Of a stretch of 64,000 bases of DNA, positions 1 through 64,000 are shown piece by piece. Both the position numbers and the translations under genes were made by a program. The stretch covers positions 512,001-576,000 of the forward strand of contig OZ223269.1 of NCBI GenBank assembly GCA_965140585.1, given 5' to 3'. The stretch is from Spirochaetia bacterium (lineage in GTDB: Bacteria; Spirochaetota; Spirochaetia; UBA9216). The notes beneath the pieces are model-generated. The model ran no database searches, was not told the DNA's origin, and worked only from the letters and a program-made list of their open reading frames with translations. The first letter of the stretch is position 1, and every line of letters begins with the position of its first letter.

Positions 1-336
1 CAGATAAGTCTCTATGAACGAAAAGCCCGTGAAGAACTGTTTGAAAAGAAACGAACTGAACTGGAAGATACTGTTTACCGTGCATACGGCCTGCTGACTA
101 ACTGCAGACTGCTCGGATCAAACGAAGCAATGCAGAATCTGTCAATGCTGAGGCTCGGAGCCGCGCTTGGAATGTTAGAGCTTCCAATGAATATATGCAG
201 TACGCTGATATTTCTCAGTCAGAAATCGCATATACAGAGAATGCTTGGAAAGGATGAAGATGCATCCAATGATTCATTAATAGATTTTACTAGAGCCGAA
301 CTTATAAAAAAGGTAATACTGGAAAAACAACTGTAG
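1..336 (+). CDS. mcsB: Protein arginine kinase McsB, C-terminal part (5' end outside window)
   Basis: Frame 1 is open from base 1 and reads YERKAREELF..ELEDTVYRAYGLLTNCRLLGSNEAMQNLSMLRLG..SQKSHIQ..RAELIK, the McsB C-terminus. It lies directly upstream of clpC. Confidence 0.85.
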   Translation, partial: QISLYERKAREELFEKKRTELEDTVYRAYGLLTNCRLLGSNEAMQNLSMLRLGAALGMLELPMNICSTLIFLSQKSHIQRMLGKDEDASNDSLIDFTRAELIKKVILEKQL

Positions 337-354
337 AAAAATACGGAGGACGGA

Positions 355-2853
355 ATGTTCAAAGGCCTTACACAGAGAGCGCAGAGAATACTGACAATAT
401 TTGCCCAGGAAGAAGCTAAGCGGTTTCACTCGGATCAGCTGCTTCCCGAACATATCCTGCTTGCAATTATAAAGGAAGGTGAGGGCATCGGTTATAAAGC
501 CATGAAAAAGCTTAATATCGATCCCATAGAACTTCAGCTTGAGATAGAGCGCAATATACCTAAAAAACACAGCGGACTGATACTTGGCGATGTGCCTCCT
601 TCACGACGCGGTAAGAAAATTCTTGAAGATTCAGCTGAGGAAGCAAGAAATCTCGGTCATGACTATATCGGTACCGAGCATCTGATTATTGCTGCAGTTA
701 ATGAAGCGGGTAGTATTGCTTCACGCTTTTTCATTAAATATTCAGTTAATCCTGATGACTTAAGAAATACAGTGATTGAAATCAGAGGCCCGGGGAATGT
801 GAAGCAGAAGCCGGCACCGACTGATGAACCGGCAAGGAAGAAGCTTCCCATTAACAGCAAAAAATCTACACCTACTCTGGATGAGTTTGCCAGGGAGCTG
901 ACCGAATACGCCAGGCAGGAAAAGCTTGACCCTGTAATAGGACGTGAAAAGGAAATCCAGCGTGTAATTCAGATTCTCGCCAGACGTAATAAGAATAACC
1001 CCGTTCTCATCGGTGAACCGGGAGTAGGTAAAACCGCCATAGTAGAAGGTCTTGCACAGAAAATTGTCGACGGAGAAGCTCCCGAGGTTCTTATCGGAAA
1101 GCGTGTTCTTACCCTGGATCTGGCTTCACTCATAGCAGGTACAAAATACCGCGGTGAATTTGAGGAGAGACTCAAGCGTGTAATGAAAGAAATACGCGCG
1201 GCAGGAAATGTCATTCTGTTTATTGACGAACTTCATACAATTATCGGTGCAGGCGGTGCTGAAGGGGCCATAGACGCATCAAATATGCTTAAGCCTGCAT
1301 TATCCCGAGGAGAGCTTCAGTGCGTTGGTGCTACTACACTGAACGAATACAAGAAGTATATCGAGAAAGATGCTGCACTTGAAAGACGCTTTCAGACCAT
1401 TCTTGTAGAAGAACCGAATGTTGAGGATACCATTGCCATACTTCATGGGGTGAAAGCTAATTACGAAGAACATCATAATGTTAAATATACCGATGAAGCT
1501 GTTATTGCTGCAGCCAAGCTTTCGGATAAGTATGTACCGGACAGGTTTCTGCCGGACAAAGCAATCGATCTTATTGATGAAGCAGGTTCATACAAGCGGA
1601 TAAACAACAGTATCCGGCCCAAAGAACTTGCAGATATGGAAAAGAAGATCGAAGAGCTTACACAGGAAAAAATAACCCTTGTAAACAGCCAGAACTACGA
1701 AAAGGCTGCTGCTGTACGTGATAAGGTTCGTCAGATGAAATCTGAGGTTGAAGAGCTAAAGAAGGGCTGGCAGGATACGCTGAGGCATGAGAAAAATGTA
1801 GTGACTGATGAGGATATTCAGGAACTTATTTCAAATATCACCGGCATACCCTTGTTCCGTCTTGTACAGACTGAATCTGAAAGACTGCTTAAAATTGAGG
1901 CCGAACTTCACAAGACGGTTATCGGTCAGGATGATGCAATTAAAGTTGTTGCCTCATCGATAAGAAGATCGCGGACAGGTCTCAGTTCACCTACAAGGCC
2001 TATGGGGTCATTTATTTTCCTCGGTCCAACAGGTGTAGGAAAGACCCTTCTTGCAAAAACGCTTGCAGAGTTCCTCTTTGGAAATCAGGATTCCTTAATC
2101 CGTATAGATATGTCTGATTACATGGAAAAACATAACCTTTCAAGGCTTGTAGGAGCTCCTCCGGGATATGTAGGCTATGAAGAAGGCGGAGTCCTTACAG
2201 AACAGATACGAAGAAGACCCTATAGTGTAATTCTACTTGATGAAATTGAAAAAGCTCATCCTGATGTATTTAATCTGCTGCTGCAGGTTCTTGAAGAAGG
2301 TGAGCTTGCTGATAACCTCGGACACAAGGTCTCTTTTAGAAACACCGTGCTGATAATGACAAGTAATGCCGGTGCAAGAGAAATATCAAAAGGCTCGTCT
2401 CTTGGTTTTCAGGTATCTGAAGGTCTTATGGATCACGGTGAAATTAAGACTTCTGCCATGAATGAGCTTAGAAGAGTTTTCAGACCTGAGTTCCTTAACC
2501 GAATTGATGATATTGTAGTGTTTCACAGTCTTGATAAAGCTAATGTCAGTGAAATTTTCGATGTAATGATGTCTGAAGTAGCCATCAGGCTGTTTGAGAA
2601 TAATATTTTCATTGAAATTAGTAAAAAGGCAAAAGAGCGTCTTATTGAAATCGGTTACGATGTTAAATACGGAGCAAGACCTTTAAGAAGAACAATTCAG
2701 AACGAGATAGAAGATCCCCTGTCAATGGAGATTCTTAAAGGCAACTTCAAGAGCGGTGATCATATTCTTGTAGAAAGCAGAAATGAAAAGATAAAGTTTC
2801 GTTTAAAGAAAAATAACAAAGAACAGACAGAGCATGCTGAACAAAAAAATTAA
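355..2853 (+). CDS. clpC: ATP-dependent Clp protease ATP-binding subunit ClpC
   Basis: Two Clp-N repeats, two AAA modules (GEPGVGKT and GPTGVGKT), a UVR middle domain and an LGF ClpP-docking loop. SD GGAGG. Confidence 0.96.
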
Positions 2854-3433
2854 CGAACTTACATACGTCGCATTTGACTTTGAGACAACCGGCCTCTATC
2901 CAGACAAGGATAAAATTATTGAGATAGGGGCGGTTAAATTTGATCTCTGCGGTGCAGAATACCGTTTTTCCGGCCTGATAAATCCCGGAGTCGGGATTCC
3001 CGAGGCAGCTTCGGCCGTAAACGGAATATCTGATGATATGGTAGCAGATAAGCCCTCAATAGATGTAATACTTCCCGACTTCATTGAGTTCATAAAAGAT
3101 TCGGTGCTCGTTGCGCATAATATCGGCTTTGACGCTGCATTTTTAAGGCAGAGTATTTCTGACTGTGGTTGGCTTGTGCCTGAACTTCCCCTTGTTGATA
3201 CTCTAGCACTTTCAAGAAGACATCTAAGGGGTTACCAGCGGTATACACTTGAAAGTCTGGCAATGAATCTTGGAATTAACCTTGAGAATGCACACCGTGC
3301 TGAAGATGATGCGGCAGCTTGTATGGAGGTTTTTCTTGTATGCCTTCAGAAAGTCGGCGGTTCATCAACCAGAACCCTGAGGGATTATCTCAAACTCTCC
3401 GGTCATCCCTTGAAAACGCTTTCAAAAAAGTAG
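2834..3433 (+). CDS. DEDDh 3'-5' exonuclease (DnaQ/PolC-type)
   Basis: Motifs FDFETTG, AHNIGFD and HRAEDDA. Confidence 0.92.
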
Positions 3434-3455
3434 TTTTTATGATAGGTTTTTCCCG

Positions 3456-4385
3456 ATGAATCTTGAAGCTTTTATACTTGGAACCGGTGGCATGATGCCC
3501 CTTCCTTACCGATTTTTGACTTCTGTGCTTTTGAGAAGAGAAGGTGATTTATTTCTTTTTGACTGTGGAGAATCTACCCAGGTCTCTCTAAGAAAACTTA
3601 ATCTTAAGTGGAAAAAGATAAATTCTATTTTCATATCACACACTCATGCAGACCATGTAACCGGTCTTCCGGGCATTCTTATGCTCTCATCTCAGGTTGA
3701 TCGTGATGATCCTCTTTATATTTACGGACCGCCAAGAATAAAGGAATATGTTGAGACCAGCCGAAGGGTTTTGGAAATGTACATTAATTATGAGATAGTA
3801 GTTAAGGAAATTTTTGAACCCGGTGTCATTTATGAAAATGATGAGTTTTACATTAAAACAATACAGCTCAATCATACAAGGCCATGTGTCGGTTATTCGC
3901 TTGTAGAAAAAGACAGGCCAGGAATATTCTTTCCTGAAAAAGCTATCGCATCGGGTGTTCCGAAGGGGCCCCTCTGGTCGCAGCTGCAGCGGGGTGAAAA
4001 TGTTGTTCTTGAAGACGGAGTCACTGTCAAGCCCGGAGATGTTCTTGGCGAAGCAAGGAAAGGCCGAAAGTTTTCATTTATTACCGATACAGCAGTTACT
4101 TCTGAAATGCCCGAATTTGTTAAGGATTCAGATCTTCTTATTTGTGAAGGCATGTTCTGTGATGAACTGAAAGACAGTGCCTGGGAAAAGCGGCACATGA
4201 CTGCTGTGCAGGCTGCTGAAATTGCAAAAGCCGCTGGTGGTGTAAAACAGATGGGGCTCATCCATTACAGTCCGCGATATACTGAATATGATCTGAAACA
4301 TATGCTGAAAGAGGCCGCGGCAGTATTTCCTGATACATTCCTCTCTAGAGACGGTCAGTATATTCCAATTCTAAATGAAGACTGA
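3456..4385 (+). CDS. rnz: Ribonuclease Z
   Basis: LGTGGMMP, DCGE, HTHADH, GVPKGP exosite, ITDT and HYSPRY motifs. Confidence 0.95.
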   Translation: MNLEAFILGTGGMMPLPYRFLTSVLLRREGDLFLFDCGESTQVSLRKLNLKWKKINSIFISHTHADHVTGLPGILMLSSQVDRDDPLYIYGPPRIKEYVETSRRVLEMYINYEIVVKEIFEPGVIYENDEFYIKTIQLNHTRPCVGYSLVEKDRPGIFFPEKAIASGVPKGPLWSQLQRGENVVLEDGVTVKPGDVLGEARKGRKFSFITDTAVTSEMPEFVKDSDLLICEGMFCDELKDSAWEKRHMTAVQAAEIAKAAGGVKQMGLIHYSPRYTEYDLKHMLKEAAAVFPDTFLSRDGQYIPILNED

Positions 4386-5552
4386 TTAAACCTTCGTAGC
4401 TATAAACTGCCTGTATTTCTTTAAATCTGTCCTGAACGCTATTGTAGAACTGCCCGTTTCTTTTTCCGCCTTCGAAAGGGCTACCTTTGCTTCATGAATC
4501 ATCCGCTCCTCGTTGAGAAGCCGTCCATTACGCGAAGTAAGGCCTGCGAATATTTTAAAAGCTGATTTCGGAAATCGATTCTGTATACTTTTTTTGAAGC
4601 GTTCTACATCGGTATGACCTTCATCTATATCCTTGTCAGGAATAATAATACAAAAATCGCTGCTGCCGTATTCAAATGCAAGATCCTTGTAATTGAAATG
4701 TTCTATGATAAGTTCGGAAATATTTCTGTAGGGTATGAATCCTGATGGACTCTTTATGCTTATAAAAGTTAAGCAGGCATCCTGATCAAATGAAGCTGCT
4801 CTTTTAAGTTCAGCGGAGAGGCGTTCAGGAAGAAGATGTTCCCATACAAGACCGCTTTTTGGAGAGAATAAACTGCCTGTATCTTCTTTCGGCCTGGAAT
4901 CAGAGACCGCTGCTGCCTGGGGATCAACCCTTTCATCAGCAGGGTCTTCATTATTATCGGGAGAAGAATCTTCGTTATAAGGTTTGTCATTTGTGGTAAC
5001 TGCAGCATTTCTGCTCCCGTTAATGCTGAGAAAGATACCGGTTACAAGAAGAAAAAGTACAGCAAGAACAAGTGAATTTCTTAAGACCGGAAGTATTGAT
5101 GAGCGGGTAAAAGTATTTACTACTATTGTCAAAAAAAGATCGCTTGAAGGAACTGATAATTTAACAGATCTTTGAGTAAAGAAAGGGTTGTAGAGATTGA
5201 AATCAGGCTGCCCATTCCATCCAGAAATATCTGAAGGATCTGAGTTTAAAATCTTCTTGTCATAGATATTGAAATATACAGGTCCTTCGAGTTTGCTGTA
5301 GATAATTAACCCCGATAATTCAGAATAACTGCTCATTATCTCTCGTACACGCTGACTGAACCCGCTTCCTGAAAAGCCTTTCGAAAGCGAATATGAAACT
5401 TCAGCATCTTTCTGCAGAACATTGATGATTTCAGCAGCTGATGTATCACCGTTTTTCTTGAATCCATCTATCGAGTACCATATGTAGCCTGCAAGAGCTA
5501 TAAAAAATATCAAACTTACCGCAAAATATATTTTAACCGATGTTTTAACCAT
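4386..5552 (-). CDS. Membrane protein with periplasmic domain and degenerate GGDEF-like domain
   Basis: Two TM segments. The C-terminal region RLSAELKRAASFDQD..DLAFEYGSSDFCIIIPD has a GGDEF fold pattern with GSSDF in place of GGDEF. Confidence 0.7.
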   Translation of the reverse strand: MVKTSVKIYFAVSLIFFIALAGYIWYSIDGFKKNGDTSAAEIINVLQKDAEVSYSLSKGFSGSGFSQRVREIMSSYSELSGLIIYSKLEGPVYFNIYDKKILNSDPSDISGWNGQPDFNLYNPFFTQRSVKLSVPSSDLFLTIVVNTFTRSSILPVLRNSLVLAVLFLLVTGIFLSINGSRNAAVTTNDKPYNEDSSPDNNEDPADERVDPQAAAVSDSRPKEDTGSLFSPKSGLVWEHLLPERLSAELKRAASFDQDACLTFISIKSPSGFIPYRNISELIIEHFNYKDLAFEYGSSDFCIIIPDKDIDEGHTDVERFKKSIQNRFPKSAFKIFAGLTSRNGRLLNEERMIHEAKVALSKAEKETGSSTIAFRTDLKKYRQFIATKV

Positions 5553-5619
5553 ATATAATAATATTCGGTAGAAAAAAATATGTATATACTATTTTTTAAT
5601 AAAAAAGAGAGGCTGCTAT

Positions 5620-6444
5620 ATGTCCATACGCTACAGGAAGCTTCCAGAAGGCTGGTACCCTTCCCGAAGTGCTGATATCAAAAAAATGATAGATAATTGG
5701 ACCGAAGGGGTCGAGTATGATGAAACGTCTCATGCTGCAGTTGTTCCCCATGCAGGATGGTATTTTTCAGGAAGAACAGCTGCAAATACTTTAAAACAGC
5801 TGTGTTCTAATAAGGATGTTATAGCTGTAATTGGCGGACATTTACCGCCGGGTAATTCGATACTTGCTGCTTCTGAAGATTATTTTGAATTGCCGGATAA
5901 TGGAAAAGCTGTAAATGCAGCAGATGTTCTCGGTCTTTTAAAAAAAGAACTCTCTATCAAAGAAGATGTTTATACTGATAACACTGTTGAGGTTCTACTG
6001 CCTATGATAAATCAACTGGCTCCGGAGGCAGAGATACTTTGGCTTCGTGCACCTTCAGATTCAAAAAGTATTATTTTGGCTGAAAAACTGAAAAAACTTT
6101 TTACTGAACAGGAAATTTCAGGTGCTGTAGTCGGCTCTACGGACCTGTCTCACTATGGCCCTAACTACGGTTTTGCGCCTATGGATTCGCTGAATGACCC
6201 GGTAGGGTGGGTAAAAAAAGTAAATGATCAAAGAATAATAGATGCGATGATAAGCATGAGACCTGAAAATATTTTGAATACCGCATTAAATGAGTCATCT
6301 GCATGCTCTCCGGGAGCGGCGGCAGCAGCAGCAGTATTTGCAGGCCTGTCAAATATTAAATCAGGTAAGCTTGTTGAATATACCAGCAGCTATGATATTC
6401 AGCCATCAAGATCCTTCGTAGGTTATGCAGGTATTATTTATTAA
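5620..6444 (+). CDS. amrB: MEMO1 family protein (AmmeMemoRadiSam system protein B)
   Basis: GWYP, VPHAGWYFSG, STDLSHYG, SACSPG and SFVGYAGIIY motifs. Confidence 0.9.
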   Translation: MSIRYRKLPEGWYPSRSADIKKMIDNWTEGVEYDETSHAAVVPHAGWYFSGRTAANTLKQLCSNKDVIAVIGGHLPPGNSILAASEDYFELPDNGKAVNAADVLGLLKKELSIKEDVYTDNTVEVLLPMINQLAPEAEILWLRAPSDSKSIILAEKLKKLFTEQEISGAVVGSTDLSHYGPNYGFAPMDSLNDPVGWVKKVNDQRIIDAMISMRPENILNTALNESSACSPGAAAAAAVFAGLSNIKSGKLVEYTSSYDIQPSRSFVGYAGIIY

Positions 6445-8098
6445 GATAAATCCCTGTAGCTTCAAGAGCCCAAAGCCTGACCTTTCTCAGTATCTCCGAG
6501 GATGAAAAATTACTGTTTCGGTATTTTTTTCGGTAAACTGCAGCAATAGGGAAAAGTGTCGTCCATATATCGGTTACAGTAAAATCCAGCATAGAAAAAT
6601 ATAATGAAAGCGGTTCTGCGGGTTCAGGCAGATCAAGAATTTTTTTTCTGTAGTTCTCCAGAAAGTCGTACCAGCTGGATCTGCTTTTGCCGGCTGAAAA
6701 AAAACTGGTAAAATTTGATGTATGTTTATTCGGATTCTGAATTATTTCGAGTTTTTCACCCTGTCCGGGAACCGGAATAATCCTGCCTCTGACATTTGCA
6801 GAAAACTTTTCAAGCCTTTCTCGGTAACTGAGCATCGGTCTGGTTGTATAGCGAAAACCGTAATCGGTTTTAACTAGATTTATGTTCTCATTGCGGTGCA
6901 GAAAATTATAGAAATTGGAATCAATTCCTGATGTCCGTACTGCTCTGCTCCCGAAATAAGGATAGATATATGTACCTCTTGCATATGATTTACCTTCCGG
7001 ATAAGAGAAATCTGTTCCATAGAGGTAAATCTCTGCAGCACCAAGAGAGTCTGCAAGCGATAGTGCCGCATGGGTAACATTTCCGCCGGATGTATCGATA
7101 AAGGGGAACTGTCTCCAATTACGGTTAATGTATTTTGAAAAAGGATGTCCGCTTGTAAAGAAAAAGGTTTTATCTGTAAGCCTTGTAAGAAATGAAGGTG
7201 ACGCAAGATCCAATACCAATGGTACATCCTCGGGGTATCCGGCCATAAAGTGATGATAAGTTATCTGCTGGCAATCTATCGAAATTACCAGGTCCGGTTT
7301 TATTGAGTGACTCATTAGACTGGGCAGTGCAGTATCAGTTGAAATTAAAAAGCTTTCTTTTCTTCTTTTAATCAGATCATCAAGCTGAATATCAAGAGAT
7401 GGTCCGGCAGCCGCTATCAGAACTTTTTTTGCCGGTGGAATTATAGTTGTTGAATTTTGCGCTGCCTCTAGATTGGCCAGCGAATTAATAAACCATTTTT
7501 TGCCGAACCAGGTCTGGACAGTATAATCATCAGAAAGCGCATCAAGAATATCCTTGATGGAATCACCTATTTCATTGAAATAATTTTTTTCAGTTTCGAC
7601 CCTTGACCGTAGATATATTGTCTGGAAATCTCCCATTACGGCAGGAAGATAACTGGATAGAAGAAATTCTTTTATAGACTCTATTGTTTCATCAATGAGA
7701 ATGGTTATTCTTGCATCGGATAGTATATCTGAAAGATCAATTGATAACAGGATTGCTTTTAAAACAGTTATATCCTTGTCGATAATCAGGATCCCGTTGA
7801 TATCGTTACGTTCTAAAAGTCCCTTAATATGATAACAGGCACCCATACCGAAAATAACTATGTATCCTCCTCCGTGTACGGATTCTGAATAACGTTTTCC
7901 TTCTTTTATCGGATCGAAGAGACTATGCAGAGCAAAATCTCTTCCGTTATATTTAATCATAGGAACAAGCAGGCCGGTTCTTGAATCCTTAAATTCGGTG
8001 TTAACAGATTTAGCACAATTTGATAATCTTACCGACAGTTCCTTGTGGCGCAGTGAGAGTGATAATAGATTTCGTTCGAACAATGAATTAGTTAACAT
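6434..8098 (-). CDS. Motility-associated factor (Maf/DUF115) glycosyltransferase family protein
   Basis: LHSLFDPIKEG, FGMG, AAAGPSL, STDTA, SIDCQ, SGGNVTH and GTDFSY motifs. Confidence 0.85.
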   Translation of the reverse strand: MLTNSLFERNLLSLSLRHKELSVRLSNCAKSVNTEFKDSRTGLLVPMIKYNGRDFALHSLFDPIKEGKRYSESVHGGGYIVIFGMGACYHIKGLLERNDINGILIIDKDITVLKAILLSIDLSDILSDARITILIDETIESIKEFLLSSYLPAVMGDFQTIYLRSRVETEKNYFNEIGDSIKDILDALSDDYTVQTWFGKKWFINSLANLEAAQNSTTIIPPAKKVLIAAAGPSLDIQLDDLIKRRKESFLISTDTALPSLMSHSIKPDLVISIDCQQITYHHFMAGYPEDVPLVLDLASPSFLTRLTDKTFFFTSGHPFSKYINRNWRQFPFIDTSGGNVTHAALSLADSLGAAEIYLYGTDFSYPEGKSYARGTYIYPYFGSRAVRTSGIDSNFYNFLHRNENINLVKTDYGFRYTTRPMLSYRERLEKFSANVRGRIIPVPGQGEKLEIIQNPNKHTSNFTSFFSAGKSRSSWYDFLENYRKKILDLPEPAEPLSLYFSMLDFTVTDIWTTLFPIAAVYRKKYRNSNFSSSEILRKVRLWALEATGIYLNK

Positions 8099-9644
8099 AT
8101 CTGCTTATTTTATTAATAAAGATTTCAGCTTCTTCTGCAAGATTATTACCCATTTCAGAGAGCCTGTCCACTGAAACTTTTTTATATCTGCTTTTGAGCT
8201 CAAGGAGTCCGGGTAAAAACAGATTAAAAAAAATGCTTTTATCAGGATTGGTTAATATTTCATCAAGAGATTTAGCAATGTCAGATTTCAATAATCTGAT
8301 TTCATTCCGGGGTTTTAATAAATACTCACAAATTTTAGAATTCCGTGTATCCGCGTCAGGATAATTTAATTTTTTGGTGAATGATATGTTTTTAACACTA
8401 TTTGCCGTTAAAGATAAAATTTGATTGTCATTTAAAGCTGTATAGCCTGGAGGTGCGCCTTTTTGAGGATTATGAAATAAAACTCTATTTGATAATCTTC
8501 TGCTGTTTGATGCAAACCATCCGTAGTAAGCTTCCATAGCGTGATTGCGTCTGTCGAATCCGTGACCGATTTTAGTACTGTCCGATGCATTTCGATTATA
8601 ATAGGTGTTATGAAGTGGATTTGTTCTTTCTGACGAACTCTCGATTATATTGTCAAAAGTGTGGGGACGGCAGTGAGCCTGTATATCAGAAGAACATAGA
8701 TCAAGACCGCAGAAAATAATGTATGAATTGCATATTGTACTTGAAAGATCTAATGCTGAACCGGCGACAGTACCATTAGAAGGTATGTTCAGGAAATTTG
8801 ATTCATGATTTAAAATTTCGTCTTCAAGAAAGTAATTCTGAGTGAAAATAACGTTTTTTGTTTGTGAAGTACCATTTTGCGCTCCGGTAAGTGGTGATGC
8901 AACCGGTATATCTAAATTACTTAAATGCAATGAGGCATAATACCCTGGATCGGTAGATATGATTAAATCAGGTTCTATATCATTATTAAGCAGACAGGAT
9001 ATTGAAGAGGGGAGTGCTGCAAGGAAAACTGATTTTCTGATGTTTTTTATAATATTTATACTCTCTGAAAGACCCGGTCCTGAAGCTGCAATTACAATCA
9101 AATCAGATTTTCCGGTAAGTTCAAATGTGTTTTCAGTTCTCCTGTAATTTTGAATAAAATTGGAAAACATTCTTTTACCAAATCCTGAAAGGGTCGTTAT
9201 GTTTCCATGAAGTTCACGAATATATTGACTTAGAATATTTTCAATGTAAGCAGTTTCTCGTTTGAAGATTTTGTCGGATGCTGTCCATTTGAGCAGTGAA
9301 AATCCCTCAATATCAAGTTCATTTAAAACTGATGACAGAAAAGTTTTGAGCGGTAAATCACTCTCTGCATTCCAGATAAAATCTGATTTATTATTGTCTT
9401 TCTCAGCAAAAATAGTGCATGCATAGAGTGATACAATTTTGATATTGTAAGAGCAGTATTTGCGTGCTTCATCAGCAATGTAATTCAATCCGGGACAGAT
9501 TAATACAACTGTTGTGCTATTGATTTTTAAATTTGATTTTACGAATCGATTTGCTTCTTTAACCGGGTCAAAACTGGAATGCAGAAAAAGACCGTTTATT
9601 TCAACAGTTTTCTTTCCTGATCTGCTTTCGAGGAAATTGTACAT
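8088..9644 (-). CDS. Second Maf/DUF115 family protein
   Basis: LHSSFDPVKEA, AASGPGL, STDPGY, PSNGTVAG, GLDL and QAHCRPH motifs. Confidence 0.8.
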   Translation of the reverse strand: MYNFLESRSGKKTVEINGLFLHSSFDPVKEANRFVKSNLKINSTTVVLICPGLNYIADEARKYCSYNIKIVSLYACTIFAEKDNNKSDFIWNAESDLPLKTFLSSVLNELDIEGFSLLKWTASDKIFKRETAYIENILSQYIRELHGNITTLSGFGKRMFSNFIQNYRRTENTFELTGKSDLIVIAASGPGLSESINIIKNIRKSVFLAALPSSISCLLNNDIEPDLIISTDPGYYASLHLSNLDIPVASPLTGAQNGTSQTKNVIFTQNYFLEDEILNHESNFLNIPSNGTVAGSALDLSSTICNSYIIFCGLDLCSSDIQAHCRPHTFDNIIESSSERTNPLHNTYYNRNASDSTKIGHGFDRRNHAMEAYYGWFASNSRRLSNRVLFHNPQKGAPPGYTALNDNQILSLTANSVKNISFTKKLNYPDADTRNSKICEYLLKPRNEIRLLKSDIAKSLDEILTNPDKSIFFNLFLPGLLELKSRYKKVSVDRLSEMGNNLAEEAEIFINKISRYVN

Positions 9645-9646
9645 TA

Positions 9647-11461
9647 TTAGTCGGCAAGATTTTTAATATGAGTATCAAGTTCTTCAGTATCTATGCCGGA
9701 CTGAAAAATTGAAACAATTGGAGGAGAATCTATATTGTTTTTATCAAAAACTGAATAAACTGCAGTTTTTATCTGATTTCTAAGGATGTCGGGAGTAACG
9801 CGTAAACCTGAAAAGAATCCTATAAAGAATCGATGGCCTCTGACCCTAAGAAAACAATCCTTATCAGTTGTCATTGAAAAAAGAAGTTTTGTAATATCCT
9901 TCTCAATATTAAATGTATCTACAAGTGAGTTGGATGATTCAAAAGATTTTATGATTCCTGAATAATCAATAAGTGTGAATTTAATTTCCTGATGGAGCTC
10001 AATTCCGTTTTTCTCATAGAAATCAATAACATTTGAAGTTATATCAGCAAAATCAATTGCAGGGAGGTTTCCGGCTGATGAAAGTTTTGCGATCCGATTA
10101 ATACGGTTTTTAAACATCATTTCGGATGTTTTTGAAATGAAGTAATAAGCTGCTTCCGGAAAATGACTGTCATGAAGTGCAGGTGAATCAAGAATTATCA
10201 TTATGCCGGAAAGTTTATCCTGATACATAAATACAAGAATATTAAAAGATTCTGTGATATCGAGCTGTCTTTTTGAAAAGAAATCGGTAAAAAGTGATTT
10301 TTCAAGATTTAAGAATATGGAATCACCATTCATTAGAATGTTTTTCTTTTTTAAAAAGTCAGAGCTGATCCTGCATCTTCTAAGGCTTGTCTGATCTATT
10401 CCTGTTGAAGCAAAAGGGTGAAGAATTTCTTTTTCTGAATCAAAGGTAAGCATTATACCTGACTTAATTAAAAAATATTCCCTGGCAGCTTTAAATATCT
10501 CAGCGGGAAGTTCAAGGCTTCCTGATAGATTTCTTACAATAGTTCTAAGTTTGTCATGATCATAGAGCCATTTAATATCAGAATTCAGGATATCTGAAGG
10601 AAGAGTTCCGGGTGAGGAATTGGTTTTTTTTTCCGGCAGTTCATCTATACTTAGAAGATTGTCGCCGTTTTCATTTTTTGTTTTAAAATTTAATGAGGGA
10701 AGTTCCTCAATATCGTCATCAGAATCATCAGCTCCGGGAAGTTCTTCAAGATCTTCAAGATCATCAAGACCGTCCAGATCAGAGACATCTTCATCAGGTT
10801 CTTCTTCAACTTCTGAAGGTGAGGGGAGAAGGTCATCGTTAAAATCAGGAGAATCAATCTCAACAATAGAATCATCATCTTCAAGATCGTCAATTTCTTC
10901 GAGATCAGAAAAATCTTCATCTATTTCTATGACAGGTTCATCGATTGAAATTTCAATATCCTCAGTAATCTCTTCGACATTGTCCTCTTCATCATCGAAG
11001 GCTTCTTCAAGCTCTGTAATCTCAGAATCATCTTCAAAATCATCGGTCTCTTCTATCACTTCAACAGATTCATCTTCAGGAAAATCTTCTTCTAATTCAA
11101 TAACCTCTTCAGGTTCTTCAGTAACCTCTTCGATTTCTTCGATTACCTCTTCGAGTTCTTCAATATCGCTGTCATCGAAAGGAGCTTCCTCAATTTCTGT
11201 AAGTTCTGTATCCTCTGGTTCAGATGTGATTGTTTCTTCTGTATCTAAATTGAATTCATCCTCTTCAACTTCTTCGATTAAATCGTCAACATTTTCATCA
11301 AAATCATCCCCGTTAATAGGAACAAGATCTTCTATATCATCATTAATACCTGCTTCTTCATGATATTCACCGGAGTCCAGTTTGATATCTTCAATTGAAT
11401 CACTGACGTTTAAAAGCAGAGCCCTGCCGAGCAGGCCGGACTTATTAGTTTGAACATCCAT
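9647..11461 (-). CDS. Hypothetical protein: acidic low-complexity N-half, possible GAF-like and degenerate GGDEF-like C-half
   Basis: 604 aa ORF whose start overlaps the upstream stop at 11461. Residues ~20-260 are Asp/Glu-rich and the C-terminal half is globular. Confidence 0.7.
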   Translation of the reverse strand: MDVQTNKSGLLGRALLLNVSDSIEDIKLDSGEYHEEAGINDDIEDLVPINGDDFDENVDDLIEEVEEDEFNLDTEETITSEPEDTELTEIEEAPFDDSDIEELEEVIEEIEEVTEEPEEVIELEEDFPEDESVEVIEETDDFEDDSEITELEEAFDDEEDNVEEITEDIEISIDEPVIEIDEDFSDLEEIDDLEDDDSIVEIDSPDFNDDLLPSPSEVEEEPDEDVSDLDGLDDLEDLEELPGADDSDDDIEELPSLNFKTKNENGDNLLSIDELPEKKTNSSPGTLPSDILNSDIKWLYDHDKLRTIVRNLSGSLELPAEIFKAAREYFLIKSGIMLTFDSEKEILHPFASTGIDQTSLRRCRISSDFLKKKNILMNGDSIFLNLEKSLFTDFFSKRQLDITESFNILVFMYQDKLSGIMIILDSPALHDSHFPEAAYYFISKTSEMMFKNRINRIAKLSSAGNLPAIDFADITSNVIDFYEKNGIELHQEIKFTLIDYSGIIKSFESSNSLVDTFNIEKDITKLLFSMTTDKDCFLRVRGHRFFIGFFSGLRVTPDILRNQIKTAVYSVFDKNNIDSPPIVSIFQSGIDTEELDTHIKNLAD

Positions 11462-14283
11462 TATGATTTAAGTCCCAGTTCCTCAAAAAGTTTTTTATAA
11501 ACCTCGAAATGCTCAGATTTGGCAAATTCAGTAATCTTATCATCAGGAAGAGATTCAAGCAGGTGGTCCATATATGAGAGTACTGATTTTATATCATCTC
11601 TGAGATCTTCAGGTATGGAGGCGATGGTGTCATCATCAACAGCGGATATTTCAGAGATGTCTGATGCATTTTCTTCCGATTCAACTGATTCCGGAGCGGG
11701 ATCTTCCGGGGGGAGTTCTTCTATCGGTGAAACATCACTGTCATCAGTCTCCAGTTCTTCGTCGAATGAAATCTCATCAAAAGGCTCGTCTTCTATAGAA
11801 ACACCTGAGGATTCTTCACTTACAGATTCATCAGGATGTTCAAGCTCGTCAAGGCCTTCGATTTCAATCATCGAATCATCAGGCTCAGAGTCAATTGCAA
11901 ATTTTTCACCATCAAGCTCAATCTCGTCAGTAAGGTTTGTTTCCTCTTCTGGAATTTCGAGGGTAGTTGTACCGACTTCTATATCTGCAAAGCTTTCATC
12001 TTCATCCTCAAAAGAAAGCTCGTCAAGGTTAATATCATCAGTTGGTTCTTCAGACGGTTCCCCGATATCAGAGATTTCACTGTCTTCAAAAGAGAGTTCA
12101 TCGAGGTTGATTTCAGTATCTTCCTCGAGGTTTATAGCCTCGCCGTTGAGTTCTATAGCAGATTCATCAAGCTCTAATTCAGTGTCGTCGAGTTCAAGTT
12201 CGGTATCTTCAAGCTCTAATTCAGTATCTTCAAGCTCTAATTCAGTGTCGTCGAGTTCAAGTTCGGTATCTTCGAGCTCTAATTCAGTATCTTCAAGCTC
12301 TAATTCAGTATCTTCAAGCTCTAATTCAGTATCTTCGAGTTCTAATTCAGTGTCTTCAAGCTCTAATTCAGTGTCTTCAAGCTCTAATTCAGTGTCTTCA
12401 AGCTCTAATTCAGTATCATCGAGTTCAAGTTCGGTATCTTCGAGTTCTAATTCAGTGTCGTCGAGTTCAAGTTCGGTATCTTCAAGCTCTAATTCAGTAT
12501 CTTCAAGCTCTAATTCAGTATCTTCAAGCTCTAATTCAGTGTCTTCAAGCTCTAATTCAGTATCTTCGAGTTCTAATTCAGTATCTTCGAGTTCATCATC
12601 AAGTATGATCTCACCGTCATTAAGTTCAGCAGCAACTTCATCAAGATTCAGCTCTTCATCTTCCTGTGAGGTTTCTATATCCTCCAGAAAGAGATCGTCA
12701 TCGATTTCCAGTTCCTCTTCTTCAAGTTCGATATCGTTATCAAGATTAAGTTCGTCATCATCAATTTGAACACCTATTTCAGACAAATCAAGCTCTTCTT
12801 CAGCAGCGGCGGGTTCTTCAGTTGTTTCAACGTTTTCTAAAATTGTATTATCACTTGTAATAAGACCTTCTTCTTCCAGATTGAGGTCATTAAGATCGAT
12901 TTCTTCAGTTTCAGGTTCTTCAAGAACTATATCATCAAGATCAATGTCATCAGGAACATCTGTAATAATGTCGTCAGAAAAACTGACGGAAGAGGGTTCG
13001 TCACTTTCTTCTTCATTGATGTCAAAATCATCCATTTCAAGATCTTCAACTGAGGAAAGGTCAATTTCCTCATCATGGATAATCTCAAGTTCTTTTTCGT
13101 CAAGCTGAGACTCATCCGGCATTTCATCTGTATATCCGGAATCTGAAACTGACTCTTCAGGGATTTCAGTTACGTCAAATCCCGAAAGTAATTCTTCGGT
13201 GTCATCCTGGTTGAAAGTGTCATCAGCGGATGGGATGTCTTCGTTAAGAAGTGATTCTACATCGGTATCTGTTATTTCCTCTGAAGTAAAGGGTTCTTCA
13301 GGTTCCGCATCAAGATCCAGACCGCTGATTGAGTCAAGGTCAATATCTTCTATATTATCAAGTGAATCATCTGCCACTGTCTCGGTATGTGAATCATATG
13401 ATTCTTCAGGGGCTTCAGTTTCCTGTCCGCTTTCTTCTGTGATATCAGCTGTGTTAAGAATATTATCAAGCTCATCGCCTGTCAGCGCTATTGTTTCATC
13501 TTCATCTTCTTCGAAAAATCCGCCTGTCTCATCCGATTCAGCCGCAGAAGCTCCGGGAGCGGATTTGATAGTTGAAAGTTCTGATTTAAGGTCAGTAAGT
13601 TCCTTTTTAATAGAAAGAAGTTCTTCTTCTATCTTCATGAGAATCGATTTTGAACTTACAGATTCAAGTTCGTCAGCAGATGAGACTGTTTCACTCAATT
13701 CTGACATGCTTCCTGAAAGGTCATCTTCAATATTTGTTAAATCAGCTTCAAGAGCGTCAAGATCGTTAAATTCTGTATCAGTATCAGTTTCTATTTCAGG
13801 TTCTTCCATATCGAGTTCAGGAAGCTCGATATCAGGTCCTTCCAATGTGAAAGTGTCTTCGTCAATAACAGAGGCTTCGTCATCAGCTGTCGGAATGGTA
13901 TCATCTATATCGTCAAATGAGAAATCTTCATCATCGTCAATACCCGCTTCAATTTCGGACATCTCATCCTCTAAAGAGCTTAGAAGATTTTCTTCTTCGT
14001 CAGTCAGCAGGTCGTGTTCTTCTTCGTAATCTGCATCCTCATCTTCATCTTCTAAATTAAAATCGGAATCAAAATCTTCTTCAAAATCATCGCCTGAGAG
14101 ATCTTCAAGTACAAAATCTGAACTGTCGGTTTCATCCTCGGATTCATCGACGTCTACCGGGCCTGTTTTTACCCATACACCGTATTTTTCGAGTTCATCA
14201 TTGTCGTCTTCAAGTCCGGCTTGGATTTCGGTGTTGTCGTCTAAATCGTCAAAAGAAACATCCATATCATCAAAAGCGGCCAT
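11461..14283 (-). CDS. Very acidic 940 aa protein with 20x heptad repeat and helical C-terminal domain
   Basis: Long ORF with SD CAGGAG. Non-repetitive islands: YGVWVKTGP, a coiled coil followed by GGFFEEDEDETIALTGDELDNIL, and C-terminal DIKSVLSYMDHLLESLP..FEELGL. Confidence 0.85.
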   Translation of the reverse strand: MAAFDDMDVSFDDLDDNTEIQAGLEDDNDELEKYGVWVKTGPVDVDESEDETDSSDFVLEDLSGDDFEEDFDSDFNLEDEDEDADYEEEHDLLTDEEENLLSSLEDEMSEIEAGIDDDEDFSFDDIDDTIPTADDEASVIDEDTFTLEGPDIELPELDMEEPEIETDTDTEFNDLDALEADLTNIEDDLSGSMSELSETVSSADELESVSSKSILMKIEEELLSIKKELTDLKSELSTIKSAPGASAAESDETGGFFEEDEDETIALTGDELDNILNTADITEESGQETEAPEESYDSHTETVADDSLDNIEDIDLDSISGLDLDAEPEEPFTSEEITDTDVESLLNEDIPSADDTFNQDDTEELLSGFDVTEIPEESVSDSGYTDEMPDESQLDEKELEIIHDEEIDLSSVEDLEMDDFDINEEESDEPSSVSFSDDIITDVPDDIDLDDIVLEEPETEEIDLNDLNLEEEGLITSDNTILENVETTEEPAAAEEELDLSEIGVQIDDDELNLDNDIELEEEELEIDDDLFLEDIETSQEDEELNLDEVAAELNDGEIILDDELEDTELELEDTELELEDTELELEDTELELEDTELELEDTELELDDTELELEDTELELDDTELELEDTELELEDTELELEDTELELEDTELELEDTELELEDTELELEDTELELDDTELELEDTELELEDTELELDDTELELDESAIELNGEAINLEEDTEINLDELSFEDSEISDIGEPSEEPTDDINLDELSFEDEDESFADIEVGTTTLEIPEEETNLTDEIELDGEKFAIDSEPDDSMIEIEGLDELEHPDESVSEESSGVSIEDEPFDEISFDEELETDDSDVSPIEELPPEDPAPESVESEENASDISEISAVDDDTIASIPEDLRDDIKSVLSYMDHLLESLPDDKITEFAKSEHFEVYKKLFEELGLKS
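12169..12588. repeat. Coding tandem repeat, 20 x 21 bp, encoding (E/D)DTELEL
   Basis: Contiguous units with consensus aagctctaattcagtatcttc on the + strand. Unit differences are synonymous or D/E only. Confidence 0.97.
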
Positions 14284-14315
14284 TCTTTACTCCTGAATAC
14301 AAAACGCTGTAATTA

Positions 14316-14343
14316 TTATCGGCAAGAAAAACGTATTAATAAA
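14316..14343 (-). promoter_or_regulatory. Putative sigma28 (FliA) promoter
   Basis: Perfect GCCGATAA at 14323-14316, 32 nt upstream of the ATG at 14283. The -35 region is imperfect (TTAT/TTTA at 15-16 nt). Confidence 0.65.
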
Positions 14344-14427
14344 TTATAATACACAATATATAAAATAAGAAAGCAGGTTTAAGCGATAAGACTTAAGAAA
14401 GATGTAAAACAATCCGTAATAACTAAT

Positions 14428-14871
14428 ATGAAAACTTCAATCAGGCTGGCAATATCCGTATGGCTCACTATGGCTGTCTTTTTTATACTGACCCTTGTAT
14501 CCGGACCGGATGGAATGAATTCCTACAGAAAACTTGAGGAATATAAGGTGTCGCTTGAAGATAACATTGAGCGTCTTGATTCGATAAATACCGGTTTGAA
14601 GAAAGAATCGCAGAGACTTATGACTGATTCTGATGAAATACAGGTCAAAGCCAGAGAGCTCGGATACTTTGCCCCGGATGAGGGAATGATTCTTGTGAAA
14701 GGTTATTCAAATGACAGCCGAACTCTCTATTCAATGGGGCTGCTCTTAAGCAGCGATTATAGGCAGAAGGATAACAGTCCCGCATTCAGAATATCAGCTT
14801 TAATCACGGGAATGCTGTTCTTTGTAACGTCCTGGATACTGCTTGACAGACCCTTTTCGAAAAAAACTTAA
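14428..14871 (+). CDS. Septum formation initiator, FtsB/DivIC family
   Basis: N-terminal TM, GPDG, coiled coil and ARELGY motif, plus an extra C-terminal TM segment. Confidence 0.8.
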   Translation: MKTSIRLAISVWLTMAVFFILTLVSGPDGMNSYRKLEEYKVSLEDNIERLDSINTGLKKESQRLMTDSDEIQVKARELGYFAPDEGMILVKGYSNDSRTLYSMGLLLSSDYRQKDNSPAFRISALITGMLFFVTSWILLDRPFSKKT

Positions 14872-14924
14872 AAAACTTTTGAATAACAGTGGAAATCTGA
14901 ATTGCCAGTTACTACAATAAGAGT

Positions 14925-14996
14925 AGGCAACACTTTCTCCTGTGAACGTGGAAGTCCTTCTGGCAGGAAGCAAACTTCCGCGTTCGCATTTTTTTT
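14925..14996 (+). ncRNA. Candidate ~70 nt small RNA (alternatively only an elaborate terminator)
   Basis: TGGAAA-17-TACAAT at 14890-14918. A single-stranded CACUUUCUCC 5' segment precedes a 15-bp stem (14941-14955/14974-14988) with two G-U pairs, followed by T8. Confidence 0.4.
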
Positions 14997-15018
14997 GTCC
15001 AAATGAAAATCAAACTTC

Positions 15019-15051
15019 AGAAATTCAAAACCCGGAAGGTTTTGAATTTCT
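15019..15051. terminator. Perfect 14-bp inverted repeat between convergent genes
   Basis: agaaattcaaaacc-cggaa-ggttttgaatttct, downstream of the DUF1015 gene. Confidence 0.55.
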
Positions 15052-15152
15052 TACCTCAGATTTAAATGAAGAAAATTTTTAAAAATCTCTTTAAAATCTT
15101 GAATTATGATATGGAAAATTTCTTCAAATCACATCATAAAACCAACCAGGTT

Positions 15153-16490
15153 TTATGATGTGATCATTCTTGCCTCAACATAGAATCTTTTTTCAAAAGC
15201 TTCACCCATTGAAAAAGTCTTTCTAGGGAAGGCTCCGTCGTTTATTACTGTTCTGAAAAAGCTGTCTTTTGCTATCGACGGCAGGGCAATACCCATATTT
15301 CCGTATTTACTTCCGATTTCTTCAGTAACGTCAAGTCCGTGAACATAGTCGATTTTCACATTCTTGTTTTTCTCAATGTATGCATCAAGGAAATTCTGAA
15401 AGGTTCCTGCTGCTATTGAAGAGTCAGGCTTCAGTGCAGTAATTACACCGGCACCTTTTTCAGTTACAAAGGCGCAGCGCTGAACATCAGTATTTTCAGT
15501 CATCAGACTGAGCGCTTCGTTGAAATCAGACGCTGCTGTAACACTGAAGCTGCCATCAGATGTTGCGGCACTTACAAAATTATCATAATCAAGACCGAAA
15601 AGAATCCTGTGGATGGCTTCAAATTCAATTCCTTCGCAGTAGATATTCTCAATTTCAACAAGGGCCCACCTTGCAGGGTTGCTCATAAGCTGCGGATCTG
15701 AGGCATTATTCTTTTTATAGTCTTCCCAGATTGTTTTAGCTGTTGCCAGAGAGTGGTTTCCGTCACCCATGGCAAAAAGCAGCCTGTCTTCTGTTCCGTA
15801 CATCTTCTTTGCTGTATCTGCGGAACCGAGCTTTTCGAATGCTGCCGCGATCTGTTCCAGTTTTTCCTGGCTGTTTATCCGGTATCCTGTAAGATGTCCG
15901 CTCTTATTATTAAGTTCGAAATCGTACACCTTCTCAAGAGATTCAGTATCAGCAGAAAGAGGTTCAATGAGGCTCTTTTCAGGATCATCGATTAAAACCA
16001 TGATATGCGGAAGTTCAATTGGTGCATTTTCACGAATTCTGACTCTCGGAGGTATGCGTTCAAGTATTGTTCCTTCGGTAGCTCTGATGGCACTGACCGA
16101 ACCGACGCTGAAATCATACATTTCAAGATCAAGCGAAACCATCAATCCCCATCTCGGAGCTGACGCAGGTGTTTCTCTTTTTACCAGAATAAATCCGGGA
16201 ACAGGTTCGCCAAGAACTCCTGAGTCTATGTAGTTATGCATGTGTGAATTGATGCTTTTGATGCGTTCAGCCTCATCGCCGTCTTCAAGGTAGCATTCGG
16301 GAAATATACAGTTCAGAGTTGAAGGTGCGTCAGCAATCAAATCCTTCAGGCCAGTCCAGTAGTCCTTCTGGGAGGTGTACTGGTCACAGGCTACAACTGC
16401 CCATTTAGTCATGTCTGTTCCAGCTGCAGGCAGGAGTATTTCCGGTACTGCAACAGCATTCTTCTTCAGTATATCTGCAATCTTTTCCAT
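15153..16490 (-). CDS. DUF1015 family protein
   Basis: KWAVVACDQYTS, IRATEGT, IELPHIMVLIDD, FAMGDGNHSLATAK and PRKTFSMG motifs. Confidence 0.88.
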   Translation of the reverse strand: MEKIADILKKNAVAVPEILLPAAGTDMTKWAVVACDQYTSQKDYWTGLKDLIADAPSTLNCIFPECYLEDGDEAERIKSINSHMHNYIDSGVLGEPVPGFILVKRETPASAPRWGLMVSLDLEMYDFSVGSVSAIRATEGTILERIPPRVRIRENAPIELPHIMVLIDDPEKSLIEPLSADTESLEKVYDFELNNKSGHLTGYRINSQEKLEQIAAAFEKLGSADTAKKMYGTEDRLLFAMGDGNHSLATAKTIWEDYKKNNASDPQLMSNPARWALVEIENIYCEGIEFEAIHRILFGLDYDNFVSAATSDGSFSVTAASDFNEALSLMTENTDVQRCAFVTEKGAGVITALKPDSSIAAGTFQNFLDAYIEKNKNVKIDYVHGLDVTEEIGSKYGNMGIALPSIAKDSFFRTVINDGAFPRKTFSMGEAFEKRFYVEARMITS

Positions 16491-16568
16491 GTGCTGATTT
16501 TACCTGATTCATTGTTTATTGAACAGATCCTTTACACCTTAAAATTGATCTGGTATTTTGAAAGCTGG

Positions 16569-17477
16569 ATGAATAAAGAAATGAATCAAGTATTAAATCT
16601 GGATTTTCAGCCTCCTGCCGCAGAAAGGCTGCTGCTTCTCCCTTCGGAACTTTCGTATCATGGTATTTCAGAAATTATTATCAGGCTTCTGGATAATTTC
16701 CCATGGACTTTTGAATCCAGACTGCTGTCCTGCGGTACTTTGCCGGAAGAAGTTATGGGGCATCTTGTAAAGCTTTTAGATAAGCAGGGGATATCTTTTT
16801 CACTTATGTTTCCGGGAGCTTCAGATCTTGGAAGACTTTTAAGAATTCCCGGTTACCGCCGGATGTTCCGGAAAGAAGAGAATATTCTAACTATCAATCC
16901 TGAAGCTACAGGTTTTAAGCGGTTTATGGATGATGTTCTTGAAGATATCACAGCTCTCTGTGAGAACATATCATCATTTTATCTCCTTGAATCAGAGGCA
17001 TCAGAGCATCCTGAATACCATGCGGCTGTAGCGGAAATTATAGGTGAATATGATATTGCGCTGAGGATTCTAAAAAATGATTGTGTTATGAGTCCCTTTG
17101 AACAATTTTGCAGCAGAGGTTCACTTGGTTTCTCCGGAAAAGAGGTTCCGGCTGGTTACATTCAGTCTTTCAAAAATTTTGAAGACGGACGTAAAAAAAT
17201 TGCACTGCTTTCCTCAGAGCTTCGATATCTTATCTCGATAGACGCCGCAGGGGTACGCTGTATTACACCGGAGGGGAAGAATATTTCAATGCTGTATAGA
17301 GAAATGGACAGGGCAATTCAGCAGTTGAGTAAAATATCTGAGGAACTAACCGATTCAGGCTCCGGTTTTGCTGATATTCACTGGCTTGAAGCATATTCAC
17401 GTTCAGTTCTTAAAAGCTGCGAAGAAGATTACCTGCAGTCGGGGATACGGCTGTCTCAATGCGGCCTCATTTCATAG
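16569..17477 (+). CDS. Hypothetical protein
   Basis: Long ORF. The ATG at 16569 is preferred over the GTG at 16491, which would leave no room for the divergent promoter. Confidence 0.65.
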   Translation: MNKEMNQVLNLDFQPPAAERLLLLPSELSYHGISEIIIRLLDNFPWTFESRLLSCGTLPEEVMGHLVKLLDKQGISFSLMFPGASDLGRLLRIPGYRRMFRKEENILTINPEATGFKRFMDDVLEDITALCENISSFYLLESEASEHPEYHAAVAEIIGEYDIALRILKNDCVMSPFEQFCSRGSLGFSGKEVPAGYIQSFKNFEDGRKKIALLSSELRYLISIDAAGVRCITPEGKNISMLYREMDRAIQQLSKISEELTDSGSGFADIHWLEAYSRSVLKSCEEDYLQSGIRLSQCGLIS

Positions 17478-17561
17478 TCCAAAACCCCGTTTATTATTGA
17501 AAAAAAACGTAAAAATCATTATTCTGATCAAAACTGTTAAACAGTAAATAAGGAGCTGCAT

Positions 17562-19397
17562 ATGAAAATACCTCTGAGAAGTGACGATACTACACAGGGA
17601 CGAAGAATGGCTGGAGCCAGAAGCCTCTGGCGTGCAAATGGTATGAAGCCGGAACATTTTGGAAAACCTGTTATCGGTATTGCCAACTCTTTTACTCAGA
17701 TGGTTCCCGGCCATGTTCATCTTCATGAGATTGGACAGCATGTTAAGAAACTTGTAGAGGCAAAGGGATGTTTTGCGGCAGAATTCAATACAATAGCGAT
17801 CGATGATGGTATAGCCATGGGGCATACAGGAATGCTGTATTCTCTACCTTCAAGAGAGCTGATTGCTGACAGTGTCGAATATATGTGCAATGCCCACAGG
17901 GTAGATGCTTTGGTTTGTATAAGCAACTGCGACAAGATTACCCCGGGCATGATGATCGGTGCGATGAGACTTAATATTCCGGTTATCTTTGTTTCCGGAG
18001 GGCCTATGGAAGCAGGTCATGTTAAGGGACGAGATACCGATTTAATTGATGTAATGATCAAGGGCGGTGATCCCTCTGTAAGCGATGAAGATTTGATGGA
18101 TATGGAGATTAACAGCTGTCCGACCTGCGGTTCCTGTGCAGGTATGTTTACAGCAAATTCCATGAACTGTCTTAACGAGGCTCTCGGTCTTGCACTTCCA
18201 GGAAACGGTACAATCGTAGCAACACATAAAAAAAGAATTAAACTTTTTGAAAAAGCAGCTGACCTGATCGTCGATCTTGCATATCGATATTACGGTGACG
18301 GCGATGAGAGCGTTCTTCCGCTTAATATGCTTACCAAAGAAGTATTCATGAATGCCATGTCTCTTGATATTGCAATGGGCGGTTCAACAAATACTGTTCT
18401 TCACCTGCTTGCTGTTGCAACAGAAGCCGGAGTTGATTTCAAGATGAAGGATATCGATGCACTCTCAAGACGCATTCCATGTGTTTCAAAAGTAGCACCT
18501 AATTCAAGCTACCATATTCAGGACGTCAACCGCGCCGGCGGAATTCTCGGTATACTCGGCGAGCTCGACAGGGCAGGACTGCTGAACCGTGATGTAAAGC
18601 GGCTTGACTATCCAACCCTCGGTGATGCGCTTGATGCCTGTGATATTATGCGCCCCACATGCACTGCTGAGGCCGAAGAGGTTTATCACTGTGCGCCGGC
18701 AAGAAAGGGCAGGAACCTTGTGCTTGGTTCACAGGATGCAAGATATGCAGAACTTGATAAGGATAGAGCCGGCGGATGCATCAGAAGCGTTGAAAACTGC
18801 TACTACCCGGACGGAGGGCTTGCGGTGCTTTTCGGAAACATAGCTGAAAAAGGCTGTATTGTTAAAACTGCCGGTGTTGATCCTTCAATTTTTCAGTTTG
18901 AGGGGACTGCAAGGGTGTTTGAAAGCCAGGAAGATGCCTGCGACGGAATACTTGACGGAGCAGTAAATGAAGGCGATGTTGTAATCATAAGATATGAAGG
19001 CCCCAAGGGCGGTCCCGGAATGCAGGAAATGCTGTATCCAACCACCTACTTAAAGTCCCGGAAGATAGATAAGAAATGTGCTCTTCTTACTGACGGACGC
19101 TTTTCAGGCGGTACATCAGGATTATCCATAGGGCATGTTTCTCCTGAAGCCGCTGCCGGCGGAGCTATCGGGTTAATTAAAAGCGGTGATAAAGTATCAA
19201 TTGATATTCCTGCAAGAAAAATTCAGCTTGAGGTTTCTGAGAGTGAACTGGCTGAAAGAAGAAAGGCGGAAAATGCCAGGGGCGATAAAGCTTTTACTCC
19301 GGTATCAAGAGACCGTAAAGTATCAGCTGCACTGCGGGCTTACTCATTATTTGCTTCATCTGCAGACATCGGAGCAGTTAGAATAGTTCCGGAATAG
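17562..19397 (+). CDS. ilvD: Dihydroxy-acid dehydratase
   Basis: [37 protein letters not shown] and TDGRFSGG motifs. Confidence 0.97.
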
Positions 19398-19414
19398 CAG
19401 ATAAACAGCGAGTA

Positions 19415-19561
19415 TCAGATCCGGCAGTTCTGTTTTCGGTGCTGCTGGATTGTCCTTGCTGCTTCAAGAAGGTTCTGGAGCTCAACAGCTTCTATCGGAT
19501 CCTTTGTTTTCATAATGGAAGTTTCAAGAAAAAAAATCAGTTCCGTAATAGCATCATTCAT
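19415..19561 (-). CDS. Small 48 aa hypothetical protein (below the ORF-track cutoff)
   Basis: MNDAITELIFFLETSIMKTKDPIEAVELQNLLEAARTIQQHRKQNCRI. SD GAGGAG is 9 nt upstream and a sigma28-like GCCGACAA lies at 19593-19586. Confidence 0.6.
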   Translation of the reverse strand: MNDAITELIFFLETSIMKTKDPIEAVELQNLLEAARTIQQHRKQNCRI

Positions 19562-19666
19562 ACTAATCATCTCCTCATCATATTATTGTCGGCGTACTGA
19601 CTTATTTATTAGAGTAAATATGATTAATCTTATTAAAATTACTATTATTAAATCAGGAGTTTATTT

Positions 19667-20185
19667 ATGCAGAGTTTATTAATTTCAGGACTTATTGTTT
19701 TTGCCGCAAGGATACTTCAGGATCTTGTTTTCAATATGAAGATTGAACTTTTCAACAGGGGTAAAATGGCCGGTGTTTTCGGAATCAATTTTGTTGAAAG
19801 TATTATTGGTGTGACTGTCATAGCAATGGTAGTCAGTTTTATAAACGATAAACCGGCTCTGCTGGTTTTTCTGGGGCTCGGCTCTTCTATAGGAGGCCTG
19901 ATAGTTCTTAAGATCAGGGATCTTATGAATGTGAAGGTTATAGGTCAGCGGCAGTATTATGCACGTATTTCATTTACCGGTAATGAAGATCTTGTTGAGA
20001 TTCTTCAGAAAGATGGGTACCTGTTCACCATGGAACAGCGTGAGTTCCTTGACGGTGTAACAAGAACAGTTCTTGAAGGTTCACTTGAAAACAGGGCAAG
20101 GAAGGAACATCTCAAAACGCTGCTGAGAGGACGTGAAGGCAAGCTGGTAACTATCATTCCAGCCAGAGAGGTATATGCTCTGTAG
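19667..20185 (+). CDS. Small membrane protein, possibly DUF5698/UPF0316-like
   Basis: Three TM helices (FAARILQD..FVES..LGLGSSIG) and a soluble C-terminal domain. SD CAGGAG. Confidence 0.65.
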   Translation: MQSLLISGLIVFAARILQDLVFNMKIELFNRGKMAGVFGINFVESIIGVTVIAMVVSFINDKPALLVFLGLGSSIGGLIVLKIRDLMNVKVIGQRQYYARISFTGNEDLVEILQKDGYLFTMEQREFLDGVTRTVLEGSLENRARKEHLKTLLRGREGKLVTIIPAREVYAL

Positions 20186-20238
20186 GAGCATAATTGCACT
20201 ATAAATACATATATGCTCTATAAGTTATATCAGCATTT

Positions 20239-21441
20239 TCAATATGGATTAGGCGCCTTCCGGCGTATTATAAATCCTTCGGAAACTGGGGCTGATGTAT
20301 GGAGAAAGTAGGTTTTTCCATGATCAGCCTGGCTCACATCATTTCCTTCTTCATCTGTGATTCTATAAGAGTCGTCAGTTGTAAAAAGGATGTCAGGGCC
20401 TATATATTCAAGTTCCTCTCCGGGAATGATCTGGTTTTTAACGTCGATGCTCCATCTTCCTTCACCTGCATTTTTTCCAATTGTGCCCAGGAAGATGTAC
20501 TGTCGAAGATATGATTTTTCGGTAGGTTTTTCGATTTCTTCCTTTCCGTAGTAAAAACCGGTTGAAAATTCACGGTGACTGACTTTTTCAAGTTCTTCTA
20601 TGTATCCGTCGGTATCACCTGTGAAAGTACCTTCAAGCTTGTCTATTGCCTTCCTGTACGCACGGGTTACCACAGCGGTGTAATAAACAGATTTCATTCT
20701 GCCTTCAATCTTCAGTGAATCAACTCCGGCATTCTTAAGATCTTCCAGATGGTTGATCATACAGATATCACGTGAGCTTAGAATGCTTGTGAATCCGTCG
20801 CCTTCATATATAGGGTAGTATTCCCCAGGTCTTTCTGCTTCTTCCAGTACCCTGTACTCCCACCTGCATGAGTGTGAACAGTGTCCCTTATTCCCGCTGC
20901 GATTCGCCATCCATGCACTTAGAAAACATCTACCGGAATAGGCAAGACACATGGCTCCGTGTATGAAGCACTCAATTTCAACATCAGGCACCTTATTCTT
21001 GATGCGTTCAATTTCTTTAAGTGAAACCTCGCGCCCCAGGACGACCCTGGTAAAGCCCATATCCCGGTAGAACTTCACTGCTTCAGAGTTTACACAGTTT
21101 GCCTGGGTGCTAAGGTGCAGTTCAGTATTCGGGAAATGCTTTTTGAGGGTGGGGACGGCTCCTATGTCGCTTATAATATAGGCGTCGAAGGGGTACTCGT
21201 TCAGATATTCGATCTCTTTTTCAAGAGTATCAAGGTCATGTTCATGAAAGTATATGTTGAGAGCCCCGTAAAGTTTACGGTTTCCCTTTATCTTTTTAAT
21301 TGTTTCATACTCGCGGCTGCTGAAATTATCAGCCTTCTGCCGAAGTGAAAAGTTCTTGACGCCGATATAAACCGCATCGGCACCGTATTGGTAAGCGTAT
21401 TTCAGCTTTTCGATATTTCCTGCCGGAGAAAGAAGTTCCAT
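20239..21441 (-). CDS. U32 family protein (TrhP/YegQ-like tRNA hydroxylation)
   Basis: MELLSPAG, GADAVYIG, LHLSTQAN, HGAMCLAYSGRC, CSHSCRW and KIEGRMKS. Start set at 21441, which has a TTGATT-17-TATGTT promoter just upstream. Confidence 0.9.
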   Translation of the reverse strand: MELLSPAGNIEKLKYAYQYGADAVYIGVKNFSLRQKADNFSSREYETIKKIKGNRKLYGALNIYFHEHDLDTLEKEIEYLNEYPFDAYIISDIGAVPTLKKHFPNTELHLSTQANCVNSEAVKFYRDMGFTRVVLGREVSLKEIERIKNKVPDVEIECFIHGAMCLAYSGRCFLSAWMANRSGNKGHCSHSCRWEYRVLEEAERPGEYYPIYEGDGFTSILSSRDICMINHLEDLKNAGVDSLKIEGRMKSVYYTAVVTRAYRKAIDKLEGTFTGDTDGYIEELEKVSHREFSTGFYYGKEEIEKPTEKSYLRQYIFLGTIGKNAGEGRWSIDVKNQIIPGEELEYIGPDILFTTDDSYRITDEEGNDVSQADHGKTYFLHTSAPVSEGFIIRRKAPNPY

Positions 21442-21523
21442 AGCATGAACATAGCAGGAAAACGCTCTGGAATCAATCACAGGGGGGATATACAAACGAA
21501 TTAAGTATTATTAAAATACATGG

Positions 21524-22432
21524 ATGAAGTTCATTTTCCGGATATACATACTTATACCGGTATTTTTTCTTTTAACAATAGGACTCTCCGCTGCGCAGGA
21601 AATTACCGGCGGTCTTATGTATCCTGACCAGTGGCCTGACAATGTTTTTCCAGCTGATCCGCTTAAGGGACGAGTACGGCAGGTTACAGAAAAAGCTTTC
21701 AGCATGAAAGACGGAAACGGCCGCAGCTTAAAAGAACTTGAGTACACGCTTATTTTGAGTTATGACGAGAATGGCTATCTTGTGTCTGAAGCATACTTCA
21801 ATGCAGACGGAAGTCCGGCAAACACCATTGAATATGATTACGACAACGGAAACCTCAGCCTTAAACTTCAGAAGCACCCTGAAGTCCGGAATCCTGATCG
21901 TGAAATGTTTACCTATTCACCGGACGGCAGGATTCTTGAAGCTGAAAAGATATATTCAACAGGAAATTACGGCTGGCGTTATAAAAACAGCTATAACAGC
22001 AATGGTAAAATTGTACTTACGAGTAAATATGATCGTTACTGGAAATGGATTTTAGTTTACAGCCGCATGTTTGAGTATGACAATAAAAACAGACTGACTG
22101 CTACAGAAGGTTTCGGGATGGACAGTGAGCTGCTATGGCGCGATGAGCGGAAATATGATGAATTAAGCCGTGTTGTTGAAGAAATAAAATACGATCCTGA
22201 CGGAGTACTTGTAGTAAGTGTTGCTACCGAATACAACAGCCGTAACCTCGCTGTAAAGAAAGAATTTACAGACAACCGGGGAATAGTATATGCAGTATAT
22301 GCATACGGATATACATACGATGAAAAGGATAACTGGCTTGTGAAGATTATAGGAAGGGAAGAGCCGGGCACTTATTCAAACTACCTTATCCCTGAATCAA
22401 CTGTTGAACGTGAAATTGAATATTATAATTAA
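21524..22432 (+). CDS. Exported protein with YD/RHS-like beta-hairpin repeats
   Basis: Signal peptide, LKGRVRQV, repeated YDxxG units and a C-terminal REIEYY. Confidence 0.75.
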   Translation: MKFIFRIYILIPVFFLLTIGLSAAQEITGGLMYPDQWPDNVFPADPLKGRVRQVTEKAFSMKDGNGRSLKELEYTLILSYDENGYLVSEAYFNADGSPANTIEYDYDNGNLSLKLQKHPEVRNPDREMFTYSPDGRILEAEKIYSTGNYGWRYKNSYNSNGKIVLTSKYDRYWKWILVYSRMFEYDNKNRLTATEGFGMDSELLWRDERKYDELSRVVEEIKYDPDGVLVVSVATEYNSRNLAVKKEFTDNRGIVYAVYAYGYTYDEKDNWLVKIIGREEPGTYSNYLIPESTVEREIEYYN

Positions 22433-22443
22433 GATTACAGGTA

Positions 22444-22568
22444 AAAACATTTAACTAAATACAGTCACTAAAAACACCCATATTTAGGAGCAGCTTATAT
22501 AATTTTAAATTTGACAATCATATTAGCTCATGTTAGCATTTAATAGTTAAAACATTTAACTATTAAAT
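22444..22568 (+). promoter_or_regulatory. Sigma70 promoter with twin ROK-type operators
   Basis: TTGACA(22511)-17-TAGCAT(22534). A perfect 14-3-14 palindrome ATTTAATAGTTAAA-ACA-TTTAACTATTAAAT lies at 22538-22568, and its AAAACATTTAACTA core repeats 105 bp upstream. Confidence 0.8.
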
Positions 22569-22586
22569 CTTTAAACAGGAGTTTTT

Positions 22587-23336
22587 ATGATTAATGTACT
22601 GTACGCTGGCGATTACGCCCTGATTAGCACCACCTTTTATAAGGGAATGAATTCGTTTTCTTTTGCAGAGCTTTTTGATGAAAGAGCTTTTTTACTTGAA
22701 CCGCTCAAATCGGACACCGAATTGAATATTACTTATCTGCCTACGCCGAATGTCTCAAAGGACTTTCCATCTACCATTGAGGATATTTCAAAGTATGATG
22801 TAATCCTTTTAAGTGATCTTGGCACTGATACAATATTGCTCTATCCAGACAGATTTAAAATACCAATGGGATCGAACCGGTTGAAACTGATAGAGAATTA
22901 TGTGAAAAACGGCGGCGGCCTTGCTGTAGTAGGCGGCTGGATGGGATTCGGCGGACAGATGGGGCAGGGGCGGTATCACAATACTGTTTTTGAAGATCTT
23001 CTTGATATTAATGTAAGTCCCTTTGATGATAGAGTGGAAATACCTGAAGGTTCAAAATTCAATCCTGTAAAAACTGAACATCCACTCATCAAGGATATGG
23101 AATGGGATAGTTCCCCTCTGCTTTTTTTAGGGTATAATCGTTTTGAAGCAAGAAATAAAGATAAAATTATTGCTGAATGGGACGGGGATCCGATGATGGT
23201 TGTAAACAACTATGGAAACGGACGTACTCTTGCTTTTGCATCCGATTTAGCTCCGCACTGGGGTCAAGGATTTATTAACTGGAAAAACTATGCAAAATTC
23301 TGGAGCAGATGTTTCAGATGGCTGGCAAATAAATAA
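22587..23336 (+). CDS. GATase1-like (DUF1355) glutamine amidotransferase-fold protein
   Basis: YDVILLSDLG, GGGLAVVGGWMGF, DDRVEIPEG, GYNR and AFASDLAPHW motifs. Confidence 0.85.
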   Translation: MINVLYAGDYALISTTFYKGMNSFSFAELFDERAFLLEPLKSDTELNITYLPTPNVSKDFPSTIEDISKYDVILLSDLGTDTILLYPDRFKIPMGSNRLKLIENYVKNGGGLAVVGGWMGFGGQMGQGRYHNTVFEDLLDINVSPFDDRVEIPEGSKFNPVKTEHPLIKDMEWDSSPLLFLGYNRFEARNKDKIIAEWDGDPMMVVNNYGNGRTLAFASDLAPHWGQGFINWKNYAKFWSRCFRWLANK

Positions 23337-23362
23337 AAATTTTTTTTTACTGGAGAAGGAAT

Positions 23363-24529
23363 TTGGATACAAGGAATTCGCCCTACAATAAGGTTTTTAA
23401 CCGTCATCTGGTAATAAGAAGTCTTTTCAAGAATTCTTACTCACGGGCCGAACTGTCCCGGTTGACCGGACTTACAAAGGCCTCAATCAGTAATATCACT
23501 GATGAACTGATTAATGAGGGCCTTATAAAAGAATCAGGCCTTGAGCTTAACAACAAAAACGTAGGGCGGAATCCAACAACTCTTGAAATAGTATCTGAGA
23601 GGTACAATATACTCTGCGTTGATATCGCCCGCGACGGATGCAGTATAGGTTTAGTGGATTTAGGCGGAAATGTACTTACCTCGAAAAAAGTTGATATTTT
23701 CAGCTGCAGATCACCTCAGCAGGCTGTTGAAATTATTTGCAGCGATATCAAAAAAAGTATTCTGAATATAAGAACCGTTAATGAAATTCTGGGTCTTGGA
23801 ATAACTACACCGGGGCCTGTTGATACACTTAATGGAATTATTGATGAGATACCGGATTTTGAACTATGGCGGGGGTTCAATATCATTAACGAGTTTAAAA
23901 AATATTTTGATTTTGAAATCAGGCTGGAGCGTGATGCAAATGCAGTAAGTCTTGCTGAATTGTATTTCGGTTATGGCCGTCAATTTGATGATTTTATCTG
24001 TATTATGTCCTATGTCGGTCTGGGTTTCGGGATAATCAGAAATCGAAAACTATTCAGCGGTGAGCTAGGATTGACTCCGGAATTCGGGCATCTCTCTATC
24101 GATTTTCAGGGTGAAAAATGTGTCTGCGGTAACCGGGGATGCTTATACGGGTTTTATGGACTGCTGAATATTCTTGAAAGAGTCCGGAAAGATTTCCCTG
24201 ATTTGAAGAATTGGGAAGAGATTGTAGACAGGGCTTATGCCGGTGAAAAATATTTTATAAATATAATTGAGTATTATGCCGGAATTTTTTCTACAGCAGT
24301 AGTAAATGCAATAAATTTTACAATGCTTAAAAAGATTGTTCTTTCCGGTTTTATAATATATAAACCGGAGATGTTCATTAATGAACTAAGGAAGAAACTG
24401 AAAGATTCATATATCGCCAGAAACTTTTTTGACGTGGATGTTTATATCACCGATTTGAGAGAATCAGAAAATCTGATAGGTGCAGCAACCGGAATTATCG
24501 AATACAGCTTTAATAAATACAGGCAGTAA
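23363..24529 (+). CDS. ROK family transcriptional repressor
   Basis: HTH SRAELSRLTGLTKASIS, GRNP, PGPVD, ERDANA and EFGHLSI..CVCGNRGCL. Confidence 0.92.
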   Translation: MDTRNSPYNKVFNRHLVIRSLFKNSYSRAELSRLTGLTKASISNITDELINEGLIKESGLELNNKNVGRNPTTLEIVSERYNILCVDIARDGCSIGLVDLGGNVLTSKKVDIFSCRSPQQAVEIICSDIKKSILNIRTVNEILGLGITTPGPVDTLNGIIDEIPDFELWRGFNIINEFKKYFDFEIRLERDANAVSLAELYFGYGRQFDDFICIMSYVGLGFGIIRNRKLFSGELGLTPEFGHLSIDFQGEKCVCGNRGCLYGFYGLLNILERVRKDFPDLKNWEEIVDRAYAGEKYFINIIEYYAGIFSTAVVNAINFTMLKKIVLSGFIIYKPEMFINELRKKLKDSYIARNFFDVDVYITDLRESENLIGAATGIIEYSFNKYRQ

Positions 24530-24541
24530 CACAGCGGTAAG

Positions 24542-25714
24542 CTACCTGCTTTCAGTTAAATCAATCTGCCTGATATTGCGGTTAAAATAATCATGCATCA
24601 GCATGTAGCGCTGCATGAAAAAGTCATTCCAGGGCTGCGGAACAGGCTGGTGGGTCAGCTGTTCAAGCGGTGTAATAACTACTTCCCGGTTAGTTGTCAT
24701 CATGTTTGCGGTTGGAATGGCCTCGACCCTGTCAAACACAATTTTTCCGTTTCTGAAGGCGGCCTCTATCTGGATAATTGCGGAATCGCCGGTATAGGAC
24801 CATTCCTCTTCGGGTAGATCCGGATCTATTATTCTGCCCTGACCGGAGATGAAGTTGCCTAATGAGTTCATTACAACGCCTGTTCTTACTCCGGTAGTGA
24901 CAATATCAACAGGCTGTATTATGTGCGGATGATGACCCCAGATTATATCAACACCGGCCGCAACCAGGTCATTAAAAAACTCAGTCTTTGCTTTTACCGG
25001 ATCTGCTAAATACTCAACTCCTCCGTGGTATGCAAGTACAAAGAGGTCGTAATCGGGCCGGATATTCTTTATGAAATCTACAAAGGCTGAGGTCTCGTCC
25101 CCGTCACGGAAATCGACAAGCTGCATATAGCCTCTGCCGGGATTATGGTTTGAGAACTGGGCAACAGCCAGATAACCAATTTTCCACCCGTTTTTACGTA
25201 TTGTAACAGGTTTGAAATCAGTTTCAGGATTATCCTTGGCACCGGAAAAATGCAGTTCCCTGTTCTGCTGCCTTTTATAGTAGCTCATAAGAGAGTACAT
25301 TGTACTGACTGTAGCCTGCAGACCTGGAACACCCTGATCTGCGGTGTGATTGTTAGCTATAGATACCACATCCACGCCTGCGTCAATGGCGGCCATGACG
25401 TATTCTGGATGGATGTTGAAAACAGGGTAGCTTGCCTGGGGAATTTCAGGATTGACCGGAAACTCAACATTGCTGAAGGTCAGACTGTCATTCTGCATGA
25501 TTGATTCGATGTCGCGGTAGATTAGTGAGTAGTCTTTCATGCTGTAGTTGATGACATGGGCCATCATGTCGCCGGTAAAGCTTAATACCAGCGGCTCTTT
25601 TATTGCCGGAACCTGAATACCGGCGTCCCTGTACTGCATTGCAGAAGCAGGGACTGCTGATATTAATGCCAGAGAAATTACAGATATATACGGCAGTTTA
25701 AAAAATCTTCTCAA
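24542..25714 (-). CDS. CapA family metallophosphoesterase-fold protein
   Basis: Signal peptide and FTGDMMAH, NVE, ANNHTADQG, YHGGVEY, GHHPH and SLGNFIS motifs. Confidence 0.9.
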   Translation of the reverse strand: MRRFFKLPYISVISLALISAVPASAMQYRDAGIQVPAIKEPLVLSFTGDMMAHVINYSMKDYSLIYRDIESIMQNDSLTFSNVEFPVNPEIPQASYPVFNIHPEYVMAAIDAGVDVVSIANNHTADQGVPGLQATVSTMYSLMSYYKRQQNRELHFSGAKDNPETDFKPVTIRKNGWKIGYLAVAQFSNHNPGRGYMQLVDFRDGDETSAFVDFIKNIRPDYDLFVLAYHGGVEYLADPVKAKTEFFNDLVAAGVDIIWGHHPHIIQPVDIVTTGVRTGVVMNSLGNFISGQGRIIDPDLPEEEWSYTGDSAIIQIEAAFRNGKIVFDRVEAIPTANMMTTNREVVITPLEQLTHQPVPQPWNDFFMQRYMLMHDYFNRNIRQIDLTESR

Positions 25715-28037
25715 TTACCTCATCCATCATTTCAACAGGGTGAAATGTTATGCCTTTTTTAACATGATCCGGAATCTCATCCAGATCGCGTTCATTGGCC
25801 TTGGGTATTATAATATTTTTTATGCCTGCGCGTCTTGCGGCAATTGTTTTTTCTTTAAGACCGCCTATCGGCAGAACCTTTCCTGCGAGTGAAAGTTCTC
25901 CGGTCATTGCGAGCTTCTTTTTCATCATTTTACCTTTCGCAAGAGAGAGCAGGGCAGATGCCATTGTAATACCAGCAGACGGCCCGTCCTTGGGTGTTGC
26001 ACCTTCGGGGATATGCAGATGAATCATGTTCTCGGCGAAAAACTTCGGATCCACACCATTATTTTCAGCTATATGACGGACATAGGTGTAGGCAATTCCT
26101 GCTGATTCCTGCATTACCTTGCCCATCTGGCCTGTAAGTTTGATACCTTCCTTGCCTTTAATATTCACTGCTTCGATCATAAGAGTATCTCCGCCGAAGT
26201 TTGTCCAAGCAAGTCCTACAGCCATACCGGGACTTGTGACCACCTTTATCTCATCTTCACGGAAAACAGGTTTCCCAAGGTATTCCTCAAGGTTTTCAGG
26301 GGTGATATTGAATGGTGCTTTGACATCATCAAGTACAATTTTTCGGGCAAGTTTGCGGTGAATTTTGTCCAGAGCCTTTTCATAATTGCGCATACCTGCT
26401 TCGCGGGCGTAATTTACAGCTATAGCGGAAAGGGTTTTTGTTGTGTATTTAACTTCTTTACGCTTTAGTCCTGTCTTTGTCAGCGATTTGGGTATCAGAT
26501 ATTTCTGGGCTATCTTGATTTTTTCCTGCTCAATGTATCCCGACAGCCGGATAATTTCCATACGATCCAGAAGCGGTCTTGGAATTGTATCTAGTGTATT
26601 GGCTGTGACTATGAACAGGATGTTTGAGATATCAAAGGGGAGATCAAGATAATGATCCCTGAAGCTGATATTCTGTTCCGGATCAAGTACTTCAAGCAGA
26701 GCCGAGGACGGGTCTCCCTGGTATGATGCACCCATTTTATCAATCTCATCTATCATGAAAACCGGGTCCTTGGCCTTCACTATCTTGAGTCCCTGAATAA
26801 TTTTACCCGGCATTGCGCCTACATAAGTTCTTCTATGCCCCTTGATTTCCGCCTCATCACGCATTCCTCCGACCGAAAATCTGAAAAATTCCTTATTCAG
26901 TGCGCTGGCAATGGATTTTCCTATTGATGTTTTACCGACACCCGGAGCCCCTACAAGACAAATTATGGAGCCTTTAGAATCTTTCTTGAGTTTTCTAACG
27001 GCAAGATACTCAAGAATACGTTCCTTTACATCTTCAAGCCCGTAATGATCACGGTCAAGTATGGTTCTTGCTTCTTTCATTTCGAAATTTTCAGGTTGCG
27101 GATCTTTCCATGGCAGCGAAACAATGGTGTCAAGATAGTTTCTTGTAACAACAAACTCGGATGAGTTGGGATCCATCAGTTTGAATTTCTCAAGCTCCTG
27201 GTTTACCTGCTCTTTTATTTCGCCTTTGAATTTGAAGGCATCAACAGCTTCCTTAAAACGGTTGTATTCCTCACTCTTGGCGTCCACCGGCATCCCCAGC
27301 TCTTTCTTGATCGCCTTAAGCTCTTCCTTAAGAAAGTATTCACGCTGATTCTTTTCGATCTTTTCATTGATCTGGTTCTGAATTTTACGCTGAATACGCA
27401 TCAGCTCCTGTTCCTTCTTTATGTAGACAAGAACGTTCTCAAGTCTCTTCTGGACATCCAGTGTTTCAAGGATCTTCTGCTGGTCTTTACGGTCGATATT
27501 CAGTATTGAGCTGAAAAAATCTGCGATTTTACCGGGCTGATCGATATTTACCATTGAAAGGCGCATCTCTTCCGAGAACAGCGGGTTGTTCTCGGAAAGC
27601 TGTTTCATCTCATTGATTATAGAGCGTGTAAGCGCTTTAACCTCAATAGAGTCATCATTCTCATCATCAAGATAATCAACTGCTGCAACATAGGGCTGCT
27701 CATCAGAAAGGTATTTCTTGATTTTGAAACGTTTAAGTGTTGATATGAAAATGTTTATCCCGCCGTCGGGAAGGTTGATTTTCTTAACAATTTTTCCGAC
27801 TGTACCTATATTGTACATGTCTGACGGTGCCGGATTTTCTGTTTCCTCGTCTTTAATCATCAAAAGCCCGATCATACTGTTTTGATTTAGGGCCTGATCA
27901 ACAACCGTGATATCACTTTCCGACTCGATCATCATCGGTGTAAAAATTCCGGGAAAAACCGGTTTCCCAAGCGTCGGAATAATAAACAGCCTGCTAGGTA
28001 GCATTTGATCCGCGGGCACAATTTGTTTATCTGGCAT
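25698..28037 (-). CDS. lon: Endopeptidase La
   Basis: GAPGVGKTS, DEAEIKGHRRTY and PKDGPSAG with catalytic Ser, plus GGLKEK. Confidence 0.97.
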   Translation of the reverse strand: MPDKQIVPADQMLPSRLFIIPTLGKPVFPGIFTPMMIESESDITVVDQALNQNSMIGLLMIKDEETENPAPSDMYNIGTVGKIVKKINLPDGGINIFISTLKRFKIKKYLSDEQPYVAAVDYLDDENDDSIEVKALTRSIINEMKQLSENNPLFSEEMRLSMVNIDQPGKIADFFSSILNIDRKDQQKILETLDVQKRLENVLVYIKKEQELMRIQRKIQNQINEKIEKNQREYFLKEELKAIKKELGMPVDAKSEEYNRFKEAVDAFKFKGEIKEQVNQELEKFKLMDPNSSEFVVTRNYLDTIVSLPWKDPQPENFEMKEARTILDRDHYGLEDVKERILEYLAVRKLKKDSKGSIICLVGAPGVGKTSIGKSIASALNKEFFRFSVGGMRDEAEIKGHRRTYVGAMPGKIIQGLKIVKAKDPVFMIDEIDKMGASYQGDPSSALLEVLDPEQNISFRDHYLDLPFDISNILFIVTANTLDTIPRPLLDRMEIIRLSGYIEQEKIKIAQKYLIPKSLTKTGLKRKEVKYTTKTLSAIAVNYAREAGMRNYEKALDKIHRKLARKIVLDDVKAPFNITPENLEEYLGKPVFREDEIKVVTSPGMAVGLAWTNFGGDTLMIEAVNIKGKEGIKLTGQMGKVMQESAGIAYTYVRHIAENNGVDPKFFAENMIHLHIPEGATPKDGPSAGITMASALLSLAKGKMMKKKLAMTGELSLAGKVLPIGGLKEKTIAARRAGIKNIIIPKANERDLDEIPDHVKKGITFHPVEMMDEVIEKIF

Positions 28038-28133
28038 AGCTGAACCTCTTCTTTTAGTTTACTTATCTTAAAAATATGCAAAAAAGAGCTAAAAGGCAAA
28101 TATTGATGAGCTTTTATGTTATAATATTTTTCG

Positions 28134-28886
28134 ATGGACAGGAATTGTCAGACAGAAGCTGTCGTACTTAAAACCAGACGATTCGGTGATTTCCACAAAT
28201 CAGTTACGATGCTCAGCCCTGAACAGGGGATAATCGATGCTGTTGCCCATGGGGCTTACAAGGGCAAAAGCAGAATGAGCAGCATAACCGATATATTTGC
28301 CGTTTCAAGCTTTGATTTATATTATAATCCAACCCGTGACAGCTGGAAAATAAACAGCTGTGAATCAGCATCGCTTAACTCCGGAATCAAGGAAAATATG
28401 GATGCTTTGTGCAATGCTTCATTATGGTCGGAAGTCGTACTGAAATCTCATGCAGCCGGAGCAGATTACCTTCCAGTGTACAGCCTGCTTACATCGGCAT
28501 TAAGGCTTCTTGACAGTCACCCTGATAGGGCTGTGGAGCTTACCGTTCTGTTTCTGTACGGATTTCTTTTCGACGCAGGGTTTATATCTGATCTTGGCTC
28601 ATGCGGCCGCTGTGGAAGAGATTCTGTGAATGAATCGATGTTCTATTCACAGGTTGAAAACATATTTATCTGCGGTCGATGCAGATCTGCAGGCATGCCG
28701 GTTCTTGATGCGGACGCATCTGAATATCTTCAAAGTTATTCACGGCTTAAGCTTGAAGAAGCTCTTGAAAAAAGGTTAGATTTACAGCTGATGAAAAAAA
28801 CAAGGGATCTGCTTATAATAATTCTTAAAAGCGTTATTGAAGTTCCCCTGAAGACTTTAGGTTTTATTGAATATGATATGGAATAA
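28134..28886 (+). CDS. recO: DNA repair protein RecO
   Basis: N-terminal OB fold (EAVVLK..AVAHGA) and a CxxC..CxxC zinc finger. Upstream of recJ. Confidence 0.88.
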   Translation: MDRNCQTEAVVLKTRRFGDFHKSVTMLSPEQGIIDAVAHGAYKGKSRMSSITDIFAVSSFDLYYNPTRDSWKINSCESASLNSGIKENMDALCNASLWSEVVLKSHAAGADYLPVYSLLTSALRLLDSHPDRAVELTVLFLYGFLFDAGFISDLGSCGRCGRDSVNESMFYSQVENIFICGRCRSAGMPVLDADASEYLQSYSRLKLEEALEKRLDLQLMKKTRDLLIIILKSVIEVPLKTLGFIEYDME

Positions 28887-30981
28887 AAAAGATATCGACG
28901 CAGATAAAGTGAGACAGATATCCGTACGCTTCGGTCTGGATCTCCTTACCTCATCAATATTTGTACGTCGAGGTATAACTGAAAATGAAGATATTAAGTT
29001 TTATCTTGAAGATGACTCACAGTATCTGCATAATCCTTTTCTCTTTGAAGAAATGGAGGACATCATTGATCGGATAAAGCAGGCTGCTGCTGAAGAAGAA
29101 AAGGTAAAGATCTTCGGTGACCGTGATGTTGATGGTATTACGTCTACGGTGCTTATATACAATGCCCTGAAAGAAATAGGCATCGAGGCTGAATGGGCCC
29201 TGCCGACCGGTGATGAGCCTTACGGACTTACCATGCAGGCCGTCGATAGTTTTGCTGAAGTTGACGGCAGCCTGCTTATCACAGTTGACTGCGGAATATC
29301 CAACTATAATGAAATTGAATATGCAAATGAAAAGGGCATAGATACAATAGTAATCGATCATCATAACAGCCCTGAAGTTCTGCCTCCGGCATACGGAATT
29401 ATAAATCCGAAAATGGAAGACTGCTGTTATCCATTTGCTCATCTTGCGGGCTGCGGTGTCGTTTCCAAGGTTATATGGGCGCTTAGATTCTCATCACTTG
29501 ATATATACAATCAGCAGTTCTGTCTTATGAATGTTCGGCCTGGAAATGATTCGGTGATCCTTGAAGCAGTCAAGATGAAGAACCTCGTTGTTGAAGACCG
29601 GATTACGGAAACCCTGGCTCCAGGCATTGTTGATATGCAGAACACCAGATTAATGGACTTTTTATCGCTTCAGATTATTGTCTATGATGCAGAACCCCAG
29701 CTTCGAATGCTTAAATCTGTGTTCGGGCAGAATACTGATATTCATTTAGTAGATTCTGCTCCTGAGATATGGAAGGTCTTTCCGTCATTACGGGGTAGAA
29801 GTCTTCTGAAAATGAGAGACGGAAGCCGTCTTGCCCGCTACAGTGAGAAACCGCCGGGGGAACTTGATGTTCTGATCAACCTGTTTACTACTTTTATTAT
29901 GAAGAAAGACCAGGGATTTGTTCTTAAATCAGAGCATGACCTGGACCTGGTAGCACTTGGCACTATTGCCGATCTGATGCCCATAGAAAATGAAAACCGG
30001 ATTCTGATTAAACGCGGAATGAAGGTTGTTGAGAAAACTGAGCGTGAAGGACTTAGAAGCCTTCTTTCTGCACAGAATATGCTTGCACGCAGACTTAATA
30101 CGACCGATATCGGCTGGCAGATTACGCCGGTAATCAATGCAACCGGAAGAATGGGTGTTCCATCGAGAGCGGCCGAGCTCCTGCTGAGCAGTGAGCCTTC
30201 CGATATAAACCGTCTTACAACCGAGGTTGTGGAACTTAACCGTCAGCGGAAAAAACTCGGCGAGGATATTTGGAATAAACTGCTTCCTTCAGCAAAGCGC
30301 AGCTATCAGGATCTTGAAGCCAGACTGGTTCTTGTTGCTGATAAGGATCTCAACCGCGGAATTACCGGTATAATTGCATCGCGGCTTGCAAACTTCTTCG
30401 GTGTTCCGGCTATGGCTGTCTCCATCATGGAAGACAAGGCGGTCGGCTCTATAAGAAGTGCAATGAATATTAACGTTAAAGATTTTATTGCAGGTGCATC
30501 TGATATCTTTATAGATTTCGGCGGACATGATTTTGCAGCCGGTTTCAGTATGGAGCTTTCACGTTTTGCAGATTTTACAAGCCGGATAGAGGAGCTTGCC
30601 CCCGGTCTTAAAGGGGCCGACACAACTGAGGCAAGTCTTAATATTGATGCCGAACTTCCTGTCAAATATCTCAACCCTGATCTGATAAAAACCGTTGAGA
30701 TGTTTGAACCATACGGTGAAAGCAGTCCTCCGCTTGTTTTTATGGCCAGAAATATAAAGATTCTGAATATGGAAATAATGGGAAAAAATGAAAAGAATCA
30801 CCTTCGGCTGCTGTTTGAGGCTGATAAGTTTAAATGGCCTGCGGTCTACTGGAACGCTGCTGAGAAAGCAAACCGAGATTTCAGTACCGGAGAGAGAGTT
30901 GATATAGTTTTCAGGCTGGGCCGTAACTATTTTATGAATAAGGAAACCCTTCAGCTTACAATACTGGATATGAAAAGATGA
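28873..30981 (+). CDS. recJ: ssDNA exonuclease RecJ with internal insertion
   Basis: GDRDVDG, TVDCG, IDHH, LGTIAD, INATGR, GGH and EPYG motifs. A TTG at 28867 is an alternative start. Confidence 0.94.
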   Translation: MIWNKKDIDADKVRQISVRFGLDLLTSSIFVRRGITENEDIKFYLEDDSQYLHNPFLFEEMEDIIDRIKQAAAEEEKVKIFGDRDVDGITSTVLIYNALKEIGIEAEWALPTGDEPYGLTMQAVDSFAEVDGSLLITVDCGISNYNEIEYANEKGIDTIVIDHHNSPEVLPPAYGIINPKMEDCCYPFAHLAGCGVVSKVIWALRFSSLDIYNQQFCLMNVRPGNDSVILEAVKMKNLVVEDRITETLAPGIVDMQNTRLMDFLSLQIIVYDAEPQLRMLKSVFGQNTDIHLVDSAPEIWKVFPSLRGRSLLKMRDGSRLARYSEKPPGELDVLINLFTTFIMKKDQGFVLKSEHDLDLVALGTIADLMPIENENRILIKRGMKVVEKTEREGLRSLLSAQNMLARRLNTTDIGWQITPVINATGRMGVPSRAAELLLSSEPSDINRLTTEVVELNRQRKKLGEDIWNKLLPSAKRSYQDLEARLVLVADKDLNRGITGIIASRLANFFGVPAMAVSIMEDKAVGSIRSAMNINVKDFIAGASDIFIDFGGHDFAAGFSMELSRFADFTSRIEELAPGLKGADTTEASLNIDAELPVKYLNPDLIKTVEMFEPYGESSPPLVFMARNIKILNMEIMGKNEKNHLRLLFEADKFKWPAVYWNAAEKANRDFSTGERVDIVFRLGRNYFMNKETLQLTILDMKR

Positions 30982-31892
30982 TAAAGAAAGTTTCAGCATT
31001 ATTTTTCGCATTTGTACTTACTGCGGCATTTCTTCCGGCTGCCGAACTTATTCTTACTGATAATGTTCCTCAGGGCGGGATTATTACCGCAGTTTTAAAG
31101 GGAATAGAGGCAAGCGGCGCTGAGATTCTGCTGCAGAGAAGCGGACGGACAGTTGCCAAGACTGAAAGTTTTTTTGTCGATCTTGACGGCAATACCGCTG
31201 TAATAGCAATGCTTGGTGTTCCCTCGGACGCTGCGCCCGGAATGTATTCTGTCTCAGCAGCCGACGGAAAGAAACTTCACCTTGAAGCGATTGTGAATGT
31301 TATTGCACGTGATTTTATAAGTGAGGACATCCCGCTTACTAAATCAATGTCTACGCTTCGTCAGTCTGAAGATATCCGAAAAGCCGAAGAGTGGAAGATC
31401 CTCTATGGAATACTGACATCGGTCAATCCGGACTCTGTATATATGAGTTCTGATTTTTCACTTCCGGTAACTGCTCTCCGTCAGACCTCGTTCTTCGGTG
31501 ACCGAAGACGCTACCTTTATGATGACGGAACAACTGCCACATCATTGCACAATGGTATTGATTATTCCGCTGTACCCGGGACTCCGATTTATGCTCCGGG
31601 TCCGGGGAAGGTTGTATTTGCTGATATGAGGATTCTTACCGGTAATACTGTTGTGATAGAGCATCTTCCCGGTGTTTATTCCCTTTATTATCACATGCAG
31701 GAAATAAACACGGAGGCCGGAACAATGCTGAAAGAAAGGGAGCTTATAGGTACAGTCGGAGCCACAGGTCTGGTTACCGGAGCCCATCTTCACTGGGAGA
31801 TACGTGTAGCCGGAGTTGCCGTAGAGCCCGAGACCTGGCTTACTGAAAGCCTTATTGACAAAGACTTTATAATAAGTAATATTAAACAATAA
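30978..31892 (+). CDS. M23 family metallopeptidase
   Basis: Signal peptide, HNGID, YYHM and TGAHLHWE motifs. Confidence 0.92.
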
Positions 31893-31917
31893 TTATACAC
31901 AAAAGGGGGTGATTGCT

Positions 31918-32127
31918 ATCGCTCATGTTAACATTGATGAAGGCGAGCCGCTCGAAAAGGCTATAAAACGCTTTAAGAGAATGGTTGAGAAAGAAGGTAT
32001 TATCCGCGAATGGAAAAAGCGCGAATACTTCGAAAAGCCTTCCACTATCAAGAATAGAAAGACAAAAGCTATGCAGCGCAAGCAGATGAAAAAGCAGAGA
32101 AAGCTGCAGAACATGAAGAACTATTAG
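31918..32127 (+). CDS. rpsU: 30S ribosomal protein bS21, probably starting at ATC 31918 (ORF track uses GTG 31909)
   Basis: [20 protein letters not shown]. The SD GGGGGTG covers the GTG and lies 6 nt before the ATC. Confidence 0.93.
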
Positions 32128-32157
32128 CAATCCGCCGCTATATGCGGTTTTGTTCAG

Positions 32158-32188
32158 AGAGGCAGCCCGATAGCTGCCTCTTTTTTTT
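32158..32188 (+). terminator. Rho-independent terminator after rpsU
   Basis: agaggcagc-ccgata-gctgcctct followed by a T run. Confidence 0.9.
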
Positions 32189-32263
32189 ATTCCGCAGTGT
32201 AATAGTATTGATAAGCGGTTATAAAAATGCGATAAAATAGAGATATAAATTCCGGAGGATATA

Positions 32264-33340
32264 ATGAGTCGTAAATTAAATTTCAATGCGGGCCCTTCGA
32301 CCCTTCCTGTTGAAGTACTTGAAGAGATAAAGGAGAATATCGTCGATTATCACGGCAACGGCCTTTCTCTTATTGAAGACAGCCATAGAAGCGGTGCATA
32401 TGATGAAGTACATAATGATGCTGTAAGCCTTGTTAAAGAGCTGCTCGGTCTTCCGGATAACTATAAGGTAATGTTTCTCGGCGGAGGTGCTACTCTGCAG
32501 TTTGCTATGGTTGCTATGAATCTGCTTACCGGCGCGAAGAACTGTGATTATGTAGTAACCGGGGCCTGGGCTAAAAAAGCATTTGATGATGCCAAAAAAC
32601 TTGGAAACGCAAGGGCTGTTTGGGATGGTAAGGCTGACAGCTATACAACTTTGCCAAAATCAGTTGCTCCCGGTGAAAATTCATCTTACCTTCATATCAC
32701 CGCCAATGAAACCATAGGCGGTCTTGAATGGAAAACTTATCCTGAAACAGGAGATGTTCCGCTGGTTGCGGATATGTCCAGTGACATTATGTCAAAGCCT
32801 GTTCCTGTTGAAAAGTTCGGTCTCATATACGCAGGAGCTCAGAAGAATCTGGGGCCCGCAGGAACCACACTGGTAATAGCCAGGGATGATCTTCTTGAAA
32901 GATCCGCAGAAAGTCTTCCGGCATATCTTAACTATTCCATACACGCAAAAAACAATTCACTTTATAACACCCCTCCGGTATTCAGCATCTATGCTACTAT
33001 GCTTGTACTCAAAAAGCTCAAAGCCGACGGCGGACTTGCAGTAAGAGCCGCTGCCAATGAAAAGAAGGCAGGAGTTATCTATGACGCAATCGATAATAGC
33101 GGCGGATTTTACAACTGCCCTGTTGAGAAAGAATCAAGATCTCTCATGAACATAGTATTCACCCTTGCTGATGAAAAACTTGAAAAAGAGTTCATCGATA
33201 CAGCTAAAACTAAGGGTATGCTCGGACTTAAGGGGCACAGAAGCGTAGGCGGCTGCAGAGCCTCTGTCTATAATTCAATGCCTTATGAAGGGGCTGCCGC
33301 TCTTGCTGATTTCATGAAGGAATTTGCATCAGGCCGATGA
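32264..33340 (+). CDS. serC: Phosphoserine aminotransferase
   Basis: NFNAGP, SHRS, GGGATLQF, ADMSS, YAGAQKN, NTPP and KGHRSVGGCRAS motifs. Confidence 0.96.
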   Translation: MSRKLNFNAGPSTLPVEVLEEIKENIVDYHGNGLSLIEDSHRSGAYDEVHNDAVSLVKELLGLPDNYKVMFLGGGATLQFAMVAMNLLTGAKNCDYVVTGAWAKKAFDDAKKLGNARAVWDGKADSYTTLPKSVAPGENSSYLHITANETIGGLEWKTYPETGDVPLVADMSSDIMSKPVPVEKFGLIYAGAQKNLGPAGTTLVIARDDLLERSAESLPAYLNYSIHAKNNSLYNTPPVFSIYATMLVLKKLKADGGLAVRAAANEKKAGVIYDAIDNSGGFYNCPVEKESRSLMNIVFTLADEKLEKEFIDTAKTKGMLGLKGHRSVGGCRASVYNSMPYEGAAALADFMKEFASGR

Positions 33341-33780
33341 AGTTTGATGATATAAACCTGCAGATTATCCGTCACCTCATAGACGGTCGTAAATCTTTCA
33401 AGGTTATTGCAGATGAGCTCTCTATAACCGAAAATACTGTAAGAGCAAGGGTTAACAAGCTCAGTGAAGAGGGAATCCTGAATATTCACGGACTAGTTGA
33501 TCCTGAAAAAATACCTGGCCATCAGGTCGCTATTATCGGTGTCAAGGTGAACAATATGCGCCTGGTGGAGAAGGGGAAGGAATTCAGTTCTCTTAAAGGT
33601 GTAATAAGTGTTGCCGTTGTTACCGGAAGATATGATATAATCGTGCAGGTACTGCTTAACGAAGAATTCAGCCTTCTTGAATTTTATACCCATGAGGTTA
33701 CGAAGGTTGAAGATGTAGCTGATGTTGAAACCTTTATTGTGTATAAGGGTTATAATTTAAGCGTACCATATATTTTATAA
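33337..33780 (+). CDS. Lrp/AsnC family regulator
   Basis: N-terminal HTH (DGRKSF..SITENTVRARV) and a RAM domain (VTGRYD). ATGA overlap with serC. Confidence 0.92.
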   Translation: MKFDDINLQIIRHLIDGRKSFKVIADELSITENTVRARVNKLSEEGILNIHGLVDPEKIPGHQVAIIGVKVNNMRLVEKGKEFSSLKGVISVAVVTGRYDIIVQVLLNEEFSLLEFYTHEVTKVEDVADVETFIVYKGYNLSVPYIL

Positions 33781-33794
33781 AACGGAGTGTAATA

Positions 33795-34778
33795 ATGGCA
33801 GAACTTAAAACAAAATACATGGGACTTGAACTCAACTCACCGGTTATTGCCGCAAGTTCAGGATTGACATCATCCGTTGAAAAGGTTAAGCAGATTGAGG
33901 CTGCCGGTGCCGGTGCGGTTGTACTTAAATCTCTGTTTGAAGAGCAGATTCTTTTCGACAGTAACAGAATGACTGAAGGAATGAATGCTGAAATTCATGC
34001 CGATGCCTATGATTTCTTAAACGGAATGAGCAATAACTATTTTCTTGATGAGTACCTTGGCCTTGTTGAAGACTGCAAGAAAGCTGTAAATATACCGGTT
34101 ATTGCAAGTATAAACTGTGCTTCCGACGGTGCCTGGATAAAGTACGCTGAAAGATTTCAGAATGTCGGGGCTGATGCTCTTGAAATAAATGTTTTCACTC
34201 TCCCAGTCAATAAGACAATGACCAGTGCTGATTATGAAAACATGTACTACGGAATAGCCGCAAAAATTAAGAAGGCTGTCAGTATTCCTGTTGCATTCAA
34301 AATAAGCCCGCATTTTACAAGCCTAGCCGGAGTTATTGAACGATTTAATGAGCTTGGACTTGATGGTCTTGTTCTTTTCAACAGATTTTACAGACCCGAT
34401 ATCGATATAAACAATTTAAAGCTCTCACATTCACCTGTTCACAGTGCAAAAGAAGAAATCTCTCTCGCTCTTCAGTGGATAGCCCTGCTGTCCGGGGAAA
34501 TTGATATTGATTTTTCAGCTACAACTGGTGTTCATGATTCTGAAGGTGTCATCAAACAGCTTCTAGCAGGAGCAAAATCTGTTCAGATTTGTACAGCCTT
34601 ATATAAGAACGGAATTGATTTTATCAGCAATGTTAATAGTGAAATATCTTCATGGATGGAGTCAAAGAACTTCAAGGCTGTTTCAGATTTTAACGGCATG
34701 CTATGTCAGGAAGAAAGCGAACAGCCCGAAAAATACGAAAGAACCCAGTATATGAAGGCTTCTGTCGGAATAAGTTAG
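33795..34778 (+). CDS. Dihydroorotate dehydrogenase-like flavoprotein
   Basis: SPVIAASSGL, AGAVVLKSLFEEQI, PVIASIN, LFNRFY and ATTGVH motifs. Confidence 0.88.
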   Translation: MAELKTKYMGLELNSPVIAASSGLTSSVEKVKQIEAAGAGAVVLKSLFEEQILFDSNRMTEGMNAEIHADAYDFLNGMSNNYFLDEYLGLVEDCKKAVNIPVIASINCASDGAWIKYAERFQNVGADALEINVFTLPVNKTMTSADYENMYYGIAAKIKKAVSIPVAFKISPHFTSLAGVIERFNELGLDGLVLFNRFYRPDIDINNLKLSHSPVHSAKEEISLALQWIALLSGEIDIDFSATTGVHDSEGVIKQLLAGAKSVQICTALYKNGIDFISNVNSEISSWMESKNFKAVSDFNGMLCQEESEQPEKYERTQYMKASVGIS

Positions 34779-34797
34779 TTAATAAGGAAATAAATAT

Positions 34798-35070
34798 ATG
34801 AATCTCAGTATTTTTGAAGCGGTAATGCTGATTTGCTTTGGCGCAGCCTGGCCGCTGAACATCTACAAATCAGTTAAATCAAGAAAGACCGGCGGTAAAA
34901 GCCTTCCTTTTCTCTTTGTAATAAATCTCGGATACATATCAGGGATTATTCACAAAGTATTTTTCAGCTTTGATCTGGTCATCTACCTGTACATTCTGAA
35001 CTTCGTTATGGTCAGTATAGACATTGCATTATATTTCAGGAACAAAAGGCTCGAGGCAATAGAGGGCTGA
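34798..35070 (+). CDS. Small 3-TM PQ-loop/SemiSWEET-like membrane protein
   Basis: FEAVMLICFGAAWP..KSRKTGGKS..F. 90 aa with three hydrophobic helices. Confidence 0.75.
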   Translation: MNLSIFEAVMLICFGAAWPLNIYKSVKSRKTGGKSLPFLFVINLGYISGIIHKVFFSFDLVIYLYILNFVMVSIDIALYFRNKRLEAIEG

Positions 35071-35112
35071 TGATTGTGGAAGCATTAATTATCCTGTAGT
35101 CCCATTCTGATT

Positions 35113-35142
35113 AGGCCGGTATTAAATACCGGCTTTTATTTT
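35113..35142 (+). terminator. Rho-independent terminator
   Basis: aggccggtat-taa-ataccggctt followed by a T-rich tail. Confidence 0.8.
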
Positions 35143-35167
35143 CTATCTGTGAATCTGTGTTATTATT

Positions 35168-35677
35168 GTGTCACAGATGATCACTCTTGAAAAATTCAGA
35201 AAAGAAAGCATCCCTGAACTTCTATTATGGCTTGAGCATACAAATGCTGAATTCCTGATTCAGTTTGCCGGCCGAAAATATACATATCCTCTGACCGATA
35301 ATCAGCTTATTCAAACCCTCGCCAAAAAAAGCAATATTATGTTTAAAGTCGTAGAGTCGAATAGTCAAATCACGATTGGGCACTGTCAGTTACTCAGGAT
35401 TGATAAAGTAAAAAAGAGTGCTTCTGTAGGCAGAGTTTTTATCAGAGAGGAATACCGTGGTAAGAAATACAGTTCCGGATTGATTGAATGTGTTAAATCA
35501 TACGGGATTGAAATACTCGGACTGAAAAAATTATCACTAAGAGTCTTTGATTTTAATATTCCTGCAGTAAAATGCTACAGCAAGGCCGGTTTTAAGGAAG
35601 TAAAAAAAGAACTGCAGTTTTATCAATCAATTCAGAAAGAATGGTGCTGTATTACAATGGAGTACTGTAATCATTAA
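35168..35677 (+). CDS. GNAT N-acetyltransferase (RimJ/RimL-like)
   Basis: YRGKKY and LRVFDFNIPAVKCYSKAGF motifs. The ATG at 35177 is an alternative start. Confidence 0.88.
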   Translation: MSQMITLEKFRKESIPELLLWLEHTNAEFLIQFAGRKYTYPLTDNQLIQTLAKKSNIMFKVVESNSQITIGHCQLLRIDKVKKSASVGRVFIREEYRGKKYSSGLIECVKSYGIEILGLKKLSLRVFDFNIPAVKCYSKAGFKEVKKELQFYQSIQKEWCCITMEYCNH

Positions 35678-35720
35678 TTTTAAGATTGTTTTCAGATTTC
35701 TAAATTCATATATTTAAAAT

Positions 35721-36260
35721 ATGATTAAGAGTATTAATGAGTTTTTTGAAGTTGAAAAAAGTGGAAGAATGAGATTCTGAAATTAAGAGAAATCATTCTT
35801 GATTGCGGGCTGACTGAAGAACCGAAATGGGGAAAACCCTGTTACTCTGCAGACGGAAAAAACATTGTACTTATTCACGGTTTTAAAGAATATTGCGCTG
35901 TCCTCTTTATCAAGGGATCTCTTTTAAAGGATAATAAAAGCATCCTCATCCAGCAAACAGAAAAAGTTCAGGCAGGCAGGCCGCTTCGTTTTACAGATAA
36001 AAGCCAAATAGAACAAATTGAATCAGATATCAGGGAATATGTTAAAGAAGCTGTAGAAGTCGAGAAGGCTGGATTGAAAGTCGAATTCAAGAAAACTGAG
36101 GACTTTAAGATTCCCGAAGAGCTGGAATCCTCCTTTAGCAGCAACAATTCCCTGCGTGATGCTTTCTTCAGCCTTACCCCCGGGAGACAGCGGGCTTATA
36201 TTCTTTATTTCTCAGAACCCAAGCAGTCTAAAACCAGGATTTCAAGGATAGAAAAATATG
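35721..36260 (+). pseudogene. YdeI/OmpD-associated (DUF1801) family, frameshifted and 3'-truncated
   Basis: One-base frameshift at the A6 run 35755-35760. The shifted frame reads WKNEILKLREIILDCGLTEEPKWGKPCY..GFKEYC..LTPGRQRAY..KQSKTRISRIEKY. Confidence 0.85.
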
Positions 36261-36475
36261 CCGAGGCTGATGATAGGCGCTGTGGCAGCTTCTTTTATTC
36301 TTTCATACGGTTTACAGGTAATTATTCATTCAATAGGCGGTAGTTTCTTTACATGAGTTCTTACAGGTGCTGTTGCCTGATTCACTTTTGCGCTGCCTCA
36401 CAGCCTGAATACTCAGTTTGAAGGCCGTAAACCGATAGTTCTTATCTTAATAATGTTCTTTATCTATTTATATAC
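36258..36475 (+). pseudogene. Membrane-protein remnant, possibly DUF1761-like
   Basis: Broken hydrophobic frames MPRLMIGAVAASFILSYGLQVII.., [22 protein letters not shown] and NNVLYLFIY. Confidence 0.45.
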
Positions 36476-36715
36476 TGGTTAACCGGCTATGATGCTGACG
36501 GATTAAAGGCTCAGATTGAAAGTAAAGCAGATTTTGAAACATTTTTTGCCAGGGTACCGAAGCTGAATCCTGATGTTGTAAAGATAAAAGGTGTTATCTG
36601 CGGTTATAGAGTTGAAAAGATTGAAGATGAGCTGATGAAGAAAATCCGTTATCTTGATAAACTTATTGATGAACTTGCAAAGGGCAAAGCCATGGAGAAG
36701 ATACTAAACAGATAA
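36470..36715 (+). pseudogene. DUF2200 family, 5'-truncated
   Basis: [56 protein letters not shown]. There is no start codon after the in-frame TAA at 36428. Confidence 0.85.
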
Positions 36716-36725
36716 AGGATTAAAA

Positions 36726-37577
36726 ATGAATAAAGTACTTGTAGCCGGGGGGACAGGATATCTCGGCAGTAACATAGTCAACGAACTGTTATCTCGAAAC
36801 ATAAATACCGTAATGATAGCGCGTGATAAAAATCGTGTAAATCTTGACAGCAGCTTCCTTAACATTGTCGAAGCAAGGGTAACAGAGCCGGATTCACTTG
36901 AAGGAATTTTTGACGGGATTGATACTGTATTCAGTACGGTTGGTATAACCAGGCAGAAAGACGGTCTTACATATATGGATGTAGATTACCAGGCTAACGC
37001 CAATCTTATCGACGCGGCAAAAAAAGCTGATGTTAAAAAAATTGTCTATGTTTCTGTCCTAAACGGTGAACAGCTTAGACACATTAAAATCTGTGAAGCC
37101 AAGGAAAGGCTTGTTGATTATCTGAAGGCTTCAGGGCTTGGTTACTGCATAATCAGGCCTAACGGCTTTTTTTCTGACATGAAAGATTTTCTATCAATGG
37201 CGGCTAACGGCCGGATATATCTTTTCGGAGACGGAAAACTAAAATTGAATCCGATAGACGGAGCAGATCTTGCTGAAGCGATCGTTAACGCTGCTGAAGA
37301 TGATATTAAAGAAATGGATATAGGAGGGCCTGATATGCTCTCGCAGAATGAGATAGCTGAGCTTGCATTCGAAGCCTGTTCCAGACCTGTGAAAATTACA
37401 CATCTTCCTGACTGGATAAGAAAAGCAGCACTGTTTCTGCTTAAAACTTTTACCAGTTCAAAAGTCTATGGTCCTATGGAGTTTTTTATGACTACGATGG
37501 TTATGAGTATGGAAGCTCCTCTTTACGGTAAACGACACCTTTCAGATTTCTTTAAAGAAAATTCCGGGACCAGTTAA
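36726..37577 (+). CDS. Atypical SDR / NAD(P)H-binding oxidoreductase
   Basis: VAGGTGYLG, VDYQAN, IRPNGFF and NPIDGADLA motifs. Confidence 0.9.
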   Translation: MNKVLVAGGTGYLGSNIVNELLSRNINTVMIARDKNRVNLDSSFLNIVEARVTEPDSLEGIFDGIDTVFSTVGITRQKDGLTYMDVDYQANANLIDAAKKADVKKIVYVSVLNGEQLRHIKICEAKERLVDYLKASGLGYCIIRPNGFFSDMKDFLSMAANGRIYLFGDGKLKLNPIDGADLAEAIVNAAEDDIKEMDIGGPDMLSQNEIAELAFEACSRPVKITHLPDWIRKAALFLLKTFTSSKVYGPMEFFMTTMVMSMEAPLYGKRHLSDFFKENSGTS

Positions 37578-37900
37578 ATTAATCATGTTTTTCTGTAATA
37601 GGTTACCCCATTGAAATACAACTTGTTGAATATGTATATTCGATGTCTTCATCATCCTCATCGTCCGTGGCATTCAGGCTTTGGGTTTTAATATAGCTGA
37701 TATCTATTCTGTTGAAAGAACAATATTTGCTGTTATTGATGGTGACGGACTGCAGCTTGAAAAAACTGCTGAAACTAAAATAGATATTAAAAATAAATAC
37801 TGTTTGCAATTTTACATTATTTACTCTTTAAATATGTAGTTTAGATAATTTTAACATGAAAATTAAAAAAGCTCAGTTAGATTTTAATCAATTTTCTTTG

Positions 37901-37952
37901 TTGACAAGCAGCTGAAACCGGTTTATCGTTGCTGCTAGTAGAAACGATTCTA
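37901..37952 (+). promoter_or_regulatory. trpB2 promoter with two LacI-type palindromes
   Basis: TTGACA(37901)-17-TATCGT. AAACCGGTTT lies in the spacer and TAGAA-ACGA-TTCTA at 37939-37952. Confidence 0.55.
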
Positions 37953-37984
37953 TCTAAAGTAACGTACAATGTAAGGAGGCGAAA

Positions 37985-39358
37985 ATGCCGATTAAAATGT
38001 ATCTAGCCGAGGATGAAATTCCCCGCAAGTGGTACAACATAGCAGCGGATCTGCCCACACCGATGCTTCCATACCTGGGGCCTGATGGAAATCCGGTAAC
38101 ACCGGATATGATGGCTCCCATATTTCCTATGAACCTTATTGAACAGGAAATGTCACAGGAAAGAGAGATTGCGATTCCTCAGGAAGTGCTTGAAATACTT
38201 TATAAATGGAGGCCGTCACCGCTTCACAGGGCTGTAGCTCTGGAAAAGGCTTTAGGTACACCTGCGAAGATTTATTATAAAAACGAGAGTGTCTCTCCGG
38301 CAGGAAGTCACAAACCAAACACCGCTGTAGCTCAGGCTTACTATAACAAAGTTGCCGGTATTAAAAAGCTAACAACAGAAACCGGCGCCGGGCAGTGGGG
38401 AAGTGCACTTTCATTTGCATGTGCCCAGCTGGATCTTAAATGTAAAATCTACATGGTTCGAATCAGCTTTGATCAGAAACCTTTCCGCAAAGTTATGATG
38501 CAGGTCTGGGGCGGTCACTGTGTTGCAAGTCCCAGTAATGAAACTAAAACCGGTCGCGAGATGCTTGAGATGGATCCGGATACTCCAGGCAGTCTTGGAA
38601 TTGCCATCAGTGAGGCAGTTGAAGAGGCTGTATCTGATCCAACCGGTGAAACAAAATATGCGCTTGGCTCAGTGCTTAATCACGTAATGCTTCATCAGAC
38701 TATAATCGGTCAGGAAACAAAGGCACAGCTGAAAAAGTTTGGAATTGATAAGCCTGATGTTGTAATCGGCTGTGCAGGCGGCGGCTCCAATTTTGCCGGG
38801 CTGGCATTTCCATTTGTAAGAGATAAGATTAATGGGGATGATATAGAAATTATTCCTGTTGAGCCTGCATCCTGTCCGACAATGACGGGAGGAAGTTTTA
38901 CTTATGATATTGGTGATATGTCAGGCATGACTCCTCTGATGGCAATGCATACTCTGGGACATAATTTTATTCCGCCTCCAATTCATGCTGGCGGACTCCG
39001 TTACCACGGGATGTCTCCGCTTGTATCTCAGGCTGCTATTTCTGGACTTCTTTCGCCTCAGGCTATTCATCAGCTGGAATGTTACGAAGCTGCAATGACA
39101 TTTGCCAGGACAGAAGGTATAATAATTGCACCTGAAACCAGTCATGCAGTTGCCGCGACTATCAGAGAAGCAAACAAGGCTAAAGAAGAGGGAAAGGAAA
39201 AGGTAATTGTGATGGGTCTTTCAGGTCACGGACTCATGGATCTTAAGGGCTATCATGCTTATATGGCCGGTGATCTTTTTGACTATGCACTTCCTCCGGA
39301 GCAGATTGCAGAGAATCTTTCAAAGATTAAGGATTTCCCCAAAATACCTGCCAGATAG
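37985..39358 (+). CDS. trpB2: TrpB-like PLP enzyme (tryptophan synthase beta, type 2)
   Basis: [42 protein letters not shown] and LSGHG motifs. No adjacent trpA. Confidence 0.95.
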
Positions 39359-39384
39359 GCTTGTATATCAATTTAAGGAATTAT

Positions 39385-39408
39385 GCCCCCTTCTATAAGG
39401 GGGCTTAA
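39385..39408 (+). terminator. Hairpin after trpB2
   Basis: gccccctt-ctat-aagggggc with a weak T tail. Confidence 0.55.
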
Positions 39409-39415
39409 TTAGAAA

Positions 39416-39649
39416 ATGGATAAAGAAATTTACTGTAGAAAACTTGGACATCACATTCCAGTATCATATTGCCTGTCCCCGGGCCAGAAACTATATTGTT
39501 CATCCTTCAGGAATTGCTGGTTTGCAAGGATGGATGTTGATACTTTTCTAAAAGAACGTTTTTCCGATGAGGTTATAGCTGAAGCAGAGAGCAGAACGAC
39601 TCCCAGGATAACAGGCATAATCACAGTAATTGAGAAATTCACTTCATGA
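39416..39649 (+). CDS. Small Cys/His-rich hypothetical protein
   Basis: CRKLGH..YC..C..NCWF pattern. ATGA overlap with yaaA. Confidence 0.7.
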   Translation: MDKEIYCRKLGHHIPVSYCLSPGQKLYCSSFRNCWFARMDVDTFLKERFSDEVIAEAESRTTPRITGIITVIEKFTS

Positions 39650-40407
39650 AAATTATATTATCTCCGGCTAAAACCTTTAAACCACAGTCTGAAGTTAACT
39701 TTACTCATGATACTATTCCCTTATTTCAGAAAGATGCGGATAGAATCATAGAGGTTTTAAAAAGTGTTGATGATCTTAAAGCTTTTTACAAGTGCAGTTC
39801 AAAGGTTGCACAAGAGGCAGAATCCTACCTGAAGCGATTTAACTCCAACCGGAGTACAGCAGCTATTTTCACCTATGGAGGACTGGTATTTCAGAATCTC
39901 AACAGCCGAACTTTAGATGAAAAGCAAATAATCTTTCTGCAGGAAAACCTTTTTATTCTGTCAGGCTTGTATGGTATTCTTAGACCTCTTGATCTGATAT
40001 CACCTTACCGCCTCGACATTTCTCAAAATTTACCAGCTTTCAAAAAATTGCTACCGTCAGGAAATCTCTACTCATTCTGGGAAGATAAAATAACCGCAAC
40101 ACTCAATAACCATCTGCAGGAAGGAGAACCGCTTCTGAATCTTGCTTCTGCAGAATACAGCAAAGCCGTGGACAGTCAAAAGCTTAAAGGCCCGTTTGTC
40201 ACTGTTGACTTCATGCAATATCAGGGGGACAAGATGAAATCTCTGGCAACTTACTCGAAACAGGCTAGAGGTCTTATATTACGCTATATTGCCGATGGGC
40301 AAATTGAATCTATTGAGAAGTTAAAAAGTTTTAGCCAATCCGGTTACCGGTTCTGTGCAGAAGCCTCCATTGACTACAGGATAGTTTTTGTGAGAGATAT
40401 GCCGTAA
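39646..40407 (+). CDS. yaaA: Peroxide stress protein YaaA (DUF328)
   Basis: ILSPAK, ILSGLYGILRPLD, YRL, NLASAEY and KQARG motifs. Confidence 0.93.
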   Translation: MKIILSPAKTFKPQSEVNFTHDTIPLFQKDADRIIEVLKSVDDLKAFYKCSSKVAQEAESYLKRFNSNRSTAAIFTYGGLVFQNLNSRTLDEKQIIFLQENLFILSGLYGILRPLDLISPYRLDISQNLPAFKKLLPSGNLYSFWEDKITATLNNHLQEGEPLLNLASAEYSKAVDSQKLKGPFVTVDFMQYQGDKMKSLATYSKQARGLILRYIADGQIESIEKLKSFSQSGYRFCAEASIDYRIVFVRDMP

Positions 40408-40542
40408 AAAAATATCACATCGAAGATTTAATATTATTTATTCTTATTCTGGAAGAATTGATAAAACAGGCTTTAAGCAAATTATAGTTTTGTTCTCAAA
40501 TTAAAAATTTATAATATAGAAAGCAGTGTTATACTGTATAAC

Positions 40543-40656
40543 ACGAAAAAAGTGATTTACAGCCTCTTTGCTATTTTTATGCTTTCAAGCGGTGTCTCAA
40601 CTCAGTCTCTTCTAAAGACCCCTCGGGGTGATAATGACAATCTGACTGATTTATAA
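40543..40656 (+). pseudogene. Remnant of a lipoprotein gene 5' end
   Basis: Degenerate copy of the promoter and signal peptide at 41454-41530, with ATG changed to ACG and the lipobox Cys TGT changed to GGT. Confidence 0.6.
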
Positions 40657-40682
40657 GTATATTAAAGAAAAGGATTAATCGA

Positions 40683-41114
40683 ATGGTTAAACAATATGAT
40701 GATAAAACACACCGAACACAGGTGATTGAACTCTGGAATTCTGTATTTGGATATTCTGATCGAAGAAATTCTCCGGAATTAGTTATTGATAAAAAGCTGG
40801 AGATCGATCAGCAGCTCTATATTGCGGAAATTGAGTCTAAAGTCATAGGTACAGTGATGACCGGATACGACGGACACCGGGGCTGGATATATTCATTGGC
40901 TGTTTTGCCTGAGCACAGAAATAAAGGTATTGGAACGCTTTTACTGCAGTATGCAGAAGCTGCTTTGTCGCAAATGGGCTGCATGAAAATAAATCTTCAA
41001 ATACTGGCCGAAAATAAAGATGTTAAGCAATTTTACAGTAAAAACAGCTATATGGTTGAAGAACGTGTAAGTATGGGTAAGCAGCTGCCTCAGAATATAC
41101 CTGATGAGGATTGA
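40683..41114 (+). CDS. GNAT acetyltransferase (YpeA-like)
   Basis: GYDGHRGWIYSLAV, RNKGIG, KINLQ and ERVSMGK motifs. Confidence 0.92.
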   Translation: MVKQYDDKTHRTQVIELWNSVFGYSDRRNSPELVIDKKLEIDQQLYIAEIESKVIGTVMTGYDGHRGWIYSLAVLPEHRNKGIGTLLLQYAEAALSQMGCMKINLQILAENKDVKQFYSKNSYMVEERVSMGKQLPQNIPDED

Positions 41115-41117
41115 TTT

Positions 41118-41412
41118 ATGTCATTAGTAATGGTTGATATTGAATCTGACGGGCCGGTTCCCGGTGATTATTCAATGATTTGTTTTGCTGCTATGATAGT
41201 AGAACCTTCAATGTCTTTTAGTTTTGTGGGGCGGCTTAAGCCGATCTCTGAGAACTATAATAGCAATGCACTGGCTGTTTCCGGATTTACCAGGGAAGAA
41301 ACCCTGAGCTTTGATGATTGAATTCCATAACTGGTTGAAAAAAAATATTGACGGCAGGGCTGAGTTTATAAGTGATAATAACGGATATGACTGGATGTTT
41401 ATCTGCCGATGA
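41118..41412 (+). pseudogene. 3'-5' exonuclease pseudogene
   Basis: MVDIESDGPVPGDYSM..LKPIS..REETLSFDD stop, then a second frame EFHNWL..FISDNNGYDWMFIC stop. Confidence 0.8.
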
Positions 41413-41472
41413 GCTTCTGAGCCTTAAAAAAATTAAATTTATATAAATAAAATCAGTGTTATACTGTTTAAC

Positions 41473-42513
41473 ATGAAAAAAGTAATAGTTACTCTAATCG
41501 TTATTTTTATGTTTACAGCTTGTGCTTCAAATAAGTATGTTTTAATGACTCCGACGTATGACGATTCAAATTCAGATTCTTTCTGGGAAACCGCTGATAT
41601 CGAAGAAACCGGACTGTCAAAAAAAGCAGTTATCGCTCATCTGGAACTCTGCAGAAAGACCGGAGCCGATTCTCAATTGATTATTTATAATAACAAGATA
41701 GTTTCTGAATGGTATTCCGACAGATATACTGAACCCCTTGGTGCAATGTCTTCAACAAAAGTAGTTGCCAGTCTTTTAATTGGCATTCTTGCTGATATGG
41801 GTAAGTTGGATTATCAGGATAAAGTTACAGAAATCATACCGGAATGGAATGGTCAGTACCGGGATGAAGTCAGGATTGTAGATTTGCTGACTCATTCAGC
41901 AGGATTTGAGCAGCGTATAGATAACACCAGCATAGGTTTTTCACCTGGTAATAAATCAGAATTTGTTCTGAATTTAAGCCCAGAATATGAACCAGGTAAG
42001 AAGTTCAGCTACAGCAATGAAGGTGTGCAGCTTCTGGAGCCAATTATCAGTTCTGTTGCAGGTATGAGTACTCAGGATTTTGCCGATGAATATCTTTTTG
42101 ATAAGTTAGGGATGAAGAATACTCATTTCTACAGTTACGGAGGAAGTCCCTGGCTGTATTCTGAATTGCAAACAACCCCCAGGGATATGGCAAGGCTTGG
42201 AATACTGATGAAAAAATCCGGAGTGTGGAATAGTAAGAGAATAGTGAGTGAGGACTACGTAGAAAAAGCTACGGTTTCAAGTCCGCTTAATAAGGAAATG
42301 GGATATTTGTGGTGGATTTTAGATGAAAATATTACAGTCAAAGGTTATTATGCTTCAGGATACCTTGATACCGATATTTTCGTTTTCTCTGATTATGATG
42401 TAGTAATTGTGAGAACACAGATGCCGAAAAAAGGTTTTACCGGAAAACAGGAATCTGGAGATTACTTTGTCAAAGCAATGCCTATCTTCAGGGACCTCGT
42501 AAAAGACTTGTAA
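41473..42513 (+). CDS. Serine hydrolase lipoprotein (class C beta-lactamase/AmpC fold)
   Basis: Lipobox FTAC and SSTK, LLTHSAG, FSYSN and LGMKNT motifs. Confidence 0.9.
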   Translation: MKKVIVTLIVIFMFTACASNKYVLMTPTYDDSNSDSFWETADIEETGLSKKAVIAHLELCRKTGADSQLIIYNNKIVSEWYSDRYTEPLGAMSSTKVVASLLIGILADMGKLDYQDKVTEIIPEWNGQYRDEVRIVDLLTHSAGFEQRIDNTSIGFSPGNKSEFVLNLSPEYEPGKKFSYSNEGVQLLEPIISSVAGMSTQDFADEYLFDKLGMKNTHFYSYGGSPWLYSELQTTPRDMARLGILMKKSGVWNSKRIVSEDYVEKATVSSPLNKEMGYLWWILDENITVKGYYASGYLDTDIFVFSDYDVVIVRTQMPKKGFTGKQESGDYFVKAMPIFRDLVKDL

Positions 42514-42545
42514 TTTCTATCGTATTGCTTATTTGAAGGAGAACA

Positions 42546-43229
42546 ATGACAGACTCTTACTACCTTGAAGCAAATGCCTTGATAGCAATTTCATCTGAAG
42601 AGCTTCTGCGTCTCAAAAATAAAAATATCTACACTTCTTCAGTTGCTGTCTTAGAATTTATAAAGGGCTTATCCTGTGATAATTATGCAAAAAGAAAATT
42701 AAAACTTGATGTAGTTTACAATCATTTATATATAGACTGGGCCGCGGCTAGTCAGAAGATGGAGAAGATATTCGGTGATGATATAGTCCGGGCTGCTAAA
42801 CAAAATAAATGCAGCCTGGAGCATTACGTAAAATTACTTTTGAAAAGTAATCATTATGCTGAGTTTCTATCAACCATAGAGAATTCAGACTTATTATATA
42901 AAAAATTAGATGAATGTCTTTTAAAGCATGCTGTTCCTATGAGCGAAATCTTATCTACAGAGTATATGAATAAGCTTCTAAAAAGTTCAGATATGACTGA
43001 TTCCAAGAGTAATATTTTTATCAACGCCTGCAAATTTTACAGGCATAACTATTTCAATAAAACAGCTGATAAAAATGACATGGTCGATTTGATACATACT
43101 TTATATATAAAAGACTTGAAAACTGGTATTGTTACAAATGATAAAAAACTAAGCAAAATATGCAGGCGCGGAGCAAAGATAAATACTTTAAATGTCTCAG
43201 AGTTCAGACTGCTAATAAAATCAATCTGA
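42546..43229 (+). CDS. PIN-domain-like hypothetical protein
   Basis: YYLEANAL, SSVAVLEF, NDMVDLIH and IVTNDKKL. AT-rich, with SD AAGGAG. Confidence 0.6.
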   Translation: MTDSYYLEANALIAISSEELLRLKNKNIYTSSVAVLEFIKGLSCDNYAKRKLKLDVVYNHLYIDWAAASQKMEKIFGDDIVRAAKQNKCSLEHYVKLLLKSNHYAEFLSTIENSDLLYKKLDECLLKHAVPMSEILSTEYMNKLLKSSDMTDSKSNIFINACKFYRHNYFNKTADKNDMVDLIHTLYIKDLKTGIVTNDKKLSKICRRGAKINTLNVSEFRLLIKSI

Positions 43230-43334
43230 AAATTATTTAAAAAAAATATCCCAGATTATAAATCAGGAAGACTCTCATGATTGTAGGTACTAAACTTTAT
43301 TTATAAAGAAAATTATTCAATTCAGGAGTCAATT

Positions 43335-44399
43335 ATGAAGAAAATGATATATTTATTGTTTACTGTTTTCTCAACGGTTGTCTTTTTCGGCTGCACAGTT
43401 AATTCACCCGGGATAGAAAAAGCTATTACCGATTATGGTTTTGAAGGACTTGAAGATGAAGTTTTTGTAGATATTGATGGAACTGAAATAACAGTAACTC
43501 TGCCATATGGTACTGATGTAAATACTTTAATTCCTTTTTTTGAAACTACCGGCGTCTCCGTACTTATAGATGGAGTAGAACAGATAAGCGGAACCACTGT
43601 GAATGACTTTTCAAATCCTGTCACATATACTGTAATCGCAGAAGATGGCACAAGTATAGAATATACAATAACCGTCATCATAGCCCTTAATCCGGCTAAG
43701 GATATTACTGCCTTCATATTTCCAGAAGACCTTAACAGTAGTGAACTGAGCGCTGATGTGACAGCGGATATTGATGATTCAGTAATTACTGTGAAAGTGC
43801 CCTATATATCTGATGTTGCTGATTTGCTTGATTCTCTTGTTGCTGAATTTACAACTACCGGAAGCAGGGTAGCTGTTGACGGAACTGTCCAGAACTCAGG
43901 CATCACGTCAAATGATTACGCTTCAACTGTTGAGTATAAAGTAACTGCGGAGGACGGCAGTGAGAAGGTATATGATGTGAATGTACTTATTACAGTTACC
44001 AGAGCACAGCTTACCGGCATGGTAAATGAGATGGTAGATGATGTTGGTAATATCAAAAATATATCACATTATATAACAAGAACTGATACATCGAATATTA
44101 CAGATATGAGTTTCCTGTTTGTCGAAACGGACTTTGATGAAGACATCTCAGAATGGGATGTCAGTAATGTGACAGATATGAGCAATATGTTTAGTACAAA
44201 TAGTTTCGATCAGGATATAGGTTCATGGGATGTAAGCAGTGTTTTAGACATGGATGAAATGTTTTATAACGCTGCATCATTTGATCAGGATCTTTCAGAC
44301 TGGGGTGTAAACAGTCTTGTAAGTCATGATGCTTTTGAAACAGGAAGTGCATTGACCTCCGAGTATATGCCGCCTTTTCCGATGGTTCCTCTACCATAA
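43335..44399 (+). CDS. Surface lipoprotein with two Ig-like repeats and DUF285/BspA-type repeats
   Basis: Lipobox FFGC, two ITxF..NDF/Y..YxVxAEDG units, and repeated WDVSxVxDMxxMF. Confidence 0.85.
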   Translation: MKKMIYLLFTVFSTVVFFGCTVNSPGIEKAITDYGFEGLEDEVFVDIDGTEITVTLPYGTDVNTLIPFFETTGVSVLIDGVEQISGTTVNDFSNPVTYTVIAEDGTSIEYTITVIIALNPAKDITAFIFPEDLNSSELSADVTADIDDSVITVKVPYISDVADLLDSLVAEFTTTGSRVAVDGTVQNSGITSNDYASTVEYKVTAEDGSEKVYDVNVLITVTRAQLTGMVNEMVDDVGNIKNISHYITRTDTSNITDMSFLFVETDFDEDISEWDVSNVTDMSNMFSTNSFDQDIGSWDVSSVLDMDEMFYNAASFDQDLSDWGVNSLVSHDAFETGSALTSEYMPPFPMVPLP

Positions 44400-44421
44400 T
44401 TTATGGATAGCCATACCTTAT

Positions 44422-44474
44422 GTCCGCTGCTGTACATATGATTGAACCATCAAATTACAGCGGCGGGCTTTTAA
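44422..44474. terminator. Terminator hairpin between convergent genes
   Basis: gtccgctgctgta..tacagcggcgggc followed by TTTT. Confidence 0.7.
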
Positions 44475-44506
44475 TTTTTAGAAAGAATCAAGAAAAAACT
44501 GCTGCT

Positions 44507-45604
44507 TCAAGATACAAATCCGCCGGCTTTTTGGAAATTTTTTGGAGAAAGTCCCGTGTCTTTCTGAAAATAGCGGTAAAAAGCCGATGTGGAATTAAAC
44601 CCGACATCAAAAGCTATCTTTGTAATTCCAATGTCATCATGCTCAAGAAGTAAGGATTTAGCCTCTTCAATACGATGGAAATTTATATAGGAGTTGAAGT
44701 TCATATTTATTTCACTGTTGAGGATATATAACAGTTCATGTGAACTGACTGAAAGTTTATCACCAAGAGTTTTAAGCGTAATATCAGGCTGTCTGTATAA
44801 TTTTTCATCGTTCATAAGACGAACTATTTCACTTTTTACCCGCTCGATATTCTGATTAAGCTCTTTCGCCCTGGATGTTTTTCCCTGTTTTGTTTCTCTA
44901 ATTACCTTAATTGCATAATCAGGATTTCGAAATGAGAAAAAAATAAAACTTAATGGGATGATTGATAAAAGCACTATACTGAATTGTACAAGTGTCGGGT
45001 TATTGATAAATCCCGCTGTCATAAGAAGCGCTGCAGAAATACTGAAAGATATCAGAAATAAAATTACTGCTCTGGTTTCTTTGGTAATTTTCCGGTTCTT
45101 GAGATTAGTGATAGTTTTATATAAAGAGATTATGAAATAAATAGACATTGACATATCACATAATGAATTTAGAATAAAGATTAGAGTATTCTGAGTATAA
45201 TCAGGTATAAAATTCATTGTATTCTGGAAATGGATTACGATAGTTTTATCTGAAAAATTTAAAATTGTGATGATTGTCAGAGCAATTATTGAAGGTATCA
45301 AATGCAGAATGACTACTTTAGCTGGTATTGCAACTCTTCCCATAAGAGCTGTGAAGTACAGATACAGACAGGGGCCGATTAAAAACGCTGCTGATATTTC
45401 TGTATTAATAAGTATCGGTATCCGGTTTAGAAGGCCCATACTGAACACCCAGAAATAGAGCATATTATATCCGCCGGCAAGAAACAGAAAAGCCAGAAAG
45501 TAGTTGAGCTGAAGTTTTCTTCTGAAAACCAGCTGCTGTACTCCGATGAAGGTGAACATTATGAATACTGTAAAAAATAGGTATTGATGTATCGTTCTTG
45601 TCAT
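44507..45604 (-). CDS. Multi-TM AraC family transcriptional regulator
   Basis: About seven hydrophobic segments, then LYRQPDITL..FNSYINFHRIEEAK..IAFDVGFNSTSAFYRYF. Confidence 0.9.
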   Translation of the reverse strand: MTRTIHQYLFFTVFIMFTFIGVQQLVFRRKLQLNYFLAFLFLAGGYNMLYFWVFSMGLLNRIPILINTEISAAFLIGPCLYLYFTALMGRVAIPAKVVILHLIPSIIALTIITILNFSDKTIVIHFQNTMNFIPDYTQNTLIFILNSLCDMSMSIYFIISLYKTITNLKNRKITKETRAVILFLISFSISAALLMTAGFINNPTLVQFSIVLLSIIPLSFIFFSFRNPDYAIKVIRETKQGKTSRAKELNQNIERVKSEIVRLMNDEKLYRQPDITLKTLGDKLSVSSHELLYILNSEINMNFNSYINFHRIEEAKSLLLEHDDIGITKIAFDVGFNSTSAFYRYFQKDTGLSPKNFQKAGGFVS

Positions 45605-45692
45605 TATAACGCTGAAATTAAATAGTAACTTGAAATTTACTCAAATACAATACAAAAATTGTCGGGCAAATAGTGATATAATCACATTGAAT

Positions 45693-46235
45693 ATGAATAA
45701 GGATCAGGAATACAGTATAGACCTCGAATCTGAGCGATTAATAATTCGTAATATCATACCGGCTGATATTGATTTCATAATCAACCTTTGGACAAATCCT
45801 ACAGTTACAGAATATATGGGCGGCCCTCGGAATATTGAGCAATTAAAAAATTCTGTGCTTGAAAATATTGAAGAACCTTTTAAAGATGAGTTTGATTTGT
45901 GGATTCTGTTGAATAAATCAACCGGTAAACTGGTTGGACACTGTGGTTTGCTTGAAAAAGAAGTGGATGGAGCTGAAGAGATTGAAGTCATCTATGTAAT
46001 TGATGACAGGTTCTGGGGGAATGGTTTTGCAAGTGAGGCTGCAAAAATGCTTATCAGCTTTGCTTTTAATGAGAAACATCTGGATAGTGTGATTGCGCTG
46101 ATTAAACCGCAGAATTCAAATTCTCAAAAGGTTGCTGTAAAGTCCGGGATGGCAATGGATAAAGAAGTAATCAGGCCCGGTAATATCCGGATGATGATGT
46201 ACAGAATAAGGAAGCAGCACTACAATCGGATTTAA
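45693..46235 (+). CDS. GNAT N-acetyltransferase (RimJ/RimL-like)
   Basis: ESERLIIR, VGHCG, WGNGFASEAA and NSNSQKVA motifs. Confidence 0.9.
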   Translation: MNKDQEYSIDLESERLIIRNIIPADIDFIINLWTNPTVTEYMGGPRNIEQLKNSVLENIEEPFKDEFDLWILLNKSTGKLVGHCGLLEKEVDGAEEIEVIYVIDDRFWGNGFASEAAKMLISFAFNEKHLDSVIALIKPQNSNSQKVAVKSGMAMDKEVIRPGNIRMMMYRIRKQHYNRI

Positions 46236-46351
46236 TGAATTCTGTAGGCTTTGAAATACTTGAAAATGGTTAACTTAACTGATCTATAAACCAGTCACTC
46301 AGCCGGCTTGAAACTGCAGACCGTTCTTTAAGAGATTAAATGTCGGGTCGG

Positions 46352-47245
46352 TCATCTTCTGTAACTCTGTCGAAAACGCTGTTTAATTCCTTCCAGGATT
46401 AAGTAGAGTGCTACAAGATAGAGGAGGTAGGCGGTAAGCGGACCAAAAAGGATCCACTGTTCGCTATAGATGTAAAATCTTGCCTGTCCGACAAGTCCGG
46501 CCCAGTCGAATAATCTTGAATTCAGCATTGCAGGACTGAAAGTTTTAACAGTTGCTCCAAGAAAAACGCCGAAGATTCCCAGCTGGCCGATAGTGTTGAG
46601 AACTGCAATTATTTCACTTATGAGAAGAGTGAGAAGTCTTTCCTTCATGAACGGGAAGATGTGATTTATTATCAGATACCATTTCCCCGCCCCGGAAGCT
46701 TCTGCTGCTATATAGTACTCTCTTTTTTTCTGTTCTCTGCAGACTGCTTCTATCGCAGCCGAATTTGCGGGTGTTCCGAAAATAAGGACCATTACACTGA
46801 AAATTGAAATAAGTATCATTTTGTTGAACGGAAAGTTCATTGAAATGATTGAAAGAACAAAATAGAGAAATACTATCTGGGGCAGGGCATTAAGAGGTAT
46901 TGATTTTAAAGTTTTATCTTTACGTAGTTTTCCAAAAGCGGCGGATACGCCGCAAATTCCGCCAAGCAGGACTCTTAGTACTGCAAGTACGAAGGTTGTG
47001 CCGACAGTCCACCGTGCACCGTACAGAATAAGACTTAATATATCTTTCCCTGCCGTAGTTGTTCCTAGAAGGTATTCAGAAGAGGGTGCACTTGGCGGAA
47101 CGACAAGCACAAGTCCCTGTTCTGTATCCTCATAGCGGACTGATTCAGTATAATACTTTTCGTATGGAGCGAGTGCAGGACCGAAAAATACTGCGGCAAG
47201 AACAGGTATGAGAAGAATCATTCCTGTAATAAGACGGGTATTCAC
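46352..47245 (-). CDS. ABC transporter permease (OppC/DppC-like)
   Basis: PPSAPSSEYLLGT..GKDILS and the EAA loop YYIAAEASGA. Confidence 0.88.
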   Translation of the reverse strand: MNTRLITGMILLIPVLAAVFFGPALAPYEKYYTESVRYEDTEQGLVLVVPPSAPSSEYLLGTTTAGKDILSLILYGARWTVGTTFVLAVLRVLLGGICGVSAAFGKLRKDKTLKSIPLNALPQIVFLYFVLSIISMNFPFNKMILISIFSVMVLIFGTPANSAAIEAVCREQKKREYYIAAEASGAGKWYLIINHIFPFMKERLLTLLISEIIAVLNTIGQLGIFGVFLGATVKTFSPAMLNSRLFDWAGLVGQARFYIYSEQWILFGPLTAYLLYLVALYLILEGIKQRFRQSYRR

Positions 47246-48192
47246 GGCAGGCTCCTCCTGAAGACAATTCCTATAATAAAGAGAAGTGCCTGAAGCACTA
47301 AGTGAATTATGAGATAAAGAATAAGTATGAGAATGATTGTATTTACTGTTGCATCATATTCCTGAATGTTGTTGAACAGAAAAGATGTAAGACCTTTATT
47401 ATTGAACATAAGCTCGGTGATAAATAGATTTGAAAATATAATTGCAAGCAGCTTATGAATGTCCCCTTTGATAAAAGATACTGCAGCAGGTCCCAGATGA
47501 AAGTATCTGACTGCTCTTTGGGAAAGCCCCTTGGCATGTGCCATATTTATAAAAGTCTCAGTATTCAAGTCCTTCAGCTGAGTGCCTATAGTTCTAATGA
47601 TATAGAGGCAGGGATATATCGAAAGGACAAGTAAGGGGAGAAATACGGCTCTGTCTGAAGCGGATGGTGTGTAAAGCCGCAGGACCGTGAGTCCTGTTAT
47701 TCTATTTATATTGAAAAAAATGAATTGAATGATGAGAATCAGGATAAAATCTGGAAAAACTGTCATGAATGAAAGGAACTCATAATAGATTGGGTTATTC
47801 CTTTTATCGGACATCCTCAGGCTGAGCAGGATACCTGCTGTCAAACTGATCATCCCTGCAAGGCTGGCGTAAAAAAAAGAGACACTGAAATAACGCGGTG
47901 CTTCTTCAAGAAAACTGCGGACAGTTTTTCCCTCCTCGTAGGTAAAGACCCCGCCGGATTTTAACTGTTTGAAATAAAAAAGAGGTTTTCTCCATATATT
48001 CTCAGCATGAAAATGCAGCTTATAATGTTTCTTTTCTATAAAATCAGGATCATCAATATTTGAGTAATACTGTTCATTTGATGCTCTTCCATATGAAAAA
48101 AGAGAGGGAAGGACTGCAATCAGCAGAATTAGAATTATAAAAAGAATTATTGTACCGGTCATGCTTTTTACCCGGTTCAGAAACGTTTTCAC
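47242..48192 (-). CDS. ABC transporter permease (OppB/DppB-like)
   Basis: FPDF, LPLLVLS, the EAA loop FINMAHAKGL and ELMFNNKGL. Confidence 0.85.
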   Translation of the reverse strand: MKTFLNRVKSMTGTIILFIILILLIAVLPSLFSYGRASNEQYYSNIDDPDFIEKKHYKLHFHAENIWRKPLFYFKQLKSGGVFTYEEGKTVRSFLEEAPRYFSVSFFYASLAGMISLTAGILLSLRMSDKRNNPIYYEFLSFMTVFPDFILILIIQFIFFNINRITGLTVLRLYTPSASDRAVFLPLLVLSIYPCLYIIRTIGTQLKDLNTETFINMAHAKGLSQRAVRYFHLGPAAVSFIKGDIHKLLAIIFSNLFITELMFNNKGLTSFLFNNIQEYDATVNTIILILILYLIIHLVLQALLFIIGIVFRRSLP

Positions 48193-48998
48193 TCAGTTGC
48201 CTCGATAAAAACTTTTTCTGCAAGTCCGTTCCAGATTACAGGATTAGGATATTTTGAAAATTCTTCTCTGTTTACCTCGCTTCTGTTATAAAAAACGGTT
48301 TCTTCAACCTCGGTTAGAACCCCCCGGTCAAGGGCTGTCTGAGTGAGATATATAGATTTCTCTAAAGAGTTTAGAATTTCAATTCTTCGTAATTCATCAC
48401 TACAGAGCTGATTCATAAAGTACCATGAGAATAGGGCAGTTTTCGTTTTTCCATCTATACCCCGACTTATGAGGTTACTTTCATCAAATCTGCAAGCTGC
48501 AGCCAGTAGCGAGCCTGGCAGTTTGCGTCTAAGCTGTCCTATTTTACCGTCAATAGCCCAGATGGAGTCCGGGTTGAGTGTTTTTAAAGAGTTGAGAAAC
48601 TCATCTCCCCAGGCTCCATCAGCAATAAGAATTTTTCCTTTACAGTCAAGGTTTCTCCACATTTGAGGAAACCAGAGATTCCACTCGCTTGATATATGAA
48701 ACTGCGGTCGCATGCTTATTATAATGAATATACATAAAGCCTCTTCAGGTATTTGCGAAAATGCTGTCTTAAAGAAAACTGCATTTGTACTGGGTATGTA
48801 TTCAGACATGATTATTGTCTGCGGATATCTCCGGCTCAGGCTGTCGGTAAGTGTTTTATGGTTAGTGAGATTTTTCTCCGGGTCCCATATTATAATATAA
48901 GTATCGTTTGCTGTGAAATTCATTTCAGATGGAAGGCATGAGACATATAAAGTCGATATACTTAATATAAATATTAGACGCAGAACTTTTTTGGCCAT
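48189..48998 (-). CDS. Lipoprotein with degenerate caspase-like (clan CD) fold
   Basis: Lipobox YVSC. Clan CD-like segments KILIADGAWGDEF, LAAACRFDES and LFSWYF lack the catalytic His and Cys. Confidence 0.55.
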   Translation of the reverse strand: MAKKVLRLIFILSISTLYVSCLPSEMNFTANDTYIIIWDPEKNLTNHKTLTDSLSRRYPQTIIMSEYIPSTNAVFFKTAFSQIPEEALCIFIIISMRPQFHISSEWNLWFPQMWRNLDCKGKILIADGAWGDEFLNSLKTLNPDSIWAIDGKIGQLRRKLPGSLLAAACRFDESNLISRGIDGKTKTALFSWYFMNQLCSDELRRIEILNSLEKSIYLTQTALDRGVLTEVEETVFYNRSEVNREEFSKYPNPVIWNGLAEKVFIEATE

Positions 48999-49126
48999 AT
49001 TTTATGATATCTCCGGCATGTAAGACGGTCAATCAAAAAAAATCAAATACTTTAATTATATATAAAGTAAAAACATAGTTAATATATTTATATTGGGATA
49101 TAGTAAACTTGTAAATATTTTAGGAA

Positions 49127-49825
49127 GTGATAGTAAAATTGCATAAAATAAGAACAGAATCTAAACGAATAATTTTTGTTACATTCGGAATTATTATATT
49201 TGTATCAGTTTTTTTATCCTGCAATACGATAGCATCGGAGACCGGCAATAATATAAAGGTTGCGTGTATTGGTGACAGTATTACAGAAGGAACATTAATA
49301 CCAAACAAAAATAAAAACAGCTATCCTTCCCAATTGGGTTTTCTACTTAATTCCGGATACACTGTCAGGAATTTCGGAGTGAGCGGAGCCTGTGTACAGA
49401 GGCACTCAAACAAGCCATATTCAGAATTACCCGAGTATAAGCGATCAATGGAGTTTCAGCCTGATATTGTCCTGTTTATGCTTGGTTCGAATGACTCAAA
49501 AACTTTTAACTGGCACAGGTCCGAGTTTACTTCGGATTTTGAAAAAATCATTTCTTCATATCGGAACCTTTCTTCCAGACCCAGAATTATTGTAATGACA
49601 TCTATTCCTGCTTATTCAGATTTGTACAGTATTCAGGGAGAAGTGATTGATAATGAAATTGTACCTTATATAAAAGATTTTTGTATAAAATCAAACATTG
49701 AAATGATAGATCTGAACTGTGTATTTCTGGAAAGACTTGAGCTGTACTCCTTTGATAAAATTCACCTTAATAAGAACGGCGGCAGATATATGGCGAAAAT
49801 TATTTTTGAGTCTATAGATTGGTAA
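49127..49825 (+). CDS. SGNH/GDSL esterase lipoprotein
   Basis: ACIGDSITEG, NFGVSG, LGSND and DKIH motifs. Confidence 0.92.
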   Translation: MIVKLHKIRTESKRIIFVTFGIIIFVSVFLSCNTIASETGNNIKVACIGDSITEGTLIPNKNKNSYPSQLGFLLNSGYTVRNFGVSGACVQRHSNKPYSELPEYKRSMEFQPDIVLFMLGSNDSKTFNWHRSEFTSDFEKIISSYRNLSSRPRIIVMTSIPAYSDLYSIQGEVIDNEIVPYIKDFCIKSNIEMIDLNCVFLERLELYSFDKIHLNKNGGRYMAKIIFESIDW

Positions 49826-49909
49826 AAGTTTCTGAAAGTTTAAAATAAATTCAATCATATTAAATCTACTTTCTCCACGGCAGGAAAGTCGCAGGCTTCC
49901 CGTTCCTTA

Positions 49910-50230
49910 TTACAGGAGGTACTGAGCAAGTGTCGGAATTATTCCCTAACGTAGTTCTCCCGATACTGAACTCCGGTGTTCATCAGCTATTATGGGAATT
50001 GAGTTTAGTGATCTGACGGCAGTTCTTGCCCTGCTGATTATTTCTTCGGCTACGGGGGCCGGTCCGACAGGACGACTCAGACGGTCGAGAAAAAATACTC
50101 CCAGTTCATTTACAAGCATGGAAATCTGTACACTTAGAGTCGGCTGTGTTACAAAACAGGCCTAGGCAGCCCTCGAAAAACTTCCGTATTCTATTACCGC
50201 CAGTACGAATTCGATTTGCTGAATTGTCAT
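49910..50230 (-). pseudogene. oxyR: OxyR-like LysR regulator pseudogene
   Basis: MTIQQIEFVLAVIEYGSFSRAA*ACFVTQPTLSVQI..ELGV..DR..GELR*GIIPTLAQYLL*. In-frame TAG at codons 23 and 95, then truncated. Confidence 0.85.
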
Positions 50231-50275
50231 ATAGATACTATCTATCATAACTTAGAAAATATCAATTTTGTCTAT
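50231..50275. promoter_or_regulatory. OxyR-type binding site
   Basis: ATAG-N7-CTAT at 50231-50245, followed by TTAG-N7-CAAT and CTAT at roughly helical spacing. Confidence 0.7.
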
Positions 50276-50320
50276 AATAAAACTGCAAAGCTCAGGATAA
50301 CACATCCTGTACAAACAGCC

Positions 50321-50720
50321 ATGGTATTCTATTTTAATTTGTAGGAATTATCAGGATTATCAACCCTGTACTGCCGACAACTGTCTTTTTTATTTTGGCC
50401 AGCGGATTTCTGCTCAAGTCAAATCCTGTGCTGTACAGATGGCTGCACAGAAATCGTCTAACCGGGGCATTCCTCAGATTTATACAAGAGATGAGGGGGT
50501 AAGCAGAAAAAAAAACAAAGGCTGGAGTATAGCCACTCTATGGATAACCATTCTGATTTCAGCCTGGTATGTCAGGAGTTTGTGACCTGTACTTATTTTA
50601 CTTGCGGTTGTCGGTATCGGGGTCACTTGGCATATCGCAGCTATAAAGCCAAGGGAGATTAATATAGAAAAAATAGAAAAACATCTGAAAATGATGGGAG
50701 AATTTAAAGATGCTGTTTAA
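50321..50720 (+). pseudogene. ybaN: YbaN (DUF454) membrane protein pseudogene
   Basis: GIIRIINPVLPTTVFFILAS..KSNPVLYRWLHRNRLTG, with frameshifts and an internal TGA. Confidence 0.75.
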
Positions 50721-50742
50721 AAAGCGATGGAGATTGAAAATT

Positions 50743-50885
50743 ATGAGTAGTAACGGAAAATATTCGGTAACGGACGCAAGGGGAGAATCTGCAGTAAAAA
50801 GAACATCAAACAGGGACTGGTGGCCTAATCAGCTGAACTCAAAATACTTCACCAGAATCCTAAATCACTGAATCCCATGGAATGC
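50743..50885 (+). pseudogene. katG: Catalase-peroxidase N-terminal remnant
   Basis: MSSNGKYSVT..RTSNRDWWPNQLN, frameshift, LKILHQNPKSLNPM. The rest of the gene is absent. Confidence 0.88.
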
Positions 50886-50900
50886 TTATTAGGGATCATC

Positions 50901-51302
50901 TCAGAGTGGGGTTTTTTTGTCACAGTCGTCAAGCAGAATCTCAAGAGCCCCTATGGACATAGTCAGCTCTTTAATCGACATACCCAGGGATATTAAAAGA
51001 AACAGAAGACTTACTGCGAACAGAATCTCTCCGACGGTACTTTGGCCGTAAAAAAGCAGCAACATTGTCGCCACACACAAAAAAAAGGAAATAACTCCGA
51101 AGATCTGCATATTCCTGATAATATAAATTCGTGAACGGAGGTTTTTTATCTGTAGCTCAAGATGATCTTCATGTGTTCTTGCTGATTCCTTATGCAGATC
51201 ACGTATCAATCCGGCAATAGTAAGATAACGGTTGGTGTAAGCCAGAAGCAGCAGTGAAATTGCAGGAAACAGCAGTGCCGGGGTTGTAAGTGTAAACTCC
51301 AT
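50901..51302 (-). CDS. DUF2721 family membrane protein
   Basis: MEFTLTTPALLFPAISLLLLAYTNRYL. SD AAGGAGG precedes the ATG at 51302. Confidence 0.88.
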   Translation of the reverse strand: MEFTLTTPALLFPAISLLLLAYTNRYLTIAGLIRDLHKESARTHEDHLELQIKNLRSRIYIIRNMQIFGVISFFLCVATMLLLFYGQSTVGEILFAVSLLFLLISLGMSIKELTMSIGALEILLDDCDKKTPL

Positions 51303-51422
51303 ACAGGCCTCCTTTCGTTTCTTATGCAAAGATAATAAAAATATACAGGAGAGTCAAAGTCGGAAATCTGATATAATTTAAACATATATTCTGAATTTAC
51401 CCAAAAGGCGGAAAGTATTGTT

Positions 51423-51929
51423 TTGAAAATTGTTCGTGCTGAAATAACAGATATAGATTATATAATGGAGATTATTATTGCCTGTGTAAAAGATATGGAA
51501 AGCAAGGGTATCTTTCAATGGAACGAACATTACCCTGATAGTTCCGTCATAATTGAAGATATCGGGAGTCAGTCTGCCTATCTGCTGGTTGAAGAGGATG
51601 CCTGTTTTGCATATGTCTCCATAAATGAGGTTCAGCCTGAAGAGTATAAGACTATCAAGTGGAATGAAAACACCGGAAAAATTCTTGTAGTACACAGGTT
51701 ATCTGTACATCCTGATCGGCAGGGGCGTGGTGCTGCCCGCGGACTTATGGAATTTATTCAAAAATATGCAGTTGAGAATGACTATTCATTTATCAGGCTT
51801 GATGCATACAGTAAAAATCCGGCAGCATTAAATCTATATGAAAAAAGCGGATTCCGAAAAATGGGCGAGGGTTATTTTCCTTTTAGAGAACATCCTTTTT
51901 ATTTCTTTGAAAAATCGCTAATAATTTAA
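51423..51929 (+). CDS. GNAT N-acetyltransferase
   Basis: GIFQWNEHYP, HRLSVHP, QGRG and RLDAYSKNPAALNLY motifs. Confidence 0.9.
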   Translation: MKIVRAEITDIDYIMEIIIACVKDMESKGIFQWNEHYPDSSVIIEDIGSQSAYLLVEEDACFAYVSINEVQPEEYKTIKWNENTGKILVVHRLSVHPDRQGRGAARGLMEFIQKYAVENDYSFIRLDAYSKNPAALNLYEKSGFRKMGEGYFPFREHPFYFFEKSLII

Positions 51930-52050
51930 TTGTTGCCAAAATAAGTAATGTCAATTGATACCATTTAAAAATTACAATTTCTTTTTAGATTTAAAAATCT
52001 GCTCAATGCAGCCGATTCTTACAGATATAATCACAGTTCTTCAGGTCTGA

Positions 52051-52078
52051 ATAGGCTTCCCGAACCCGGAAAGCCTAT
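52051..52078. terminator. Hairpin between convergent genes
   Basis: ataggctt..aagcctat stem. Confidence 0.6.
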
Positions 52079-52087
52079 GCTTAATAC

Positions 52088-53935
52088 TTATAATATTTTT
52101 CTTCTTTCGAGTATCTCATCAGGAATATTGCTCAGCAGTTTAACAAGTTCATCAAATATGAAATCAACATCTACAACTGCTGCAACATTTCCTTCAGAGT
52201 TAAGTATCGGTTCGGCTATTGTAATAATCATACGGCCAGTATATTTTGAAAAAAACAAATCCGAAACAAAACGTTCCTTTTTATCAAGAACACTTTGAAA
52301 CCAGTCTTTCTCGGTGAAGTTTTTATTCATCAGATTTCGAAAACTGCCTTTATCACCTCTTTGTGTATAAACCTGGGAGAGCCGCTGGCCGTCAGTATTG
52401 ATTATGGAAAGCAGCTGGATTGAACCTTCTTCCTTTGCTATATTGTTAAGATATTTCTCCATTGTATCCGCATTCACCGAAAGCACTTCAGGAGAACCTG
52501 AAATCTTTTCGGCTATTCTTGTAGCCTTCAGAACTGCAGCCTTCTTAACCTTCTGAAAGTCTGATTCAAAAAGGGATGGAATATGATGTTTGGCCTGAGC
52601 AATCATTTCATCGGTTGATATACTCGTTGTCCGTCCCTGAGCATACTGCTCCATAACCCATTCATATATTCGTTTGACGCCGGGATGCCGTTTGCTAACT
52701 TCTACTGTATCCAGAGTGTTTTCAAATTTAACATAGTCGGTAAGCCAGGCGGCAATTCCGGCAGCACCTGCTTTATCAGTAATCATCAGTTTAAGCGGAC
52801 GATTAAGTAGTCTGCCCGTATCAAAAATGTTATAAATTTCTTCATTCTTTAATATTCCATCTGCATGTACACCGGCTCTCGTTGTATTGAATTCTTCTCC
52901 AATGAAGGGGTAATTAGTGGGAATTACAGCCTTGATAACATTACGATAGTACTCGGCAATCTCAGTAATTACTCTGGTATCAAGTTCTCTGTTGCTTCCT
53001 TTAAGTCCGATATATTCAATAACAGCGGCTTCAAGAGGCGGGTTTCCGGTTCTTTCGCCGTAACCAAGCAGAGAGGCGTTTAATGATGATGCTCCGTATA
53101 GCCAGGCTGTTGCAGCATTAGTATGTACCTTGTGAAAATCATTGTGCCCATGCCATTCCAGCCATTCGGATGGATAATCCGCTTCCTGCCGAAATGCATA
53201 CAAAAGCTTCGGAATACTTCTGGGAAGTACAGTCCCCTGGTATGATAGACCATATCCCATTGTGTCGCATAATCTTATCTTTACAGGTGTACCGCTTTCA
53301 TCAGCAAGCTTTTTAAGTTCCTGAGCAAAGGGTATACAGAATCCGTATATATCCGAGCGCGTAACATCTTCAAAATGACAGCGGGGAATTATTCCCTCAG
53401 AAAGGGCGGCTTTAACTATACCAAGATATTCATCCATTATCCGGACCCGGTTTTTTTTAAGCTTCAGGAAAATATGGTAGTCAGATACTGATGTCAGTAT
53501 ACCGGTTTCTTTAAGTCCGATTGATTTTACTAATTTGAAATCTTCAGCGTTAGCTCTGATCCAACCGGTAATTTCGGGAAATTTATAGCCGAGTGAAAGA
53601 CATGCCTCTACAGCTTCTCGGTCACGATGGCTATAGAGGAAGAACTCACTCTGTCTGATTATTCCGGAATCTCCTGCCAGCTTGTGCAGCATGGAAAAGA
53701 TTTCTTTTATCTGTAACGGTGTATAGGGAGAACGTGCCTGTTGCCCGTCGCGAAAAGTAGTGTCGGTTATCCAGATATTTTCCGGGAAATCCATAGGTAC
53801 TGTTTTACCGTCAAAAAGTATTTTTGGTACTTCAGAGTACGGAAACTGTTCACGATAAAGCTGCGGTTCCTTAACATCGATTAATTGATATCTGATGTCT
53901 GGTACAGTCATGAGGTTTGAGTATGAGTTTATCAT
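52088..53935 (-). CDS. Re-citrate synthase-like DRE-TIM metallolyase with C-terminal Cache-like domain
   Basis: ITDTTFRDGQQAR, RCHFEDVTR, HGHNDF, GERTGN and TRAGVHADG. Tail reads KDWFQSV..SDLFFSKYTGRMIITIAEPI..G..AVVDVD. Confidence 0.82.
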   Translation of the reverse strand: MINSYSNLMTVPDIRYQLIDVKEPQLYREQFPYSEVPKILFDGKTVPMDFPENIWITDTTFRDGQQARSPYTPLQIKEIFSMLHKLAGDSGIIRQSEFFLYSHRDREAVEACLSLGYKFPEITGWIRANAEDFKLVKSIGLKETGILTSVSDYHIFLKLKKNRVRIMDEYLGIVKAALSEGIIPRCHFEDVTRSDIYGFCIPFAQELKKLADESGTPVKIRLCDTMGYGLSYQGTVLPRSIPKLLYAFRQEADYPSEWLEWHGHNDFHKVHTNAATAWLYGASSLNASLLGYGERTGNPPLEAAVIEYIGLKGSNRELDTRVITEIAEYYRNVIKAVIPTNYPFIGEEFNTTRAGVHADGILKNEEIYNIFDTGRLLNRPLKLMITDKAGAAGIAAWLTDYVKFENTLDTVEVSKRHPGVKRIYEWVMEQYAQGRTTSISTDEMIAQAKHHIPSLFESDFQKVKKAAVLKATRIAEKISGSPEVLSVNADTMEKYLNNIAKEEGSIQLLSIINTDGQRLSQVYTQRGDKGSFRNLMNKNFTEKDWFQSVLDKKERFVSDLFFSKYTGRMIITIAEPILNSEGNVAAVVDVDFIFDELVKLLSNIPDEILERRKIL

Positions 53936-54047
53936 TTTTACTTCTCCCTTTGTGTGTGTTTATTTATGTTTGTACGATTAATGAAGGTTTGTGTAAACAT
54001 TAAACTTACAAATATGGGCAAAAAATGTAAGAATTATGTATGGATAT

Positions 54048-54953
54048 TTAGGTGGAGACGTTGTTTGTGGTTTGATTTGCCCAGTTGATGATTTCGACTA
54101 TATCATCTGAAACAAGATCTGCGGCTTTTAGGGCCTCTTCAGGCAAAGAAGATACAGCAGCACCCCCGGCTGAAATTCTAATCCCTGACCCGAATTCGCG
54201 CCTGACGGCTCTTATAATACCGGATGCAGTATTAATATTTTGATTCAGAGTCACAGAAATCAGCAGAATATCTGTTTGATTTTCTCTTAAATGATTAATT
54301 AACGCCCCTGCGGGGACCTGAGCTCCAAGAAATTGATTTTTCCACCCCGCATGCTCAAGCAGATAGCTGACTATTCGAAGTCCAAGTGTATGCTGCTCTC
54401 CGCTTGGAGTCATGCTGCATATAGTTCCCTTCAGAGGTAAGGAGTGGGTGGTGTGCGTGTGCACAGAAATTATGCATTCAAGGATTGTCTCACTTATTAA
54501 ATGCTCTTCTTCTACTCCGTATATTCCTTCATTCCATTCGTCACCCGTTTTTTGCAATGATGGTATAAGTAAATCAAGGAATATCTGCTCTTCACTGTAA
54601 AGTTCACTGTTCAGAAGATTGAGACAGAATTTTCCTGCTTCTGTTCTGGAGCTCAGACATATGCTAAGGAATTTTTCAGTTTCTTTTGTGAGTTCAGCAG
54701 ATTTACGGTAATTAAATGCCTGAGAGCTTGTCTGTGATTTATTGAAGTCTCTGCCTGTAAGTTTATCAAGGCTTGTATTAAAAAAGTCTGCAAGCTTTAT
54801 AAGTGTCTCAAGATCAGGGTTTCGTTTTCCGGTTTCATAGTTGGCTACTGCAGTCTGAACAATACCAATCTCTAATGCGAGTTTTTTTTGTGTGATTCCA
54901 TTTCTTTTTCTGTACATTCTGAGTTTATCAGACAATTCCTGATTCTGTTTCAT
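54048..54953 (-). CDS. XRE-HTH transcriptional regulator fused to a CarH-type cobalamin-binding module
   Basis: HTH_3-type N-terminus (ITQKKLA..ANYETGKRNP..SLDKL), W-x9-EH (WNEGIYGVEEEH), ExHxxG (EQHTLG), LLISVT and AGG. The ATG at 54953 is preferred. Confidence 0.88.
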   Translation of the reverse strand: MKQNQELSDKLRMYRKRNGITQKKLALEIGIVQTAVANYETGKRNPDLETLIKLADFFNTSLDKLTGRDFNKSQTSSQAFNYRKSAELTKETEKFLSICLSSRTEAGKFCLNLLNSELYSEEQIFLDLLIPSLQKTGDEWNEGIYGVEEEHLISETILECIISVHTHTTHSLPLKGTICSMTPSGEQHTLGLRIVSYLLEHAGWKNQFLGAQVPAGALINHLRENQTDILLISVTLNQNINTASGIIRAVRREFGSGIRISAGGAAVSSLPEEALKAADLVSDDIVEIINWANQTTNNVST

Positions 54954-54964
54954 AATTACAAAAT

Positions 54965-55039
54965 AACACAATATGTGGTTTTAGAAAAGATAAATTATTC
55001 GAGAAAGTTCTTTACAAACACAATATGTGGTATTACTTT
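54965..55039. promoter_or_regulatory. Twin operators overlapping divergent promoters
   Basis: AACACAATATGTGGT occurs at 54965-54979 and 55017-55031, 52 bp apart, with core palindrome CACA-ATA-TGTG. The second copy fills the spacer of TTTACA-17-TACTTT. Confidence 0.82.
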
Positions 55040-55059
55040 TGTTATATAAGGAGAATTAT

Positions 55060-56124
55060 ATGAAAAGTTCCAGAAATTACATAGCTTATACAATAATCAT
55101 CATATCCTCATTTATAGCTATTTCCTGCTCCTCAAGTGAAGCGGAAGATGTCAGTGCTGCAAGTCCAATCCCTGCAGAACCCGACCCTGTTTCAGTTGAA
55201 GCTTTTAAAGCTGATTACGGAAAGCTGGTATCATCAGTTGATGCCTCTGGACTTTTAAGGGGTGCGAAGGAAGCCTCGATTGTTGCAGAAACCTCCGGAA
55301 AGATTACCGCCATGAAAGCTGGAATCGGTGATTATCTTGAAGCCGGTGCATCTGTTTTAACTGTTGATGATTCAATTGCAGTTCTTAATCTAAAGCAGGC
55401 TGAACAGGATTTAGAAAGTATAAAGATTGACTATGATGCTGTTGAACGTGCTTATCGTAACGGCAATGCAAGTAATGCAGAATATATAAAGGCAAAAAGC
55501 GCTTATACAGGCGCAGAAGCCAGGCTGGAGCAGGCTCGGAAAAATTACGAAAATACTTCAATTGCTGCTCCTGTAGAAGGATATCTTGCAGATCTGAATA
55601 GCAGCCTTGAAGAAGGCAGCTATCTTTCTGCAGGAAGTCCAGTAGGCGTTATAGTAGATCTATCCGGTGTCAAAGTGGATGTTTTTGTCAGTGATGACGA
55701 TGTGGGAAATATATCAGAAGGAGCCCCTGCTGTAATAAAGGTAGACGGACTTGAAATTGTTTCAGAAGTAGAGGCCGTTGCACTCAGCAGTGACAGAGCA
55801 ACCGGCAGCTTTAAAGTGATTGTTTCTGCTGCTAATCCATACGGAACAAGAATCCGTTCCGGAATGCCTGCGGTGGTAAGTATTAATCCAGAGGTTGAAG
55901 ACAGCCTGGTTATACCTTCTGCTGCTGTGGTTAATTTCGGCGGCAGCAGTTTTGTATATGTTGAGCAATCCGGAAAAGCCAGGCTTACAGAGGTTGAACC
56001 CGGGAAGCTTGCCGGAGACCGGATAGAAATCAGATCAGGGCTTATGCAGGGAGAAATAGTTCTTGTTACCGGAATAAAGAGTCTTGCTGACGGATATCCT
56101 GTTATTTTCAGACTAAGGGACTAA
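55060..56124 (+). CDS. RND efflux periplasmic adaptor (MFP), lipoprotein
   Basis: Lipobox AISC, lipoyl halves, IAAPVEG, IRSGM and IPSAAV. SD AAGGAG precedes the ATG at 55060. Confidence 0.93.
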   Translation: MKSSRNYIAYTIIIISSFIAISCSSSEAEDVSAASPIPAEPDPVSVEAFKADYGKLVSSVDASGLLRGAKEASIVAETSGKITAMKAGIGDYLEAGASVLTVDDSIAVLNLKQAEQDLESIKIDYDAVERAYRNGNASNAEYIKAKSAYTGAEARLEQARKNYENTSIAAPVEGYLADLNSSLEEGSYLSAGSPVGVIVDLSGVKVDVFVSDDDVGNISEGAPAVIKVDGLEIVSEVEAVALSSDRATGSFKVIVSAANPYGTRIRSGMPAVVSINPEVEDSLVIPSAAVVNFGGSSFVYVEQSGKARLTEVEPGKLAGDRIEIRSGLMQGEIVLVTGIKSLADGYPVIFRLRD

Positions 56125-59100
56125 TGGAGAAGAATATGAATATTGGAAAGTTTTCAGTTAAAAACCCTGTTCTTCTGACTATACTTATGATAACTCTCAT
56201 AATATTAGGAACTTTCAGTATGCTGCAGCTTCCTCAGGAACAGTTTGCAGAGGTTCCTTTTTACTGGGTGAATATCATAGTTCCGTATCCCGGTGTTTCA
56301 GCTGAAGATATCGAATCTTCAGTTACCATAAAAATAGAAAACGAAATGGACGGCTTAAAGGATTTAAAGCGTATTCAGTCAGTAAGCAGTGAAGGTTTGA
56401 GTACCGTAAGAGTAGAATTTGATGACGGTATTACAAACGATGAGTTCGGGCGGTATATACAGGATGTTCAGACAAGATTTGCAAGAATTTCTCTACCGGA
56501 CGGGACTCTGCCGGCAATTATTGATGAGTTCTCTTCTGCTGACTTTCTGCCTGTAATTGAAGTAGCTGTCTATGGAAAAATTCCCTACCCGGTGATAGTA
56601 GAAGCCTCGGAGACTCTTGCTTCAGAAATGGAGAAAATTTCACAGGTGTCATCTGTAAGTACTGTAGGAGAACGTGAAAGAAAAATATTTGTTGATGCTG
56701 ACAAATCAAGACTCGAGTCTTTAGGAATAACAATCAGCCAGATTGTAAGAACTATTCAGTCCAATACCGGAAATTACCCCGGTGGTGATTTTAAAACAAG
56801 CGGAAGAGAATACCTTGTGCGCACTGTTGCAGAAGCAGATACATCGGATAGTTTTGATAAACTTATAGTAAGGACAAGCGACTCAAGTGGTGTCGTGCGG
56901 ATAGGTGATATTGCAGAAGTTAAATCTGTTTTTTCTGATTCAGGTGAATATGTCAGGTTTAATGGTGAAGATGCAGTTCTTTTAAAAGTTGCAAAAGTTG
57001 CCGGCGGTGATGCGTCTTCGATAGTTGCAGGAGTGAAAGCTGCCGTTTCAGAATTTCCCTACCAGGAATATCCGGGAATTAAAATACAGCTGCAGAATGA
57101 TTCCACAATTCAGATCAAAGACAGTATAGGCGTTCTGCTGAATAATGCTATGCTAGGACTTATTCTTCTGGTAATAATACTTATTGTTTTTATCGGTTTG
57201 AGAAATGCTATTATGACAGCGTTAGGAATTCCTGTCACATTTGCTATTACGTTTCTGATACTCGATTATCTTGGTGAAACTTTTAACACTAATACGCTTT
57301 TTGGTCTTGTTCTTGTCCTCGGTCTGATTGTTGATCACGCTATAGTCATTATAGAGAACAGCTACCGGCTTCAGCAGGATGGATTAAGCAGGCGGGAAGC
57401 TGCGGTCAAAGGTGTCAATCAGGTTGTAATTCCTGTAATTGCGGCAACAGGTACTACTGTGGCGGCTTTTCTTCCTTTGATGATACTTCCGGGAACCATA
57501 GGTCGATTTCTTCGGATTATTCCTTTAACCGTTTCCATAGCCCTTATCGCCTCCACATTCGAAGCAATTGTATTTATCCCCAGTCACTATGCAGACTGGC
57601 CCTCTGCAAAAACTAAAAAACGTAAAGACTGGTTTATTCCGGTGCGCAATCGTTATAAGAAAATTATTTCATCTGTATACCGGCACAGGGGATTAACTGT
57701 AATCATCTTTATTGTAATGATGCTTGCATCATTTGCTCTGGTGCCCGGGCTTAACCAGGATCTTTTCAGTGCCGAAGATTACAGCTTGTTTTATGTGAAT
57801 ATTGAAATGGCGCCTGGAACTCGGCTCGAGAAAACCCTTGATGTTGTTTCGGAAATGGAAGCCGAATTATTTCCGTTTATCGGCAATGGTGAAATTACTT
57901 CTATTACTTCATCTGCTGGATATTCAGGTGGGAGTTCCGGAAACCTGAGCGGTAACAATGTTGCCCAGATTACTGTCGACCTTGAAGAGGTTAAAGACGG
58001 ACGCACGCGTTCAATACCCGAAATAATCGAGGATGTTAAAAATATTCTGAAAAAGGTCCCCGGGCCTGAAAAAGTTATTTACCGTAAAGCCGCTAACGGT
58101 CCGCCAGTTGAACAGGCTTTCACCATCAGATTCGAAGGTGATGATTATGAAGATCTTAAAACCGTTTCCGCCCTTATTCAGGATAAATTGAGAACATATA
58201 ATGCCCTTGTAAATATCGAAGATAATCTTCAGAACGGTAAACCTGAAATCAGGCTTAAAGTTGACAGTGAACGTGCAAGTGCTTTGGGTGTTTCGGTTGC
58301 AGATGTGGGAAACTTTGTCAGAGCTTCGTTTGACGGAGTCACGGCAACAACAATATTCAGAAAAAATAAAGAGACTGATGTAGTTGTAAGATACAGTCTT
58401 GAAAGACCTGTCGAATTCAGACTGGTTAATCAGATGAAAATTCCTTCCTCCTCAGGAGTCCTTGTGCCTTTTACATCGATCGGTTATGTCGAGCAGGAAG
58501 AGGGCTTTTCATCGATAAAGCGTGTTGACGGAAGAAGAGAGATTACCATTTCTGCAGACGCGTACAATGATGATGCTGTTCCTGAAATAAACACATCAAT
58601 CGAAGAATTTTTTAATACTGAAATATCGCCTGTTTATCCTGAAATTGAGCTGAAGGTAGGAGGGGAGTTCGCAGAGCTTTCAAATCTTATAATCAATATT
58701 CTGAGGCTCTTTCTTATAGGAGCCTTCCTGATTTATTTAATTCTCGGTGCACAGTTTAATTCATATACTCAGCCTGTTTTAATACTGCTGACAGTTCCAT
58801 TTGCTTTTGCCGGCGTTGTCCTTTACCTGTTTTTCTCAGGAACTCCTTTTTCAACTACCGTTCTTTATGCCGGTGTAGCGCTTGCTGGTATCGCAGTAAA
58901 TGATTCTATTGTACTGATCAGCTTTATTAATGAGTTAAAGGAATCAGGTCTGAAAACCGGCGATGCGGTAGTAGAGGCGGCTGCTACGAGGCTGCGTCCA
59001 ATTATGCTTACATCTTTAACAACAATAGCCGGGCTTCTTCCGACAGCGCTCGGTCTTGGAGGAAAGTCTGTAGTCTGGGGTCCTATGGCAACTACCATTG

Positions 59101-59201
59101 TTTTCGGTCTGATATTTTCTACAGCCACAGCACTCCTGTTTATACCGTCATTCTACGGTTTTCTGTACGACCGGAAAAGGAGAATAAAAAATGAGAAATA
59201 A
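56124..59201 (+). CDS. RND efflux permease (AcrB/HAE1-like)
   Basis: FSVKNPV, YPGVSAEDIE, GLIVDHAIV, TTVAAFLP and RLRPIMLTSLTT motifs. Confidence 0.95.
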   Translation: MEKNMNIGKFSVKNPVLLTILMITLIILGTFSMLQLPQEQFAEVPFYWVNIIVPYPGVSAEDIESSVTIKIENEMDGLKDLKRIQSVSSEGLSTVRVEFDDGITNDEFGRYIQDVQTRFARISLPDGTLPAIIDEFSSADFLPVIEVAVYGKIPYPVIVEASETLASEMEKISQVSSVSTVGERERKIFVDADKSRLESLGITISQIVRTIQSNTGNYPGGDFKTSGREYLVRTVAEADTSDSFDKLIVRTSDSSGVVRIGDIAEVKSVFSDSGEYVRFNGEDAVLLKVAKVAGGDASSIVAGVKAAVSEFPYQEYPGIKIQLQNDSTIQIKDSIGVLLNNAMLGLILLVIILIVFIGLRNAIMTALGIPVTFAITFLILDYLGETFNTNTLFGLVLVLGLIVDHAIVIIENSYRLQQDGLSRREAAVKGVNQVVIPVIAATGTTVAAFLPLMILPGTIGRFLRIIPLTVSIALIASTFEAIVFIPSHYADWPSAKTKKRKDWFIPVRNRYKKIISSVYRHRGLTVIIFIVMMLASFALVPGLNQDLFSAEDYSLFYVNIEMAPGTRLEKTLDVVSEMEAELFPFIGNGEITSITSSAGYSGGSSGNLSGNNVAQITVDLEEVKDGRTRSIPEIIEDVKNILKKVPGPEKVIYRKAANGPPVEQAFTIRFEGDDYEDLKTVSALIQDKLRTYNALVNIEDNLQNGKPEIRLKVDSERASALGVSVADVGNFVRASFDGVTATTIFRKNKETDVVVRYSLERPVEFRLVNQMKIPSSSGVLVPFTSIGYVEQEEGFSSIKRVDGRREITISADAYNDDAVPEINTSIEEFFNTEISPVYPEIELKVGGEFAELSNLIINILRLFLIGAFLIYLILGAQFNSYTQPVLILLTVPFAFAGVVLYLFFSGTPFSTTVLYAGVALAGIAVNDSIVLISFINELKESGLKTGDAVVEAAATRLRPIMLTSLTTIAGLLPTALGLGGKSVVWGPMATTIVFGLIFSTATALLFIPSFYGFLYDRKRRIKNEK

Positions 59202-60651
59202 ATTAATAATTCTGTTTATGATATTAGGCGCAGGGTCTTCTGTTTACGGAAGTGATTTTAATGATCTTATAGATGCTGCACTTACTTCTGATAATAAGCT
59301 TAAAGCAGCGCAGTCATCATACAGTTCGGCAATAGCCGGGGCAGCGGCTGAAAATCTGTCTACACTTCCAGGCCTGTCATTTACAACCGACAGTAATAGC
59401 CCCCTCTACAAATACAGTCTGGGTGAAGACTACTATTCATATCCGGTGGAGAGAAAACGAAAGCATACCGCCGGAGCAGGTCTTGCTCTGGATACACTCC
59501 TTCCCGGGGGAGGTCTGCTGAATCTCAGCGGAAGCGGCAGCCTTTTAATTTCTTCTCCAGCTGATGAAGAAACGCTGAGTTATTTCATAACTCCCTCAGC
59601 AGGATTGTATTTTAGGCAGCCGCTGTTTACCGACCGAAGTTCAGAATCTATGATACGATTTGACTCAATAAAGCTTGCCAGAGAATTAACAGTTTTAAGC
59701 GTCAATTCCGAAAGCCGGTCGGTACTAAATACTGAAAATGCTCTTGTTATATCGGTCTATTCTGCTGTTGTAAAAGCCCTGTCAATTAAAATGTCACTCG
59801 AAGTAATTGAACAGAGGATCGCAATTTCTGCTGATTCTCTAAAGCTTGCAGCTGAGGATGAAGCCTCAGGCAAAATAAGCAGGCTGGATTTTATTGCCGA
59901 AGAACTGTCGCTTAGAAGACTGGAAGATATCAGCAGAGAGCTGTCTTACCAGTATGAGGCGGCTTTACGTGATATAAAAAATATTACTGGAAATGAACTG
60001 GTAAAAATGCCTGAGCTTCCACTGATTAAACCTGATAAGACCATGCTGGCAGAACTTGAAGCGGAATTGTTCAGCGGAGCTGTACAGGTACAGGCAGCTT
60101 CTGAACTGAAAAGAATACTGGAAATTCAATCTGCGATTCTTCCTGACGGCACTGAGCCTGTTTTAGAAGTTACTGCAGTGATAAATCCAGGAAATACAGA
60201 TTCTGCCGATGATTTTTTTGAGGCATATGATAATCTTGGTGAAGCCGAATTAAACGCCCAGCTGACTGTAGCTCTTTCATTCGGCCTGATAGACTGGGGT
60301 GAGAATAAAAAAAGAAGAGAATCTGATAAAGCAGAAATTGAAGCTGCTCACTACCTTTTTGAAGATGCTCTAAGGCAGGTAAGTCTTTCATTTGAGAGTG
60401 GCCTGGATTCAATAAAGAATATAGACAGACAGCTTGAATTAATTGAAACGGAACTTGTCTATGATCTTGATCTGCTGGAAAGAGAAAAAAGCCGGGAGCA
60501 GGCTGGTCTTTCAACTTCGCTTGCAGTGAAGGCTGTAGAGCTTGATTACAATGAACAGCTGAATCAGAAGCAATTGCTCATGAATCAGAGGACTCTGGCG
60601 GTATTGAATCTCTACAATATTTCGGGCAGAAGGCTGGCTGAAATATTTTAG
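59191..60651 (+). CDS. TolC family outer membrane efflux protein
   Basis: Signal peptide, alternating helical and beta OEP halves (QPLF, GKIS, GLST), and position after the RND gene. Confidence 0.82.
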   Translation: MRNKLIILFMILGAGSSVYGSDFNDLIDAALTSDNKLKAAQSSYSSAIAGAAAENLSTLPGLSFTTDSNSPLYKYSLGEDYYSYPVERKRKHTAGAGLALDTLLPGGGLLNLSGSGSLLISSPADEETLSYFITPSAGLYFRQPLFTDRSSESMIRFDSIKLARELTVLSVNSESRSVLNTENALVISVYSAVVKALSIKMSLEVIEQRIAISADSLKLAAEDEASGKISRLDFIAEELSLRRLEDISRELSYQYEAALRDIKNITGNELVKMPELPLIKPDKTMLAELEAELFSGAVQVQAASELKRILEIQSAILPDGTEPVLEVTAVINPGNTDSADDFFEAYDNLGEAELNAQLTVALSFGLIDWGENKKRRESDKAEIEAAHYLFEDALRQVSLSFESGLDSIKNIDRQLELIETELVYDLDLLEREKSREQAGLSTSLAVKAVELDYNEQLNQKQLLMNQRTLAVLNLYNISGRRLAEIF

Positions 60652-62318
60652 CCTTCTGTCTCTTTTATATATTTATTGATTTTGTTGGAAGCGGAAGGCT
60701 GGCTGATATTCAATTCTGCGGCTACACCTGTTGATGTACCGTGTTTTTTGTACGCATCAATTATCAGTCTTCGCTCTACTGATTCAAGAATATCTTTCAG
60801 GGAACTGCTGCTGCTTGCTGTATGAAAGATGCTGGCCTTGATTTTTGTAGGCAGCTGTTCTTCGCTTATCATGTAGTCATCGGAAGTGAGAATCATTCTT
60901 TCTATTAGATTCTCAAGTTCCCTGATATTACCCGGCCAGTCGTATTCGACAAGGTAGTCTATCACAGTTCCGGAAAGGGTTCTCTTGAGCCCGTACTTCT
61001 TTCCGATTACATTAACAAAATGATTGGCCAGAGTAAAAATATCTTCCTTCCTGTCTCTCAAACCGGGGATTTTAATGGTTATTACATTAAGCCGGTAATA
61101 AAGATCTTCCCTGAATGAACCCTCATGAACGAGTTTCTCCAGGTTCTTATTTGTAGCTGCGATAAGCCTGAAATCTACTTCCTTCAGGTTTGCTCCGCCG
61201 AGCCGTATAATTTTCTTTTCCTGGATTGCCTTCAAAAGCTTAACCTGCATGTGAAGCGGAAGATCTCCGATTTCATCAAGAAAGAGGGTTCCTTCGTTCG
61301 CAAGTTCAATCAGTCCGGGTTTGCCTTCTTTGCTGGCTCCACTGAATGCTCCCTTTTCATAACCGAATAGTTCCGATTCAAGTAGACTTTCGGGAATTGC
61401 CCCACAGTTTATTTCAATAAACGGGCCTTCACTTCTACCGCTTTGGGAATGCATAATCTTGGCGAACATTGTTTTACCGACACCTGATTCTCCAAGAAAA
61501 AGTACGTTGGCATCAAATCTGGAGATCTTGAGAAGAGTTGCTGATATATTTTTAATTACCTGTGAGCGGCCGATTATTGAAGGAACAGGATCACGATCAT
61601 TTCGCAGGCGGTCAATTTCGGCACTGTATAGTTTTAATGTATCTTCGAGGTTTTCGTATTCATCTTTAAGTGTCTGATATTTGGTTATGTCACGGGTATA
61701 GCTTACAACTTTTTCAATGTTTCCATCCTTGTCTTTTATCGGGATTGCGGTACACATAAGATATTTTCCTGCTCCGGTAAGCTGCAGGAGGGTTTCTGTA
61801 TTTCCGGATTTAAATACTCTGATGGCAACGGAAGGATTAAAAATCTTTTTCTCTTCCATTTCAAAAATTGTTTTTCCGATAGCTTCCTGTCTTGAGATTC
61901 CGTACATAGTCTCGAAATTGGGCATAGCGCTGACAATTACTCCATAGCGATCAATTATTACAAAGTCGTCATGAAGTACACTCAGCATATTAAGAAACTC
62001 ATCTTTCATTGACTGAATTGAGGATAGAGAAAAGGCGGCATCTTCAATATGTGTTGAATCAGAAATAAGACATAGCAGCAGCTCCTGCCCTGCAAGACTG
62101 TAGATATGTATTATAAACTCTTTATCTTTATAAATGAAAAGCAAAAACTCCTGATTCTTTTTTTCATCTCTTGTGCGGATAAGTTCTATAGTCTGTTCAA
62201 GAGAGTTGCCGTTGCTGAAAAAACTGGTAAAAGCCTGATTAGTTTTTATGAGCTGATATTCAGAATCCAGCAGAATTACCGGCTCGGTAAACAGGTTTAT
62301 ATCTATTCTTTCAGTCAA
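60648..62318 (-). CDS. PAS-domain sigma54-dependent activator
   Basis: PAS domain, GESGVGKT, ESELFGYEKGAFSGA, LFLDEIG, WPGNIREL and a C-terminal HTH. Confidence 0.94.
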   Translation of the reverse strand: MTERIDINLFTEPVILLDSEYQLIKTNQAFTSFFSNGNSLEQTIELIRTRDEKKNQEFLLFIYKDKEFIIHIYSLAGQELLLCLISDSTHIEDAAFSLSSIQSMKDEFLNMLSVLHDDFVIIDRYGVIVSAMPNFETMYGISRQEAIGKTIFEMEEKKIFNPSVAIRVFKSGNTETLLQLTGAGKYLMCTAIPIKDKDGNIEKVVSYTRDITKYQTLKDEYENLEDTLKLYSAEIDRLRNDRDPVPSIIGRSQVIKNISATLLKISRFDANVLFLGESGVGKTMFAKIMHSQSGRSEGPFIEINCGAIPESLLESELFGYEKGAFSGASKEGKPGLIELANEGTLFLDEIGDLPLHMQVKLLKAIQEKKIIRLGGANLKEVDFRLIAATNKNLEKLVHEGSFREDLYYRLNVITIKIPGLRDRKEDIFTLANHFVNVIGKKYGLKRTLSGTVIDYLVEYDWPGNIRELENLIERMILTSDDYMISEEQLPTKIKASIFHTASSSSSLKDILESVERRLIIDAYKKHGTSTGVAAELNISQPSASNKINKYIKETEG

Positions 62319-62540
62319 AAAAATCCCTCCGTTGGTATATTAAGAATACCATAAAATAATAATTATTTTAATAGAGTATTACAAACTTAATACATTTAAA
62401 CTTAATAAATTATTTCCTACATAAACGTAGGTTTATATATACTTCAAAAAATTAATATATTTTACCCAAAATGCAAAAATCAAAGGAAATATCAGCAATA
62501 TTTAGCAAATTCAAATAAAATAGACTATAAAGGTGGTTTT

Positions 62541-62557
62541 TTGGCATAAGAAATGCA
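62541..62557 (+). promoter_or_regulatory. Sigma54 -24/-12 promoter
   Basis: TTGGCATAAGAAATGCA with GG-N10-GC spacing, divergent from the activator gene. Confidence 0.85.
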
Positions 62558-62591
62558 TTTAAATTGCAGAATAATAATTTGGAGAAATTAA

Positions 62592-63941
62592 TTGCTTAGA
62601 GAATCTTTACCAAAAATAATTACTGAACTGCCTGGACCTAAATCGAAGGCAGTAATTGAAAGAAGAAATAAAGCTATTCCGTCATCAATTGGATGTGCGG
62701 CGCCGTTTGTAATTGACAGGGGCGAAGGTGCTATGATAGTTGACCTTGACGGTAATATCATAATGGACTGGGTCGGAGGAATCGGCGCCCTGAATATCGG
62801 ATACAGCAATGAAGAGGTGGTTAAGGCTGTACAGGATCAGGCTGCAAGATACTTTCATCCGCAGATAAATACACTGCATTATTCAGAGTATATTGAACTT
62901 GCAGAATTGATAAACGATATTACTCCGGGTGATTACAAGAAAAGAACTGCATTTTTCAACAGCGGTTCTGAAGCAGTTGATAATGCAATAAAGATTGCCA
63001 GAAAGTTCAGCGGCAGGACTGATATAATTGCATATTCTGGATGCTTTCACGGCAGAACCTTTATGGCTATGACTCTAACAAGCGGTCAAGTGTATAAGGC
63101 CGGTTTTATGCCGCTTGCACCGGGTGTCCATCGTGCTGAATTTCCCAATACCTACAGGGCTGAACCCGGAATTCCGGAAGAGCAGCTTGCTGATTTTTAC
63201 CTAGAAAAGCTGCGGTATATGTTTGTTGACTATATTCTTCCTCAGAAAGTTGCTGCTGTAATTATTGAACCTATTCAGGGAGAGGGCGGTTTTATAGTTC
63301 CTCCCATTGAATACATAAAGGGGCTTAGAAAGCTTTGTGATGAATTCAAAATCCTCCTGATTGCAGATGAAGTTCAGACCGGCTACTGCAGAACTGGAAA
63401 AATGTTCGCTACAGAGTACTGGGAAGAAGCGGGTGTTTATCCTGATATTCTAATTACAGCCAAGGCTATGGGAGGAGGACTCCCGATAAGTGCTGTTACT
63501 GCAAGAGAAGAGATAATGGAATCTCTGACTGCAGGTGAAATAGGAGGTACTTACGGCGGAAACCCTGTTGCCTGTGCCTCCTCCTTAAAGGTCATCGAAA
63601 TACTAAAGAGAGACGACTATGCTTCCAAGGCCATGGCCATCGGCGAAAGATGTGAAGCTGCGTTCAAAGACTGGTTTGATAAATATAAGGCAATCGGAAC
63701 ATACCGTGTATCCGGTGCAATGGTTTCTCTTGAATTTGTAAAAGACCGGATTTCTAAAGAACCTGATCCTGAAACTGCAAATAAAATACTTGCAGAGTGC
63801 AGGATAGCCGGATTGGTTCTTAAGACAGCAGGTTCATATAATCAGATAGTAAGAGCTCTTATGCCGCTTGTTGTTACCGATGAGCAGCTTAAAGTTGGTC
63901 TTGAAATCCTTGAGAACGCGATAAAAGCAGTCACAGAATAA
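62592..63941 (+). CDS. gabT: Class III aminotransferase, 4-aminobutyrate transaminase-like
   Basis: NSGSEAV, FHGRT, EPIQGEGG, DEVQTG, AKAMGGG and GGTYGGNP motifs. Confidence 0.88.
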   Translation: MLRESLPKIITELPGPKSKAVIERRNKAIPSSIGCAAPFVIDRGEGAMIVDLDGNIIMDWVGGIGALNIGYSNEEVVKAVQDQAARYFHPQINTLHYSEYIELAELINDITPGDYKKRTAFFNSGSEAVDNAIKIARKFSGRTDIIAYSGCFHGRTFMAMTLTSGQVYKAGFMPLAPGVHRAEFPNTYRAEPGIPEEQLADFYLEKLRYMFVDYILPQKVAAVIIEPIQGEGGFIVPPIEYIKGLRKLCDEFKILLIADEVQTGYCRTGKMFATEYWEEAGVYPDILITAKAMGGGLPISAVTAREEIMESLTAGEIGGTYGGNPVACASSLKVIEILKRDDYASKAMAIGERCEAAFKDWFDKYKAIGTYRVSGAMVSLEFVKDRISKEPDPETANKILAECRIAGLVLKTAGSYNQIVRALMPLVVTDEQLKVGLEILENAIKAVTE

Positions 63942-63960
63942 GGAAAAGGAATAGCTTTAG

Positions 63961-64000
63961 ATGGAATTTGATGTAATTTCAGATATGGTGCAGAAGGCTT
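63961..64000 (+). CDS. Start of next gene (truncated by window end)
   Basis: SD AAGGA, then ATG giving MEFDVISDMVQKA. Too short to identify. Confidence 0.5.
   Translation, partial: MEFDVISDMVQKA

Follow-up and report, generated by a model that had tools for sequence, protein, structure and literature searches.

In Treponema denticola, glycosylation of FlaB with a nonulosonic acid is reported to be essential for filament assembly and motility (PMC13439194), and the available text of that study contains neither 'Maf' nor 'glycosyltransferase' and names no transferase gene or accessory factor. The available text of a second paper (PMC9481697) has 'glycosyl' once, in a cited title, and likewise names no transferase gene or accessory factor. 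It does give a mapped sigma-28 promoter for T. denticola flaB2, with TTAA at -35 and CCGATAA at -10. In other bacteria, Maf systems are described, in the accessible parts of the sources, with two adjacent paralogues (Maf-1 and Maf-2), and Maf-2 of Shewanella requires GlfM, a small cis-encoded helical adaptor (bioRxiv 10.1101/2023.12.03.569772). Another relevant protein, TP0179 of Treponema pallidum, is simply termed hypothetical in the available text of two papers, which mention a recombinant segment of it (PMC8789261, PMC6602244).

The locus presented here lies in a 64-kb window (the whole stretch of DNA analysed, from whose first letter positions are counted). Like the Maf systems above, it has two Maf paralogues side by side. 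Unlike the described Maf loci, it lies outside a flagellar or sugar-biosynthesis island, with no flanking flagellar gene found beside it within the window, and it couples P0003 and P0004 to two proteins absent there. No functional study of the operon was found in the literature searched. Its parts are as follows.

14340-14343, minus strand: TTTA, -35-like element, 16 nt before GCCGATAA, from comparison of 37 orthologous upstream regions
14316-14323, minus strand: GCCGATAA, -10 element of a predicted sigma-28-type promoter, 33 nt before the gene 1 ATG at 14283
14290-14294, minus strand: AGGAG, Shine-Dalgarno of gene 1, in the upstream sequence
11461-14283, minus strand: gene 1 (P0001, 940 aa), polyacidic disordered protein, putative TP_0179 family
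9647-11461, minus strand: gene 2 (P0002, 604 aa), N-terminal GLLxRA motif, acidic linker, GAF, degenerate GGDEF-like domain
8088-9644, minus strand: gene 3 (P0003, 518 aa), MafA-type MptE-like paralogue
6434-8098, minus strand: gene 4 (P0004, 554 aa), MafB-type, MptE-like and Maf_flag10_N

Genes 1 and 2 overlap by 1 bp, genes 2 and 3 are separated by 2 bp, and genes 3 and 4 overlap by 11 bp; the ORF coordinates and the three junctions reproduce the tight coupling of four minus-strand genes proposed by a first-pass annotation of this DNA. The order gene 1, (gene 2), MafA, MafB recurs in related loci, where the synteny with maf is kept. A MafA-type ORF is found within 2.5 kb in all loci with at least 3.5 kb of downstream DNA (59/59), 50 of the 53 loci with 5.2 kb or more have both MafA and MafB, and in 62/70 gene 1 and MafA have a gene-2 homolog between them. 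This conservation supports the view that the four genes behave as a single conserved operon in class Spirochaetia.

Among 9 loci from spirochaete classes beyond this one, 8 keep genes 1 and 2 adjacent, with Maf genes not nearby; overall, the two are adjacent in 25 of the 31 genomes with coordinates listed for both. FliS and FapA flank the pair in two loci (L117 and L118), fliS being immediately upstream of gene 1, while FliM is encoded two genes downstream of it in another (L121). That genes 1 and 2 stay together beside FliS/FapA or FliM, with Maf absent, points to this pair as the ancient unit, so that proteins 1 and 2 need have no glycosylation-specific role. Judged by these neighbourhoods, the pair is flagellum-linked and not glycosylation-specific, and protein 1 is therefore unlikely to be the dedicated Maf-localising scaffold that had been suggested. 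Since motility counts among the virulence determinants of pathogenic spirochaetes, the gene 1/gene 2 module is of basic interest.

The two distal genes had been read as Maf genes, and domain scores bear this out: MptE-like (PF01973) reaches 70.6 bits in P0003 and 100.5 bits in P0004, against a Pfam gathering score of 34.6. P0004, the best conserved of the four operon proteins, also carries Maf_flag10_N (PF20157, 25.1 bits for a cut-off of 23.5), and its residues 75-372 match a solved Maf (PDB 5mu5, E 9.8e-8). For P0003, no Maf N-terminal domain was found in the Pfam scan and no sequence match in the PDB. Both the donor pathway and the acceptor are encoded in the genome, as NeuB-type synthases (two above cut-off and one weak) and as three flaB genes for FlaB-type flagellins. 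Genes 3 and 4 are thus likely candidate transferases of nonulosonic-acid sugars to FlaB flagellins, and the operon would provide four candidate genes for spirochaete FlaB glycosylation. GlfM and Maf-2 set a precedent for accessory proteins encoded beside maf, GlfM being needed for Maf to bind flagellin according to the accessible part of the source; compared by description, GlfM is an 89-aa four-helix bundle, whereas here a three-helix domain of about 50 aa ends a 940-aa acidic chain.

A perfect GCCGATAA had been noted at the head of the operon, and it is present at 14316-14323. The octamer alone is weak evidence, because it occurs 296 times in the genome for about 134 expected from composition; its position, though, is conserved in orthologous loci. 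The motif [GA]CCGATA is found 40-150 nt before the YGVWVK codon in 37/59 of them, where about 2% would be expected. Motif-anchored comparison of these 37 upstream regions yields the consensus TTAA-N16-GCCGATA, with TTAA or TCAA at -35, 16 nt upstream, in agreement with the flaB2 promoter as given in the available text of PMC9481697. The window's own -35, also at 16 nt, reads TTTA, neither TTAA nor TAAA. The source genome contains fliA. On the opposing side, canonical GCCGATAA was not found in the upstream regions of its three flaB genes. In a scan for GCCGATA[AT], 14 of 16 intergenic sites with a downstream gene were retained, leaving out the operon's own site and one duplicate; only one of these is followed by a chemotaxis gene (an MCP, by Pfam scan of the downstream genes), which also counts against the reading. 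With a conserved bipartite promoter and a fliA gene, the earlier sigma-28 proposal is supported: by its predicted promoter, the operon of class Spirochaetia is probably late-flagellar and of sigma-28 type.

Protein 1 was described earlier as an Asp/Glu-rich chain of 940 aa, without signal peptide or transmembrane (TM) segment. It contains 396 D+E for 17 K+R, and its net charge comes to -379. Hydropathy over 19 residues peaks at 0.29, which argues against a TM segment, and its N-terminus, judged from composition, is acidic and therefore not signal-peptide-like. The helical C-terminal domain also reappears, the last 50 aa being predicted as three helices. The islands are short, as had been stated, but the chain is more than linker with non-repetitive islands: it also contains a tandem array. 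In summary, four conserved short islands are distributed along a hypervariable acidic spacer, with the following features.

14152-14196, minus strand: island A LEKYGVWVKTGPVDV, residues 30-44, 59/62, specific to class Spirochaetia
13966-14010, minus strand: island B LLTDEEENLLSSLED, residues 92-106, from comparison with relatives
13564-13647, minus strand: heptad-like helical island SILMKIEEELLSIKKELTDLKSELSTIK, residues 213-240, similar stretch in L043, conservation weakly sampled
13399-13524, minus strand: island C GFFEEDEDETIALTGDELDNILNTADITEE, residues 254-295, 51/60, phylum-wide
12167-12588, minus strand: tandem array, 21-nt period x 20.1, 20 DTELELE units, lineage-specific
11467-11637, minus strand: C-terminal three-helix domain, residues 883-939, putative Pfam PF27359 (TP_0179)

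A disordered N-terminus without signal peptide, a late-flagellar-type promoter and, in L117 and L118, a fliS gene immediately upstream would suit a late flagellar type III export substrate or FliS client, acting as a periplasmic polyanion or as an export-competition regulator. Nevertheless, the genes to which gene 1 is translationally coupled encode cytoplasmic proteins (the GAF protein and enzymes), domain and sequence searches found no similarity to known substrates, and a 940-aa chain of charge -379 would be unusual, which makes this reading highly improbable.

Together with protein 2, protein 1 could otherwise constitute a cytoplasmic polar hub or condensate concentrating Maf at the base of the periplasmic flagella. 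As in HubP/FimV and PopZ, long acidic disordered regions are combined with small terminal interaction domains, and protein 1 combines extreme acidity and disorder with docking elements that are small and conserved. In Spirochaetia it appears in one operon with Maf, FapA (a family named for polar flagellar assembly) adjoins the pair in L117 and L118, and a relative goes by 'pilus assembly protein FimV' in one source, although this label is probably composition-driven only. Unlike these hubs, protein 1 has no hydrophobic segment, and searches of Pfam and NCBIfam found in it no LysM, TM, FimV C-terminal or PopZ C-terminal oligomerisation domain. Its charge, with only 17 basic residues, would oppose self-association barring counter-ions or basic partners, and other classes keep the pair with no Maf gene next to it. 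We consider such a hub unlikely.

Island C is the most conserved linear motif of protein 1, with 1-5 copies per protein, and it raises another explanation. Its core (IALTGDELDNIL) could mimic the CheY-P-binding N-terminus of FliM, as both island C and FliM residues 5-14 (LSQDEIDQLL) match L-[ST]-x-D-E-[IL]-D-x-[LI]-L by eye. Proteins 1 and 2 would then form, instead of a glycosylation factor, a regulatory module linked to motor or chemotaxis, in which protein 1 binds or buffers CheY-P or docks at the switch complex, with Maf only sharing the late promoter. The repetition of the island, the FliM gene near the pair in L121 and the persistence of the pair without Maf in other classes all point this way. 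The resemblance is not statistically supported, because the island-C profile (A3) misses the FliM of this genome even at E <= 10; it also matches no PDB chain of a CheY partner, and such acidic helical motifs are widespread. This explanation, too, seems improbable.

The C-terminal domain of protein 1 is found in 2231 representatives at E <= 0.001, at the C-terminus in 150/150 among the matches listed, and PF27359.1 is recorded on 120/120 among the relatives listed. TP_0179 is also the name given to the nearest Atlas clusters (score 0.83, to be taken only as a lead), while a Pfam scan of the P0001 C-terminus gave no match, the Pfam copy used apparently being without the PF27359 model. The profile search with this domain and the islands, proposed in the first-pass annotation, reveals a phylum-wide family, with the domain in 260/301 genomes of the phylum and in 119 of the 121 spirochaete genera sampled. 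In one family (f50), Maf occurs in 34/34 genomes and the PF27359 domain in only 7/34. By its relatives, protein 1 is a probable member of the uncharacterised TP_0179 family (PF27359), and two of the four operon genes are without known function yet kept in nearly every sampled spirochaete genus.

Protein 2 had been presented as the second of two giant acidic proteins. This is accurate for protein 1 and not for protein 2, which is acidic in its first 284 aa only (44% D+E), residues 285-604 forming a folded two-domain module in the predicted structure. Its features are the following.

11420-11440, minus strand: SGLLGRA, residues 8-14, counterpart of the MGL[LR]x[KR]A N-terminal motif in gene-2 homologs
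10624-10632, minus strand: in-frame A9 run (E-K-K) of gene 2, linker/GAF boundary
10082-10573, minus strand: GAF domain, P0002 residues 297-460, from structure comparison
9653-10051, minus strand: GGDEF-like alpha/beta domain, residues 471-603, GHRFF at the signature position, no RxxD

In relatives, an A10 or A12 run lies in the gap that splits gene 2 into two frames. Residues 285-604 are predicted as GAF followed by a GGDEF-type domain, with a pLDDT of 92. The GAF fold is matched by VIA (Z 13-14.5, rmsd ~3 A, 140-156 residues aligned, model residues 13-176) and by Foldseek (5w10 and 3ci6). When both domains are queried together, Foldseek aligns 343 columns of 4zmu and 327 of 4etz; the TM-scores are low (~0.3), as the two domains are oriented differently. 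Among the Atlas clusters, the nearest are annotated with GAF, GGDEF or PelD_GGDEF, and Pfam GGDEF matches appear in the syntenic distant homologs L116 and L124. The hhalign result is weak. In the alignments, no GG(D/E)EF motif was found in P0002, where the position reads GHRFF and is variable among relatives, and the gene-2 alignment (A2) shows no RxxD I-site conserved ahead of the degenerate motif, so that no ligand can be named. By its predicted fold, protein 2 is a GAF plus probable degenerate GGDEF-like protein of PelD-like architecture. As in PelD (4etz/4euv) and Dcsbis (4zmu), GAF would precede a GGDEF-type domain, and the cyclase motif is degenerate, as in PelD. Unlike PelD, protein 2 has neither TM helices nor the conserved RxxD I-site that PelD uses for c-di-GMP.

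Island C and gene 2 are both present in 47 loci, both missing in 5 and discordant in 5, a co-occurrence confounded by phylogeny, with exceptions clustering in Treponema-labelled loci. From gene order, protein 2 appears the most probable direct partner of protein 1. The gene structure, family memberships, folds, synteny and promoter conservation observed here are best accommodated, with somewhat better than even confidence, by a late-flagellar operon joining the gene 1/gene 2 pair to two Maf paralogues, with protein 1 as a multivalent adaptor; its physical contacts, ligand and glycosylation role are all what we infer. Genes 1 and 2 would constitute one module, an ancient flagellum-linked pair found phylum-wide, and genes 3 and 4, the Maf paralogues, a second one that would add nonulosonic-acid sugars to FlaB in the cytoplasm, before export. 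Protein 1 would string docking motifs (islands A, B and C) and its small three-helix domain along the acidic spacer, as a flexible adaptor holding protein 2, probably via island C, while its other motifs would hold a flagellar client such as Maf, FlaB or FliS. Protein 2 would be sensor-like and cytoplasmic: its N-terminus carries an MGL-type motif, and its GAF domain precedes a GGDEF-like domain that would be catalytically dead. Flagellin processing or export could thereby be coordinated, and may be gated by a small-molecule signal that the GAF/GGDEF-like module senses.

A more far-reaching form of this adaptor reading is possible, if rather doubtful. Proteins 1 and 2 would be an unrecognised phylum-wide flagellar assembly factor of spirochaetes, in which island C recruits the GAF/dead-GGDEF sensor, the three-helix end recruits Maf, FliS or FlaB, and a small-molecule signal gates the processing or export of filament subunits, as a checkpoint without counterpart in externally flagellated bacteria. 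In either form, the operon offers a concrete case, open to test, in which a disordered polyanion carrying short docking motifs would work alongside a sensor-like protein during flagellar biogenesis.

A named relative of protein 1 in the literature cited above, TP0179, appears to share its C-terminal domain (PF27359). The window protein differs from it in length (940 vs 627 aa), in acidic content (42% vs 19% D+E) and by the DTELELE array. In a 1.1-Mb genome of class Spirochaetia (G127), the protein 1 homolog lies at 197.8 kb, the position of TP0179 in the papers, and is followed by gene-2, MafA and MafB homologs. By position, the four operon genes would thus correspond to TP0179 and the next three genes in the syphilis agent.

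On sequence comparison, the best-supported reading of the four coupled genes is that of a putative late-flagellar operon, through which two Maf enzymes would be made together with an ancient pair of adaptor and sensor. The reading frames (from the ORF table) and the elements preceding the first of them are as follows.

11461-14283, minus strand: P0001 (gene 1), 940 aa, TP_0179-family polyacidic protein
9647-11461, minus strand: P0002 (gene 2), 604 aa, acidic linker, GAF and degenerate GGDEF-like domain
8088-9644, minus strand: P0003 (gene 3), 518 aa, MafA-type
6434-8098, minus strand: P0004 (gene 4), 554 aa, MafB-type
14323-14316, minus strand: -10 element GCCGATAA, in the 144-bp gap upstream of P0001
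14343-14340, minus strand: -35-like TTTA, 16 nt upstream of GCCGATAA
7 nt before the P0001 ATG, minus strand: AGGAG, in the same 144-bp gap

Genes 1 and 2 overlap by 1 bp, genes 2 and 3 are separated by 2 bp, and genes 3 and 4 overlap by 11 bp, while a DivIC-like gene diverges from P0001 across the 144-bp gap. Within the operon, internal promoters (28 vs 24.8 expected) and terminators (6 vs 5.5 expected) are both at chance level. The four coupled minus-strand genes with an upstream octamer, as described in the first-pass annotation, are borne out by the ORF table, the junctions, and the promoter sequence. At the distal end, a Memo-like gene (5620-6444, plus strand) is convergent with P0004 and its end overlaps the P0004 stop region by 11 bp (window 6434-6444); no terminator-like hairpin was found between the two. 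For two ORFs near the operon, at 4386-5552 (minus strand, 388 aa) and 16491-17477 (plus strand, 328 aa), Pfam gave no match at E <= 0.001.

The octamer GCCGATAA is found 296 times in the 4.85-Mb genome (about 134 expected), and 30 of the 581 GCCGATA[AT] sites are intergenic. Its occurrence by itself is no more than chance, and the test that counts is positional conservation across loci. A GCCGA[TA]A-like element lies 30-40 nt before the start in all eight first-fetched orthologous loci, from other genera and families, and [GA]CCGATA is present 40-150 nt upstream of the conserved YGVWVK codon, used as the anchor, in 37 of 59 loci, against the 2% that the motif density of these loci predicts (nominal binomial P = 5e-48, which is overstated because the loci are related). 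When the loci are aligned on [GA]CCGATA, the flanks have diverged, and only a TTAA/TCAA/TAAA block is retained, 16 nt upstream. This is the architecture of the experimentally mapped T. denticola flaB2 sigma-28 promoter, which has a TTAA -35 and a CCGATAA -10 (PMC9481697). The genome also encodes FliA, above the TIGR02479 cut-off; together with the conserved position and the -35 block, this lends comparative support to the sigma-28 promoter proposed earlier. Two observations speak against it. As a genome-wide sigma-28 regulon, strict intergenic GCCGATA[AT] sites are uninformative, only one of the 14 scanned downstream genes being an MCP (16 such sites have a downstream gene; the operon's own site and one duplicate were excluded).

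The second is that the canonical element, GCCGATAA, was not found upstream of any of the three flaB genes of the source genome (G000:C6:1244028, plus strand; G000:C4:350543 and G000:C4:349468, minus strand), one of which carries TAAA-N15-ACCGACCA. In all three leaders, AAGGA-type motifs come in pairs (CAAGGATG... and, at the ribosome-binding site, AAGGAGG), and they resemble the CsrA-binding sites described for spirochaete flaB mRNAs. In many orthologous loci, a TATAAT/TATACA-like block lies directly upstream of the sigma-28-type -35 (TATTATAAT at window 14344-14363); it may constitute a second, sigma-70-type promoter, leading to dual control.

The assignment of the two distal genes to Maf is supported: both pass MptE-like, P0004 passes Maf_flag10_N as well and has a match to 5mu5, and P0003 is the more diverged paralogue. 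NeuB-type synthases and the three flaB genes are located elsewhere in the genome. In the phylum set (301 genomes, each at least 90% complete), Maf homologs are present in 287 at E <= 1e-10, including family f50, which is mostly without the PF27359 domain of gene 1.

The P0002 C-terminal module was found in 21 of 41 relatives' genomes, and the four genes are in identical order in 11 loci fetched from those 21. The last 60 aa of P0001, used to scan species-representative genomes, yielded at least 484 confirmed loci. Among the matches listed, 80 of 80 loci are titled spirochaetes (including Spirochaeta, Alkalispirochaeta, Treponema, and Sediminispirochaeta), and 76 contain a gene-1 ORF. In these 80 loci, a same-strand MafA-type ORF lies within 2.5 kb wherever at least 3.5 kb is available downstream (59/59), and MafA is followed by MafB in 50 of the 53 with at least 5.2 kb. 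In 62 of 70 loci, a gene-2 homolog separates gene 1 from MafA. The eight loci without it are titled Treponema or Spirochaetaceae, and in two of those lacking gene 2 (L068, L083), the MafA start abuts the gene 1 stop. The four-gene form is also present in G127, a genome of the class 1.1 Mb in size, where it occupies the position given for TP0179 in the literature.

P0001 carries a net charge of -379 (396 D+E vs 17 K+R) and lacks any hydrophobic segment. Of the two giant acidic proteins announced by the first-pass annotation, it is the one that fits the description, P0002 being acidic in residues 1-284 only (44% D+E). Gene-1 orthologs are 457-1278 aa long (leaving out one 178-aa ORF), the medians being 37% for D+E and 3% for K+R, and their conservation is almost confined to short islands. 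These comprise island A (LExYGVWVKxGPED, in 59/62 orthologs), island B (LTxEEExLLxxLE), a heptad-like helix island (LLxIKxELxxLK), the C-terminal 50 aa, and island C (GFFxEDEDETIALTGDELDNILNTAEFTEE), of which BLAST detects 1-4 copies in 51 of 60 orthologs. Island C, at residues 254-295 of P0001, has I, L, E, L, and I of IALTGDELDNIL as invariant positions, and a PDB sequence search with it returned no significant match. P0001 is not free of repeats, as a 21-nt unit repeated 20.1 times (12167-12588, minus strand) encodes DTELELE heptads. This array is lineage-specific: a comparable exact tandem run is present in none of the 58 other readable orthologs, and the window has 20 units vs 26 in a congener (L029), so that copy number is unstable between close species. 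Matches of P0001 to DUF748, TamB, and SMC were rejected as compositional, since they score far below the cut-offs and fall on the repeat array.

The C-terminal domain of P0001 (residues 883-939) was modelled by AlphaFold2 as three helices (mean pLDDT 79, core ~90); Foldseek matched it to no solved fold at E <= 0.001, and the PDB sequence search gave no significant match. It is found at E <= 0.001 on 2231 representatives (50% identity). Among the matches listed, it is C-terminal in 150/150, and Pfam PF27359.1 is recorded on 120/120 relatives, whose source names are all 'hypothetical protein' but one, 'FimV'. In the Atlas, the closest clusters bear the name TP_0179 (score 0.83), which constitutes a lead. 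Single-copy in the source genome, the domain is present in 260 of the 301 phylum genomes and 119 of 121 genera; family f26, with genomes of 1.0-1.8 Mb, gave no match (0/7), and presence in family f50 is weak (7/34). TP0179 is called a hypothetical protein with a recombinant segment in two papers (PMC8789261, PMC6602244), and no functional study was found among the listed titles and abstracts on TP0176-TP0178. The gene 1/gene 2 module is uncharacterised, though already catalogued in Pfam as PF27359.

P0002 residues 285-604 were modelled confidently (pLDDT 92, pTM 0.89, 38-sequence alignment), with a GAF domain at model residues 13-176 (VIA Z 13-14.5). The whole module aligns with 4zmu, a GAF-GGDEF protein, over 343 columns and with PelD (4etz) over 327, and the nearest Atlas clusters are GAF plus GGDEF or PelD_GGDEF (scores 0.92-0.96). 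Syntenic distant homologs score Pfam GGDEF (L116, E 2.3e-7; L124, E 1.1e-5). P0002 has a degenerate cyclase signature (GHRFF), and the gene-2 alignment shows no conserved RxxD; by those criteria, it is not a cyclase, nor is it a c-di-GMP receptor of the PelD type. Its homologs are mostly 300-440 aa long and start with MGL[LR]x[KR]A, a motif retained phylum-wide; the 280-aa acidic insert is a genus feature, similar inserts being found in 700-750-aa homologs of family f45. A word-indexed search with the C-domain matched only P0002 and one 93% relative, while whole-genome searches recovered the family. Across the phylum, the alignment profile detected gene 2 in 56/301 genomes, a count reflecting low sensitivity in a fast-evolving family, because an HMM search of ORFs adjoining gene 1 recovered gene 2 in the loci of missed genomes; it was excluded as presence/absence data.

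Nine loci around PF27359 matches were examined in other classes. In six (L114, L115, L117, L118, L120, L121), gene 1 is followed by a gene that matches the gene-2 profile, and in L116 and L124 by one that matches Pfam GGDEF, with GAF matches also in L124; L119 is partly masked. A Maf gene is adjacent to the pair in none of the nine, and three have flagellar flanks. In two other families, fliS, the TP_0179-family gene, the GAF-protein gene, and fapA follow on one strand (L117 6238-10233, L118 6425-11301), and in L121, FliM comes two genes after gene 2. Genes 1 and 2 are adjacent in 25 of the 31 genomes for which both coordinates were listed, the remaining six having them on different contigs. 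The pair is the older unit, occurring in other classes without adjacent Maf and, in those three loci, with FliS, FapA, or FliM flanks, and the reach of island C is phylum-wide (e.g., IALSDSELDGIL and ISLSDDELENIL, up to five copies). Island C and gene 2 are both present in 47 loci, both absent in 5, and discordant in 5, a distribution confounded by phylogeny; they tend to be lost together.

Based on translational coupling, invariant adjacency, and motif co-occurrence, island C would contact protein 2, and the three-helix domain would contact Maf, FlaB, or FliS. The GlfM-Maf-2 system offers a precedent for cis-encoded helical adaptors (bioRxiv 10.1101/2023.12.03.569772). As a rival lead, island C resembles the N-terminus of FliM (MNEVLSQDEIDQLL), but a profile search gave this likeness no support. 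Comparative evidence supports the sigma-28 and Maf parts of the earlier interpretation; the case for a putative polar scaffold or condensate specific to Maf is weakened.

At 10624-10632 (minus strand), exactly where the acidic linker of P0002 meets the GAF domain, there is an A9 run in frame (GAA AAA AAA ACC). Ten related loci have a late gene-2 start, 240-360 nt past gene 1; in each of them, the gap contains an A10 or A12 run (10/10), and where readable, a short MGL... ORF terminates shortly past this run (L098, L100). The site looks slippage-prone, and in the window it is fixed in frame.

Follow-up and report, generated by a model that had tools for sequence, protein, structure and literature searches.

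In a 64,000-nucleotide window of a Spirochaetia genome, we identified a transcription factor gene and an efflux operon that are transcribed divergently, each with a copy of the same 15-bp near-palindrome in its putative promoter. The transcription factor, a 301-aa protein (P0001), is best explained as a one-component regulator in which a CarH-type cobalamin light-sensor module drives an XRE/Cro-type helix-turn-helix (HTH), and this assignment is probably correct. New in this analysis are the conservation of the regulator-pump pair, both candidate operators and the geometry of the regulator start in all six loci compared, and the placement of the regulator in a family whose recurrent neighbours are efflux transporters (RND or MacB-type ABC), photolyase and carotenoid/isoprenoid genes.

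The regulator gene is located on the reverse strand at 54048..54953. The open reading frame spans 54048-54971, and alignment of the family N-termini places the start at the ATG (54953) and not at the TTG (54971). Three Pfam domains exceeded their curated cut-offs, HTH_3 (aa 11-65, 3.1e-17), B12-binding_2 (aa 112-157, 6.9e-07), forming the four-helix cap, and B12-binding (aa 183-286, 1.1e-15), forming the Rossmann domain. The HTH_3 match reached 62.8 bits against a cut-off of 23 and covered the entire 55-position profile; HTH_19, HTH_31 and HTH_26 of the XRE clan were matched as well, and no MerR model was among the Pfam matches of the regulator. The NCBIfam model for CarH (NF052513, TransRegCarH) gave 43.5 bits against a cut-off of 400, along residues 117-241 only.

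Within the cobalamin module, the translation reads GDEW-x9-EH (W140, E150, H151), GEQHTLG (E186-x-H188-x-x-G191) and GAQVP (G210-P214), and a regular-expression search found all four motifs of light-responsive cobalamin domains (CBDs), GxxW, EH, GxxH and GxxxP, in order. According to the available sections of Yu et al. 2024 (PMC11796333), this signature was derived and validated on light-responsive CBDs and sets them apart from the CBDs of enzymes and corrinoid carriers. The residue following the signature Trp is Asn141 in the regulator and Glu in most of the family (consensus W-E). At this position TtCarH carries His132, which forms the bis-His light state, and the H132A mutant cannot monomerise, as described in the same sections (PMC11796333); the step from light to DNA release therefore cannot work here as in TtCarH. 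CtMerR (Arg), SasPcob (Gln) and AbDPcob (Tyr) are without this His, yet the accessible text reports them as light-responsive (PMC11796333). The original prediction of an XRE HTH joined to a helical cap and a Rossmann domain, with W-x9-EH and ExHxxG motifs, thus agrees with both the profile matches and the translation.

The AlphaFold2 (AF2) model of the regulator showed a mean pLDDT of 93.8, with a low-confidence linker at aa ~67-85 (53 for the block 71-80). Top Foldseek matches were AerR, CarH, the CtMerR CBD and photocobilins, each at probability 1.00 (target TM 0.84 for CarH 5c8a, 0.80 for 8jbs and 0.77 for AerR 7te2); for the cobalamin module, AerR 7te2 ranked first (9.5e-11), and for the HTH head the PDB matches were 7t8i, 1adr and 2wiu. 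The family profile matched best the light-responsive CtMerR CBD 8jbs (9.2e-36) and photocobilins 8j2x (5.6e-35), whereas methionine synthase and the corrinoid methyl-transfer proteins (at best 8e-23) scored lower. When two full-length copies were folded together by ESMFold2 without cofactor, the pair scored 0.81 (median of three runs; best control 0.00), with contact agreement of at least 83% and partner pLDDT of at least 83, above a mark that 20 of 30 structurally solved pairs and 1 of 23 solved single chains reached, although this pass may reflect likeness only because a like complex (CarH) is already solved. The predicted interface places cap helices 102-173 against Rossmann residues 200-221 in a head-to-tail arrangement. 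From here on we infer the oligomeric state of the regulator on DNA, and cobalamin is presumably its ligand.

Divergent from the regulator gene, three co-directional genes on the forward strand encode a periplasmic adaptor (MFP, 354 aa, 55060..56124; HlyD_3, and TIGR01730 at 168.8 bits against a cut-off of 94.9), an RND inner-membrane permease of the multidrug (HAE1-like) type (1025 aa, 56124..59201; ACR_tran, 623 bits) and a TolC-like outer-membrane factor (OMF, 486 aa, 59191..60651; OEP, 77.6 bits in two stretches). MFP and RND genes overlap by 1 nt, RND and OMF genes by 11 nt, and the Shine-Dalgarno sequence AAGGAG (55049..55054, forward strand) precedes the MFP ATG by 5 nt. The MFP is probably a lipoprotein, judging from its hydrophobic N-terminal stretch that ends in AISC. 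The closest solved chain to the permease is MexK (2.5e-98), followed by other multidrug pumps; among NCBIfam equivalogs its cut-off was reached by none, the best being RND_permease_2 with 492.8 bits against 1250. The operon thus forms a complete, translationally coupled tripartite RND efflux system, as originally predicted. That it exports tetrapyrroles or damaged corrinoids, as also proposed there, is pure speculation, and an endogenous or environmental photosensitiser as the substrate is only a guess.

The 106-bp gap between regulator and pump contains two identical 15-bp near-palindromes (AACACAATATGTGGT, both exact) of the form A(A/C)CAC-N5-GTG(G/T)T, located 52 bp apart. In the regulator promoter, operator A (54965..54979) sits in the spacer (17 bp) and the extended -10; in the pump promoter, operator B (55017..55031) occupies 15 bp of the 17 that separate -35 from -10. 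Promoter positions were read by eye and by orthology. For the regulator (reverse strand), the putative -10 is TATTTT (54960..54965), preceded by TGT as an extended -10 (TG being the complement of 54967-54968), and the weak putative -35, assigned from position, is TTTTCT (54983..54988; TTGCAT or TTGTTT in orthologues); as the putative -10 is only 6 nt before the ATG, the regulator mRNA is probably leaderless. For the pump (forward strand), the putative -35 is TTTACA (55011..55016; TTGATT or TTGTTT in genus g4 orthologues) and the putative -10 is TACTTT (55034..55039; TATAAT, TATTAT or TATCAT in orthologues). A consensus promoter scan called neither promoter, since the pump -10 in the window matches only 3 of 6 positions; it returned two other promoter-like sites, not above shuffled sequences (mean 3.5). 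A search for further sites, proposed along with the original prediction, showed that within the window the pair is confined to this gap, even the looser core CAC-N5-GTG occurring only twice in the whole 64 kb. Genome-wide (4.85 Mb), AMCAC-N5-GTGKT was matched 7 times and the reversed control pattern 6 times; among these 7, only operators A and B are close together.

The pairing of regulator and pump is kept in the spirochaete loci G001, G007, G004, G006, G009 and G032, even though regulator identity decreases from 88% to 31% (35-41% in four of the six). In each locus the core CAC-N5-GTG is retained at both positions while the 5-bp centre and the flanks diverge, and the regulator has the same order of -10, 6 nt and start codon. 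This conservation supports the two palindromes, of which the original prediction had located one in the pump spacer and one across the regulator's extended -10, as candidate operators of a putative repressor. Its further idea, that oligomers bridge both operators across five helical turns, was not supported, the spacing drifting between 49 and 52 bp (52, 52, 50, 51, 50 and 49 bp); two back-to-back promoters with one site in each spacer explain the distance without helical phasing. Photolyase genes lie downstream of the pump operon in two of the loci, starting 2 nt past the OMF gene in G006 and 220 nt past it on the same strand in G007. Photolyase is also encoded in the genome of the window, outside the pump operon, and such an operator was not found near that gene.

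The regulator belongs to a large, unnamed family (XRE-CBD) of Spirochaetota and Bacillota, in which 117 of 151 sequences (the query and its best 150 representatives) carry the four-motif signature. The architecture, which the original prediction considered undescribed, is therefore not as novel as proposed, and HTH domains are listed among the outputs fused to light-responsive CBDs in the available sections of Yu et al. 2024 (PMC11796333). In the literature searched, we found no experimental study of any XRE-CBD protein or of an efflux output. Across 107 full-length relatives, aligned at 23-39% identity to the query (one row at 88%), no substitution occurs at G137, W140, E150, H151 or H188, and conservation at G210 and P214 reaches at least 90%. 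The HTH residues Q22, Q33, N38, Y39, E40 and R44 are likewise invariant, which fits a family-wide operator CAC-N5-GTG; of 70 family loci, 35 carry this core upstream of the regulator gene, the background frequency being 0.17 per kb. The hosts are mainly anaerobes. Light sensing is no obvious need for such organisms.

Efflux genes recur beside the family members. The survey for RND neighbours suggested with the original prediction found, among 75 loci with a callable regulator ORF, RND pumps in 7 and divergent MacB-type ABC exporters in 25, counts that do not represent independent events because many loci are kin in the regulator tree (quick method only). In the same tree (quick method only), the MacB-linked and RND-linked loci fall in separate clades. 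DNA photolyase is encoded within 6 kb in 13 of 80 loci, and in one RND-linked locus (L095) the photolyase gene is co-directional with the regulator gene and overlaps it. Immediate neighbours also include phytoene synthase (2), amine-oxidase/phytoene-desaturase-like proteins (2), HMG-CoA synthase (3) and UvdE (1), while chemoreceptors (MCP, 8/70) and GGDEF domains (4/70) are found upstream and Zip transporters (7/69) downstream. Genes for B12 transport or biosynthesis were not prominent among the family neighbours, and no antirepressor-like small gene was conserved beside the regulator. Together with the closeness of the cobalamin domain to CBDs of experimentally established light response, the photolyase and carotenoid-type genes lend indirect support to the original reading of the protein as a light sensor.

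Two B12 riboswitches above the Rfam cut-off, CobS and seven ORFs besides the regulator that match B12-binding above the cut-off indicate that the organism uses cobalamin. The original prediction specified AdoCbl, which is uncertain in this organism: G000 (98.5% complete) and G001 (99%) yielded no adenosyltransferase of the PduO type (PF01923) or the CobA type (PF02572), and CbiG was not found in this genus, while CobA is present in G007, G004, G006 and G032. AdoCbl would therefore have to come from uptake or from an enzyme that escaped recognition, unless a different form of cobalamin serves.

Based on these observations, we think it rather likely that the regulator is a cobalamin-dependent repressor, relieved by light, of both the pump and itself. 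In the dark, the domains of the cobalamin-bound regulator that hold the cofactor would pair head to tail, giving a dimer or a larger oligomer, and the two HTH heads would bind the palindrome, once in the MFP-RND-OMF promoter spacer and once in the regulator's own promoter, across its spacer and extended -10; occupancy of both sites is proposed to block RNA polymerase at both promoters. Light, by photolysis of the upper cobalt ligand, or missing cofactor would loosen the oligomer or its grip on DNA, leading to derepression of pump and regulator; this dark/light direction of the switch is again what we infer. The pump may then be one arm of a light-stress response, and in relatives the same kind of regulon would also include DNA photolyase.

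Light might have no physiological part if the protein reports corrinoid availability or the oxidation state of cobalt, for instance upon exposure of an anaerobe to oxygen, and sets pump expression by that signal. Such a sensor, which we regard as unlikely, would suit largely anaerobic hosts, a genus that looks like a corrinoid salvager (CobS present, CbiG absent, no adenosyltransferase found), the missing equivalent of CarH His132 and the many neighbours without obvious tie to light (MCP, GGDEF, Zip transporters). The adenosyl-pocket signature (GxxW, EH) is invariant, however, and it marks light-responsive CBDs in the available sections of Yu et al. 2024 (PMC11796333). Furthermore, photolyase, UvdE and carotenoid-type genes, not those for B12 transport or biosynthesis, recur around the family, and the photolyase genes behind the pump operons of G006 and G007 point in the same direction.

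The cobalamin domain could also be an oligomerisation scaffold only, the inducer of a cofactor-independent repressor being the pump substrate or an antirepressor. Pump substrates often act as inducers of efflux regulators, and ESMFold2 pairs the domains without any cofactor. Myxococcus CarA, a B12-independent paralogue of CarH, provides a precedent in the accessible text of its source (PMC9304148). This explanation is nevertheless quite improbable, because a vestigial site is not expected to keep the cobalt-ligating His188 and the W140, E150 and H151 pocket invariant across 107 relatives, and because no small antirepressor-like gene was conserved next to the regulator. Finally, if the two 15-mers were promoter or other duplicated sequence and not sites for this protein, the pump would be controlled otherwise. 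Their overlap with promoter elements means that part of the conservation could be promoter-derived; against this, the core lies in a spacer, normally free of conserved sequence, it is kept in both sites of all six loci while centre and flanks vary, and it reappears ahead of 35 among 70 regulators of the family, across other phyla and irrespective of the neighbouring gene, making this possibility very improbable. Light-relieved, cobalamin-dependent repression is thus the reading that we retain.

To our knowledge, B12 photoreception is known experimentally from a handful of systems, CarH/LitR, AerR, CtMerR and photocobilins, which have MerR heads or no DNA-binding domain and whose known outputs comprise pigments, photosystems and the control of enzymes. 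If our reading is true, the locus adds another type of DNA-binding head, whose palindromic operator is defined and conserved and which makes a simple and directly testable switch, efflux pumps are an output class not tied to a B12 photoreceptor in the literature searched, and strict or facultative anaerobes living in sediments, mats, guts or reactors devote resources to sensing light. The findings suggest that some anaerobic bacteria may switch on export pumps upon light. The recurrence of exporter and photolyase under one regulator offers a concrete hypothesis for light stress in such organisms, and the family includes cultured strains of Clostridium, Proteiniclasticum and Youngiibacter, in which it is testable. 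A broader and rather unlikely proposal is that light-gated efflux is a widespread, hitherto unrecognised photoprotection of anaerobes, in which a large family of XRE-headed B12 photoreceptors, found in Spirochaetota, in Clostridia and in their relatives, would turn on exporters of the RND or MacB type, in many cases along with photolyase, and the pumps would expel endogenous photosensitisers (free porphyrins, corrinoid photoproducts, flavins) before reactive species form; the family might then offer a compact new component for optogenetics, in which green light releases the repressor from a simple palindrome of 15 bp.

Among known systems, CarH/class I LitR of Thermus thermophilus, Myxococcus xanthus and Bacillus megaterium, which are AdoCbl-dependent photoreceptor repressors, share with the regulator an N-terminal DNA-binding domain followed by the cap/Rossmann cobalamin domain, the W-x9-EH adenosyl pocket, the lower-ligand His of ExHxxG, the head-to-tail pairing of cobalamin domains (predicted here), an operator over the target promoter (a candidate here), and photolyase and carotenoid-type genes in the regulons of the family. 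CarH differs in its MerR winged helix, in place of the XRE/Cro-type HTH_3, in His132, which is Asn here, and in its output, which here is an RND efflux pump. The TtCarH operator reportedly consists of tandem direct repeats, whereas a 15-bp inverted repeat is present twice in the window. The CtMerR CBD (8jbs/8jbt) and the photocobilins (8j2w, 8j2x, 8j2y), 'group 2' light-responsive cobalamin domains (Yu et al. 2024; Zhang et al. 2024), are the best profile matches, have the four motifs in common and are likewise without CarH His132, but they are fused to MerR or to photoglobin/enzyme domains, none carries an XRE head, nor is an operator known for any of them. AerR of Rhodobacter capsulatus (7te2), a cobalamin-dependent light-responsive regulator, is the top Foldseek match of the cobalamin module but by sequence a much weaker match than CtMerR or CarH; in the available part of its description, AerR itself carries no domain for binding DNA and works via CrtJ.

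In Corynebacterium glutamicum, the crt operon, light-inducible through CrtR, sets a precedent, as this light-induced regulon contains an exporter of the RND superfamily. In the accessible sections of that study, the authors consider that the exporter might remove a compound toxic when illuminated, and its inactivation gave no phenotype (PMC6739363). CrtR differs as a MarR-type regulator with no cobalamin, and its exporter is of the actinobacterial RND type in a carotenoid cluster. The XRE/Cro-CI repressors (P22 C2, 434, ImmR-type; HipB) have in common with the regulator the HTH_3 head, a palindromic operator with half-sites one helical turn apart and autoregulation from a divergent promoter region, the last two being putative here; their C-terminal partner is a peptidase, a simple dimerisation domain or a toxin partner, whereas here the HTH is joined to a putative cobalamin photoreceptor module.

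Two divergent transcription units were identified by ORF calling within 54048-60651 of the window. The regulator gene, on the - strand, encodes a 301-aa protein from an ATG at 54953. A longer frame starting with TTG at 54971 would add six residues, but these are seen in no relative, and the ATG at 54953 was thus taken as the start. The divergent operon on the + strand encodes a membrane-fusion adaptor (MFP, 55060-56124; TIGR01730, 168.8 bits against a cut-off of 94.9), an RND permease (56124-59201; ACR_tran, 623 bits) and an outer-membrane factor (OMF, 59191-60651; OEP, 77.6 bits), the genes overlapping by 1 nt and 11 nt, respectively. Multidrug pumps are the nearest solved chains to the permease, MexK first (2.5e-98), so that it can be classed with the multidrug type; no named NCBIfam equivalog was reached.

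On the regulator side the next gene (52088-53935, - strand) encodes a 615-aa protein with an HMGL-like (homocitrate/isopropylmalate synthase-type) catalytic domain and a C-terminal dCache/PDC sensor domain, an unusual fusion of an enzyme with an extracellular-type sensor. Convergent with the pump operon, at 60648-62318 on the - strand, lies a gene whose stop codon overlaps that of the OMF gene; its product is a sigma-54 enhancer-binding protein carrying a PAS sensor domain. Both are kept at these positions in G001, a genome of the same genus (96% and 95% identity, respectively), and tblastn detected neither of them in the regions retrieved from the other genus.

Three Pfam domains of the regulator lie above the curated cut-offs: HTH_3 (residues 11-65, 3.1e-17), B12-binding_2 (residues 112-157, 6.9e-07) and B12-binding (residues 183-286, 1.1e-15). 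Its translation contains GDEW-NEGIYGVEE-EH, GEQHTLG and GAQVP, that is, W140-x9-E150-H151, the cobalt-ligand motif E-x-H188-x-x-G and GxxxP. The module predicted at the outset, a CarH-type cobalamin-binding domain carried on an XRE-type head, is thus present. According to Yu et al. (2024, PMC11796333), GxxW, EH, GxxH and GxxxP form the signature by which cobalamin domains that respond to light are told apart from those of enzymes and carriers, the CarH counterparts being W131, E141, H142 and H177. All four elements are carried by the regulator.

The fold points in the same direction. An AlphaFold2 model built with 107 relatives as input gave a mean pLDDT of 93.8 with a single low-confidence linker (residues about 67-85), and its best Foldseek matches were AerR, CarH, the cobalamin domain of CtMerR and photocobilins (probability 1.00 each). 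When the family profile was compared with solved structures, the CtMerR domain (8jbs, 9.2e-36) and photocobilins (8j2x and 8j2w, about 6e-35) ranked before two uncharacterised cobalamin-binding proteins (1y80 and 4jgi, about 1e-24), corrinoid methyl-transfer proteins (8e-23 or weaker) and CarH (1.7e-20). Two full-length copies are predicted to pair head-to-tail, with cap helices 102-173 of one against Rossmann residues 200-221 of the other. The pairing score was 0.81 against 0.00 for the best control, with at least 83% contact agreement between runs and a partner pLDDT of at least 83; of 30 solved pairs, 20 attain the mark applied, as does 1 of 23 single chains. The predicted dimer resembles the solved CarH dimer, and the pass may therefore stem from this likeness.

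The sequence AACACAATATGTGGT is found in two exact copies between the divergent genes, at 54965-54979 (site A, in the regulator promoter) and 55017-55031 (site B, in the pump promoter). It is a near-palindrome in which AACAC is matched with the complement of GTGGT, the half-sites being one helical turn apart. A dimer of XRE-type heads binds palindromes arranged in this way, as established for the 434 and P22 repressors. Site B occupies 15 of the 17 bp between the putative -35 (TTTACA, 55011-55016) and -10 (TACTTT, 55034-55039) of the pump promoter on the + strand, which is followed by AAGGAG and the ATG of the adaptor gene. On the - strand, site A fills the spacer of the putative regulator promoter (-35 TTTTCT; extended -10 TG-T-TATTTT, 54960-54965). 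The -10 of this promoter sits only 6 nt before the ATG, and no Shine-Dalgarno sequence precedes this start codon, so that the regulator mRNA is probably leaderless. A consensus scan called neither intergenic promoter and no terminator, and the promoters were accordingly placed by orthology together with reading of the sequence.

Related genomes were examined for the same arrangement. After a search of 41 genomes and retrieval of nine larger regions, the divergent regulator-MFP-RND(-OMF) layout was detected in six of the nine: in G001, with a regulator 88% identical to that of the window; in G007, G004, G006 and G009, all from one further genus of the window's family, with regulators at 35-41% and permeases at about 65%; and in G032, from another family (regulator 31%, permease 51%). 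The layout is absent from the regions retrieved from G040 and G018 and from a second copy in G009. The G040 region (contig C2, about 81377-83167; L017/L035) carries two tandem paralogues of the regulator (34% and 27% identical to the query), with no pump adjoining.

In six loci of the window's family, the CAC-N5-GTG core is kept at both sites, centres and flanks vary, and both sites lie in 17-bp spacers. The pump-side elements are TTGATT, TTGTTT or TTTACA for the -35 and TATAAT, TATTAT, TATCAT or TACTTT for the -10, and on the regulator side all six loci have a -10 (TATTTT or TAAATT), 6 nt and the start codon. It is on this comparison of orthologues that the assignment of both promoters rests, and it preserves the originally predicted placement of one copy in the pump promoter spacer and one over the extended -10 of the regulator gene. 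The original prediction also held that AdoCbl-dependent oligomers bridge the two operators, about five turns apart. The site-to-site spacing in the six loci is 52, 52, 50, 51, 50 and 49 bp, which shifts the helical phase by about 100 degrees and argues against a strict same-face requirement, and a spacing of about 50 bp is explained by two back-to-back promoters by themselves. The bridging model was therefore not adopted, even though the flexible linker would make a tetramer touching both sites possible. As to further operators, the core occurs in the whole 64-kb window only at sites A and B. The suggested scan for additional sites, run over the 4.85-Mb genome with a degenerate pattern, gave 7 sites against 6 for the control pattern, the only adjacent pair being sites A and B; this gave no evidence of further regulon targets, and the regulon thus looks local.

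We propose that the XRE heads of a regulator dimer would occupy the palindromes in both promoter spacers and so shut out RNA polymerase, as proteins bound in a promoter spacer or over an extended -10 do. Cobalamin in the dark would stabilise the DNA-binding oligomer, and light or a missing cofactor would release it, leading to induction of both the pump and the regulator. The regulator is very probably an autoregulated repressor of the pump acting through sites A and B, and with nearly the same confidence it can be expected to bind cobalamin. Light is a reasonably good candidate for the physiological signal, and the combined statement, that of a cobalamin-dependent and light-relieved autoregulated repressor of the pump, is somewhat favoured.

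Cobalamin supply in the genus was also considered. Neither PduO-type (PF01923, which covers EutT-type enzymes as well) nor CobA-type (PF02572) adenosyltransferase was found in the window's own genome (98.5% complete) or in G001 (99%); CobA is present in the sister genus and in G032. CobS is present in the window's genome, as are two B12 riboswitches and several cobalamin proteins, but CbiG was not found, so that the organism looks like a corrinoid salvager. Either AdoCbl is taken up ready-made in this genus, or it is formed by an adenosyltransferase that escaped recognition. One strong cobalamin riboswitch (76 bits) lies on contig C3 of this genome at 85329-85528 (+ strand; locus L102, 83829-87028), followed by two ORFs of 171 aa and at least 292 aa. 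No Pfam family was detected for either, and they may represent an undescribed corrinoid uptake or handling system.

The regulator belongs to a wider family. A word-indexed homologue search returned only the query and one 88% relative, and the family became visible when 1.84 billion cluster representatives were scanned in full with HMMER (36,241 matches at E <=0.001, of which many involve the HTH alone). G..W-x9-EH is present in 117 of 151 sequences, namely the query and the best 150 of the 36,241, with a length of about 280-345 aa. Leaving out ten two-stretch, truncated or longer forms, 107 of the 117 were aligned; invariant residues are G137, W140, E150, H151 and H188 of the sensor module and Q22, Y39, E40, R44 and P46 of the HTH. 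When one genome per prokaryotic species was scanned with a pattern, 235 matches were obtained, 207 of them relatives. The 80 best loci belong to Spirochaetota and to Bacillota, the latter with Clostridium, Proteiniclasticum, Youngiibacter, Tissierellia and Halanaerobiales, and among these 80 the signature is present in 71 of the 75 with a callable regulator ORF. In 35 of 70 loci the regulator is preceded by the CAC-N5-GTG core, which is there in at least two copies in 9 (background, 0.17 per kb), indicating that this operator type belongs to the family and not just to the window's clade. No curated family or source name was found: no NCBIfam model was reached at cut-off, and the six clusters looked up gave no source name.

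Exporters recur beside these regulators. The survey proposed earlier, for such proteins next to RND operons, found an RND pump at 7 of 75 loci, divergent in five (L022-L025 and L095) and downstream in two (L091 and L097), as determined by clustering two neighbours per side with Pfam spot checks. A divergent MacB-type ABC exporter was found in 25 of the 75. In a quick IQ-TREE maximum-likelihood tree, the window regulator and the spirochaete loci L022-L025 form one clade (SH-aLRT 99) and the MacB-linked regulators another (SH-aLRT 97), so that efflux was coupled to this sensor at least twice; L095, L091 and L097 are long branches of unsure placement. Domain counts, which like the other context counts include close kin and hence loci that are not independent, gave B12-binding (15), FtsX and MacB_PCD (11 each), MCPsignal (8), HlyD_3 (5), GGDEF (4), DNA_photolyase (3) and Amino_oxidase (2) among 70 immediate upstream neighbours, and Zip (7), Response_reg (4), HMG-CoA synthase (3), ACR_tran and SQS_PSY (2 each), UvdE and GlutR_N (1 each) among 69 downstream.

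In 14 of the 25 MacB-type loci, the first gene encodes a protein of about 220 aa that consists of a cobalamin domain standing alone (L028, at 5212-5871 on the - strand, L032, L042, L050, L052, L060, L065, L073, L074, L080, L084, L085, L089 and L092). In the Bacillota clade it is followed in the divergent operon by the MacB-type permease, the ABC ATPase and often a photolyase. This protein, the second cobalamin protein of the regulon and different from the first, keeps ExHxxG and GxxxP and is without the GxxW-x9-EH pocket, having a shorter W-N-E-H. Among 80 loci searched by tblastn with one photolyase query, 13 have the gene at a distance of up to 6 kb; 8 of the 13 are MacB loci with the photolyase on the strand of the exporter. 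Photolyase also accompanies RND pumps, beginning 2 nt past the OMF gene in G006, lying 220 nt past it on the same strand in G007, and overlapping the end of the regulator gene in L095. In G006 (L016, 66-3505, - strand) the pump operon extends beyond the photolyase, all on one strand, with genes for an FMN_red/flavodoxin-like protein (466 aa) and an HD-domain protein (201 aa) of YfbR 5'-deoxynucleotidase type. The window pump operon has no photolyase, and the photolyase gene of this genome is on another contig, C4, and lacks this operator.

The literature searched gave no paper on a B12 photoreceptor that is combined with an XRE regulator or linked to an efflux pump; reviews and supplements may depict such fusions. 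The remark in the original prediction that no description of this architecture and output was known agrees with this search as far as the specific combination is concerned and is tempered by the only statement found in print, a generic one in PMC11796333, that light-responsive cobalamin domains occur fused to HTH domains. Two candidate precedents were set aside: TrtA of Treponema denticola is an XRE protein of 104 aa that has no cobalamin domain, and the P2TF proteins are MerR-B12 proteins. The nearest precedent for light-induced export is an RND-superfamily gene of Corynebacterium glutamicum, which lies in the crt operon under CrtR (PMC6739363).

Compared with CarH/LitR, the regulator shares the light-responsive signature with CarH, as it does with CtMerR and the photocobilins, but it differs in three respects: it has an XRE/HTH_3 head in place of the MerR head, it scores below the cut-off of the curated CarH model, and the position after the signature Trp is Asn141, in contrast to His132 of TtCarH. 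According to PMC11796333, His132 makes the bis-His light state, H132A is unable to monomerise, and CtMerR, SasPcob and AbDPcob are also without its equivalent and are reported to respond to light through other rearrangements. On these three grounds the regulator stands outside CarH/LitR: it would work like CarH/LitR without being a member of that group.
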